A stretch of 64,000 bases of DNA from Eledone cirrhosa (lineage: Eukaryota), in assembly GCA_964016885.1 (NCBI GenBank), contig OZ024742.1:205778001-205842000 (forward strand), written 5' to 3'. Of this stretch, positions 1 through 64,000 are shown piece by piece. The stretch's first letter is position 1; every line of letters starts with the position of its first letter. The notes beneath the pieces are model-generated. The model searched no databases. It was not told the origin of the DNA and saw nothing but the letters and a program-made list of their open reading frames with translations. A program made the translations under genes and the position numbers.

Positions 1-10
1 TTAGCTCCCG

Positions 11-341
11 ATGCTAAAGCACTGGATTATTTGTTTTTGTTTTTACCACAAACTTTCTTCGAAGTTGAGGCAGAAGAGATTAATCGATATCCCCAACAAC
101 AGATTTCAAATCAAGGAAAACCCTATCTGTTTGGCGACCGACAGATGCTGCAGAAATGCAAGCATTTTTTACCGTAAATATTATGTTCGGTATAAAACAA
201 TTTCCAAGACTGTGGAATTACTGGAGCACTGATATAAGATTTAGTGATTCTTATATATCAAGTATTATGCCGAAAACAACGTATTTAAAATTAAACCAGT
301 ATTTGCACCTGGTTGATACTTCAAATGCCCCTATTAATTAA
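11..341 (+). pseudogene. piggyBac-type (PGBD, DDE_Tnp_1_7) transposase fragment, frameshifted
   Basis: Translation WRPTDAAEMQAFFTVNIMFGIKQFPRLWNYWSTD...ISSIMPKTTYLKLNQYLHLVD matches the conserved piggyBac block (E..AF.G....G......YWS......MSR.RF..I...LH..D). It is truncated by a stop at 341. Confidence 0.8.
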
Positions 342-504
342 TTTCACATGCCCATAAAAGTCAAATTTAACCAAAAAAAATCAGGTAAAATTATATAATT
401 GTAAATTATTGATGTTTAAACATCTACTGACAAAATTTCAAGCTTGCACATAGAAAATTACAAACAAATAAAATTGATAACCCTCTTGAGTATGATTAAC
501 TGAA

Positions 505-650
505 AATAATTGTTTCTACTTTTGGCACAAGGCCAGCAATTACCCAGTGCATTACTGGTACTTTATTTTATCAACCCTGTAAGGATGAAAGGCAAAGTTA
601 ACCTCTGCGGGATTTGAACTCAGTATGGCAAGGACCGTAACTCTATGTGA
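505..650 (-). mobile_element. tRNA-derived SINE (family A, short variant), 5' truncated
   Basis: B box GTTCAAATCC on the minus strand, core TTTGCCTTTCATCCTTACAGGGTTGATAAA..AGTACCAG, and 3' end GGCCTTGTGCCAAAAGTAGAAACAATTATT shared with about 20 copies in the window. Confidence 0.85.
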
Positions 651-654
651 TCAG

Positions 655-3282
655 ATAAGCATGACGTTTGACAAATAATGCAAATGCTGGTTTAGTAAGG
701 CGTTAGTAATAGAAAAAAATAGAGCAGAGGGAGAACTAGTTAGCAAATTAGATGAGGCGCTTAGTAAGCGAAATTGGCCCTCGACCAATTTTTCAATGCA
801 AAGCACAAAGGCTGCGTTGTCAGAGCTAGGGTGGGTGCTCTCAGACACGATGGGACGAAAGCCGTCCGATAGCGGAGGCGCATTGTGGCAACAAAGCCAC
901 GATCCGGTTTTTAGTGGACCACGATGGGTGTATGCTACTTGATCCCGGGCAAATGTGTGTGACTTTTCAGCAACACTTTGCTCAGCTGTTCGGGAGCAGC
1001 AGCGGGCAGGTAGGACTTTAGTGCTTACCTTGACAGACTGCCTTGGCTCTCGACCCCTGAGGCGGAGTGTTGCGAAAAGCCGATAACAACTGCTGAAGTA
1101 CAGGAGGCAATGACTGGCTGCACAATGGGTAAATCACCTGCTTTGGATGGTCTGCCCTATGAACTTTACATAGTTAATTTCAGGCCCATAACTATGCTAA
1201 ACACAGAGTTCAAGATTTTGGCCAAGGTGCTAGCAAAGAGGTTGGCGCTTGTCGTCGGTGGTCTGGTGGGAGTGGTGCAGACATGCGCAATTCCAGACAG
1301 ATCCATCCATGACAACCTCCACCTGATGCGATACATCGTGGAGAGGGTAGCTAGGGAACCTGGCACGGGTGGGTCCTTGATCAATTTAGATCAGTCGATA
1401 GGGTCGACCATCGTTATTTGGCGGCAGTCCTGAGGGCGGCTGGCTTTGGGCCTGTCTTCAGAGGCTGGATTACTGCCATGCACAGAGACATCTGCTCTGT
1501 CGTGAGAATGAACAGTTACCTTTCGGAACCGTTCAACATCATGCGCTCGGTCCGCCAAGGATGTCCCCTCTCGTCCCTGTTCGTATTGACTTTCAAGCCA
1601 TTACTGCACAAACTGGAGATGTTGAGGGGCGTCCCGTGTTAACTGGGATGCAGAAGAACCATGTCAGTATATGCAGACGGCATCACCATAGTGGTGTCGA
1701 ACGGCAAACACATCGAGGTGATCGGCACCACACTAAGAGAATACGAGGCGGTGACAGGAGCAATGATCAACCAGGAAAAGTTGGTGGGCCTGCAGCTTAG
1801 CACCTGGAGAGGCAGGACCATGTCATCCAACAGCGTCATCGGGCGCTGCACGGACGGACTGGTTAAATTGCTAGGGGTTTGGTTCGGTCCGGACCTCCAG
1901 ACGGACAAAAAGCGGGATGAGGTGACCAGCAGGGTGGCCTCTTTCACCCAGAAATGGGCTGAGAGGAAGCTATCCCTGAAAGGTTGAGCGGAGTTGGCGA
2001 ACGCATGCTTCGCGTCCGTCATCTACTACCACCTGACCTAAGCCTCGTCTGACTGCACTGAAGCCTTTGCTCTTTTGCTTTTTGTGGAAGGGACGTGCTC
2101 CGATGGTCAGGCGGTCCATCTGCTGTCAACACCCGCTATGCAGAGGGCTGGGCATGCCGTGGCTGATGATGTGCAGACATGCACTCAGGCTACAGTATCT
2201 CCACCTCTTCCTCAACGGTGATCAGGTGTGGTCGCCATTTGCTAGATATGTGTTTCTCCAGCTCGTCTCCTTGACGGAGCTGCAGTCCTGGGTCAAGCGA
2301 AGACCGAGAGGGAGTGCTTGGAGACTGGAATGTCTTCAGGTGCTTACAGCTCTTGGCCAGTCAGGCAATGCGATCGGTGGAAACTCCACCTTGGCGTTCT
2401 ATAGAGGGTTAGTGGAGGGAAAGAGCGATGACGTCCTTGGGGAGATTCTGGGCATCGACGAAAATCAACTAACCAATCTCTTCGGGAGAACTTTCGGGCC
2501 GGTGCCCATATACAACTTCCAGAAATCCCTGGCCTGGCAGTGTTACCGAGGAGCTTTGCCAGTTCGGGATAAACTCTACAAGCATGGAAGTGCCGTCAGC
2601 CGGGCCTGTCCGAGATGCTGCAGGCTGACAAAACCGTCCTGTATGCACTCATGCAGTGTCTGAGCATTGCTGACTTGTGGGTTTATGTTGAACACCTGCT
2701 GTCATGTGTAGGAGGGATCCTGCTATCAGCTGAATCCATCGCGAGGATTACCCCACCGCCTTCCTTTAGCTGGGAAGGGCAGGCAGTTTTTATCTGCCTG
2801 GTGGGCATGGTAAACGAGATTGTATGGTGGACACATCTGAAAGAGTTGAAGACAGGTACTTTCCTCTTCGGTAACACCCTCATTAACTTTTTCTGGTTTC
2901 ACCTGAAAAGGAAAATCAGGGTGGAGAGGGAAGTGGTGCCTTCCAGCCAGTTTGTTGAAAGGTGGGTGAGAGAGGCAAGAATGGCCCGAGTGAATGGGCC
3001 TACCCTGTGCATGAGCCTGTAGCATCGTAGGAGGAGAACTGGAAGAGGGCACTTGCCCTAGCGGTCAAGGTAACCGTGACTTTTCTTGTGGGCTTTCTCC
3101 ACGAGCGACCTTCGGAAGTCTCTACTCTATTGGGGAATTTTTCATTGTTTCTTTTTTGTTTTTTTACACGCAGAAATGCCCATTTGTACCATCCTGTGTT
3201 GTCCTTAATGTTATACTTTGTGTCAACCCTTGTGGTTAATAAAGAAAGCATTATTATTATTAATATTATCATTATTATTATT
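655..3282 (+). mobile_element. Tx1-type (L1 clade) non-LTR retrotransposon, 5'-truncated and degenerate (RT plus C-terminal Cys-rich region)
   Basis: Broken ORFs give GKSPALDGLPYELY, NFRPITMLNTEFKILAKVLA, SVRQGCPLS, YADGIT, GLGMP and CPRC. Element ends ...CCCTTGTGGTTAATAAAGAAAGC followed by an (ATT)n tail. Homologous to the copy at 31385-36726. Confidence 0.9.
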
Positions 3283-3395
3283 GAGTTCAAATCGCCAAGG
3301 TTAACTTTGCCTTTCATCCTTAAGGGGTCGATAAAATAAAGTACCAGTAATGCACTGAGTAATTGCTGGCCTTGTGCCAAAAGTAGAAACAATTA
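3283..3395 (+). mobile_element. SINE family A (3' half) inserted in the (ATT)n tail of the Tx1 LINE
   Basis: GAGTTCAAATC...CTTTGCCTTTCATCC...GGCCTTGTGCCAAAAGTAGAAACAATTATT. Confidence 0.85.
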
Positions 3396-4039
3396 TTATT
3401 ATTATTATTATTATATTATTATTAATATTATTACTGTAAATAAAAAAATAAAAAATATTTCTAGTCATATTTAAACTAAAAAAAAAAATGATTGTTAATT
3501 AGATCTTTCTATATTTTATAAATTTCATTATTTTTTTCTTCAACTCCATTTTAAAATTTAGGCAGATTCAGTTGGAGCTAGTTTCTCATCTATGTATGAC
3601 TAAGATGTAGTAACTATCACTATTATCACCATCAAATTTACACTGCCTTTTTATGTTGGTTAAGTTGTTACAATCCAAATTTGTACTTATTTTGGAATTA
3701 CTGCCCTCTTAGGTTAAAGGACCTGTCTAGCTCATATTTTTCATTTTTGGCATGATTTCTAAGGTTGACACCTTGAGTAATGGGTGCATTTTAACATGGC
3801 TCTAGCACTAATGACATTGTCATGTTTTTGGTAAAATCAAAGTCCCATTTTGTCTTTGCTCACCAACCACTTTACAGACTATACTGGGTGCATTTTATTG
3901 TGGCTCCAGCACTAGAAGGATTGCCTTGTCCTCTATAAGACATAGAGTCCTCAGTATTCTATGTTCTCGCCATTCATTGAAGGCAAACATGACAAAGAGA
4001 GTGAAAGAATAAAGAACATGAGTGTCATGGGGATAGGAG

Positions 4040-4225
4040 TAATAATTGTTTCTACCTTAGGCACAAGGCCAGCAATTACCCAGTACATTACTGGTACTTT
4101 ATTTTATCGACCCCGTAAGGATGAAAGGCAAAGTTAACCTTGGCGGGATTTGAACTCAGAATGTAAAGGGACGTAACAATGCTAGAAAGCATGGTGTCCA
4201 ACCCCCTACCAATACTGCCAATTCA
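4040..4225 (-). mobile_element. SINE family A copy
   Basis: Near-full match to the in-window family consensus (A box TGGCAGTATTGG, B box GTTCAAATCC). Confidence 0.85.
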
Positions 4226-4789
4226 CAGTTATAATACAATGAAGGTAGAGGAGAATGTAATGGAAGAGAGACAGTAATAACTACATGCTGGTTGTTGGTA
4301 AATAGTTTGAATAGGAATGCAATGGAGAAGAGACTCATTGTCTTAAAAAGAATATATATATAAATATATAAGTTAAATGGATATATACTGAATGCTATGT
4401 GCAATAAACTCTTAATTTAGCAAGGGGCAACTATCTAACTGAGATTGCATATTAGTAAATATATTCTATATATAGGAAAAGAGTTAAAACCAACCAGCAG
4501 GAAACCCAGGTGTAAACCCTGAGCAACATGCATGAGCTAAGCTAGTCTCGTTTGAAAATCCAGCCAGATCAAATGTAGAAAGTTGCTTCTGAAAAGACCC
4601 ACTTGAAGGTGTACTTGAGGACTCTTCCCCCACGACCCTCCCAGGAATAAGTGAGCAAAGAAGAAAAAGAAGAGTTAATATATCATCACTAGATTTTTTT
4701 TTTCTGTTACCAACTTCAATAAATTTAGAATTTACTGCATGCCACATTCAGTACATCACCCATTAATGTAATTGTACAATTTCATGCCA

Positions 4790-5830
4790 TTAATTATCAC
4801 TATCCTTTTTAAATTTGTTTATCCATACTTGCATGAACTTGATGGGTCTTCTCCAGCACAGCTTCTTTCTAGTCATTGCATTCCTTCATCATCTTCTCTA
4901 TGAAATTCAGTGTTTTGAGATCTGCTCTCAACATTTCTGCCTAGATTCTCCTTGGTCCGCTTCTACTGCAGTTTCCTTTCACATGACACTTCTTCTTCCT
5001 ATGATCATAATCCATTTGATTAACTTGGCTATGTCAGCACAGTCTACTCTCTAGCATACTAACTACATTTCACTCCTCTTATATTCAATTTATCTCTCAG
5101 CTCATTCATGCACGTTAACATCATGCTTCCATTGAAGTAGACTCACTTCATTTCTCTTCAGCCTTGGTATATCCTCTTCATTTACTGCCCATGCTTCACT
5201 TCCATACAACATCACACTTCACACAGAGGTGTTGTATAGCCAGCTATTCCTTCATAGCCAGCTATTCCTTTTGTTGTCAACAGAGATAGTAGCACCCAGA
5301 ACTTTTTCCAACCTGTTCTTATTCTAACTACTATGCTTTCAAAGAAACTTCCTCTACTGCTAATTAAATCACCTAAATAGCAGAAGCTATCAACCACTTC
5401 TATGGAACCCTCTCAGTATTGTAAACATTTATTTCACTGGGGCTCTTATTACTAACTACCCATTTGTATCTTTCACATGTAAACCTACCTTTTCTGTTAG
5501 TCTGCCTAATGACACTTCCCCTTCTTGTACACAAGTCTCTTCTTGTGCCTATCATTTACAGTTGCTATGCTACTTACTCCTTTTCTAGATATCAAGCACT
5601 GCCACTTTCCTGATAAAACCAGAGTCCTATATTCTTTTCTACTTACTAAAACTTGAATCTTTTGATTCTGAGTTCTGTTTTCAAAGTCCAAATTTCTCTT
5701 CTAGCTTTTCCATTGATTCATGTATAAGAACCAGGTCATCAGCATACAGATGTTCCCACAGGCAGCTCGTCTTAAACTCCTCTGTTGTGGCCTGGAGGAT
5801 TATAATAAACAGAAGTGGGTTGAACTCTGA
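4790..5830 (-). mobile_element. RTE-clade LINE 3' fragment (degenerate RT)
   Basis: Minus strand reads CLWEHLYADDLVL (about 5730-5765) and VDSFCYLGDLISSRG...RIRTGWKKF, the RTE RT C-terminal signature. Confidence 0.8.
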
Positions 5831-6104
5831 TAAATATGCCAAATGTAGATAAAGGAAAAGCTTTAAAATTTTCTTTAAAATAAACGTTAGTAGAAAGTAA
5901 TATATTTTCTAAACTCTGAATTCGATAAAAGGGCAATCTTTTTATATTTTAAAAACACATTGGTGAAAATATTTAAACAAGGTGGTTTTGTTGTATGTCT
6001 GTCTGGTCTATAACTAGTGAACTTGTAATATAGAAAGTGAACTTGTAATATAAAAAAAAACTGAATTAACACTTATACTGACCTACATACTAAACAAGAA
6101 AGCA

Positions 6105-6145
<41 letters not shown>

Positions 6146-6289
6146 ATTAGAAATCTAAACATATGTATATGTATAGAAATTTCTAAAATACACATGGATT
6201 GCTGATTCTCTCTGTAACTGTGTGAGGAAGGGCTATGAAGCAAGAAGATTTGAGACACATAAAACCCATGCCAACATGAAAAAGTTGTT

Positions 6290-7235
6290 GTCATCGATGC
6301 CATCGTAACCACAACCACCACGACAACCAATTTACACTTTTCCATGCTTGCATGAGTCAGGCAGGTCTTTTCTAACATACTAGTTGTCCTTTATCATCTC
6401 CTCTGGGAGCTTCATCAATTTGAGATTAGCTCTCGCCACCTTCACCCATGTCTTCCTTGGTCATTCTCTATTTCAGATTTCTTTCATTGGGATTTCTAGG
6501 CAATTGTCATCTGAACACATCATGTCCATGCCAACACATTCTTCTCTCATGGACACTACATCTGATTCCTCTTATACTCAGTTTTTCTCCCAGTTCATCC
6601 ATGCTTTGTCACTCACGCATATAAATATTGCATATTCATCAAAGCATGTTTGCTTCTTTTCTCTCCAGCCTTCTCATGTCTTTGCATTCACTCTTCATGT
6701 CTCACTGCTATGCAGCATCACACATCATCGCTGGCCATCTATTCATAGAGAGAAGCTTTTTGATGTCAACAGAAGTAGTAGCTCCCTGAACTTTTTCCAT
6801 CTTGTTTTTATTCAAGCTACTATGCTCTTTGAGCACTCATCTTCACTGCTAATTAGATCACCTTGGTAGCACAAGCTATCAACCATTTCTATGGACCCTT
6901 CCTGAGATTTGAAGAAGTTTCTTACAAGCAATTATCATTGTGCCTCTGCTACATCCAAAGTCTACCTTTCCTGTTAGACTGCCTGCTATCCCACTACACC
7001 TCTTGTTTACATTGTGTACATCATATAGAGTTTCTACCCACTCCTTTTCTGCATATTCAGCAAGGTCACTTTCCTGATGCAATCAGGATCTTGTTTTCTT
7101 TCCTACTCACTAAAACTTTGGTTTTTGCCAAGTTTATTCTCAGTCATTTTAATTCTAAATTCTGTTTCAACAACCAGAATTTCTTCTCTAATTCTGCCAC
7201 AGATTCAGCTATAAGAATCAGGTCATCCAATTCCT
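6290..7235 (-). mobile_element. Second RTE-clade LINE 3' fragment with its 3' tail
   Basis: Paralogous to 4790-5830 (shared ctgctaatta[a/g]atcacc..tagca..agctatcaacca block). Ends on the minus strand with GCATGGAAAAGTG followed by a GTT/GAT-rich tail. Confidence 0.75.
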
Positions 7236-8294
7236 TAATAATAATGATTTATATTTTTGGCACAAGGCCAGTAATTTTAAGGAGAGGAGAGTTCATTAAA
7301 TTGATCCTACTTGACTGGTACTTATTTTATTGACAACCAAAAGGATGAAAGGCATAGTTGACCTTGGCAGAGCTGTTCTTCTAGAGAATGGGTAACAGGT
7401 AGCAGATAGTGATATAGTCACCAGATATGATGATTAGTTGTGATATAAGCAGCTCATGTCAGACAAATAAGCAACCCCGGACCAACAGTGGTAAACTACT
7501 AGAGGAGATGGAACAATAGGTGACACTCCCCAAAAATCTCACACAACTCAATGATGTAGCTAAGATAAGGTGAGTAAAGGCTGCCTCTAAAAAAGCCTAA
7601 TCTTTGCAGGTCTAAAAAAAGTACCAAATTGACGACTGGCACGAATGAGACCACCAAAACACTAGAATATGACTGGAAGTAGTAAAGACATCCATATTGC
7701 ATCGTCCTTCATGCGGGATTTAAATTCAGGACATAAATATAATAGTAATAATGATGGTGGTGATGATGATGGTGGTGATGGTGATGGTGATGGGGATGAT
7801 GATGATGATGAGGAGGAGGAGGAGACGGTTATAACAGGGCATATGCATTAATATATATATAAACAAACAAAAATCAAATTTAAAAAAAATATCCTTCTCA
7901 ATCTGAAACCATTGCTGACCTAATAGAAGTTTTATGGACAAAATAACATTTAATAGATGGTATCAATGTAATATATCTTCTTCATTCTCACATCTGTTAA
8001 TTGATAATATATACACATACTTTCCAATATAAACACATTCACACATACATATAAACATACACTCAAACCTCCACATAACTGACAGACATACATATGTTGG
8101 GTCAAGATTCCGGATGTTTCCATAGAGACATATATTTATTTAGCATAATATTTTCTTGTTGAGTAAATACTTACATAAAATATCTTAGTAAATGAGCTAG
8201 AGATTGAATTCAATGCCATTCCATTTTTAAGGATTTTGATTAGTAATTTGTTGTTGTTCTTATGCTTCTTATAATTTTTTTTCTATATTAAAGA

Positions 8295-8660
8295 CGGGGG
8301 ATTGACAATATTGGTAAAGCATTGGACAACATGCTTTGTGGCATATAGTTACATCCCTTTATGTTCTGAATTCAAATGTCAAGGTTAACTTTGCCTTTCA
8401 TCCTTACAGGGGTCAATAAAATAAAGTAACACACTGAGGTCAATTAAATTGACTTTCCTCTCCTTCCAAATTGTTGGCCATTGTGCCTAAATCAGAAACC
8501 ATTATTTTGTGTCTATATTAAAATTAGTGAGTTGGCAGTGTTGGTAGAGCATTGGGCAACATGCTTTGCAGCATATAGTTACATCCCTTTACATTCTGAG
8601 TTCAAATCCTGTCGAGGTTAGCTTTGCCTTTCATCCTTACAGGGTCGATAAAATACCACT
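8295..8660 (+). mobile_element. Two adjacent SINE family A copies (long variant 8295-8500; 3'-truncated copy 8525-8660)
   Basis: Both have the tRNA-like head, GTTCAAAT B box and CTTTGCCTTTCATCCTTACAGGG core. Confidence 0.8.
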
Positions 8661-9354
8661 AACGTAATAATAAATACCAAATTATGTCATCATGTATATT
8701 ATGTTATGTTATCACTTACCAATATTCAAGTAGCATCATAAATGCAAATTGCTATGGAATTCAAGTATAACTACTATTGTATGAATGTCTCTCTCTTTCT
8801 CGCTCTGTCTTTTTTTTTTCTCTCTCACACACGCAAACCACACTCTGAAAATAAACCCCTTCTTTTTAAATTTCAGCAACTATAGAACCTTTAAAGGAGT
8901 GATTTTTTTTCTAATTGTTATTTCCAGTTACAACTGAGTATGAAACGTCACAAACATATTTCAATTGGTATATGAGTATGTTCATGATTACTTTTTTAGG
9001 TTAATTACTTACCACAAAAAGCCAGAAACCATTATTTTGTGTCTATATTAAATCTTTCCACTTTTTAAACACAAACTTGTTCATTCTTTAGTTCTTTCTT
9101 ATCTCAGCCAAACAACAAATGGCATTCCATAATTGGCAAACCAGCAGTAACAGAAAGAAATTCTACCTTACAACCTGTCTAACCCATGTTAGCATGGAAA
9201 ATGGACATTAAATGATGATGATAATGATCCCCATTTTATTTTGTTGTTTCTGGTTTGACTAAATTTTCTGCAGTTTCATTTTCATAATTTACCAGTGTTT
9301 CCTACCACAATTGTGTGTGTTTGTAGATTTTGCGGAATATTCTTCTTCTTCTTC

Positions 9355-9640
9355 TTCATCATCATCATCATTTAATGCCCATTTTCCACTCTAGCATGGG
9401 TAAGATGGGCTGTCCATTTGGGAGAGATCTAGTCGGAGGACCATGTTTCACTTACGCAAGGCTGATTTTGGCTTGGTTTCTACAGCTGGATGCCCTTCTT
9501 AACGCCAACCACATTTACAGTGTGTGTTGGGTGCTTTTTGTCATGACACCTACATGACCACTGTACAGCGTGGACTGGGCACTTTTGTCTTGACATATAC
9601 ATGACCACTATGCAGGGTGGGCTGAGCGCTTTTGTTGATA
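9355..9640 (-). mobile_element. (GAT)n-tailed SINE-like repeat (family B) with internal 48-bp tandem units
   Basis: Plus strand catcatcatttaatgcccattttcca...ctacagctggatgcccttc.taacgccaaccac, then repeated accac..tacagtgtgg..tggg..ctttttgtc units. Related copies at 12300-12560, 28070-28400, 29370-29545, 39280-39600 and 50435-50715 (opposite strand). The 3' end resembles the RTE tail at about 6340. Confidence 0.7.
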
Positions 9641-10469
9641 TCCATATATTGAATGCCATACAACAAACATCAGTTTTGTTTTTCAGCTTTGTTGGCAACA
9701 TCAAACATCAATCCTAATATCAGGTGAAGCAAAAAATAACTGCCAACTGTATGTACCTGTAACTCTTGAAGAAGTTGTGAAGGCACTGTCGTGACATACA
9801 GTGTTTCTTCTGCATTTATGATCTGGTGGAGCCTACCCCTTCTCCAACAGGTAAAGTTTATAAATATTAGTGAGTATAAGACAACAGTTGTATATTCATG
9901 TGTGTGTATCTGATTTAGAATAGGTACACCATAAACCCCCAGATGGACCCCAAAATGTTAACCCCTGCTTTAACAGAAAATAACAGTATTTGATCTCAGC
10001 ATACACAGATCTGGAACAGATATCACAAAGCATCCTACCCAAATCTTTTTTAATGACTCCAACCTCCAGCTGGATTTGTACTTTATTTGTTGACCTCAAA
10101 AGGATGAAAAGTAAAATTGACCTAGGCATAGAGCATAGAGGGCTGGAATAACTACTGGAGGATAAATGTTGTTGAACCCAGGTTGACCTTGATTGAGTAG
10201 ACTTATGATCAAAGACATTCCAGTTGTGACATAATGTCCTCTACACTACATTATTCAAAATGTCTTCTTTTTTAGTATAGTAAGGTGTGATTTGAAAGAT
10301 ATTTGACTGCTATTTCTAGCATGTTGATGATCATACAAAATAGGCGTGAGTATGGGAAACTATTTTCTACCAGGATGAATTTTAAGTGTATAGTAACCTG
10401 TAGGGGTACATCTATATTGAGAAAGAAATGAATACTTAATTTTATAAATTAATATGGAATAAATTTATA

Positions 10470-10711
10470 TTAACCCATTTCTTACCATATTTCTAATGAA
10501 AAACACTGCATATGACTTTCAATTAATTTTGAAAATAACCAAATATTTAGAGAGATTTAATAAAATAACTAACTTTATTATTATTAAATTGGTGTCTGGC
10601 AGGTAGCATAGGTTCTTAAAATTATGCTGGAATGTTTTTAGATACATAAACATTCTCAAACAACAGCTTCAAATCAGGGTGGTTTCAGGCGGTTTAGTAT
10701 TAAAAGTTTAA
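10470..10711. mobile_element. Possible piggyBac-type MITE
   Basis: Bounded by TTAA at both ends, with imperfect TIRs (TTAACCCATTTCTTACCA ... TAGTATTAAAAGTTTAA). Confidence 0.4.
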
Positions 10712-11210
10712 ATTATTTTTAATCATAAGGTACTTTTTTGTTATAAGTGCAAATATGGCTGTGTGGTTAAGAAGTTTGGTCCATGAATGACAATTGTTGG
10801 ATAGAGAAGTCATATGAAACTCAGTTACTGAAGAATGTGTCTAATTGATCTTCAAATAGCTTACCTAACTAGATGGCAGCTGAAAGGAAGATTGAAGTTG
10901 GACCATGATTAAAACTTGATTTATTAACAGTGACAAAAAATTAAAGTAATAAATTGTCTAATGTGCAATTTAATCTGCATACAGCTTCAATTTGAGTTCT
11001 TTTTGTGGTAAATGTGGCTATGTACTTCTACAGTACAAGAAATTGCAAGATACGTAATGATATTAACTAAAGTGTTCTGTTCAGTAGCAAACACTAGGAA
11101 TGATTGACAAGATCTTAGACCTCATTCGCTTGAAGTGGAGTGGGTCATGAGTGGTACACTTAAAAAAAAAAGAATTCATGACACATTATATAAGTTGTGT
11201 TAATGACATT

Positions 11211-11388
11211 AATTGTTTCTACGTTAGGCACAAGGCCAGCAATTATCCAGTGCATTACTGGTACTTTATTTTATCGACCCCGTAAGGATGAAAGGCAAAG
11301 TCAACCTCGGCGGGATTTGAACTCAGATCGTAAAGGGACGTAACTATGCTGGAAAGCATGGCGTCCGACCCTCTACCGATACTGCCAA
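11211..11388 (-). mobile_element. Young SINE family A copy with 13-bp TSD
   Basis: TSD TAATGACATTAAT at 11201-11213 and 11389-11401. Nearly identical to copies at 22713 and 50011. Confidence 0.92.
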
Positions 11389-11454
11389 TAATGACATTAA
11401 TGAACTTAATAAATAAGCAATTAGATATCATATCATGTGTTATGTGTGCATGCA

Positions 11455-11790
11455 TGCATCAGCCCACAGCTTCCTGCCTCATAGCTATCCACTGTATGCG
11501 CTAGGACAGACATGTCCTTGACTTTCCACCAGATCATCCTACCAGGGCCTTACTCTCATTAGACTGCAGACTGAAAGAGGCCATGTGGCATGCCCCACAA
11601 CAGATGGCTGGATATCACCAGAGAAGATCTCTGGAGGCTCAACATCACCTTGGAGGATGCAGAGAAGCTGGCACGGGACCACCAATGATGGAAGGCTCTG
11701 CTGGATCTGGTTGGCTCTATACATGACAATGCTTTGGGATTGCTGGCTTAGGATGACCCTGACCTCATCAAGCAAGAGCAAGAAGAAAAA
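11455..11790 (+). mobile_element. LINE (RTE-like) extreme 3' fragment
   Basis: Reads ...RWLDITREDLWRLNITLEDAEKLARDHQ*WKALL, the typical RTE C-terminal (RGRP..RW.D....D....DR..W) region, followed by an (AAG)n-like tail. Confidence 0.6.
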
Positions 11791-14309
11791 GAATTGTCAC
11801 AAGTTGAATATCTAATTGTGTGCAGGTTTATCAGATCCCAAATATATATCAAAGTCAAACATTTATAAAAATTGATCAAAGTTGACTTAATTTTATGACA
11901 CTCATATAGATTATTAGAGACACAAGGTTTGGAAGCCTCTCTTTTTAAGATATCTTATTTCTAATCTAATTATTTAGAGCAGGAACAGAGGAGGAGATGA
12001 TGATGATATCATCATCATCGTTTTACATCCATCTTGCCATGCTTGCATGGGTTGAATGGTTGAAAATCCAGCCCAACCTTTCACCACCTATTACATTCCT
12101 CCGTCATCTCCTCTGTGAGACTTAGTGATTCAAAATCAACTCTAATCACTTCAGCCCAGATTTTCCTCAGTCTTCCTTCTTCATCTAATGATCATTAGCC
12201 ATATGTATTAGTTGTCCTTCCCAACAGATTCTTTTTCTTGCATGCAACATCTGATTCCTCTTATACCTAGTTTTATCTCTCAGCTCCTAAAGATTCATCA
12301 TCATCATCATCATCATCATCTTTGTTTGATGTCCATCTTCCACGCTAGCATGGGTTAGATGGGAGTTGTCCCACTTGAGGCAAGGTTGGTTGGGTGACCG
12401 TGTCTTGCTCATATAGGACTATCTGGCAGGTTTTCTACAGCTCAATGCCCTTGCTAACACCAACCACATTTACAGTGTGGAACTGGGAACTTTTTATCAT
12501 GTTACCTACACGGCCACATTACAGCGTGGACTGTGTGTTTTTTTGTCGTGGCACCTACATTTGAAGAAATGGTTTAAGCTTTATGACCAAAAGAGTAATT
12601 TAATGTAAATTGCATAACTATGAAATATCATTTTTCTCAGTGTAAATATGTTGCTACATGTACTGAAACTGAAAAGCCCCCCCCCCCCCCCCCCATATCT
12701 GATTTAGAGAAAAGCTATTGACATGTACTGTTTTATCAGATGATAAAATTTGTTAAACCAACTTATGAAAATATGATAACTTAGATGATATTTGGCATGT
12801 AACCAACATATATTAGCATGAGAGAAGAGGATAGATTATTTTGCTTCTGTTAGATGAAAATTCTCCAGTATTACTATTTAGTATTTTATGTTTTATTTCT
12901 GCCAGTAGCTTATTTGCATTTACACATTTATTAGTAATGAAAGTGAAACATTAAATAAAAGAAAAATTACAAACCTAGTGAGAGAAGTAGAAGTGATAAA
13001 ATACATTAGACTAGCAAAATCTATTTCATATTCAAAATGGCTTCCAGGGTCCCCATAAAAATCAGGTCTGTAATGGAACATGAAAGAAATGGAAAAGTAA
13101 GGTGACAATTATTGCTGGTGACAAAAATTAGTAATACGCTATAATAGTTGGTATGTTTAGTCTGAGAGGTTTGTAAAGAGATTGAAATAAATATATAAAT
13201 AGAGGAAATTAGGTCAATATATCCTGCTTGAAATATTGGAACTGATAAAGATTATAAAATAAAAATATAAATAGAATGTTTTACTGATTGAATTATTGTT
13301 ATAAATTTCGTCCTGAAGCTTAATGGATTTGGTTGCTTTACAGATAAAGAAACAAATTATGAAGGAGAGCAATTCTGATATTTTAAAATCACCGACATTA
13401 GCATAAATTTGTCTTTCAAAACTTTCCAAAATATTATTTAATGAATTAACAATGGTTGGTCGATCTGAAGTACCGTATTTCCCAGGGCCGAAAATAGATG
13501 TATTTATCACAAATTCACCAAAATAAGTTTAAAGTAAAATCAATGCCCTTATTAATGACAATATTAACATGAAATCCAACATTTTAGTGTCATAAAACAT
13601 TAAAGTTAAGATATAACAGGCTTGTGTTCCAGTCTTTTTAGTACTGATTTAGCCTTTTGACATTCTAGAATTAATTAAATAAAATTCATGGGTGATGTAG
13701 TTGATGCTCCTTTCCTCTGCAGGTTTCTTAAAAACACCCCCCAAACTATCATCATTCAAAAGCTGTACCTATTTGAAAAACTTGGGCTGCGTTGCAAAGC
13801 AAAGAAGCAATAATTGGACAGAAGTAATGTTTACCTTTAGCAGTTGATTCAATCTTCCTCCTTTCTCCCATCACTCTCTAGGAGCTTAGTTGTGTGTGTG
13901 TGTGTGTTTATTTCTATGAATGTTAAGGAAAGAGAGAGTTGAAGAGAGGCATTCTTTTATGAATAGGATTTAAGCCGCAAGGGAATTTAAGCTTTGTTTC
14001 TCAATAGAGTTTAAGAATGAACTGAGGAAACATTTATCAATATCATGAACATTTTGAATTACACCCTTTGTTGCTCAAATAAATCTGTACTTAAAAGAAA
14101 ACAAAAATAGAGTTATAAAAGATAACTACATTCTTATAAAAGTAAAGAAAACCTTTCTGCAGCTGGCAAAACGACAATTTGATTGGAAGAAAACATCTTT
14201 TAAGAGTAATCAGTTGGATCATTCGGTTGGACACTTGAAGAAAATAAACTCTTTATGTACCACTGGATCTAAACAGATCATAACCTTTGTAGATGTTATC
14301 TTTGTTATA

Positions 14310-14530
14310 ATAATGGTTTCTTATATAGGCACAAGGCCAGCAATTTTGTGGGAGGGGAAAGTCGATTAAATTGACTCGAGTGCGTGACTGGTACTTTATT
14401 TTATCAACCCCTTGAGGATGAAAGGCAAAGTTAACCTTGGCGGGATTGAACTCAGATCACAAAGGGCCGTAATTCTATGCTGCAAAGCATAGCGTCTGAC
14501 TCTCTACCGATACTGCCAATCCACTGCCCT
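14310..14530 (-). mobile_element. SINE family A, long variant, next to the 3' tail of the CRE element
   Basis: Full head, core and tail, including the extra GGGAGGGGAAAGTCGATTAAATTGAC segment. Confidence 0.85.
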
Positions 14531-14539
14531 ATCTTTGTT

Positions 14540-17470
14540 ATAATAATAATAATAATGATAACAACAACAACGATAATAAAAGGAGAAAAGGAAACAAAAG
14601 AAAAAAAGAATAGTAAAATATAGAGAAATAAGAGAAAAAGAAAAAAAAAGAAAGAACGGAAAGGAGAGGGGATGGCAAGAACTCTGGTGTCGCAGAAGAA
14701 AGGGGAGGGTGATTGGGCCTCGGGCATGGGGGCAGAAGTGCTATGCCCCACAGACAAGACTGCAAAAGCATTCCCGTGGACAATGGCCAGTGACACCCAC
14801 TGCAACAGTCACCCAACCTCATGGGGCTCCTTCCGCAGATGGGCCATGACCACTCTGATCTTGCAGAGGAGCTCAGCTGTATGGGGTCCAAGTATGCCTG
14901 TGGTCTCGACGGTGACCGGTGCGAAGAGTAAGCGGTCGGACAAACCATGGTATTTATTTATTTTACATTCTTCTGCAAGGTGGGCTGTGATGCCGAGGCT
15001 TGTGGCCAAAGTGACTAAGCTGGAAGTGGAGAATGTGTCACTGCAGGTGGCATTCTAGATGAGGAATCTACTTCCTTCGAATGCAAAGAGGGTGATTCCG
15101 TCAGGATGCTTGCCATCTCCGCGGCTTAGGCCAGTTGGCTCCAGTTGAGATGGAAAGCCAGTTGCGTCGAGGCTCCTTCTCAGTATGTCGTTGAGAGCAG
15201 CATGTCGGGGGGGGGGGAACCAGCCTGCGCTCTGGTGGCAAGACAGATGGTGCAGGCTGAACTTGTCAACAACTGCCCTGCAGCAGCATTTAATGTGGCT
15301 CGCACACACGGAGGCCAAGGCATTGGGCTACTCTGATCTGAGTGCACTCATCATCAAGAAGGGTACCGGTTGATGTGGAGATCACCGAGTTGAGCCACGC
15401 GCCGCTGTTGGGCTGAGAAGTGGAGTGGAGGCAGGCGGTGTTGGTCCAAACCAGACTCGATCTTCCTAACAGAAGACCTGCAATGGATGTCGTTCCAGTT
15501 ACATTGGACTCTAGTATACTGGGGGACAGAGAGGCCTTCGCCTGTCCAGTAGACCAGAGCCTGTTCCATCACAGGGGTCAGATCAGGTTTGGCCGTTTGG
15601 CTGAGAACCTCGCTGATGAGATCGTGATTGGAGGAGACACAGGAGAGGTAGGCAGGTAAAGCTAGATCCAAAGGTGAGTGGAGGCTGAGGCCACTGAACC
15701 TCGCTGGGAGTGTCGCCTGTACCCAGCCTGTGCTGTCGAAACTGACATTGCAGATAAGTTCTGCATAGTGTGGCATCAAGTTACCCAAGAAAATTTGCGT
15801 GGGGATGGCAAGGTGCACCACACAGCATGAACATGAATTTGGGGAGGATGAAGCAGTTCCTCAAGAGGAAGAGCGCAGGATGAGCGTCAATGAGGCATAG
15901 CCTTTCTGCTGATTGGTCTCCAGGCATTCTCTTATGGCTTTCGGGAGAATGGGAGAGCCGAGAATACATGCAGCATCCTTTGGTGTCAGCCAAGCCAAGG
16001 CCAGGATGGGAGCAGAGTAGGGCATTGCGGTATTGGTCAACTCAGACTTGGTTGGGTTGAACTCAACTCCAAGGAGCTTTACAGCTGGGATGATTTGCCG
16101 AAGGTCCTCAACTACTGTCTCAGCTGGGCCACCCAGGGTCACATCAGCCAAGTACCAGACGTTGAGGGGTTGATGGAGGGGCTCGTCTAATCACGTCTCT
16201 AGGATGGAATCCCGTCTAATGTTGTTGAAAGCGTTAGTCGTGTCCAGCTTCACATGGAGGTGGAATGATGAGGGAGGTGTGTGCTGTATGAAGTGTCTGG
16301 CCACATGATCTGTGGCCTCACAACCACACTTGATTCCCACTCAAGTTGTCTTTGATTGACTTGCAAGCTATCCTGGCTGCAAGTCGTTGGAAGACGTTAC
16401 CCACCATGATGGGGTGGATGCTTCCGTCATTCTTCCTCAGGGCAGTCAAGCTGGCTGAGAAGAAAAGATCGCGGGCATGGCTGGGCAAGTTGACAAGGAG
16501 GAGACAGTTGGTGAGGGCTGTTAATGACTGGAGCATTCGGGCCCCTGCTTCCACTGCGTGAGACAAGATGAGGTCTCTGAGGTGACCAGGGTGCAAGCCA
16601 TCTACTCCGCCACTGTTGCTGCCAGGAAAAGATCTTGGGGCGGCTACCACGTCCTTGCTGGACATTGCCAGGGAGAGATTGCTAGCAGGGGCTGGAGTGT
16701 TCCTGATCTTGACAGGAGGGTCCAGATATTTGAGGCGAAGTGCTGACAAAACATCTAGTGTTGGTCGGAGCACAGCATTGCCCTCAATTAGTTTGAGGTT
16801 GACTCTGTCCCAGAGATATTTTGTGCTGTCGTAGGTGAATTGGGGGAGTTGTGTTGGCACTGGTGGGTAGCACGAAAGTGCCGAGAGGCTCGCGGGTGAA
16901 GGGTCGCAGAAAGCGGTGACATTGCCCTTGAGCCTCAAAACCAGAGAGGGGCCAGATCTGTCTCACGCCGTCGGGTTCCCCACCAACGGGATCCTGAGTA
17001 ATAGAGTCGCAAAACTAAGCAGTCTGGTCCAGTCCCATAAATCGCTTGAGTGAAGTGCTCAGTCAATTGAAGTTGCTAGTATATCAGCCACGGGTGTGCA
17101 GGCAGACCTGGGGATGCTGGTGATGACTCTCCATGATTCGTCTGAATCAAGCAGGCTCAGGTCCCCGTTGGGTCAGGCGTCTGTGATCACCTGTGGTGTC
17201 GGGGTGGATAGGCATGACAGGCAGTGCCACTGGTTCAAGGAATCTGACATGTGTCTTGTGAGTTTGACGCAAGAGAGCTGGAAGAAGCTGTTGTAGTTGG
17301 AGGATTCCTTCCTCTCTTGTGCTTGTTGTGCAGTGTGTACGAGTGGCACCGGTCAACCTCCCGTGGGGTGGAAGGTTGAGGAGAGGCAGGCATTGAGTTC
17401 AGAAGTGTCAGAGGTTAAATCTTCCGTCATATGGGTAAAGAGAAGAGATTCCTGAACCACATGGAAAAGG
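14540..17470 (-). mobile_element. CRE-clade non-LTR retrotransposon (RT plus restriction-like endonuclease), degenerate
   Basis: Fragments SGGVDGLHPGHL, ALRKNDGSIHPIMVGNVFQRLAAR, WYLADVTLGG, QATLPARFSGLSL, CCC...HHLSC, RHAALNDILRRSL...EPTGLSRGDGKHPDGITL (RH..PD RLE motif) and PVTVETTGILG. Simple-repeat 3' tail at 14540-14655. Confidence 0.88.
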
Positions 17471-20400
17471 AGTTTGGGAGCAAGCTAGAATGGAGGATTG
17501 TAAACTGTGTTTGTGGGTAATGTATGCATGATGTTGAGATGAATGTTGCGTGTCCAGGCACTCAAAGCAGCAAGTTCAATAACAGTGCAATAAGAAAAAA
17601 AAAAGGACAGGGAGTCACTAAAACGAAGGAGAGAGGAAGTCAAAAACTGAAAAAGATGCCCTGAGATGCACTGAAATGAAGAAGTGTTGAGATGGATGCT
17701 GTGTGTGTGTGTGTGTGTGTGTGCAAGCATTCAAAATGCCAAATTCGACAAAAGTGCAAAGTTGGAGCCAAAAGATGCTAAAGCACAGAAGAGAGAAAGC
17801 TGAAATTGAAGAATTCTGAGAGGAAAAAAACAAGTATGTGATGAGTTCACGAGACATGTGCCATGCGCAATCATGAACAAAATGTCAAACCGACAATTTG
17901 TTCACTCAATCCCAGCACATATTTCCCCCTGGTACCCCCCCCCCCCATTTAGTACACCAAACTGGGGCTCGAAACAATCAACAAAAGAGTCCTTCTTCAA
18001 TTCAGGATGATGTGATGTGACCTGAAAGAAATATGGCCACCACCTCCAGAAGGTCAAGCAACTGCATAGAGGCCCTCACTCCCTTGCTTCAAACAAACAC
18101 AATTTTTATAGGGATTAAACATAAGACCCATATACTGATGATTTCTTATTAATAGTAGCAGTAATAGTAGTATTATTGTGTGTTGATTGCTGGTATGATG
18201 ATGGTGTATTTTTCCTGTGGTGTTGTTGATGCAGTGGGAGTGCTGTGGTTTTTGTTGTAGCTTATTTTTTTAAAGATTATGCAGTAACTGTTGGCATACT
18301 AACACTTTAGTTTTAAAAGTGTTTTGAATCAGAGGTCAATCAATTGACACACCTGCCTCCTTTTAGAGAAAAAAAAATGGCTTAAGGAGCAAATCAAGTC
18401 ACCCAAAATAGGAAGAAGCAAAAATAACCATTACTAATTTATCATCCAAACAAAGGAAATAGTTTAAAGAAGGAAGAATTATGCATACTATTACGTATGT
18501 ATATGTTCGTGAGGGAGTGTGAGAGGCTTGAGATGGAGACTTGGGATGGAGAAAAAGATAGAAAAGCAGGTTTAGTAAAGATGAAGGGGCCAGCAAACCA
18601 ATCTGCAATAAGGAATACAAATTAATAGCTAATACTTTTGCTTTTCCAACTCTTTCAGAGATACAGAAAATAAATTAACCTCATCTCTTTTGAAGAAAAT
18701 CATGATATATGTAATATTTACAGGAAATGCTTATAGTCTGAGTCATGCATTCACTAGGACAATTACATTTTCATCCTATCATATAAACTGAGAGCAGCAT
18801 AGTTAAATGCTTAAATAGCCAAGACGGCATTAATCGCATACATTTTGATTTCACTCCCATGCCTTAGTCGACACAGTTATTACCCCCCCCCCCCTTTTTT
18901 TTAAAGATGATAAAATAAGTATTAGTATTAATTGTATAAACTGTTATGCAAATGGAAAATGGTGAGACTGTTTCTCACATCATGAATCTTTGAAACACCA
19001 CCATAAATTTGACGAGATGCTGCTTGTCTATTACTCACTTATTATAACTGATTACAGTTAATAAACAATAATTTAGATATTAAAATGAAACAACAACAAA
19101 ATGCAACAACTAAGAGTTGAGTTCTTGATTATTGCTAAGAGTATAAATTAGAGCTCTTTTGTTTATATACATATAAAATCTTATGCTAAGAGGTAATAAT
19201 CTCAGCACCAGTAAATTATCAGAATAAATATAAAGAATCAATATTTTCTTCCTCTGCACAAGGCAAACTGCTTTAGAATTCCTGGTGGAAGAGACATTTC
19301 ACTGATGATTTAAGTGCTGCTAATGTTTTTTTGTTTTTTTGTGAAAAGCAGAATCTTCCAACAATCCATTTCAGTTCCTCTATAAATCAAACTTTTCTCA
19401 GCTTACTCATGTACTCTGCTATACATCCATTTAGTGATTACTCGTCACTACTTTAGGAAGTATGGCAAAGCTTATGCTTCATGGAAAAGGTTTAATAAGG
19501 ATGAAACATGACTGGAGTTATCTGTCATGATTGCCAGAATAATCAAAATAATATTAGTTAATGATTAGTATTGTCTTTTCTTCATTGATTGTTATTTCTA
19601 ATTAACTTTTTAATGATCATTGCATTAAATATACTAACACTAACTCAACTATTGTTTTTCATGAAGCAACATCTTTAGCAACATATATAAATCCAAAGCC
19701 ATTTCTCCAAGTATGATAAATAGTCAAGTGGGGGCTAATACTTTAACCAATTACAATTATACATGCAAAGAAAAGAAGATTATTAACCTCCATAATAATA
19801 TTCTGCTTGTGAAGACATGTGTTCAAATATTTGCTGTAAAAAACTTAACCATGGAATAAAATTGAAGACATAATCAAAATCTTTAACATAATGATTTGAT
19901 TGTTATGAAACTCTTTAAATTTATGCATCAAAATAGAAATAAGAACTTTTATAAAATGCAGAATATCTGAATATCCATGAATTACACTAATCAGGCCTGT
20001 CACCAGGCTTTGGTGCTTGGAAGGGCTTCAGAACATGCAAACACTCACAAACAAACATGTAGTTGCCTCAGGCCTATCCAGCTCTGAGATGACCTAAAGC
20101 TATAAGGTTGACACAAGCCTGTCACAAGAGATTGTGGTCAGGGCATAAAAGAAATAGAAATAAAAAGTGACCACCATAAACTCAAAGGACAGCAGAAAGT
20201 CAGTCACCATCACCTTAACAACAGCCAAATGCATAAAAAATACAAAGTTTTGAAAAGCTTATTCAGGCAGGATTGGGGATACTTGAATGACCCCGGCTGT
20301 CAGAAGTGTCATGGATTTGATCCCATGGATTTGATCCCATTAATAGGGAGGATTTGCCTCTTGAAGCTTAAGCTGAAAGATAGGTAATTGTAGGTGGTGC

Positions 20401-22335
20401 AAGTTTATGGATCAAACAAGGAGTCCAAATACAGATCCTTCCTTGATGAAGTCACTGCATCATCAAATGTAGTTAAGTCACATATCCTAGTGGGAGACTT
20501 TAATGCACATGTTGCCAATGACTACCGACATGGAAAGGAGTGATTGGAAGGAACTGCGATCCCGATCTAAATTCGAATGGAGAGTCCTTATTAGACTTCT
20601 GTTCTAGTAATGAGCTCTCTATTATGAATACCTTCTTTTAACACAAAGGCATCCATACATGGTATAGGAGAATCAGTAACAGAGATCAATAATTGATTTT
20701 GTCTCTGATCTCTTCAATTCAGAGCTGGATGCTTGTGTTAAGAGGGGGCTGAGCTGTCAACTGATCATCATCTCGTTATCTGTAATTTGAAGCTACCAAC
20801 AGCCAAGGAACCCACAGAACTGGCAGGTTCAGGGCGACTAATAAGATAAAGTGGGAAGCATTGGTGGATAATGAAGTCATGAGTAGGGATGCAGATACTA
20901 TTGCATCCAAATTCAAAAACCTTCCTGAGCAAACTGGGGACATTGAAATGAGTGGAGAGTGTTTAAATCAGCAGCTTCTGCTTCAATTGTTAAATGATGT
21001 AAATAAAAGTGGCTTGGTGTGGCAGGAAGACCCCTTCGTTCAATTAAGAAGTCAAAGATGCCATCCAAGCAAAGAAGGAGGCTTACAAGCTTAGTTTGGA
21101 AATAAGTCCTCCTTACACTTACGGTTCAAGCAGGCATGAAGAATCACAGCAGAGACAGTAAAGTCCCCCAAATTTAAGACATATTAGGACTTTGGGGTTA
21201 AGCTGGAATCTGACTTCAGATCAGCAAATAAAGTGTTCTGGCAGACCATCTGCCAAATTTGTAATAATAAGTCCTCCTCCCACACCTGCTATCAGCAACA
21301 TGTCTGGGGTTCTCCTCACTTCACTGAGGTGCATCCTTGTGAGGTGGAGAGAATACTTTGCTGATTTCCTAAAACCTGATCACATCAGCATCTTCTGATG
21401 TACACGAGGTACATCTGGGAGTGGTGACTAATCTCTCAGTGGCTGAAGTCGCAAGAGCAACTAAAGAGCTCAAATGTGGCAAAATCACTGAGGAGGATGA
21501 AACTCAGCCCAATATGTTAAAAGCCTTAAATAAAGAAGGTATTCTCTGACTGATTTGTGTGTGCCAAGTTGCCTGAATTTCTGGAGAGAACCTAAGTAAA
21601 GGCAATCGGTGTTGATAATCCCAATTTTCAAAAAGGGAGACTAGAGAGATTGCTCCAACTATAGAGTGATCTCCTTGTTAAGCATCTCCAGTAAAGTTTG
21701 GAAAGTGTCTGGCAAAGAGATGTAAGGAGATTGTTGAGTCCAGTGTGGCTTTCACACTGCGGCAGATCTTTGAGAAATTGTGGGAGTACTGCAAAGAGGT
21801 GTATGCTTGATTTAAAGACCTCAAAAAGGCATACAACCGCATTCCACAGGACCTGCTGTGGAAGGTTCTGCAGGAGTAGGTGATCAATGGACAGCTTCTT
21901 GTTGCCCTGATTTCTCTATAGGAATGCCCAAGTATTTGTGTTTGAACAAATGCTGTTAAATTGAAACTATTCAAGGGTGCATATTGTCACCTTTCCTGTT
22001 CATAATTTTCATGAACTGGATTGACATGCACAGTCGGGTTGAAGGTGTAAGCTCAGTCAGATGGAATTTGCAGATGACATGGTATTACCTAACTCGTCAG
22101 AAGATGATCTCCAACATGCACTTGGATGCATATTGGAGATCATCATGATGCCAAATGCTGCATAGCTGAAATGAAAATCAGTGCTGCAATGACTGAGACA
22201 CTTCTCCTCTCAAGGAAGCTTGCTCAATGCCCCATATACATGCATGGAGTTCCACTGAAGCAGGTGGAGGAGTTCATATATCTCAGGGCTGTGTTCATGA
22301 GTAAATTAAGTGCAAGAATTGCTGGAGCTGGTGCA

Positions 22336-22545
22336 ATAATTGTTTCTACTTTAGGCACAAGGGGAGGGGAAAGTCGATTAAATCGACCCCAGTACATTAC
22401 TGGCGCTTTATTTTATTGACCCTTTAAGGATGAAAAGCAAAGCTAACCTCGACAGGATTTGAACTCAGAACGTAAAGGGCCGTAACTCTATGTCACAAAG
22501 TATGTTATCCGATGCCCTACCAATACTGTCAATCCACCGCCCTGT
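22336..22545 (-). mobile_element. SINE family A (long variant) inserted in the RTE LINE
   Basis: Flanked by imperfect TSD GCTGGTGCAATAAT / GTTGATGCAATAAT. Confidence 0.85.
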
Positions 22546-22712
22546 TGATGCAATAATGTGCCAGCTTCAGCATTCAGTAATCAGAAGAAGGGAGGTGGTG
22601 TAAAAACCAAACTGGTTATCTTCAATTCAGTTCATGCCAACCGTCACGAATTTTGGGTAATGAATATAAGTGACTGAAATGGAGTTGCTCTGAAGGGTCT
22701 TTGGAGTAATAT

Positions 22713-22892
22713 TTGTTTCTACTTTAGGCACAAGGCCAGCAATTACCCAGTGCATTACTGGTACTTTATTTTATCGACCCCGTAAGGATGAAAGGCAAAG
22801 TCAACCTCGGCGGGATTTGAACTCAGATCGTAAAGGGACGTAACTATGCTGGAAAGCATGGCGTCCGACCTTCTACCGATACTGCCAATCCA
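22713..22892 (-). mobile_element. Young SINE family A copy (short variant)
   Basis: Nearly identical to 11211-11388 and 50011-50190. Confidence 0.9.
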
Positions 22893-25800
22893 ATTATTCG
22901 ATAGAGGGTGTAGCTCAAAGATTAGAGAATTGCTCTAAGTAGAGCTGCTACTTTTTCGAATTGAGAGATAATGCTCCGATACTTTGGTCATTCCATGAGA
23001 ATATCTTGATCAGCCTACAAACTTTTCAGCTGACCATTGTACATACATTCAAAACTCTTTACGTTCTTCATGGCATTAGTTGCAACCATAATACCATATA
23101 GATTTTGAATTCAGTACTGAAATCTTTGAAACATTCATCATTCTTTAATGTATACAGTACAGTTGTTGCTTACAGCAGCGAGCTGTACCTCTGCATGCTA
23201 TCTATTTCCAACAAAGTGAATTGGAAATTTGAGAGGTGTCTTTTCGTAAGCAGTGCTGCAAATTTCTATACTTTGGAAAATAGGCTGATATTGTTGACCA
23301 GCTGCATAATAAAAGCATGTAGCTTAGTGGTTAGGGCATTTGGTCCACAATCATAATATTATAAGTCTAAATCCCTGAAAAATGACATGTTGAGTCATTT
23401 ATGTTAAGAGTGCATGTGTCTGTTGAAAGCTCAGACGCTTGCATGTTATTTTTATCATTGTTTCAAATAACTGAATCACTTGTCGAAACCAATGAAATTC
23501 CATCACCAACAATAACTTTAAGAACTTCAAGTAAAACAGATAGAACAAAGACAATCCAGTGCACTGGTTCCAAACCTCTGGCCCATGGATCCCTAGGAGA
23601 AGGGTCCTCAAAGATAGTATTAGGGGTTCATGAACTTGTTGAGGACAAAGACTTTTCAAAAGATTGGGCTCCAAGGGAAAATTCACTTAAATAAACAAGC
23701 CCCTTGGAAACCACAGTTCTAGTGAAAAAGCTCTGGTTTAATCAATCGGTTAAGACAGTTGACAACTTTTACAATGTATTTTCCATATTCTGGCAGAAAA
23801 AACAACAAAAACATTGCTTTTATTCTACAAGAAGTAGAAGCTTCACTTCTGAAAGGCTTAAAAGGAATTACAAAAGCAAGATTTATTTACCAGGAAATGT
23901 CCCAGGTGCATCCAAAAACACAGTTTTTGGTAATGTGACAATGCTAATCTTAGAATGAAAGGAGTGTTGGTCCTGAATTGGAAATCCTGGTTGTTGGAAA
24001 TTGTCTGAAATGTGTGATTTTTATCTGTAGTTTGAACATAAAAATCTGCTTGTTGAATAACACCTGATTCAACAAGTAGTCTTAGCAATAGAGGGGACTA
24101 TCTTCTTACTTGAGATCTGATGAATATTGATAGAAATGTTGAGAGAAAAAAGAGGAATATAAATAAGAATTTTATTCTTGTATGAAATGAGGATCAACTT
24201 GGTTTCTTTGAATGAAATGCTATTGAAGGAGTTGTTTTTTTATAACTGAGTACAATCGAAAGACTGCTGCTTCTTCTGTACTGCTTTGATTGGGTTTGAA
24301 GTATAAAGAAAAGAATATATAGAGAAGAATACATAATCTAAGAATGGATTGCATGAATTGAATAATAGAAAATAGTTAATTAACAATATGGATAGTAAAT
24401 CAGCTACTTGAGAGATCACAGCAGTGTGATGATTGAATAAAAATATGTTGAAGTGTGTGTGTTTGGGGGGAGGGGGGGATAATTATTTGGATGGTGTCAT
24501 AATTTGTCAAAAACTGGAATTATATTAAAGCAATTTCTTTTTATTTAATAAATTTCCTGAAAAAAATGTTAGCTCTTTGGGTGAGGAAAAGAACAGTTTG
24601 TTTACTGTTTTAGCTATGATAATCGCAATATAGTAAATCCTGTTTTACTTCCTGACAAATATTTCAGTCCTGGAAATATTCCTAATTTTCAAAATAAATT
24701 CTAACTGAACAGTCAATAACATTTACTTTATTAGGGCTATTTTCACAGCTGTCTCTGTTCTTCTGTTACCAAGAGATAGTGGCTGTTATTTTGAAATAAA
24801 ACCTATAGATAACAACTGTAAAACAGTAAGTAGATAGACCAAGCATTAGTACATGTATAGTAATTATTTTCTTCATATTCATTTAGACATATTTTAAGTA
24901 AGAATAAAATTGCTGTTGTTCATTGACTTAGCTGTGTTTCATATGAACTGAAGCCTTATGGTTAACAAATAAACAGAACGAAGTATACAAGACTCACAAA
25001 TAAACAAATTACAAATTTCCAAATTAGAGTCAATTTAAAAATGTGAACATAGAAATTCTACACTCTTCTGGGTTAGTTCCCTAGCAGTATTTTTATTGTG
25101 TATACTTCCAGAATACTAGCCCACATCATCTGAGTAAATGAAAGGTAAATAAAGATATTGATAAGAACTGTTTGACTGGAAATGTTTTATTGTTGTTAAA
25201 GGAGTGCTTGTTGTTGTTGTTTTCTTACATTTTAGGCTTTTCTCCAAACCATGGTTTTGTTTATTTATTTCCACTTTAGCACCCTCTACATAATTCTGCT
25301 ATGAGAAGATAAGATAAGATTTGCAAGTCAGCCTTTAACAAATTACAAATGTTAACATTTGAATAGTTTCATATTGTTATAGTTTTCAAATGTTCAGTTT
25401 TTTTAATTTTTATTACCTCTAATGTTCTAAATACCAGCCATTAAGACCTTTAAAATCATTTTAACAACTTGGGTGGAAACTGCAAGAGTATATACTTTCA
25501 CTGTATAGGGTCGGTGGTGAAGAAAGATGGTGAGGGTAAAAAGAAAGCAGAGATTTGAAAATAAATAAAGTGCTGCTTAGTTGCAATCTTTTTCTTTTCT
25601 CTTTATACTATAAATTGTTTTTAGTGTTACTGATGTATCATTTTCTTACATTTTCTCTTATTTCATTAAAATTTTTCTGAAGTAGTAGAATGATACAACA
25701 AAATGGATAAGAGATAATTTTATTTTTTCTGTTTTCTTAATATATATATACACTGATACATACACATATATATGCATATATATATGTATGTATTAAAAGG

Positions 25801-26358
25801 GGTGATGAGTACTTTAGAAGACAGATTGAGTTTATTGTGTTTACAACTTGAACTTGCTCTAGGTCAACAGTAAATGTAAAGAACTAAAAGCAGGTAGACA
25901 TTTACAAGGAAGTAGCAATGTTACCAGGTGAAACAATTTCAAGAGGGTGGACTACATCAGAATAATCATGGTGTATGTGTATGAGATGATATGCAAGTGT
26001 AAAGCTGTTTAATAATTACACATACAGGACAGTTTATGTGAAGGGGGCGTTGTAGTATGCATAACTTTGAAGACAACCAAGGGTCAAGGCTACCAGAGTG
26101 TGTGCAATAGAGGTGCGTTATAGAGTCTACATATGTTCACAATGTGAGATGTGTGTACATTTGTCAGACAGTAGGTGTAGACAAATTTCTGAATCTATTT
26201 TACCGTAGTTACATATGTCTTTGACTTGTAAGTATATATATGTAAAGCTGGTGACATGTGTGTTTACTTACCTTTGAACATAGTTATAACATAAAAGACA
26301 TGATTCATTTAATTAATTATTTAAAGAAAAAGCAATGCTGCTTTTCTCTTTAATAATA

Positions 26359-27502
26359 TCTGTATATATATAAAATTAAGTATGTGTGTGTGTGTCTGTG
26401 TATTACCTATAGGGGCCTACATCTTACGACCGATTTTCATGAAACTTTACAGGCTCATAGATTAGTTATCGGGGAGTGTTTTCTATATATCAGCATATCG
26501 TTTTTTTTTATTCCGGGGTGATTGTGCAGATAAAAATCGATAGGGGGGGGGGGGTCACCTTTTTTTAGGTATCGAAAAATAAGATTTTTGGCTCCAGCTC
26601 CCACATTTTGCCACTGATTTCGTTCAAATTTTAAAGCAAAATAGAATTTATCATTGCACATCCTGTAATGGCTTTATATTTTTATTTATTGTTCAGGGAC
26701 GGCGTGGCAGCCGCTTAAATATTCAAAAATACCACTTTTAGACTCAAATTTCCACTTTTTTGGCTCCAGCTCCCATATTAATCAACCTACTTTGTTCAAA
26801 TTTTACACTACGCTAGATCTGATTATTTCATGTCTTAAAGTGGCTTTACATTTTGGATTTTTTTTTCAGGAACTGTGTGGCAGCCGCTTAAATATTCGAA
26901 AATACCACCTTTTCGGCTCTAGCTCCCACATTTTTCAACCGATTTCGTTCAAATTCGAAACTTCAGCTGCACCTCACACATAAATCAATTTATTTGGTTC
27001 AACTTTTATACTACGATAGAACCTATCATTGCACATCTTATAGTAGCTTTACACTTTGCATTTTTTGTTCAGGGACGGGGACCTATCATTAGCTCCCACG
27101 TTTTTCAACCGATTTCGTTCAAATTCGAAACTTCGGCTCCACCTCACACATAAATCAATTTATTTGGTTCAACTTTTATACTACGATAGAACCTATCATT
27201 GCACATCTTATAGTAGCTTTACACTTTGAATATTTTGTTCAGGGACGGTATGGCAGCTGTTTAACTCTTCAAAATACGATTTTTTCCACCTCCCACATAT
27301 TCCATACGATTTCACTCAACATTTCCCCATTTGCTACACCTTACGACCGATTTTCAAGAAACTCGCCAGCTCACCACCTTCCCCCGCATGGCCTGTGTGT
27401 GGCGATAGATGAGTCATCGAGAAGCAGTCACTAAGATCAACACCTTTTCATCAAAGCAGATATTATTTTACCTACCCAGGCAACGCTGGGTACTGCTGCT
27501 AG
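26359..27502 (+). mobile_element. Complete non-autonomous Helitron
   Basis: A|TC 5' end (TCTGTATATATATAAAA), subterminal hairpin TACCCAG-gcaacg-CTGGGTA (27473-27492), CTAG|T 3' end, no TSD. Internal tandem repeats of about 170 bp (agctcccac...ccgatttcgttcaaatt) at 26590-27300. Confidence 0.88.
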
Positions 27503-30102
27503 TTCAGAATAATATAAATAATCTTTATGTGAGAATATAATTAATAGACATGGTATTAATTATCATTTCTCTCAATTTTCTTACCTTTCTCTTTTTCTTT
27601 TGTGTTTCTCAATGATTACTATTAATTAAACATTTCTTAGTCTTGTATATTTGTATGTATATATGGACCCATAACTTCTAACGGAGTTGTAAGGATGTTG
27701 TAGTGACATACAGCATATGTTGGACATTTAAACCTGGCAGAACCCATCCCTCTCCAGGTCTGAACACAGTGGATTTCTTCTAAAGAATGAGAGAAGGATA
27801 AAGAGGACATGAGAAAGAGATGTAGAGAAAGACTCAATCCCAGTACTAGACTGGTACTTTTTTTATCGACTTCGTAAGGATGAAACACAAAGTTGTCTTT
27901 GGTGGGATTTGAACTCATAGTGCAGAGAGATGGAATGAATACAGCAAAGCCTTCTATCTGATGTTCTAAAGACTCTGCTCATTCACTGTCTTTCTTGTGA
28001 TTTTGTGATGAAACTCAGAGTAACAACAAAGTGAAGCCTAAGGTTTGAATAAAAAGACACACTTTCTTCTTCATCATCATTTACCATCTTTGTTTTCCCT
28101 ACTAGAAAGGGTTGGATGGGTCTTCACAGACCAAGTCAGTATTCAAGTGGAGCTGCTGACCTCCCAATAGGCTGGTATCTGCATTTCACTTACATTCATT
28201 TCCATACTCCATTGAGTTTTATCATGACACCAGCATTAGAGAGAGGTTGTTCTGTTTTTGACACGGATAAAGGGTCCTCCTGACTTTTTGTTTGGCAGGT
28301 TTTCTATGGATGGATGTCCTTCCTATCATCAACCACTTTACAGGGTTCATTTTTCATGTAGATCACTACTAACACCACAAAGGTTGTCATGTCTTTAACA
28401 CAATTGTCTTAGTTTATCTGTGGAAGATATAGCCAGCCAAATTGGTAGAGGTTGAAGAGTCGATGGTATCTACTACACCATTGGCATTGTGTTGAAGAAC
28501 ATTGAAAAACTGGCAGTTGTTTCATTAGTAACAAGTGTCACAACACAAGTATTCTTTGCCTGATTCATACCAGAAGAAATCTTCTACAAATTGTTAAATT
28601 TTCAGTCTTTCAAATTTTTTAAAGTTTCACAAATAGCAATCCCAGATTTCTAAATTTCTTGTTTGGAAGATCTGAAAAATAATGCAAAGATTTTATATGG
28701 ACACCACCACCACCATCATCACCACCACAACTACCAACTCAATACACTATACTGAGTGCAAGCAATGGTTACACAAAAGGTGCAGTGTAGTTTTGGTCAA
28801 GCTGACAAAGAACCCATGACTTCAGATGTAGAGGAATAGTTACTGAATAGGGACTGCTATGATATAAAGTCCACAAATTACTGAGATGACTTGCCAACCA
28901 ATTCTAGTATAGAAATGAGTTTTCTTATTGACTAATTTGAATCTGAGAGTTTTGTGGCAACCAGTCACTATAAACATTCTGATTTAAAACTATTTTTTGT
29001 TCTGAAATCTTCTGCCCATTTCGTTTTTAATGTAGGAACAGAGGGTGAGTGAATTTCTAAATTTAAGTTTTGTATCTGCCTCTGAATCATTGTATTTTAA
29101 AGTTTAAAACTATTCTACCACTTGGCACTTGGGTGTCTTTAGTAGAGTCCACTCTGTTGGAAACATTCAGACCAAGTATCAGGTTTGAGGATACCTCCTG
29201 TTCTTCTTCTCAACAACCTCAAAAAAACAGCTAATGAATTATATTTAGAAAATAGATGGTCTAACTGCTCTTCTTTTTCAGTAAAATGAAAAAATTAATA
29301 AATTAAAAATTAAAAAAAGCTATTCCTTTTGAAATAGGAGAGACACTAAACTAAGGCATCGAAAAGTGTCATCATCACTGTTTAGCATCCATTTTTCCAT
29401 GCTTGCATGATGGGTCGTCCATGTTGGGCGACAAATTTGGCTAGAGTTGGCCATGCCGTACCTCATTCCAAAGAGGACTGTAAATTTGGCTGGGGATTTT
29501 ACAACTGGATGCCCTTCCTAACACCAACCACATTTACAGTGTGGAACAGAACAGCACCATTATGAGAAAGGACATGACAGTTGGCCACACCAAAACCCCT
29601 CTCACAGCGGAACCACAGTCCAGGAGCCTGGAACTGGGTGGCGTTGCTAAATGAGGTGGGACAGGCCAGTTGGCCACGTCAAACCCTCCTCACAGCAGAG
29701 CCACAGTGTCTGATATGAAAATACCACTTAGAATTTGTGATAGGATTTGAATCTAAGGGCTAGGAATTGTGTAACTTAATCAGTAAACTACTACATCTCT
29801 CTCTCTAACATAATATTTAATGAAGCAGTTACTTTGATGGTATGAGATCATTTACTCTATACAACAGGTGGAACTGTGTCAAATGCCGCAGGCAGATAGA
29901 CAGGAATTAATTGCAGCTAATAATTTTGATTTAAGCATTGTTGTTATTGTTGTTTCCCAGGAAACAATATCTGTAGTATCTCAGTGAGTCTTTATAATGA
30001 TGATATTTTCTCTCTCTCCCCCTTCCCTCTCTTATCACCTGTCCTACTAAATTCCCTCACTCCCCACTGCTACAGTTTGTCTTTTGAAATAAGAAGTGCT
30101 TC

Positions 30103-30581
30103 TAGTTCACAATAATTGTTTCTACTTTTCGTACAAGGCCAGTAATTATCCCAGTGCATTACTGGTACTTTATTTTATCAACCCCATAAGGATGAAAGGC
30201 AAAGTTAACCTTGGCCGGATTTGAACTGAGACCTTAAAGGGCCGTAACTATGCTGCAAAGCATGGCGTCTGACCCTCTACTTATACTGCCAATCCACCAC
30301 ACTTTTAGTTCACAATAATTGTTTCCACTTTTCGCACAAAGCCAGCAATTACTCAGTACATTACTGGTACTTTATTTTATTGACTCCGTAAGGATGAAAA
30401 GCCAGCAATTATCTCAGTGTATTACAGGTACTTTATTTTATCGACCCCGTAAGGATGAAAGCAAAGTTAATCTCGACGGGATTTGAACTCAGACCATAAA
30501 GGGATGTAACTATGCTAGAAAGCATGGCATCCAACCCTCTACCGATACTGCCAATTCACTGATCTTTTAGTTCACAATAAT
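30103..30581 (-). mobile_element. Stack of SINE family A copies at one target site
   Basis: Two SINEs, the second with an internal partial duplication, separated and flanked by three copies of TAGTTCACAATAAT (30103, 30306, 30568). Confidence 0.88.
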
Positions 30582-31145
30582 GTTGACCAAACAGACAGAC
30601 ATCTGCTATAGAAGATTACACCCTTGTACATCATTTGTTGTGTTAAGGGTGTGTCTAACTTTTACCTCTATTCATGAGTTATCTAGCCCAGAGGCTTTTA
30701 CTATCACCACAACAAACCTTGCTAAGCAAGAGTCATTTATTTCTTTGTTCAAAGTCAATTATATTTCAACTGATTTGGCTTTATCTTCCCACCAAAATAT
30801 ACAACAAAAACAACAGTACATGGTTAAATAAATATTACTTCATTTTCTCACAAATATAAGATAGTTTATTTCTTTGCCTGTCATATATTCTTTTCTTTCT
30901 TTCTTTCTTTTTTTTTTTGTCAGGCAAGTGAGTGCTGCATAAAAGCAAAAAAGAAAAAAAAAAGAAAAAAGAACAATAAAAATAATTTGAATAATTTATC
31001 CTTTGTGCAATCTGAAAAGTCACATCATTTACTACTACATTGCTTCTACTACTACTGCCACTACTACTACTACTACCACCACCTCTACTACTGTTGCTGC
31101 TGTTGTTGCTACTACTACTATTACTACTACTACTAGGAGGTTAAT

Positions 31146-31365
31146 GATAATTGTTTCTACATTAGGCACAAGGCCAGCAATATGAAGAGAAGAGGAAGAG
31201 AAAATTGACCTCAGTGCGTGACTAGTACTTTATTTTATTGACCTCCTAAGGATGAAAGGCAAAGCTATCCTTGGAGGAATTTGAACTCAAAATGTAAAGG
31301 GCTATAACTCTCTGCCATGAAGTATGATGTCCAACACTCTACCGGTACTGCCAATCCACCGTCCA
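31146..31365 (-). mobile_element. SINE family A long variant, directly after the Tx1 3' tail
   Basis: Full head, core and tail in the same orientation as the LINE. Confidence 0.82.
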
Positions 31366-31384
31366 TAAATATTAACAATAATAA

Positions 31385-34300
31385 TAATGATTACATTCAT
31401 TCGCCACAAGGGCCGACATGTAGGGGACAATACATAGACATGGACAGTGGGGGCTTACAATAAGCTTGAGGAAAAGTGTACAATAGCAAAACCAATTTAA
31501 CAATGAAAAATATAAAATAAACTATGTATAAACATAACAAAATAAAATCCCCAATATGGGGGTGGGGGGATCCACCCAGGGGCGACTCAGGTACCCCACC
31601 AATCCTGAACCACCCGACACTTCAGGGGCACCCATCTCCTCCTCAAATTAACCACCCTATAGGCGCATGGTCAGAGCTGGTCCACTCACATGAGCCATTC
31701 TCGCCACATTCATCCACCTTTTAGCAAATGTACTGGGGGGCAGCACTTCTCTCTCCACCCTCACCTTCCTTTCCAAGTGAAACTTGAAGTTGATGAGGGA
31801 TTGACTGAAGAGAAAAGTGTCTGTCTTCAGACCTTTTAACCTGGTCCGCCATATAACTTCTTTCGCAACTGCCATCAGACAGAGGAATATTGCCTGCCCT
31901 TCCTGGCCAAAAGAAGGCAGTGGGTCGATCTTCACTATGGACTCGAACAATAGCCAGATCCATTCTACACGCAACAACAACTGTTCAGCTGTTTGACATA
32001 ACTCCACAAAACAGTAATGCGTAGACATTGAATGAGTATGTGCAGAACGGTTACATCGTTCTGTATGTATCTCGGGCAGGTTCGTCTGCTAGCACTTCCA
32101 TACCTGTACAGTTTATCTTGCTCCCCGGTAGCACTGCCAAGTGAGGGATTTCTGGAAATTATCCATCGTCCCCAGCTCAAAAGTCCTTTGGATAGACAGG
32201 TCTTTTCAACTTTGTCGATGCCCAGAGCCTCTCCGAGTGCATTGTTGCACTTGCCCACCACTAATCCTCTATAGAACTCATGAGTGGAAGTTACACTGAC
32301 CACATTGCATGCTTGGTAGAGGGCAGTGAGTGCCTGGCAACATTCCAGATGCCAGTTACCCAGTCTCGGTCTCTTCTTGACCCAGGACTGCAGCTCAGAC
32401 AAAGAGACGAGCTGTGGAAAGGTCCATCTGACAAACTGCGACCACACCTGTTCATCATTTAGGCAAAATATCTGGAGATGTTGCAGCCTCAGCGCATGTC
32501 TGTGCATCATTTGCCACAATGACTCTGTTGGATGGCATGATGGACCTTCCTCTCCAGGGGCCGAGCTGCAAGCCCACCGACTTTTCCAGGTTAAGTTTTG
32601 CTTCCGTCAACCTTTCATAGTCCTCCAATAAGGTGCCGACCACCTAGATTTCCAAGGTATCTGACACCATCACGGTGATGTCATCTGTGTAAGTCGACAC
32701 AACCTTTCCATGTCCCAGTTCAAGCAGGATGCCCTAGAACAGCATGAGCTTCCACAGTAAAGGCTCGAGAGTCAATACGCACAGAAAAGAGGAGAGAGAG
32801 CACCCTTGACAGACCGATCGGGAGACCTGAAATGGTTCTGAGAGGTGGCCTTTAACTTTGACCACCAAGCAGACGCTGCTGTGCATTGCAGTGATCCAGC
32901 TTCTGAAGACGGGGTCAAAGCCAGCTGCCTTCAGGACAGCCTCTAGGTACTGATGGTCAATCCTATCGAATGCTTTCGATTGATCTACATTGATCAGAGC
33001 CCCACCGAAGCCAGGTTTACACCCTGCCCTCTCTATGATGTATCGCATGAGGTGGAGGTTGTCGTTTATGGACCTGATCAGGATGCGCAAGTTTGCACCT
33101 CCCCAACCATATCCTCGATGACAAGCCTCAACCTCTTCGCTAACACCTTGGCCATAATCTTAAACTCTGTGTTGAGCAGAGTTATGGGCCTGAAATTATC
33201 TAATGTGTCCCTTTTGTTCTTGTCTTTCCTTATCAGCGTCACTATGCCCTGGCTCACAGAACTGAGAATACTCCCCTTCTGCTGCCAGTTGCAGTAGAGT
33301 GCTTTGAGAGTGGAGATGGAGAACAAGTCTGCATATTTATGTAAAGCTCATAGGGAAGACCATCCAAACTGGGTGACTTGCGCCTCATGCAGCCGACAAG
33401 GGCATCCTAAATTTTGGCTGAAGTAATCGGCCTTTCACAGCACTCAGCGTTGGCTGTCAAGAGGTGCAGCAAGCCATTGAGGTAGGGACTGAAGTACGCT
33501 ACCCTCTCTGACCTGTCACTTTCCCCGAACAACCGAGTAAAGTGCGTCACACATCTGCTTGGAATCGCTCAGCTCATGTCTGTCTCAGTCCGTCAAAGAC
33601 CAAATTGTGGTTTTATTACCATGATGCGCTTCTGCCACGCGGGTCCATGAAACATCTTTGCTTCCCTCGTTTCTCAGAGCATGCGCCTTAGCTCTGACAA
33701 TGCAACCTTCGTGTTTCACATTGAAGAAATGGTCTAATGCCATTCTTGCCGTTAGCACATAAGTTGCAATGCCGCCACAAATAGCCTCGTCTAACTAATC
33801 TACCAGCTCCCCCTCCTTTCTATTTTTCTCTAATGCTACTTCTTTGCTAAACCCTATCGAAATTACTCTAATCTCTCTTTTGAGACCCCCCCCCCCCATC
33901 GGTTGTTGACGACCCTCCCGTTAACTTTTGCTTAACTAAATTCTTAACCCGGTCCCCGTAAGCCTTACGTGCCAGAAATGACATGTTCAGCTTCCACTAA
34001 CCAGGCCCTAACCTACCCATCTTATCTAGTTTGACCATACAGATCACAAACTTGTGATTTGAATAAATGACCGTTTTAAAACGTGGACAGCCTACACTAT
34101 TTCTATCTATTTTCCTAATTAATATCCTGTCTATACACGATCTAGATGACCCTATGTAGTTGGTCCGCGTCCACACTGGCACATTAGGGAAATCTAGTTG
34201 GTACCTGTCAGACAGTTGGAACTGGCTGATCAGGTTCTTGAGGCTCCCCCCCCCCACACACACACCCACCCCCGCTCCTATCAGCTACCCCACACAATCC

Positions 34301-36726
34301 CAGCATGCATCTAAGATGCTGGTCCAGTCCGTCCCCCGCTAACAATAAAGGGCAAGACGTACCCAGAAAGGCATCTAGGTGCCTAACGAAGACCAGCCGT
34401 CTACCCAGATGGCCTCCAGTCTAAAGACACCACTTTCGCTATTGTCCACGTCCAGGACCACCAAGTTACCGTCCGGATCCCGGAAGATCACCTTACCTCA
34501 AGATCTAGGCCTTTCCTAAACAACCCTGCCACCCCACCTCCCATTCCTGGCCGACTAGCAGATACAAAGATCTGATAGTTGTCAAAAATGGAGCCTAGTG
34601 CGTGCGTGTCAGAAATCCTGGTCTCGTTGATGGCAATTAAATCCATTTCCAGAGACCTGAGGTCATTGAGCAGGCGACCCTGATTCCAGGGCAACCCCAG
34701 GCCTTGAACATTTAAACTTCCTACTCTTAATATGGCAAGCTAAATGAGAGAGGGAAGCTTTACTTACCTCCTGGGGTCTTATGAAGGTCAGGTGGTTCGA
34801 CCTCCATGGTTGGTGGGGCTTCTTTTGGGAACCCCTTCAAAAGTCTTGATGTGGGTTTGACATTTGGGGTTCCCACATCCTGAGGAAAGCTCTCTTGAAT
34901 TCCTTCGTAGGAATCGAGCAACATTCACACCAGAAACAAATCTTCCGGCATGCAAAATGTGCTCAATTCAAATATCTCCTCCTCTGTTTGAATTTCTTCA
35001 CTTCGTGCTAAGAGGGCCATCAATTTCTCGTTGGTCTTCTGACAAGCATGAAGTTTTTTATGTTTTGTTGGTGTGGTTTTATTTGTTTTTGTTTGGGTGA
35101 CTGTGGTGGGCATGGTTTTGTTGGTGTTGTTTCGGGTATGTCTGTGTTTGTAGTAGGTGTGGTGTCTGCAATTTCAGGTGTCAGTGTGTTTATTTGTTCT
35201 TGTGTCTGTAGGTTGTTTGCATTTGGGGGATTGTGTGGATGGTGGTTGTGGTGTTGGTGTTGTTGGGGGAAGTATTTACGTTGGTGGTGTCTGTATTTTT
35301 TGTTGTGGATGCTTTTATGCTTTGTGGAGGCTTTTTCTTTGTGTTTTCTTTTTTGCTTTTTGGCGGATTTGGGTTTTCCCTTATCTTCACTTCTGGAAGT
35401 GTATCTGTGTCTGTGTGTGAATTTATCTTTTTGTCCATTGTTTTTCCCCTGGGTTGGTTTTGGTGCTGGTGGTGGTTCAACTGTTTTTGCTGTTGGTGGG
35501 GCTGCCGGTGTCACTGTTGGTGGAGTTTTCCATCCTGTCACTGGCATTGGCAGCAAAGGAGGTTTGTGGCCCCCTGCATTTTTGAGCTGAGGGCAGACGA
35601 AGCAGTGCGGCCTTCTTCCCTCAGTAATCAACTGAATCATTATCCCGTCCTGCAGGCGGGCAAAGTCCGAGATGTTATTTAGGTCTTCTGGTTTTATTTG
35701 GAGAATATTCTCCAGATCCATCCCGGACCAGTACTCTCTGTCATTCTTTTTGATATCTACGAGGGTAGTATCGGTACCCTCCTCGATTACCCATCACAGG
35801 AGCCACCATAGGTTCATTCCTGGTGGGATCTTAGGAATGCAGACCTTTGCTGTACTTTTGCCCATGTAGGGTGGAGGCATAATGATGTGTTCCATTCTGC
35901 AGGGGGCCACGGAGTGCTTAATAGCAAGGGCCTCCGTTTTGAACAGTACCGAGATGGTGCCGAACTGTCTGGCCCTTGCTTTGTACTCAATATCATCTTT
36001 AATGCATTTCAAAGCAGCCTCGACTTCTGCCTGGCTGGCGAGTTCCGCCTTGTGAGTTTGCACTGAAATACATCGAAAATGTAAAGTCCTCCTCTGCATA
36101 GTCGCTATTGCTTCATCCAGGATGGTTACGTTGGCTCAGGATTTTTCGCGTTTAATTAATTTCCACTCCTGGGCAAACTATTGCTCCTTGTCTGTGATAT
36201 CAACGTTAAAAAACGTTTTGTTTTAGCAGCTGCCGCTGCCGCGAATGTGCTGTTTTTGTTTAGTTTGTTGCTGCTCTCACTGTTGCTCTTGTTGTTGGTG
36301 TTGTCATTCTTGTTGTTGTTGGTGGTTGTGTTGTTATTGTTGTCTTGTTTGTTGTTACTGCTGCTACCATTATTAATGTTTATATTGAGGCTGTTGATGT
36401 TATTGTTGTTTTTCTTGTTTGTTATGATGGTAGTAGCAGCAGTGGTGATGACACCGGCTGGAGGTGGTAAAGTGAAACATTTACTGTTTATAATTCCCTT
36501 CCTTTGTACCATTCCCTCACATTCAGCAACATTGACCATCGTCATATCACACATGTCTGTGGTAGTAATAGTAGTGGTAGTAGTAGTAGCTGGAGTGCAA
36601 GTTTTTGACCTTTTGAACTGCAAGTTGTTTACAGATTCAAGGACAAATTCTTCCATGTTATTTTCAAAGTTTAAAAAAAAAATCTGAATATTGAAAGGTC
36701 TCCCTTCCTCAGAACCTTATGCCCAA
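31385..36726 (-). mobile_element. Near full-length Tx1-type LINE (ORF1 plus ORF2 APE-RT), degenerate
   Basis: ORF1 pieces at 36656-34770 (Asn/Thr-rich N-terminus, EGRRPHCFVC knuckle remnant). ORF2 has LRVGSLNVQG, AINETR, SRSCIDRILI, YSNHKFV, NFRPITLLNTEFKI, DQSKAFDRIDH, VCQGCSLS and TCPRY. 3' end CCCTTGTGGCGAATGAATGTAATC plus (ATT)n. Confidence 0.92.
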
Positions 36727-37048
36727 GCAGACACCACACCTACTACAAACACAGACATACCCGAAACAACACCAACAAAACCATGTCCACCACAGTCACC
36801 CAAACGAAAACAAATAAAACCACACCAACAAAACATAAAAAACTTCATGCTTGTCAGAAGACCAACAAGAAATTGATGGCCCTCTTAACACGAAGTGAAG
36901 AAATTTAAACAGAGGAGATTTTTTAATTGAGCACATTTTGCATGCCGGAAGATTTGTTTCTGGTGTGAATGTCGCTCGATTCCTACAAAGGAATTCGAGA
37001 GAGCTTTCTTCAGGATGTGGGAACCCCAAATGTCAAACCCACATCAAG
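36727..37048 (+). repeat. Inverted duplicate of the Tx1 ORF1 3' segment (34845-35169)
   Basis: Reverse complement of 34845-35169 with scattered substitutions. Encodes the same ADTTPTTNTDIPETTPTKPCPPQSPK peptide. Confidence 0.92.
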
Positions 37049-37160
37049 TTCAAATCCGGCTGAAGTTAACTTTGTCTTTCATTCTTACAGGGTTGATAAA
37101 ATAAACACCAGTAATGCACTGGTGTAATTGCTGGCCTTGTGCCAAAAGTAGAAACAATTA
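37048..37160 (+). mobile_element. SINE family A 3' half starting at the B box
   Basis: GTTCAAATCC...GGCCTTGTGCCAAAAGTAGAAACAATTA. Confidence 0.8.
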
Positions 37161-37756
37161 TGGTATTTTGCTTTGGAAAGCAAACTTCAAATTCCAATTT
37201 TTTCAATGCTTCTTAAGTCAACTTCTTAGCAACTCATAAGGATCTGCTTACATCTACTTCCCATAAAACATAAAGGCAAATAGCAAACACTTCTTCTTTT
37301 CCCACTTAGTCCTGAAAGGGTGTTCGAGGCACACTCCTCAAGTATGCCTTCCAATGGGTCCTGTCAGAAGCAACTGTCTCCAATTGATTTGGCTGGATCC
37401 TCAGTGAGACTAGCCAAACTCATGGATATTATCCAACTATCTTGCTTGGTGTCTACCCCTGGGTCTCATGCCAGTTGATTTTGCCCATAAAATCTGTCCT
37501 GTGATTCTTTCCTGAGACATTCTAACCATATGGAAACAAAACTCATTTGCACATGGTTGTTGACTGACCAGACAAATTAATTTTACTTGAGTACCAACAG
37601 AGTATTATAGATTATGAATAAATGAGACTAAATACACATTGGAGATTAAATACAAATTGATATATCTCTTGTTTATTCATTCATAATTCATGCTGCACTG
37701 ATACTTTAGTTATGATATCAGAGACGATGTCAGACAACCAAGCGGTAAATTTACAC

Positions 37757-37946
37757 TGTGAGGGTGGGCTGAAAAGTTCATAGGCTTACTATGAATGAGT
37801 GATGGTAGAGCTGTGAAATCTTGCATGCATTAATTTCAACTCTTTGTATTAATAACTGAATTGTTTCTTTCCGAAAAATAAACCCCATTTGGTCATTCCA
37901 TGTAAGTATCTTGGTCAACCTATGATCTTTTCAGCTGACCCTCATA
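37757..37946. mobile_element. Tc1/mariner-type MITE
   Basis: TIRs GAGGGTGGGCTGAAAAGTTCATAGG / CCTATGATCTTTTCAGCTGACCCTC with TA-like flanks. Second copy at 50877-51059; half copy at 22985-23043. Confidence 0.75.
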
Positions 37947-38268
37947 CCATAATCAACAGAAGTACTATATTACTTTATCTTGTCCACTTTTGTTCTTCTT
38001 TTACTGGTTTCAGTCATTTGACTTTAAGGGTTTGATTGATCATTGATCATATAGACCCTGGTACTTACTTCAGTCTGGTGAATCGCTAAACAACAAGACA
38101 TAAAAGGACACAGCATAAAAAACAATGATTTTGATAGCAGTGTAAATAAAATGTAGACACGAATATATATATATATATGTGTGTGTGTGTTTAATGGTAG
38201 CTATGATGCTTCCATAGGCGGTATGCCAGTTGAGCACTCTATGTTCTTTCAGAGCAGAGTGTGATATA

Positions 38269-38505
38269 ATATAAAATGAAAAATCAGTGATGCATCTGGA
38301 TTCAGTTTATTGTGTGTTACAATTGTTTTGCCGGCAGATAGCTTGAGGCACGATCATTGTATGGATCTGTCTGATTCTAGATCTACAGGTTCTTTCATGC
38401 AAAACTTTCGGAACAAATTTTCTCACTCATCGTGTCTCGAGCTATCTGCCGGTGAAAAAATTGTAACACACAATAAACTGAGTCCAGATGCATCACTGAT
38501 TTTTC

Positions 38506-38514
<9 letters not shown>
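38269..38514. mobile_element. Palindromic foldback MITE next to a TA microsatellite
   Basis: Inverted arms of about 85 bp: ATAAAATGAAAAATCAGTGATGCATCTGGATTCAGTTTATTGTGTGTTACAATT... / ...AATTGTAACACACAATAAACTGAGTCCAGATGCATCACTGATTTTTCGTTTTAT. Confidence 0.8.
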
Positions 38515-38546
<32 letters not shown>

Positions 38547-38876
38547 TGTAATCCACCTGCTTGGGTGGGGCTGAAAACGTTGTTAGAACTCAATGCATCC
38601 TTAGAAGGATGGTTGCAGCAAGATTTGGCAGTGTGACCAGAAGTTTTTGTGGTAGGTTACAGAGTCATTTACATATATGTGTTTGTGTATAGAACAATAA
38701 AAAACAGAAGTCTGACGTTGGAAGCATCTAACTATGCCTGATATCTGTTTTTTTATTGTTCTATATCCTGTTTTAAGTGCAGAAACATCTACGATCCGTA
38801 GTAAACAGCTGATGAAGGGCAACTTTTTTCTTTTGTTACATCCCTATTACCTTCTTACACTATATATAGACAAAAA

Positions 38877-38919
<43 letters not shown>

Positions 38920-40006
38920 AATAAAATAAAAATGGCGTAAACATTACAATAGGAGGAAACATGATAATAGTACCACTGATGATGTTGCAGATGTGCAATG
39001 AAAGCACTTTGTTAGACTATATATAGGTATTTATATCTGTATTTTTAACCGTTGGTCAGTCAATGATAAACATTGATTGCCAAATAAGTTAACTATGGAG
39101 ATATAAAAGATACAGAAGCGAAAACCAACCAAACAGTGACTGTGTTCTGTTATTATTTCTGGCAATATTATTACAACAATATGACCCTTCGCAAGTATAA
39201 CAATATATATATACACATATACATATATATATATATAATCACACACACACATATATATATATATATGTATGTATAAAATCATCATCATCATGACCGTTTA
39301 ACCTCCATTTTTCATGCTAGCATGTGTTAGATGAGTCGTCTTGTTGTGAGCAATGCCAGGTCAGGTGACTATGTCTTGTTCATACAGAACTGATTTTGGC
39401 TTGGCTTCTACAGCTAGATGCCCTTCCTAATGTCAACCACATTTACAGTGAGTATTGTGTGCTTTTTGTCATGACATCTACATGACCACTTTAGAGTCTG
39501 GCCTGGGCGCTTTTTGTCATGACATCTACACAACCACTTTACAGTGTGGGTTGGGTGCTTTTTGTTGTGACGCCTACATGACCACTTTACAGTGTGGACT
39601 GGAGGCCTCACTAGATGTATGCTTCAGCATACATCTAGTGAGGCCTCCAGCCTCGTAGGGGATGTATGGGAAGGTGGGGTGGTGCCTACTATATATATGC
39701 TTCAACTTCAGCCTGTGCCCATGGGAAGGTGGGTTTTCTGTATTGCTGCATAATACCAGAAATCTCGGTCCTGTGTCATTGTCTTTGAGAGGTGCAATTG
39801 GGCAAGGTCAGCTTTTATCACCTCATCCCAGTATATCAGCAGACTGGCCAGTCAATTTCCTGTCTGCTGGTATGCAAATCTGGCTGATCAGTGGATCTGC
39901 TAATATGCAAATCTGCCTGATCAGCTAGTCTGCTAATATGCAAATCAGGTCGATCAGTCACTGTATATCTTAGAAAATATCATATACTAGCTCTGACAGT
40001 TGTCAG

Positions 40007-40071
40007 GTGAACAGTGAACTGTATGATGAAGGGTAATACCCAGAAACATTAGTGTCTGCGGTTCTGTTTAC
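40007..40071 (+). ncRNA. Type I hammerhead ribozyme, copy 1 (core C3 deleted)
   Basis: GAACTGTA-(C)TGATGA-AGGGTAATACCCA-GAAAC-ATTAGT-GTC^-TGCGGTTC; stems I, II and III pair. Confidence 0.72.
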
Positions 40072-40446
40072 ATGCCAACACAAGAGCAAGAATGAGGGGC
40101 TCATTCTACTGACATGGCTTTAAAAATGAGGCTTGTTTGCATAACTGCAAACAAATCAAATATTATTATTAATATTTGAAAAACTTAAATTACATTTATT
40201 GTATTCAGCCATGTAGAGCGAAAATCTTTTTTTTTTAAATTTGAATATGGCAAAGCCGGCCATTGATCGCTTGTATACAGGAAACTGACTGGCCAGTCTG
40301 CTGATATGCAAATCTGGATGATCAGTAGGTCTGCTAATATGCAGATCTGACTGATTAGCCAGTCTGCTAATATGCAAATCAGGCCGATCAGTCACTGTAT
40401 ATTTTAGAAAATAGTATATATTTTCACTAGCTCTGACAGTTGGCAG

Positions 40447-40512
40447 GTGAACAGTGAACTGTACCGATGAAGGGTAATACCCAGAAACATTAGTGTCTGC
40501 AGTTCTGTTTAC
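40447..40512 (+). ncRNA. Type I hammerhead ribozyme, copy 2 (core U4 to C)
   Basis: GAACTGTA-CCGATGA-AGGGTAATACCCA-GAAAC-ATTAGT-GTC^-TGCAGTTC. Stem I extends via GTTGGCAGGTGAACAG / CTGTTTACATGCCAAC. Confidence 0.75.
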
Positions 40513-41777
40513 ATGCCAACACAAGAGCAAGAATGAGAGGCTCATTCTACTGACATGGCTTTGAAAATGAGGCTTGTTTGCATAATTGCAAACAAATCGA
40601 ATATTATTATTAATATTCGAAAAACTCAGATTACATTTATTGTATTCAGCCATGTAGAGCGAAAATTCTTTTTTTAAATTATATATATATATATTTCTTA
40701 ATTTATCCTTTTAATTGAGTCTAGCAAACCATATTATTCTTAGTATTTTCTTCACTCTAGCGGTTTTACATCCCTTGTGATATATGTATATATATGTGTT
40801 TGTCTCTCTTTATTATATTATATATATATGTGTGTGTGTATATGTATGTATGCTGTATGTGTATATGTAAGTATACACACACATAAACACACATATATGG
40901 AACTTTATAGAAGAAAGTCAAGATTTTATGAACTAGGTTACAATTATTTATATTAGTTAATTTAACTCTTGACATTTTAATTAAAATAACTTGCTATAAA
41001 AAAATTTCGAGGAGTAAGTTGAATTATTGAAAATATTAATCAAGAATGTTCTTAATTTGTAAAATAAATAGCTTAGATTTGTTTTTATTACACATTTTAT
41101 TTATTTTGTTCTTTAATGCAGAAAAAGAAAACAAAACATAATTGAGAATCCACAATGGAAATAAATGTATGCTTATCTTTAGAAATTTAACAGCCAGGAT
41201 TTGTTGTTAAAACATTTGAAACCAGGATAGAGAGAAAGTTTAGAATTTTCTATGATTCTACCATATTGATGATTTTTTATATGAAGATATACATCAAACT
41301 TAAACAAATAAAAATTCGGTGTTTTTACAGCTATTTTATTTTATTTTACATTTTTCTACCTTAAGAACAGTGTATTTAGCAGGACAGTGTATTTACCAGG
41401 ACAATGTATTTACCAGGATGACATGGTTGTAATCTATAGCTTTTACCCAAACAGCTTGGTACTGATCAAGTAATATTTGCAACTCAGCAAAGTGCCTCTA
41501 AAAAATTCTTGCTTTATCAACAGAAGGATCAGTTAAGTTAGACAAACTTGCTTTCAGCCAGCTTTTTTTAATAGGGTAGCACCCTGCTGAGATGAATCGA
41601 TGGCCTAGATTCAATTCTTGGTTGGAGACATTTGAGTTCACTTAGCCAGCTAATGCTCTCATAAAAGCATCACCATCACATAAGCCTATTCTCCTCCATT
41701 ATAATCCTGATGTCTCGTGTCTATGCAAGAAATTAATATCATGTATAATCACTTATGATACATATGGATTGACTATC

Positions 41778-43204
41778 AGTATACTTTTATTCCGTAACTT
41801 GAGCAATTTGCTGGTTGTTGATTGTGAGTTGGAGATTGGCATTGTTTTTATCAGTTGTCATACACTTTGTTTTGGAGATGTTGATGTGCAAGCCAGCTTC
41901 CAGCGAATGTTTGGCCAGTACATTCAGAAAGTCTTGCAGATCAGTTCTAGAGTAACTCATGATGGCCAGATCGTCTGCATAGCTAAGATTTGATAGGATT
42001 TTACCTCCTATTTGATAGCTAGAGGAGCATTTTTTTTCAGTAGATAAGTGCAGCTATTACTATACAGAAAAAAAGTGCTGATACTACATCCCCCTGCTTA
42101 ACTCCCTTCAAGATGTCTATACACCGTGTAGTTCCCAAATCTGTTTTTAAATATGCTGTTGAGTTGGTGTAAGTTTCTTTCAGTAGGTTGATGTATTTTT
42201 TGTTAATTGAGGTCTTGTTTAAGAGTTGACACAAGCTGGGCAATTTCACGTCAAAAGCTTTTGTGATGGCAATGAAGGTGATGTGCACAGGGTTGTTGAA
42301 TTCTATTGATTTCTCAATGATTTGTTCAATAGCTAGGATCTGCTCAATGGTGCCTCTTCCAGGTTGATACACAGCTTGTGGTTCAGGAAATGAGGCGTAA
42401 AGGTCTGACTTCACTCGTGCTGCAATGATACTCATGAAAAGCTTGTAAACATGACTCAATAGGCTGATAGGGCGATAGTTCCCACAATCAAATCTGCTAC
42501 ATTTTTTGTAGAGTACAACCATTAATGCTTTATTGAACACGCCTGGTGCTTTGATAATTGGTTCACCTCCAGCTTTGATGAATTCTGAATATATATTGTC
42601 CAGTCCAGGGCTTTTTCCTTGCTTCAAATTTTTACGGAGTTTGTATATCTCAGTCACAAACTATTATCCAACAACATTGGAATGGTTGCTGCGCAGTATT
42701 ACATTGCTCTAGGTTGGGCAGCTTTTAGCAAGAACAAGGAAGTACTAAACGAGTTTCCTATCATTTGAAGGATAAGATCTTTGATACTTACATCCTACCA
42801 GTTGTGTCTTGACTGTGTTAATTGGATGACAAGGTCACTTCAGAAGCGCTCTACATTCCAGATCCACATCATAAGATTCATGACTGTATCAGTGAGCTGC
42901 TTAACATTACCAGACTTAGACCAGTTACATCAATTGTCAAGTCAAGAGTACACAAACTATACGGTCATATAAAAAGATCAAGTCATGGTGTGAGTAGGTT
43001 ATGACTGGAAGGAAGGTTGGCTAGTAAGAGAAGCAGAGGCCGGCAGCCAAAACGATGGCTTGATAATGTCAACCTATGGATTGGACTTGATCTTTTCTCT
43101 TTAAACTGTGCTGTTACTGATCAAACTTTGTGGAAAACAATATCTCATGTTGATGTGCAGTCTGCAACTGGCAGAGTTTAGCATCAAAGTAGTATACTTT
43201 TATT
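41778..43204. mobile_element. RTE-clade LINE insertion with 5' inversion and 14-bp TSD
   Basis: RT core on minus at about 41792-42660 (GKSPGLDNI, CGNYRPISLLS, GVKQGDVVS, SYADD). RT 3' part on plus at 42660-43185 (LGWAAFSK, LYGHIKR, RSRGRQPKRWLD). TSD AGTATACTTTTATT at 41778-41791 and 43191-43204. Confidence 0.88.
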
Positions 43205-43264
43205 TATTTTAGTTATTTGACTGCAACTATGCCTAGGTAGTGCATTCAATGGTTTAGAACAGTA

Positions 43265-46200
43265 CAGAAATGAATTATCACGATACAGTACAGTATAGAC
43301 ATAAATTATCATCATATAATACAGTATAGACATGAAGTACAGTATAGTATAGACATGAATTACCATGATACATTACAGTATAGACATGAATTACCATGAT
43401 ACAGTATAGTATAGACATGAATTACCATGATACATTACAGTATAGACATGAATTACCATAATACAGTATAGTACAGACATGAATTACCATGATACAGTAT
43501 AGTATAGACATGAATTACCAAGATACATTACAGTATAGACATGAATTACTAGGATACAGAATAGTATAGACATGAATTACCATGATACAGTATAGTATAG
43601 ACATGAATTACCATGATACATTACAGTATAGACATGAATTACCATGATACAGTATAGACATGAATTACCAAGATACAGTATAGTATAGACATGAATTACC
43701 ATGATATAGTATATAGATGAATTACCAAGATACAGTATAGTAGAGACATGAATTACCAAGATATAGTATAGACATGAATTACCATGATACAGTATAGTAT
43801 AGGCATGAATTACCACGATATAGTACAGTAAAGTCATGAATTACCATGATACAGTATAGACATGAATTACCATGATACATTACAGTATAGACATGAATTA
43901 CCAAGATACAGTATAGTATAGACATGAATTACCATGATACAGTATAGACATGAATTACCATGATACATTACAGTATAGACATGAATTACCAAGATACAGT
44001 ATAGTATAGACATGAATTACCATGATACAGTATAGACATGAATTACCAAGATACAGTATAGTATAGACATGAATTACCATGATACAGTATAATATAGACA
44101 TGAATTACCATGATACAGTATAGACATGAATTACCAAGATACAGTATAGTATAGACATGAATTACCAAGATACAGTATAGTATAGACATGAATTACCATG
44201 ATACAGTATAGACATGAATTACCAAGATACAGTATAGTATAGACATGAATTACCAAGATACAGTATAGTATAGACATGAATTACCATGATACAGTATAGT
44301 ATAGACATGAATTACCAAGATAGGGTACAGTATAGACATGAATTATCAAGATACAGTACAGACATGAATTATCAAGATACAGTATAGTATAGACATGAAT
44401 TACCATGATACAGTATAGACATGAATTACCATGATAGAGTATAGTATAGACATGAATTACCATGATACAGTACAGTATAGACATAAATTACTATGATACA
44501 GTATAGTATAGACATGAATTACCATGATACGGTATAGACATGAATTACCAAGATACAGTATAGTATAGACATGAATTACCAAGATACAGTATAGTATAGA
44601 CATGAATTACCAAGATACAGTATAGACATGAATTACCAAGATACAGTATAGTATAGACATGAATTACCAAGATACAGTATAGACATGAATTACCAAGATA
44701 CAGTATAGTATAGACCTGAATTACCATGATACAGTATAGACATGAATTACCAAGATACAGTATAGTATAGACATGAATTACCATGATATAGTACAGTACA
44801 GACATGAATTACAATGATACAGTATAGACATGAATTACATGATACAATATAGTATAGACATGAATTACCATGATACAGTATAGTATAGACATGAATTACA
44901 TGATACAATATAGTATAGACATGAATTACATGATACAATATAGTATAGACATGAATTACATGATACAATATAGTATAGACATGAATTACATGATACAATA
45001 TAGTATAGACATGAATTACCAAGATACAGTATAGTATAGACATGAATTACCATGATACAGTATAGACATGAATTACCAAGATACAGTATAGTACAGACAT
45101 GAATTACAATGATATAGTACAGTACAGACATGAATTACAATGATACAGTATAGACATGAATTACATGATACAATATAGTATAGACATGAATTACCATGAT
45201 ACAGTATAGTATAGACATGAATTACAATGATACAGTTCAGTATAGACATTAATTACCATGATACAGTATAGACATGAATTACCATGATACAGTATAGTAT
45301 AGGCATGAATTACCATGATACAGTACAGTACAGACAGGAATTAGCATGATACAGTATAGTATAGATATTAATTACCATGATACAGTACAGTATAGATATT
45401 AATTACCATGATACAGTACAGTATAGACATGAATTACCATGATACAGTATAGTATAGACATGAATTACCAAGATACAGTACAGTATAGACATGAATTACC
45501 ATGATACAGTATAGTATAGACATGAATTACCATGATACAGTATAGTATAGACATGAATTACAATGATACAGTACAGTATAGACATGAATTATCATGATAC
45601 AGTACAGTATAGACATGAATTACCATGATACATTTCCGTATAGATATTAATTACCAACATACAGCATAGTTTAGAGATGAAATACCATGATACAGTACAG
45701 TATAGACATTAATTACCAAGAGACGGTATAGTATAGACATTAATTACCATGATACAGTACAGTACATACATGAATTACCATGATACAGTATAGACATGAA
45801 TTACCAAGATACAGTATAGTATAGACTTGAATTACCATGATACAGTGTAGTATAGACATGAATTGCCATGATACAGTAGAGTATAGACATGAATTACCAT
45901 GATACAGTATAATATAGACATGAATTACAATGATACAGTATAGTATAGACATGATTTGCCATGATACAGTACAGTATATTATAGACATGAATTGCCATGA
46001 TACAGTATAGTATAGACATGAATTACCATGATACAGTACAGACATGAATTACCAAGATACAGTATAGTATATACATGAATTACCATGATACAGTAGAGTA
46101 TAGACATGAATTACGAAGATACCATATAGTACAGACATGTTTTACAATGATACAATATAGTACAGACATGAATTGCCATGATACAGGACAGTAAAGTTAT

Positions 46201-47790
46201 GAAATACAATGATACAGTAGAGTACAGACAAGAATTACTATGATAAAGTACAGTATAGACATGAATTACCATGATACAGTATAGTATAGACATGAATTAC
46301 CATGATACAGTATAGTATAGACATGAATTACAATGATACAGTACAGTATAGACATGAATTACAATGATACAGTATAGTATAGACATGAATTACCATGATA
46401 CAGTATAGTATAGACATGAATTACAATGATACAGTACAGTATAGACATGAATTACAATGATACAGTATAGTATAGACATGAATTACCATGATACAGTATA
46501 ATATAGACATGAATTACCATGATGTAATACAGTATAGACATGAATTACCATGATACAGTACAGTACAGACATGAATTACCAAGATACAGTACAGTATAGA
46601 CATGAATTACCATGATACAGTATAATATAGACATGAATTACCAAGATACAGTATGGTATAGACATGAATTACCATGATACAGTATAATATAGACATGAAT
46701 TACCATGATACAGTACAGTAAAGTTATGAAATACAATGATACAGTAGAGTACAGACAAGAATTACCATGATAAAGTACAGTATAGACATGAATTACCATG
46801 ATACAGTATAGTATAGACATGAATTACCAAGATACAGTATAGTATAGACATGAATTACCGTGATACAGTATAGTATAGGCATGAATTACCATGATACAGT
46901 ATAGACATGAATTACCATGATACAGTACAGTACAGACATGAATTACCATGATACAGTACAGTGCAGACATGAATTACCATGATACAGTATAGTATAGACA
47001 TGAATTACCATGATACAGTATAGTATAGACATGAATTACCATGATACAGTATAGACATGAATTACCATGATACAGTATAGTACAGACATGAATTACCATG
47101 ATACAGTACAGTGCAGACATGAATTACCATGATACAGTATAGTATAGACGTGAATTACCATGATACAGTATAGTATAGACATGAATTACCATGATATAGT
47201 ATAATATAGACATGAATTACCATGATATAGTACAGTACAGACATGAATTACCATGATAAAGTACAGTATAGACATGAATTACCATGATACAGTATAGTAT
47301 AGACATGAATTACCATGATACAGTATAGTATAGACATGAATTACCATGATACAGTATAGTATAGACATGAATTACCATGATACAGTATAGTATAGACATG
47401 AATTACCATGATACAGTATAGTATAGACATGAATTACCATGATACAGTACAGTATAGACATGAATTACCATGATACAGTATAGTATAGACATGAATTACC
47501 ATGATACAGTATAACATAGACATGAATTACCATGATACAGTATAGTATAGACATGAATTACCATGATACAGTATAGACATGAATTACCAAGATACAGTAT
47601 AGTATAGACATGAATTACCATGATACAGTATAGTACAGACATGAATTACCATGTAGCAGTATAGTATAGGCATGAATTACCATGATACAGTATAGTATAG
47701 ACATGAATTACCATGATACAGTATAGTATAGACATGTATAGTAAAGTTCTGTTGAGTCATCAGTTACCAAGATACAGTACAGTAGTCATC
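43265..47790. repeat. Satellite/minisatellite, 31-bp unit GACATGAATTACCATGATACAGTATAGTATA with 26- and 30-bp variants, roughly 150 units
   Basis: Directly visible head-to-tail array with no unique spacers. Confidence 0.97.
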
Positions 47791-48761
47791 AATTACCAAC
47801 GACTCATAAAATTATAAGATATGAATTATCACATTCAGGAATAGAGGAGTATTATTCTGATATTGTATACCAGAGAACCCCTATACTATAGAATGAAACA
47901 GGACCAGAACAATTCAAAGTACTATAATTATCCATTACAATAGAAAAATGCAATGATTTAATATGACCTCAATATTTGAGTACAGAGCAATATGAAATGT
48001 TAATGATTTGTGCATATCTGTTAAGTACACCAGCCTACATACAATAAATTGTGTGTGTGTGTGTGTGCTGACATGAATAAAGCAACATCATCATCATGAT
48101 CATTGTGTAACATCTATCTTCTATGCTAGCAAAGGAATGGCATTTGTCTTAAAGTCAAAAGACACCATTCATTCATCTTATTTGAACTGATTTTATCTAT
48201 CACCAGAAACTAAACTGAATAGGAAGACAACATACTAATTGAAGTTGTTTACTGAAGTGTAAGCATCAACAGCTACATAAGGGCAGTTTCTTCTTCAATC
48301 AATCATAGAAGGATATAGCCGCCTTAGTGACTGTTTCAGTGAAAAGAAGAAAAAAATACTACTTGTGTAGAAATGAAAGAAAATGGACATTCAGGTTTAT
48401 CGTATCCAGAAAAATGAAGTGAATGGCTTGGAATTAATATATGTAATATTTTTAGGCAATCATTCATAACAATTTTCTTCTCTTAGTGTGGCAAATCTTT
48501 TAATACAAATTGGCAAACAGAAGCTAAACACATTATACTAAGTTACCAATTAAAGATGCAATTGTTATTCTGTCCTGTTGAAATATATAAATAAGTAAAC
48601 ATTTTTTTTACGTAGGTACAAAGCCAGAAATTTTGAAGGGAAGAAAGAGTCAATCATATTGAATCCAGTATTTGTCTGGTGTTTATTTTATTGACCCCCA
48701 AGGATGAAAGGTAAAGTCAAACTTGGTAGTATTTTGAAATCAGAATGTAAAATGCAGGAAC

Positions 48762-48911
48762 CAGTACTGGATTTACCATTGTGATTAGGTGTGTTTAAGC
48801 ACAGAGCCCCACTGGCCAGTGGAAGGGGGTCCATCTTCCTGCCAGATTTTTTTTTCTTTCAGGGTTCAAGTAAGGGGCCTCATAACTTAACTAGTACTAA
48901 ATCCAGTACTG
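48762..48911. mobile_element. hAT-like MITE inserted in an old SINE
   Basis: 14-bp perfect TIR CAGTACTGGATTTA / TAAATCCAGTACTG; degenerate 8-bp flanks GCAGGAAC / TCTAGAAC. Confidence 0.6.
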
Positions 48912-49789
48912 TCTAGAACAGATACCACCTCAAGACTTCTCATCTAACACTGTTATGATATGATGCTTTATTTTATTGACCCTGAAAGGTAAAACTAATC
49001 TTGGTAGGATTGGAACTTGGAACACAGAGAGCCAGAACAAATACTACAAAGTACTCCACCAATGCTCTAATGACTCTATCAATTCACTGTTTTTTTTATT
49101 GTCATTAAATATAATTTATATTTTTTCTTTTCAAAACTTAATGTCATTTAAATTGATTGGAAATTTGTTGTGTCAGGTCTATTTGTTATTAGTTGTTGCA
49201 TTGCTCTGTTTATGTGAACACAGCATAGCTCAATGGTTAAGAGGTCTGTTTCGCAATCATAAAGTTCGATTCCACTGTATGGGATCTTGGGCAAGTGTCA
49301 GTTACCATAGTGTTGGGTTAACCCATGCCTTGTTAATGAAATGAATAAATGTAAACTGAAATTCACCAGCCTTGTAATAAATTGGGTCATGCTGAATTTC
49401 CTTGAAAATTATATTAACAGTACACATGACTGTGGAAAGCTCAGCCACTTACATGTTTATTTCATAAGGAAGCTGTTCTCCTGGAACACGTCACCATTGC
49501 CACCACAACCACCACTATCAACAACAGCAGCAGTGACAGCAACAACAATGGCAGAAACAGCAATAACAAGAACAACCACAACAATAGCAACAAAAACGGT
49601 GGCAGTAGCAGCAACAACAACTGCAACAACAAAAGCAACAACCGCAACAATAACGGTAGCAGTACCAGAATCAGAAACAACAATCACAACAACAATATCT
49701 AACAGAGGCACCATTCCACTAATTTAGAGTTGATTAGATACTCGACTGATACTTATTTTACCAGTGAACAGAACTATAGTCAAGAAAAT

Positions 49790-50202
49790 AAATGCTTCTA
49801 CGTTTGGATGAAGGGAAGAGAAAAATCGATTGAATCAACCCCAGTACCTTACTGGTACTTTATATTATCGACCTCGTAAGGATGAAAGGCAAAGCTAACT
49901 TCAGCGGCATTTGAACTCAGAACATAAAGGACCGTAACTATATGCCCCAAAGTATGTTGTCTGACGCTCTACCAATTACTGCCATTCCACAACCCTTACT
50001 ACGAAAATAATTGTTTCTACTTTAGGCACAAGGCCAGCAATTACCCAGTGCATTACTGGTACTTTATTTTATCGACCCCGTAAGGATGAAAGGCAAAGTC
50101 AACCTCGGCGGGATTTGAACTCAGATCATAAAGGGACGTAACTATGCTGGAAAGCGTGGCGTCCGACGCTCTACCGATACTGCCAATCCACACGAAAATA
50201 AT
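49790..50202 (-). mobile_element. Two adjacent SINE family A copies; the young one has an 11-bp TSD
   Basis: TSD ACGAAAATAAT at 50001-50011 and 50192-50202. Confidence 0.88.
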
Positions 50203-50876
50203 GACACAATTTTGGTTAAGACGAAGTCACAGGAAATAATGTCACAAATTATTTAAAGTAATAAACTAGAGGGGTTCGCTTCCCAATCACACAGTTTCCG
50301 GACCAGCCCCACGGTGTGGAACCTTGGACCAGTGATTTCTACTCGGGTTTTAACCTCAGAGTGACCAGTGGTTTGAGAGTAAAATGTGGTAGCCAGAAAC
50401 TGAGTAGAAGCCCATCGTATACACACGCACACATTCTATAACATTGTCATGTTGGTCACACGACAAAAAAGCACCCAGTCAACCCTGCAAGGTTCTCTTG
50501 CTGTTAACACGATGAAAAAGTACCCAGTCCAACCTATCAGTTGGTTGTTTTGGTGCCATGATAAAAAAAACACCCAGTCCATGCTGTAAATGGGGTTGGC
50601 GTTAGAAACCAGGCCATCTGATTGGACTTGTCTCACAACAGGACAACTTGTCTAACCCATACTAACATGGTAAATTGACATTAAACAGTGATGATGATGA
50701 TGATGATGATGATGATATATGTGTGTGTGTGTGTGTGTTTGTGTCTGTAAGCTCATGTCTTTGTTTATATTTGCTGTTTGCTAATGGGTGAAACAAGTAA
50801 AAGAACTAAAAAAAAAAGATAATCTATATACAAATCCAAATTTTAAAATATAATAAAAGTGTCACAACTAGTAATC

Positions 50877-51059
50877 TACGAGAGCAGGCTGGAAAGTTCA
50901 TAGGCTGACCATAAAGGAGTGATGCTAGGGCTATGAAATCTTACATGCATTATTTTCAACTCGTCTTATTAATAACTGCATTTTTCTTTCCAAGGACTAT
51001 GTTGGTCATTCCATGAGAGTATCTTGGACAGCCTATGAACTTTTCAGCTGACCTACATA
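50877..51059. mobile_element. Tc1/mariner-type MITE (same family as 37757)
   Basis: TACGAGAGCAGGCTGGAAAGTTCATAGGCTG ... CAGCCTATGAACTTTTCAGCTGACCTACATA. Confidence 0.75.
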
Positions 51060-52902
51060 TAAATGAACTTTCACAGAATATATTAAAGGTTTTTCTGGTA
51101 AAAACGAATTGAGTAATGATTGCATGTAAGTATGGATCTGTAACTGTTAATGGAGTCGTTGGGGTACCGTCGTGACATACGGCATGTCTAGGGAACTTTA
51201 ATCTTGACAGAGCCTATCCCCTCTTTAGAGCTGATTTCTTCAAGATGAGAGAGAGAGAGAAGAAAGGGCCTCAATGCTGAACTGGTACTTTTTTATCAAC
51301 TTTGAAAGGATGAAAGGCAAAGGTAACTAGGCCAGAATTTGAACTCAGAGGGCGCAGAGAGCTGGGACGAATACTGCAAAGCATTTTATCCAATGTTCTA
51401 ATGATTCTACTAAGTCATCACTGATTGAAGGTAATAGAAATAGTTTGAAAATAGCTTCTTCCCTCACACCAGTCCCAGATGCCTTAAAAGGGCCATAGAT
51501 ACTCCCTGACTAAAACAGTAAAAAATAAATAAATAGGTACCAGTAATATACTAATATATAATTTCAGATGGCTGTAATCTCCATTTTAAATTATTCACCT
51601 TAGAAGAATATTTCATTTAAGTTAATCTACATAAATATCACAAACATACATGATTAGTCTGTGTTTGAGCACTGTTGTCTGTTTTAGTCACCACTGCTTA
51701 GTCCATGCTTCGATATGTTGAGAATTTAGAAATGATGAGGAAAAAAATCTTGACGAAGAGTTATGGTAATATATGATCTTAAGTCCCACTAATTGATCAA
51801 TAGTAGTATTCCCCATTGGATACTAATTCTTTTGATCTCAGAGACAACAGATGGACAGCCAAGTCAACCTTCTATATTCATTTGGTTAGTGTCTTTCCTC
51901 TTTCAACAGCCCCTGTCGCCCCCCCCCCCCTATTTTCCCTTAAAGAGAAAAATAAAATGAATATCTATTTACTCCATCTAATGATTTAGTGATAGTTAAT
52001 TGAAATAGTTTGTAGCTAGTTCGTTTTGTATTCGTACTTAAAAAACACACACGCAAACAAACAAACACTAATACAAGAGGTTTTATTTACTTTGAATTTT
52101 CTGCTAAATATATTCTATTGCTAGATTAGAACCACGAAGTTCGTTAAATTTGTTTTAGGTTTTTATTGATTTGACATATAGTAACAGATTTTTCTATGAA
52201 ATTAGCGTGTTCGTGCAGTTGTTTAACGATATTAAATAATTATATTATTTTCACGTAATCCCCTTTACAGTTAATATTTCCCTTTTTTTTTCTTCCCTTT
52301 ATTTTTTCTAGATGTGGTCTATTTAATTTGTGCTTTATTTCTGTACTGCTGGAAGTATACCGATGTTTTAAAACTGTCTTTAGTTTTTCAATTTCACAAG
52401 GAATTCACAAAAAAAAAAAAAAAAAAAAATCACTTGTCTTTAAAAATTGTTGATAGAATTTTTACATTTGTTTCTTGCTTTACTCACAAAGAAATCGAAA
52501 TACAGACATAGCAACATACCCACTTACCGTTTATATTTTAAAAATCGGTATATGGTTGCAAACCCATGTCTATTGATTTATATACAAACCAGAACTGATT
52601 GCACAGTATTGAGCTATCCAATTTTAAGCAAACAACAGTAAATATTTATTGTACGTTATGTAATTTCATTTTCGCTCCATTAAAAATCACAGGCCATGTA
52701 GCTAATTTATATGTATAGAGCCGTAACTCTTCATGGAATCGTAAGGGCGCCGAAGGGACACACAGCTGTCTTGGGCATTTTAAAACTGACGAAGCCCATC
52801 CCACCTCTGGCTGACCACAGCTTATTTGAGAGAGAGAGAATCGACACTAGTACAGAGCTGGTATTTCTTTTTATCAGCCTTGGGAGGATGAAAAGCAAAG
52901 TT

Positions 52903-54816
52903 TGTAACGGAAGGTATTAGTGGTGGTTGTTAGATGAATAAACAAGAATAGCTGAATTACTTTATAAATAAAATGATTTACTTCACTTCAGCCAAAAAGA
53001 ACAATAAACAAGTTACCATGAGTTGCGAAGGTTGACAATGTTATTTTGTTGTTGGTTCATGAGGCTGGTGTAGTCTGCGACCAAGAGAGAGAGAGAGAGA
53101 TAGTAATGTTCTGTAGACCTCTGCGACATGTAGTAGGCGGCGAATCTTTCACATAGCTTGTAATAGCCTACTGCTCCGATCTCTCTGTGTGCAAACGTGG
53201 GATCATACAGGCTTTATATACCTGTCGCTTTCTGTCTCCCACCTTGAGGGATCACCCACGCATGAACCTGTCCACACCGAAAAGGATGGTGACCTAGAAT
53301 TTGACTTTTAGGCGTCACCCAAGCTTCAAGGCGTGGACAGATTTCGCTACATTAGTTCCCTACCCAGATCGATGCAGGAGCAGCGATCGATTATAAAAGG
53401 GGTAGCGAAATCTGATTCCAGAAGTTTATCCCAAAACACACAAAATGTGGGTACTGTGTCCACATTTCGAGTGCAGAGAAATTTGGAAAGAGTAAAAAAA
53501 ATAATATCGTATAACTGTGTATGCATGTGTGTGTGTAACATTTAGAAGAAACTGTAAATATACAAAGTTGTGATCATGTATTTCGAACTGATGTATATGG
53601 ATGGCTGAATGTTCGGGATTGCGGTATCAGATTACGATATGACAACACAGAGGACTATTGCTCTCGATGTATCATCATACGTAAGATTCTCTTCCAGTGA
53701 GTCGAGGTTTACGCTATGACATGAGTGTGTGCAATTTTGAGTTGCGTGCCTGAGTGAGTCCAGGTGTGTAATACCCGTGGGTTGTTTCTCATGTGTTTAT
53801 TAGCTGTTGCCGAACCTCGACCAGTTGAAAAGTGATCTCGCAGAGACCCAACCGAATCCAGAACATACCATAGACAAAAACATGTGGTGTGACAAAGAAA
53901 ATGATGTGTGTTTGATGCAAAACGTGTATGTTCATACAGGCATATAATACAGTAAAAAAAAAAAAAAAAAATGAACGTTCATATATAACCTGCAAAAAAA
54001 ATAAAAATAAAATATTTATAATTGTTCTTTACAAAAAGTTCAGTTTTCTCTTCCTTATGTGATCGTTTTCTTGCTAGGAAGCTAGTAGTATTGTCTGTTG
54101 TTGTTGTTGGAGATTACGAAGCACGCGGTGAAGTGTTTGGTAATGAATCGAAATATCAAAGCAAAGTCACTGTAAATATTCAGTAGAATGGAAGTTTGGT
54201 GAATAATTTGAAAAAGTGAAATTTTATCATATCGAACCATATAGATGAGAAGCTTGGTAAGAGAAAGTTGTTGATGTTGACAATGGAAGCCATGATCAGA
54301 AAAAAAACGTGTTGTTTTCTATTTTTAAAATACTACTTCGTATTTTTTTTTTATCACGTCGGGGTCACCAATTTAACGAAGGGTATTAGTGGTGGTTGTT
54401 AGATGAATAAACAAGAATAGCTGAATTACTTTATAAATAAAATGGTTTACTTCACTTCAGCCAAAAAGAACAATAAACAAGTTACCATGAGTTGCGAAGG
54501 TTGACAATGTTATTTTGTTGTTGGTTCATGAGGCTGGTGTAGTCTGCGACCATGAGAGAGAGAGAGAGTAATGTTCTGTAGACCTCTGCGACCTGTAGTA
54601 GGCGGAGAATCTTTCACATAGCTTGTAATAGCCTACTGCTCCGATCTCTCTGTGTGCAAACGTGGGATCATACAGGCTTTATATACCTGTCGCTTTCTGT
54701 CTCCCTCCTTGAGGGATTGCCCACGCATGATCCTGTCCACACCGAAAAGGATGGTGACCTAGAATTTGACTTTTATGTGTCACCCAAGGTTCAAGGCGTG
54801 GACAGATTTCGCTACA
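52903..54816 (-). mobile_element. Non-autonomous LTR retrotransposon (TRIM/LARD-like), inserted in a SINE
   Basis: LTRs of about 445 bp at 52903-53351 and 54372-54816 (minus strand TGTAGCG...GTTACA). PBS TGGTGACCCCGACGTGAT at 54353-54370 (minus) and PPT-like GGGTAGGGAACTAA before the 3' LTR. About 1 kb non-coding interior. Splits the SINE core GGATGAAAAGCAAAGTT | (ATT)AACCTCAGCGGGATTTGAAC. Confidence 0.9.
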
Positions 54817-55440
54817 ATTAACCTCAGCGGGATTTGAACTAAGAGAACCGGAACGAATATCACAAAGCGTTCTAACCGACGTCCTAACAATTCTGTGGCT
54901 TACATGAGAAATCAATATTTACAGACGATCTAAAGGTCACATGACGTTGATTACATCAGCTTGTAGAAAGACACTTCAAACACACACCATGTGTTAATGG
55001 ATGGTTGAACACAGAACAGTCACCCAATCCTCTTGAGTTAATGAATGTTTACCATTGCTTCATCAGTTCTACCACATTCTCAAATCCACTAGACTCTATC
55101 CATATCTATTCTGTCCTATTGTTCTCTTAACGTAACATCTGCTCCAAGCTCTATTTAAGATTTGTTTACTCTTCATTGATGATTTTACTTTTGGATTATC
55201 TGATTACCCAATAGTCAAATATTTTTTCGTCCCAAACATTCGCGGAATTAATTCACAGTTTAATACATGATGTTAGGAAGCAGAATGTGTTGTTATGATG
55301 GAATACATCATAGAATGGAAATATAACCACAAATATTAAATGTTATCGATAGGAACCTCACAAATTTAACGCACCAAAATATACGAGAAGTGCGAGAGAA
55401 ATAAATAAAAACAAATGGAAACATAAAAACAAAACAAAAC

Positions 55441-57069
55441 CGACCAGGCTGGCTGCCAAGGTGGTCTGCAGGTCCATAACACCCTAACTAGGTGAGGAGT
55501 TAAGTTCGGTGCAACTGGGTGTCGGCGTGTCCGGTGGATGTGAGGGGGCCGCACATGCAACCAGGCAGTTCTTCAACAGCTGCTCACCGGAACCGGCATC
55601 CAGGCATCTCATTGTCAAGCTTGAGGAATGCCTTTAAATGCATACGCTGGGACCACCTGCTTGAGGCCTGCTTCAGCCGAGCCCCCTCTGACTACCCGCT
55701 GGCCTACCTGTCGTATGGGGATCCGAGCATTCGCCTTGCTGCTGATACGGTCATACCTTCGGCCACGGGTCCAGCAGGGCGACCCTTTGGGCCCCCTCCT
55801 GTTTGCTCTTGGTATAGACCACATTGCCCGGAGTATCACGGCCCCTCTCAACGTTTTGTATCTGGATGATGCTACGTTGGGCGGGCCCGTAGAGACTGTC
55901 TGCCATGACCTACAATCGGTGGTTCCTGCCCTGGTGGGAATCGGTCTCCAGGTCAACTCGTCCAAGTCGGAGGTGGTGAATGTCAGCCACGATGCTGAGA
56001 GCTTTGCAGCCTCCGTCTCGGGCGTGCGGTCCATTCTCCACCAGGCCACTTTACCTGTCAGGTATGGCGGCCTTGGCCTCCGGTCCCTGATCTCACTGGC
56101 TTTCCCGGCGCTTTCGTCGGTAACCTCATGCCACATTCCTCGTCAGCAGGGCTCTCCAAAACACAATGGAACCCTTTGTGATCAGGAAACGTGAGGCCGC
56201 CTGTGAGACGTGGGACCGGCTGGGACTTAGCCCAGTAGATATCCCTCCTTCTCCCCCCCCCCCCCCTGCTGACGTCAAGTCCCCCCAGAACATTTGGGAT
56301 GCCATCCAGTGCAGCCTGGCTTCAGACAGGCTCACGTGCCAGCTCGACCAGCACCGCCTTACCTGTTTTCGTGCTGCCTCCAAACCCCACAGTGGTGCCT
56401 GGCTCCATACCTTGCCCTCCTTCCCCACTAGCACGCAGCTGGATAACAATAGCCTGCGCATCGGCGTTTCCTTGAGGCTTGGCCTCCGGATCTGCGAGCC
56501 ACACCAATGTCGCTGTGGATCCACTGTGGACTCTTTCGGCCTCCACCCGCTTTCCTGTCGCCACAGTGCCGGCCGCCTTCCACGCCATGCTGCCCTCAAC
56601 GAGGTCATAAAGCATGGCTTGGACGCTGCAGGCTTCCCTTCCCAGCTCGAGCTGGTGGGGATGGACCGAGGGGACGGCAAAAAGCCAGATGGCATGACCA
56701 TCTACCTGTTCCGCGGTGGAAAACCCCTCATCTGTGATGCCACTTGCACCGATACTTTCTCCAGCCGCAACCTGGTGCAGTCTGTGACTAACCCAGGTTC
56801 TGCTGCACGTCGGGCTGAGGAGGCCAAACTCTTCAAATACCGGTCGCTCTCCGACAGGTTTGCGGTTGTACTCTTGGCAGTAGGAGACTTCTGGGGTCCT
56901 CGGCCCTAGGACTACCTCCCTACTCATCATCATAGGCGCTGAGCTGGCCAGCCGCAGGTGTGAGCGCCGCAAGTTGGAATGGCTTTTCCAGCGCGTCTCC
57001 CTTGCCGTCTTCCGGGGAAACGCCTTCTCCATTCTGTCCGCCGGGGCTGTGAGGAAGCCACCAGTATGA
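55441..57069 (+). mobile_element. CRE-clade RLE retrotransposon, 5'-truncated and internally deleted
   Basis: RLAAKV, VQLGVGVSGGCEGAAHA, VQQGDPLGPLLFAL, YLDDATLGG, QATLPVRYGGLGLR, CRCG...HPLSC, RHAALNEVIK...GDGKKPDGMT, CDATC, GNAFSIL. Confidence 0.9.
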
Positions 57070-57699
57070 TTGACTGACCTGTCAGTTTATCAGTCAGATG
57101 TTAAACCGTTTGCTGTTTTAACAGCTTCCTTGCGTTGAGTTCGCAATTCGTATAAAATCAACGTTTGTCACGAGTTTTTAAATTTACGTCTCATAAATAC
57201 ATCGGCGATAGTGTCTTCACATTGTGTTGCCATTCACTACTGATAGTTGAGAGAAATAGCTTCGAATTTTACCATATCAAAGAAGATGTCCAGGATTGAT
57301 CGATTTTTTTATGTTCGGCTACACATTTGTCATTTATCTCAAACCACTTTCGTTTGTAGGTACCCATCGTAACAATATTCGTTCACATTCATCCACACAG
57401 ACTCATGTTTTTCTTTTTTGTTATTATTTTTTATGTTTTTAATTTGTGTTCATAAACAAGAGGCGTAGCTGGTACTTCGCTTCGTCGCTATTCAGAGTTC
57501 TCCGTTCTTTGCGTTTGTTCAGGCAATGTAACACGGTATTTCATATATTAATTCATTGAATAGCTGGACCCGTGAAAAAATTCACGGATATTTTTTGAAA
57601 TTTAAATATTGTTCAATGAATATTTATCAGTTAATCAAAGTTGTTTGATTTGCAGTATTTTGGTGAATAAACAATTATATTTTCCTTTATTTTATGTAT

Positions 57700-57885
57700 A
57701 ATAATTGTTTCTACTTTTGGCACAAGGCCAGCAATTATCCCAGTGTATTACTGGTACTTTATTTTATCGACCCTGTAAGGATGAAAGGCAAAGTTAACCT
57801 CGGCGGGATTTGAACTCAGAATGGCAAGGGCCATAACTCTATGCGTCAAAGCATGGTGTCCGATCCTCTACCGATACTGCCAAAT
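57700..57885 (-). mobile_element. SINE family A copy within the Helitron 3' region
   Basis: Matches the in-window family consensus. Confidence 0.88.
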
Positions 57886-57935
57886 GTAAGTTTATTTAAA
57901 ATTAATTTCATAAAAGTACACATAAAAAACATCCT

Positions 57936-58234
57936 TTAAAGCACTTCTATATATACAATGTTTCTAGTAAAGGTGATTCCCCTTCTGCGGCCATGGGTGG
58001 ATTCGTTTTGAGGTATCACTTTAACTCTCAAAGGCTGCTCTTCAATTATGGCATTTCGTCGCTGTTGAACTCTGTTTCTCATATTCTCTAGATAAAATTC
58101 TCTCTCCTCTGGATTCTTGTCATTTCTTCTCTCGTGATCTCTGTTTCTCCTATTCTGTAGATAAGTTTCTCTCTCTTCTGGATTCATGTTATTTCTTCGC
58201 TCTTGAACTCTGTTTCTATTATTCTGTAGATAAG
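57936..58234 (-). pseudogene. C-terminal part of the STPR-like 23-aa repeat ORF, fused to a Helitron helicase tail
   Basis: LQNNRNRVQERRNNMNPEERETYLQNRRN...LRVKVIP...TRNIVYIEVL*; in frame with 63616-64000 once the Gypsy element and one TAAG are removed. Confidence 0.65.
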
Positions 58235-59025
58235 AATGTAGTGGCTGAGATGGTCGCTTGGTAGCTAGCAGTTGCCTCCCCTTAACAACCCTTCAGGGAA
58301 GGGAGGCAAAAATACACCCGGACACAGCCACAGGTTCACACACTCTTTTTGGACCACGGACATGAACAGACGTGGAAAGACCCGCTCCTCAAAATATTGA
58401 CGTTGTAGGAAATTTACTAAATTATTGCATTAAATAAAATGATTGTTAGACTTGATTGTGCATTTATTTATTCGACAAAGAGAAACATCACTTTTCTTTA
58501 TTGGCGACCCTGACGATAAAGAATGAAAACGCAGCCTATTGGAGTCCGAAATTCTTTTTAACGGCAATGTGGAATGGCTTAACATTTGGAATGTCCGAAT
58601 CACTTAGCGTAAGTCCATAAAATTCATTATATTCCATTTGTTATAGCACGCATACAGACAAACACAAAAATACAACACACAACACAAAAAAAAAAAAAAA
58701 AAAAAAAAGGATTTCTCTGGAAATAGAATTTTGCTTCCAACATTCTGTGGAAATTACAAATGGAGATATTTCGTTTTCCCGCGTTCAGCCTGTCTTCTCC
58801 AATCCCAGCCATCTGATTGGCTGCATCGTGCCTCATGACACGGACACATTTTTAAATCAGCCATCTTGGATTATCTTACCATCAATTTTCATGGAAAATG
58901 ATTTTTTTTTATTATTAAAATTTTCTTTGGAATATTTTTTTTTAAAGAAAAAAATTACCAGCAATCAGCAGCAACACCTGGCTAACTATTGACCAACACC
59001 AAAAAGTCATCAAATACGTGGCACC

Positions 59026-59811
59026 ATGAGTCAACATCATTTGCCGTCCTTCGCAGGCGACATCAAGTTGTGGTTTGCGCAGCTGGAATGTTTCTTCGAA
59101 TTGACGAGGACAAAGGAACAGCATAGGCTGAAGGTCCTGATCAATGGCCTACCTGTTTCCTTGGCATTCTCGGTGAGGGACGTTGTGACGGATTTAGACG
59201 CCGACGTTACCTACGGCTCATTAAAAAAAGAAATCCTTCGCCGAAATACCAAGTCGGTAGAGAGCCGTTTTCGGGAGTTGTTGGACGATGCTCAAATGGG
59301 TGACAGGAAGCCGAGCTCCTATTTGCGACATTTGCGGGAGTTGAGCGACTCTCAGGGGATTGACACCCCCTTCATAAAGCAACTTTTTTTCTCACGCTTA
59401 CCACCAAGTGCGCAAAGAATATTGGTCAATAGTTTAGAGAAGGATTCATTAGAGCAACTTGCCGCGTCCGCGGATAGGATACTTGAGGTGGACTCGAACA
59501 GCAATCAGCATAATGCTTATGTGGCTTCAGCTTGCGTCCCTCCACGCAGTTCTTCTGTGGCCGACGGCAAACTGTTGGAGTTGATTGAAGCTCTCACCAA
59601 AAAGGTAGAGGATTTGACGGTACATCAGAGAGAGCCTTCTCAACGTTTGAGGTATCGTTCGCCGCTGTCCTCTATTCATCGCCAGCACTACAACGCAGGC
59701 AACAATAATTCTTCGTTGTGTTGGTACCATGCTAACTTCGGCAGTAGGGCGCAACGTTGTCGCACGCCCTGTGATTATAAGAGATCGGGAAACGCAAAGC
59801 AGAGCCACTAG
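59026..59811 (+). CDS. gag: Gypsy Gag (261 aa)
   Basis: LPSF...WFAQLE N-terminus, [15 protein letters not shown], and [18 protein letters not shown] knuckle typical of this Gypsy lineage. Confidence 0.92.
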
Positions 59812-62800
59812 AAGCGGCTAGTGAACTCTGGGAAAACCGACCGAACCGCCATCTTTTCGTATACGACCTGCGGTCAAAAAAATATTTCCTTGTCGATACT
59901 GGCGCGTCGCTGAGTATTTGGCCTGTCAGTTATCTCAAAAAAAGCCCAGCCGAAGCAGATATAAATCTACGAGCAGTCAATCACACGGCCATTCGAACGT
60001 ATGGGCAAATTTCGCTTCCGCTTCGGTTAAAAAATTTGCGGCGTGATTTGAGGTGGAAGTTTACTGTCGCCGACTTGCCATACGCCATTTTGGGAGCGGA
60101 TTTTCTCCACCATTTTTCCTTGTTGGTGGACATTCGCAGACAACGCCTTGTTGATTCTGAAACAGGCCTTTCTTTCGAGGGTTCAGAGCCGGACGTCGCC
60201 ACCGTCAGCCCTTCCTTTTTCTTGGCTGAAGTGGGCAACCAGTATCAAAGCCTGCTACATTCATTCCCTCAGTTGACGCAGGGAAAGTTAAGAATAACTA
60301 GCCCGGATCATGCGATTGAACACTTCATATCCACTACAGGTCCACCTGTTTTCTCACGTCCTCGAATATTGTCTACAGAGAAGTTGAAAGCTGCACGCCT
60401 TGAATTCGACCACATGCTGGAATTGGGAATAATTCGGCGCTCCACAAGTCCTTGGGCATCGCCTCTGCATATGGTACCTAGATCTTCTGGGGATTGGAGA
60501 CCGACGGGTGACTACCGACGCTTAAACGCGATTACTGTGCCTGACCGTTATCCAATCCCGCATTTGCAGGATTTTGCGTCGTCATTGCAGGGTTGCAGAA
60601 TCTTTTAAAGCTTGATTTGATCCGCGCTTATAACCAAATTCCGGTTAACGAGGAGGATATCCCAAAGACTGCTATTGCCACTCCTTTCGGATCGTTCGAG
60701 TTCCTCACTATGCCTTTCGGCCTTAGAAACGCTGCAAGTACCTTCCAACGATTTATGGATGATATTACTCGGGGCCTGGATTTTGTGTACACGTATATCG
60801 ACGACGTGTTGATTGCTAGTTCTTCCCCTCAGCAGCATTCAAAGCATCTGGATCTCGTATTTCGACGCTTACAGAGATATAATGTTCGAATTAATGCTTC
60901 CAAGTGTGTTTTCGGCTCGACTTCACTAACATTTTTAGGCCATCTGATTGACGCCGACGGTATTCGACCTCTTCCTGAGAAGGTTAAGGCAGTATCGGAT
61001 TTGCCTCCGCCAAGTTCACTGCGTCAATTGCGTCAATTCCTGGGCCTTGTAAATTTTTATAGGCGATTCGTACCTGGTTGTTCCAAATTGCTGTTCTCGT
61101 TGACAGAGATTTTTAAGGGTTGCCGGCGTAAGAATATGGACATTTCCTTAAATGAAACGCAGCTTGATGATTTTAAAAAAGTGAAAAAGGCGTTAGCAAA
61201 CGCGTCTTTGCTCGTCCACCCAGTACCCAACGCCGAGCTATCGCTCTGTGTTGATGCTTCGGATAGCGCCGTGGGCGCAGTCTTACAGCAGAAGGGTGAT
61301 GGGGTACAGCAACCACTCGAGTTCTTTTCGAGGAAGTTAAAGCCTGCAGAAACTCGCTATAGCACCTTTGGAAGGGAGCTATTAGCAATTTATTTATCAG
61401 TGAAACATTTTGCTCATGTACTTGAAGGTAGAACATTCACCATTTTCACTGATCATAAACCCTTGACGTTTGCTCTTCGAACTAAGGCAGACAAATACTC
61501 GCCCAGAGAAACGAGACATCTGGACTTCATCTCACAGTTCACGAACGACATTCAACATATTCCGGGTTCTTTGAATACAGCGGCCGATGCGCTGTCTCGC
61601 CTGCCGATCGCATCGATTTCGTCTTCCGAGGAGATAGATTTACATCGAATGGCAGCTGCCCAACCCACTCTCGAATCGTTGGATGTTACATCGCCAGAGT
61701 TTGTACATTGCAAACTGAAATACATTCCGATCTCAACTGCTGACGGACAGATACTGTGTGATGTTTCGTTGGACTCACCACGACCTCTAGTCCCAGTGGA
61801 ACATCGACGAACTGCGTTTCTCGCTTTACATGGCATTTCTCACCCAGGAGTATCAGCCTCAGTAAAACTCATAACAGCCAGATTTTTCTGGCCTGGTATG
61901 AGACGTGACATTGCTGCTTGGTGTCGTTCCTGTGTCGCTTGCCAACAAGCGAAAGTTCATAGACATGTTAAGGCTCCTCTCGGAACCTTCACCTGCCCCG
62001 ATGCAAGATTTCGTCACATTCATGTGGACATCGTCGGCCCGTGGCCGGTTAGTCGTGGTTTTTCGTATCTTTTGACGATTGTTGACCGTTTTTCGCGTTG
62101 GCCTGAAGCCGTCCCTATAACAGATATCACCGCCGAAACCACAGCCCGTACCCTCGTATCTTCGTGGATCGCTCGTTTCGGTGTACCAACCACCATAACA
62201 ACGGATCGTGGTCGTCAATTCGAGTCTAACCTCTTCCGAGAGCTAACTCAAATCCTGGGGGCTATTCGAATAAGAATCACGGCTTACCACCCAGCCTCAA
62301 ACGGAATGGTGGAAAGATTCCACAGGCAGCTCAAAGCCTCCTTAAGGGCTTCCATGGACTCTTCACGTTGGAGCGAGTACCTACCCATTGTATTGTTGGG
62401 TATTCGGTCGACGGTAAAGGTGGACCTTGGGTTCTCCTCTGCCGAATTAGTTTATGGTACGCCTCTGACGTTACCGGGGCAAATGCTGGCCCCTTTTGAC
62501 CTGACTTCGCAGGACCCCGCTTCCTACGTGTCCCGGCTTCACTCTTATTTCAAGGATCTACCACCGATGGGCACTAGGAAGCAGACTGTAAAAACTGCCG
62601 TCCCAAGGGATATTGCCTTGTGGACCCATGTGTTCGTTAGAGACGACGCCGTGAGACCCCCTCTTCAACGGCCGTACTCTGGACCCTATCGTGTGCTTGC
62701 TCGCACAGACAAACATTTCACACTGGACATTCGGGGTTCCAGGGAAACGGTTTCCGTTGATCGTCTCAAACGAGCAAACCTGGACAATGACACAATGACA

Positions 62801-62941
62801 CTTGAAACTCAAATGCCCCCCTCTTTTTCTTTGGCACACAGGCCTATTTCTTCCCCTCCCCCACCATCAACACACAGAACTACGACCCGTTCTGGGCGAA
62901 GGGTGCATTGGCCCCGTAAGCTATGCAGTAATATAAACTGA
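59790..62941 (+). CDS. pol: Gypsy Pol (protease, RT, RNase H, integrase), entered by a probable -1 frameshift; one 1-nt deletion at about 60607
   Basis: FLVDTGA and ILGADFL (PR); [28 protein letters not shown] (RT); DAS, ELLAI, TDHKPL, ADALSR (RH); H-H-C-C, HVD, TDRG, VERFH, GPY (IN). Confidence 0.93.
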
Positions 62942-63615
62942 ATTATATATATATATTTTTTTTTTGTTTTGTTTTGTTATTTTTTTCCTTCCAATTGTTT
63001 TTGTTGTACATTGCATTTTGTTACTTATGGATTCTTGACTGCCTACGGCAGTGTCAATATATTATATTTTGCGTAACATTACGACTGTTGTCAATTCTGA
63101 CACAGTCCTTTTTTTTTGGTGCATTTTTATAACTATGCTACATATGGCATTTTCATTGCCTAGCAAAACATTTTTTTTCTTGTTTATCGCATCTGGGGCC
63201 CCTTTATTGCGAAGAGTGTTATCTTTTCATGCATTTTGCATCTTTTACTGTACGTTTTTTTTTTTTGTTGATACATTCTTCTACATTTTGTAAACTACCT
63301 TCGCTTCATTGTTAACGATTTTGCGACAAAAAATCTGCTCCGAGGTGAATGTAGTGGCTGAGATGGTCGCTTGGTAGCTAGCAGTTGCCTCCCCTTAACA
63401 ACCTTTCAGGGAAGGGAGGCAAAAATACACCCGGACACAGCCACAGGTTCACACACTCTTTTTGGACCACGGACATGAACAGACGTGGAAAGACCCGCTC
63501 CTCAAAATATTGACGTTGTAGGAAATTTACTAAATTATTGCATTAAATAAAATGATTGTTAGACTTGATTGTGCATTTATTTATTCGACAAAGAGAAACA
63601 TCACTTTTCTTTAAG

Positions 63616-64000
63616 CCTCTCTCTCCTCTGGATTCATGTTAATTCTTCTATCATGATTTACGTTTCTCCTATTCTGTAGATAAGTCTCTCTCTCCTCTGG
63701 ATTCATGTTATTTCTTCGCTCTTGAACTCTGTTTCTATTATTCTGTAGATAAGCCTCTCTCTCCTCTGGATTCATGTTAATTCTTCTATCATGATTTACG
63801 TTTCTCCTATTCTGTAGATAAGTTTCTCTCTCTTCTGGATTCATGTTATTTCTTCGCTCTTGAACTCTGTTTCTATTATTCTGTAGATAAGCCTCTCTCT
63901 CCTCTGGATTCATGTTAATTCTTCTATCATGATTTACGTTTCTTCTATTCTGTAGATAAGTCTCTCTCTCCTCTGGATTCATGTTATTTCTTCTATCATG
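63616..64000 (-). repeat. 69-bp coding tandem repeat (138-bp A/B higher-order unit) encoding STPR-like 23-aa helices
   Basis: MNPEERETYLQNRRNVNHDRRIN and MNPEEREAYLQNNRNRVQERRNN alternate in an open frame. Confidence 0.85.

Follow-up and report, generated by a model that had tools for sequence, protein, structure and literature searches.

Metazoan non-LTR retrozymes (Cervera and de la Peña 2020, PMC7229834) are, in the available text of that paper, short non-coding units arranged head to tail, each with one type I hammerhead whose helix III is weak and near-palindromic, and they occur as dispersed monomers and dimers in genomes that hold Penelope-like elements (PLEs). In a preprint, Li, Clavereau and Pollet (2026, bioRxiv 10.64898/2026.07.22.740005) make the case for regarding animal retrozymes as non-autonomous PLE sequences, and a 2020 review treats retrozymes as seemingly promoterless, with read-through transcription assumed (PMC7761336). 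Neptune-like PLEs carry hammerheads in their pseudo-LTRs, near the 3' part of the element, and the available portions of three papers describe 5' truncation, partial tandems, inverted 5' copies, an optional tail of 30-40 bp and AT-rich or (TA)n targets (PMC4209133, PMC8557442, PMC11167929). Partial tandems, inverted 5' copies, the 30-40 bp optional tail and AT-rich targets are given as the PLE signature in excerpts of PMC8557442, where the function of the hammerhead in PLEs is called unclear; the tail is the segment between two reverse-transcription start sites (PMC11167929, in excerpt). Hammerhead repeats with a promoter of their own are on record in the accessible part of PMC2220036, where newt satellite 2 is given an snRNA-type Pol II promoter and the schistosome repeats one for Pol III.

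We analyzed a 64,000-nucleotide stretch of the Eledone cirrhosa genome (contig OZ024742.1, positions 205,778,001 to 205,842,000; hereafter the window) and searched the 3.0-Gb genome for related sequences. The window contains a mutated and probably dead insertion, a partial dimer of a 441-bp repeat family (family A) that likely moves as a non-coding passenger of Penelope-like retrotransposons. The two direct repeats of about 441 bp proposed in the initial annotation align with 91.5% identity across 390 bases; a 31-bp inverted piece at the 5' end of the pair had been overlooked. Unit coordinates (q) are the window position minus 40235. The features are as follows:

39833..39863, minus strand: inverted fragment of 31 bp, equal to unit positions 42-72, capping the 5' end as a PLE-type inverted 5' piece
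39859 to about 40236-40241, plus strand: copy 1, truncated at its 5' end (starting at unit position ~58) and ending in a tail and T-run
39862..39958, plus strand: three 33-bp subrepeats of copy 1
39872, 39905 and 39938: octamers ATGCAAAT of copy 1
40005..40072, plus strand: hammerhead 1, with an extended stem I and C3 deleted, predicted dead, predicted cut after 40056
40016-40023: 5' strand of stem I, copy 1
40023-40029: core of copy 1, ATGATGA, with C3 deleted
40201..40236, plus strand: tail of copy 1, ~35 bp, and T-run, a segment that is optional at the 3' ends of the family
40236 to about 40676-40680, plus strand: copy 2, a complete 441-bp unit
40295..40392, plus strand: three 33-bp subrepeats of copy 2
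40306 and 40372: octamers ATGCAAAT of copy 2
40339: octamer variant ATGCAGAT in the middle subrepeat of copy 2
40371..40425, plus strand: predicted U6/snRNA-type promoter
40371-40382: extended octamer TATGCAAATCAG of the promoter block
40387-40392: ATCAGT of the promoter block, resembling a host U1/U2/U4 element at -56 to -58
40414-40425: TATA-like box of the promoter block
40447..40512, plus strand: hammerhead 2, with an extended stem I, U4 changed to C and A·A at 10.1/11.1, predicted dead or impaired, predicted cut after 40497
40456-40463: 5' strand of stem I, copy 2
40464-40470: core of copy 2, CCGATGA, with U4 changed to C
40642..40675, plus strand: tail of copy 2 and a T7 run, a possible Pol III terminator

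A (TA)n stretch lies directly 3' of the copy 2 tail (about 40680-40694), no target-site duplication is evident at the window insertion, and a 184-codon antisense frame in the window has no Pfam match.

In its sequence the family corresponds to the metazoan non-LTR retrozymes, with the same kind of unit, hammerhead, dispersal and PLE-holding genome. It departs from them in an octamer-TATA block that resembles host U6 promoters, in the A·A at 10.1/11.1 and in consisting mostly of 1 to 1.5 units with PLE-type inversions. Like the insertions of Neptune-like PLEs, family A copies show 5' truncation, partial tandems, common inverted 5' pieces, an optional tail of ~35 bp, (TA)n targets and a hammerhead toward the 3' part; unlike those elements they have no ORF, and the 4 bp of stem II are flanked on either side by an unpaired base. 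From these features we assign the family, with high confidence, to the known class of animal retrozymes as a non-autonomous PLE derivative. The class itself is already known, the window copy being a likely dead example of it. Our literature search, with subscription papers and supplements mostly outside its reach, found no paper on cephalopod retrozymes.

All ribozyme motifs named in the initial annotation were found, including both predicted cuts, which lie 441 nt apart, and the two distinct core lesions. A long extension of stem I had been described for copy 2; it is there, but it does not distinguish that copy, as copy 1 has one too. Both copies also contain A-GGGT-AAT-ACCC-A, GAAAC and ACATTAGTGT, and the CUGANGA, GAAA and NUH core elements together with three helices give the arrangement of a type I hammerhead. 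An initial motif scan gave no match because the window cores are mutated. The genome does hold intact cores, as the annotation had proposed to check: exact copies of a 37-nt intact core number 167, and those of a 35-nt core spanning both subfamilies 1,278 (0 for the reversed-pattern control in each case). The 5' halves of the core occur as tandem pairs 52 times, and both cores are fully intact in 6 of 30 tandem pairs read, the window's own two being damaged. Mean divergence from the commonest base per column is 4.3% over 177 copies. The word relic suits the decayed window copy, but the family itself is large and some of its sister families look young.

Core columns are 92-99% conserved in copies that had been chosen via a different site. 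Four subfamily changes fall in the ribozyme region (q223, 241, 275 and 276), and by our reading each of them either leaves pairing intact or is located in loop II. Stems I and II are paired by different bases in families A, B, D and H, all of which have a palindromic or near-palindromic stem III, so that the helices covary between sister families. Diverged families have kept core and helices, with compensating changes, and this speaks for selection on the fold. The non-canonical A·A at 10.1/11.1, pointed out from the window alone, is present in 97-98% of family A copies. The usual but not universal G10.1-C11.1 closing pair is absent in family A and also in B, which has U·U, and is G-C in H. 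A G-C at this position is called highly conserved in hammerheads in the available part of PMC4209133, and U·U is reported there for an axolotl retrozyme in that of PMC7229834. Several of the genome's ribozyme families have a mismatch at 10.1/11.1.

Comparison with the Rfam hammerhead models, which had been suggested as a check, turned out negative for the window and for two intact family A copies. Rfam misses families A, B, D and G; family H matches HH9 at 37-41 bits (E about 2e-7; gathering score 52). In computed folding the family A monomer takes up its catalytic fold with a probability of about 1e-5, at a cost of ~6 kcal/mol relative to the best fold, because the core pairs with loop III. 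The near-palindromic stem III segment noted earlier can pair with itself over 10 bp at a computed -8.8 kcal/mol, and a double hammerhead built by hand reaches -46.8 kcal/mol against a dimer minimum of -50.7 kcal/mol, both rough values. These models fit a dimer route of cleavage such as that in the accessible description of PMC4209133. In dimer cleavage assays covered by the available preprint text, one of nine retrozyme dimers was cut (bioRxiv 10.64898/2026.07.22.740005).

Families B and D came to light in a scan that required pairing, and G and H through a pattern without that requirement. Family B (for example L021:645-800, L336 and L536) looks like a young sister family, 19 of 40 scored copies being identical over 160-161 bp; in the copies read (TA)n lies inside the unit, L536 is an array of several ~430-bp units, and the unit checked has no T-run longer than 4. 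Family H, which like B appears young, has 466-bp tandem and inverted units of 98-99% identity with a G-C-closed hammerhead (L539, L548).

Insertion anatomy was read from 302 family A copies that contain the 5' end of the unit, a sample and not a census. Copy ends were mapped by anchored alignment; nhmmer mapping over-extended through hairpins. The unit's own 3' end lies upstream in 224 of these copies (161 of 215 and 63 of 87), and the remaining 78 fell below the cut-off and were excluded from end counts; among the first 108 copies, many of those below it are preceded by an inverted piece. Among the 222 copies with a measurable 3' end, 121 end at q398-412, 85 at q426-445 and 5 between, and (TA)n or (CA)n directly follows in 140. 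As to the linkage to Penelope ORFs that the annotation had proposed to look for, copies join their own tail rather than such an ORF (224 of 302), and the 302-copy sample contains no family-wide junction with an RT and GIY-YIG ORF between pseudo-LTRs. PLE protein matches occur in 20 of the 302 anchored records. The three such neighbors that were read comprise one element with its own 3' end and ribozyme, one inverted fragment and one direct junction (L394), in which the GIY-YIG ORF end of another PLE family is fused to family A at about q119. We rejected L394 as evidence for a partner, as a one-off chimera whose junction is present in 1 of 20 copies of that ORF end.

The genome holds RT and GIY-YIG ORFs with CX2-5CxxC linkers, which are candidate drivers; in excerpts of PMC8557442 such linkers are tied to Neptune and possibly to microsatellite targeting. 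No sequence shared with an autonomous partner was found in 40 GIY-YIG loci or in 20 copies of another PLE family, and the autonomous PLEs read here differ from family A in lacking the octamer and in their ribozymes, some of which have UUGANAA cores. The 3' regions of the Neptune-like PLEs L081, L087, L099 and L100 contain hammerhead variants with UUGANAA-type cores and an ACCGGU stem III. The family is non-coding in this sample and, by its insertions, would be mobilized by PLEs. The annotation had set a retrozyme against a Penelope pseudo-LTR, and while retrozyme is retained the opposition is not: given the PLE anatomy and the preprint's view of animal retrozymes as non-autonomous PLE sequences, the two are not true alternatives. 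Its overall interpretation is otherwise supported, and the outcomes it had named as counting against it (no intact cores, no covariation, universal linkage to Penelope ORFs) were mostly decided in its favor. Within the unit, an (ATT)n stretch at q368-374 is often broken by inserts of 92-376 nt (e.g. L167, L185, L394) that look like one SINE family; they differ between laps but vary in length, and so were read as separate later insertions and left out of the template question.

The octamers, initially ascribed to a possible POU-driven internal promoter, are real, but we interpret them rather as one component of an upstream promoter of U6 type. Five of six subrepeats do carry the perfect octamer at the positions listed, but the middle ATGCAGAT, which had seemed the exception, is the family norm (135 copies vs 8 with ATGCAAAT), so that it is copy 1 of the window that is unusual at that site. 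The octamer of the third subrepeat, the ATCAGT and the TATA-like box point to a predicted start at about 40445, 2 bases 5' of stem I. As a yardstick we used host genes of the same genome, namely five Pol III promoters (three U6 types, the best U6atac and MRP) and nine Pol II promoters (four U1, three U2 and two U4). Near-identical array copies, U6 and U6atac matches with retrocopy-like flanks and RNase P, whose start is uncertain, were left out; the RNase P upstream region has a Pol II-type TCAGT motif and no octamer.

The host promoters split cleanly by motif (L430-L432, L483, L501, L455-L457, L470-L475, L482, L491-L492). TATG(C/G)(A/T)AAT(T/G)AG is present at -76 to -78 in all five Pol III promoters, each of which also has a TATA box at -30; no Pol II promoter among the nine has an octamer within 100 bp. 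YCAGY at -56 to -58 is found in 9/9 Pol II and 0/5 Pol III promoters, the U1, U2 and U4 genes having TCAGT at about -57 plus a TATA-like box. Three genome patterns combining octamer, TATA and CUGANGA gave 1,505, 360 and 39 matches (overlapping sets), with 0 in controls; the 100 matches listed for one of them were, by our own count, 68 of family A, 18 of D and 14 of B. The order octamer, TATA, ribozyme is kept in at least six hammerhead families (A, B, D, F, G and H), and the extended TATGCAAATNAG octamer and TATA box persist in six families whose remaining sequence has diverged. As these families probably share ancestry, this is a conserved layout and not six independent captures. One apparent octamer family, at L279, was discarded, being family A's own octamer adjoining another ribozyme.

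The usual family A box is GCATATAT or TCATATAT (C-ATATAT), weaker than that of the host, while GTATATAT, as in the window, is rare within the family (6 copies). Spacing from octamer to TATA is 41-43 in A, B, D, G and H, 47 in F and 46-48 in host genes, and family D lacks the Pol II-type element. The TATA score alone was equaled by 8 of 81 control octamers, several of them stray B or D copies; the 0/124 null for the promoter layout is partly circular, since the octamer itself prompted the test, and the promoter models were built on only five Pol III and nine Pol II host promoters. Judged from motif content and placement, the octamer-TATA block probably works as a promoter. Its position upstream of a hammerhead is the new part, undescribed in the literature we found; no paper linking hammerhead repeats to an octamer-TATA promoter came up in a search that mostly could not reach subscription papers and supplements.

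The block shares with type 3 Pol III promoters (U6, H1, MRP) an octamer and TATA box upstream of the start, here a predicted one, the octamer being the same extended form as in the host genes, and it is as compact as H1 in the accessible description of PMC11340601. It differs in a spacing 4-5 bp shorter in five of the six families and, in family A, in the added Pol II-type element and the triplicated octamer module. With newt satellite 2 and the schistosome Sm-alpha repeats it would have in common a hammerhead repeat with its own promoter, here a predicted one (PMC2220036, in its available part); unlike them it has a compact octamer (-73) and TATA (-30), similar to host U6 and MRP, in several families. 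The candidate in six families bears on how retrozymes are transcribed and on what the hammerhead does in Penelope-like elements, and the start site, polymerase, cleavage and circle formation are directly testable on natural copies, including those of families B and H.

We favor the following account. At a locus whose upstream promoter is complete, transcription would begin near unit position 210, where stem I starts; the machinery would probably be Pol III or of snRNA type, and it would sometimes read through into the next unit. Two hammerheads may then pair via their near-palindromic stem III and cut at GUC, which would release a 441-nt monomer, possibly circularized. A PLE RT/GIY-YIG protein, probably Neptune-like, would nick (TA)n DNA, and reverse transcription would begin at one of the two sites that flank the tail. 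Copying for more than one lap would rebuild the promoter in front of the ribozyme; an upstream promoter is absent from its own transcript and could not otherwise be passed on. As a whole, the retroposon family with its PLE spread, U6-like promoter and ribozyme/circle mechanism seems to us the probable explanation. It is a bolder and doubtful proposal that at least six hammerhead retroposon families captured a host U6-type promoter, with the ribozyme making the circle and PLE copying over more than one lap rebuilding promoter and ribozyme. If true, the presence of hammerheads in PLE-related elements would be concretely explained, and these repeats would be a source of short Pol III promoters native to the host animal.

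Copy ends were examined for traces of the template. Copy 5' ends seemed to pile up at the cut site, with 12 in q261-274 among the first 85 copies, 2 among the next 76 and 6 of 63 in the third set, and this signal was rejected on replication alone (p=0.48); the pooled value (p=0.005) still counts the discovery set, and a stall at the stem I hairpin would look no different. Likewise, an excess of ends at q197-213, around the predicted start, had p=0.003 for the first 161 copies but was then lost, with 1 end in the pre-specified set (p=0.83) and p=0.85 in 21 new dimers. Upstream laps shorten smoothly; 27 of 224 start before q197, 63 of 224 reach 5' beyond the cut site, and 17 of the 21 new dimers extend 5' of the predicted start. 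A linear RNA begun there in a dimer could not yield laps that extend 5' of that start; possible sources of such laps are a circle, longer arrays, read-through from the host, template jumps, or a start that was wrongly predicted. Of 460 comparisons at subfamily sites between the two laps of one locus, 399 agree, whereas random pairing gives 0.53±0.04. A circle may be the usual template, a suggestion we hold with slightly more doubt than belief.

The strongest competitor keeps the family and its mobilization by PLEs and replaces the circle with a linear multimer, produced by short arrays, host read-through or template jumps, the family A ribozyme cutting rarely or never. The A·A at 10.1/11.1, the misfolding of the monomer and the failure of the cut-site pile-up to replicate are all in keeping with it, as are the known arrays (three anchors in L412, several ~430-bp units in family B at L536) and the 63 of 224 upstream laps that pass 5' of the cut, each full unit requiring an uncut or religated core. 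It sits poorly with the compensating changes by which core and helices are conserved across diverged families, and full dimers with two unit starts are uncommon among the copies read; we regard it as unlikely, yet a serious contender. Far less probable is an ordinary pseudo-LTR, in which case the unit would be the 3' terminus of an autonomous Penelope-like element and the copies with the ORF would lie outside the sample. Every insertion feature is PLE-like, 20 of 302 anchored records have PLE protein matches, and 78 of 302 copies lack their own tail upstream, but 224 of 302 run into their own tail, and among the three PLE neighbors read the sole direct junction occurs just once in 20 copies of the ORF end concerned. 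The missing Rfam match in the window speaks for a local tandem duplication or a satellite in which a hammerhead-like motif arose by chance; this reading is refuted by the dispersed exact cores (167 and 1,278, controls 0) and by covariation across families, and its probability is negligible.

A further question is what the octamers do. They might form a POU enhancer for Pol II or a Pol II snRNA-type promoter as in newt satellite 2, whose promoter includes an octamer, or be an inherited motif without a role. Family A has ATCAGT, a match to the Pol II snRNA element of the host, at the appropriate distance; five of six families fall 4-5 bp short of the spacing in host Pol III genes; the family B unit checked has no T-run above 4; and Pol III would halt at the family A T-run and so copy the promoter poorly. 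Among the genes examined, however, a proximal octamer marks only Pol III genes, the extended TATGCAAATNAG and TATA are kept in six diverged families, D lacks the Pol II element and F has the host spacing. We give such roles roughly a minority chance, lower than that of the linear multimer, and retain the U6-type promoter as the preferred reading.

Several other features were observed within the window. A degenerate hammerhead-like motif (CTGATGA ... GAAAG) at 38976-39020 is similar to motifs of another repeat family in the flanks of L082. A 48-bp repeat is present in 3.5 copies at 39436-39652, with a similar unit at 9536-9635, and is adjoined by a near-perfect 56-nt hairpin at 39597-39652. A 31-bp satellite of ~148 copies occupies 43261-47736. 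Frames for an LTR-retrotransposon-type RT, RNase H and integrase lie at 58993-62941, and two more RT fragments at 42037-42660 (minus strand) and 55625-56194 (plus strand).
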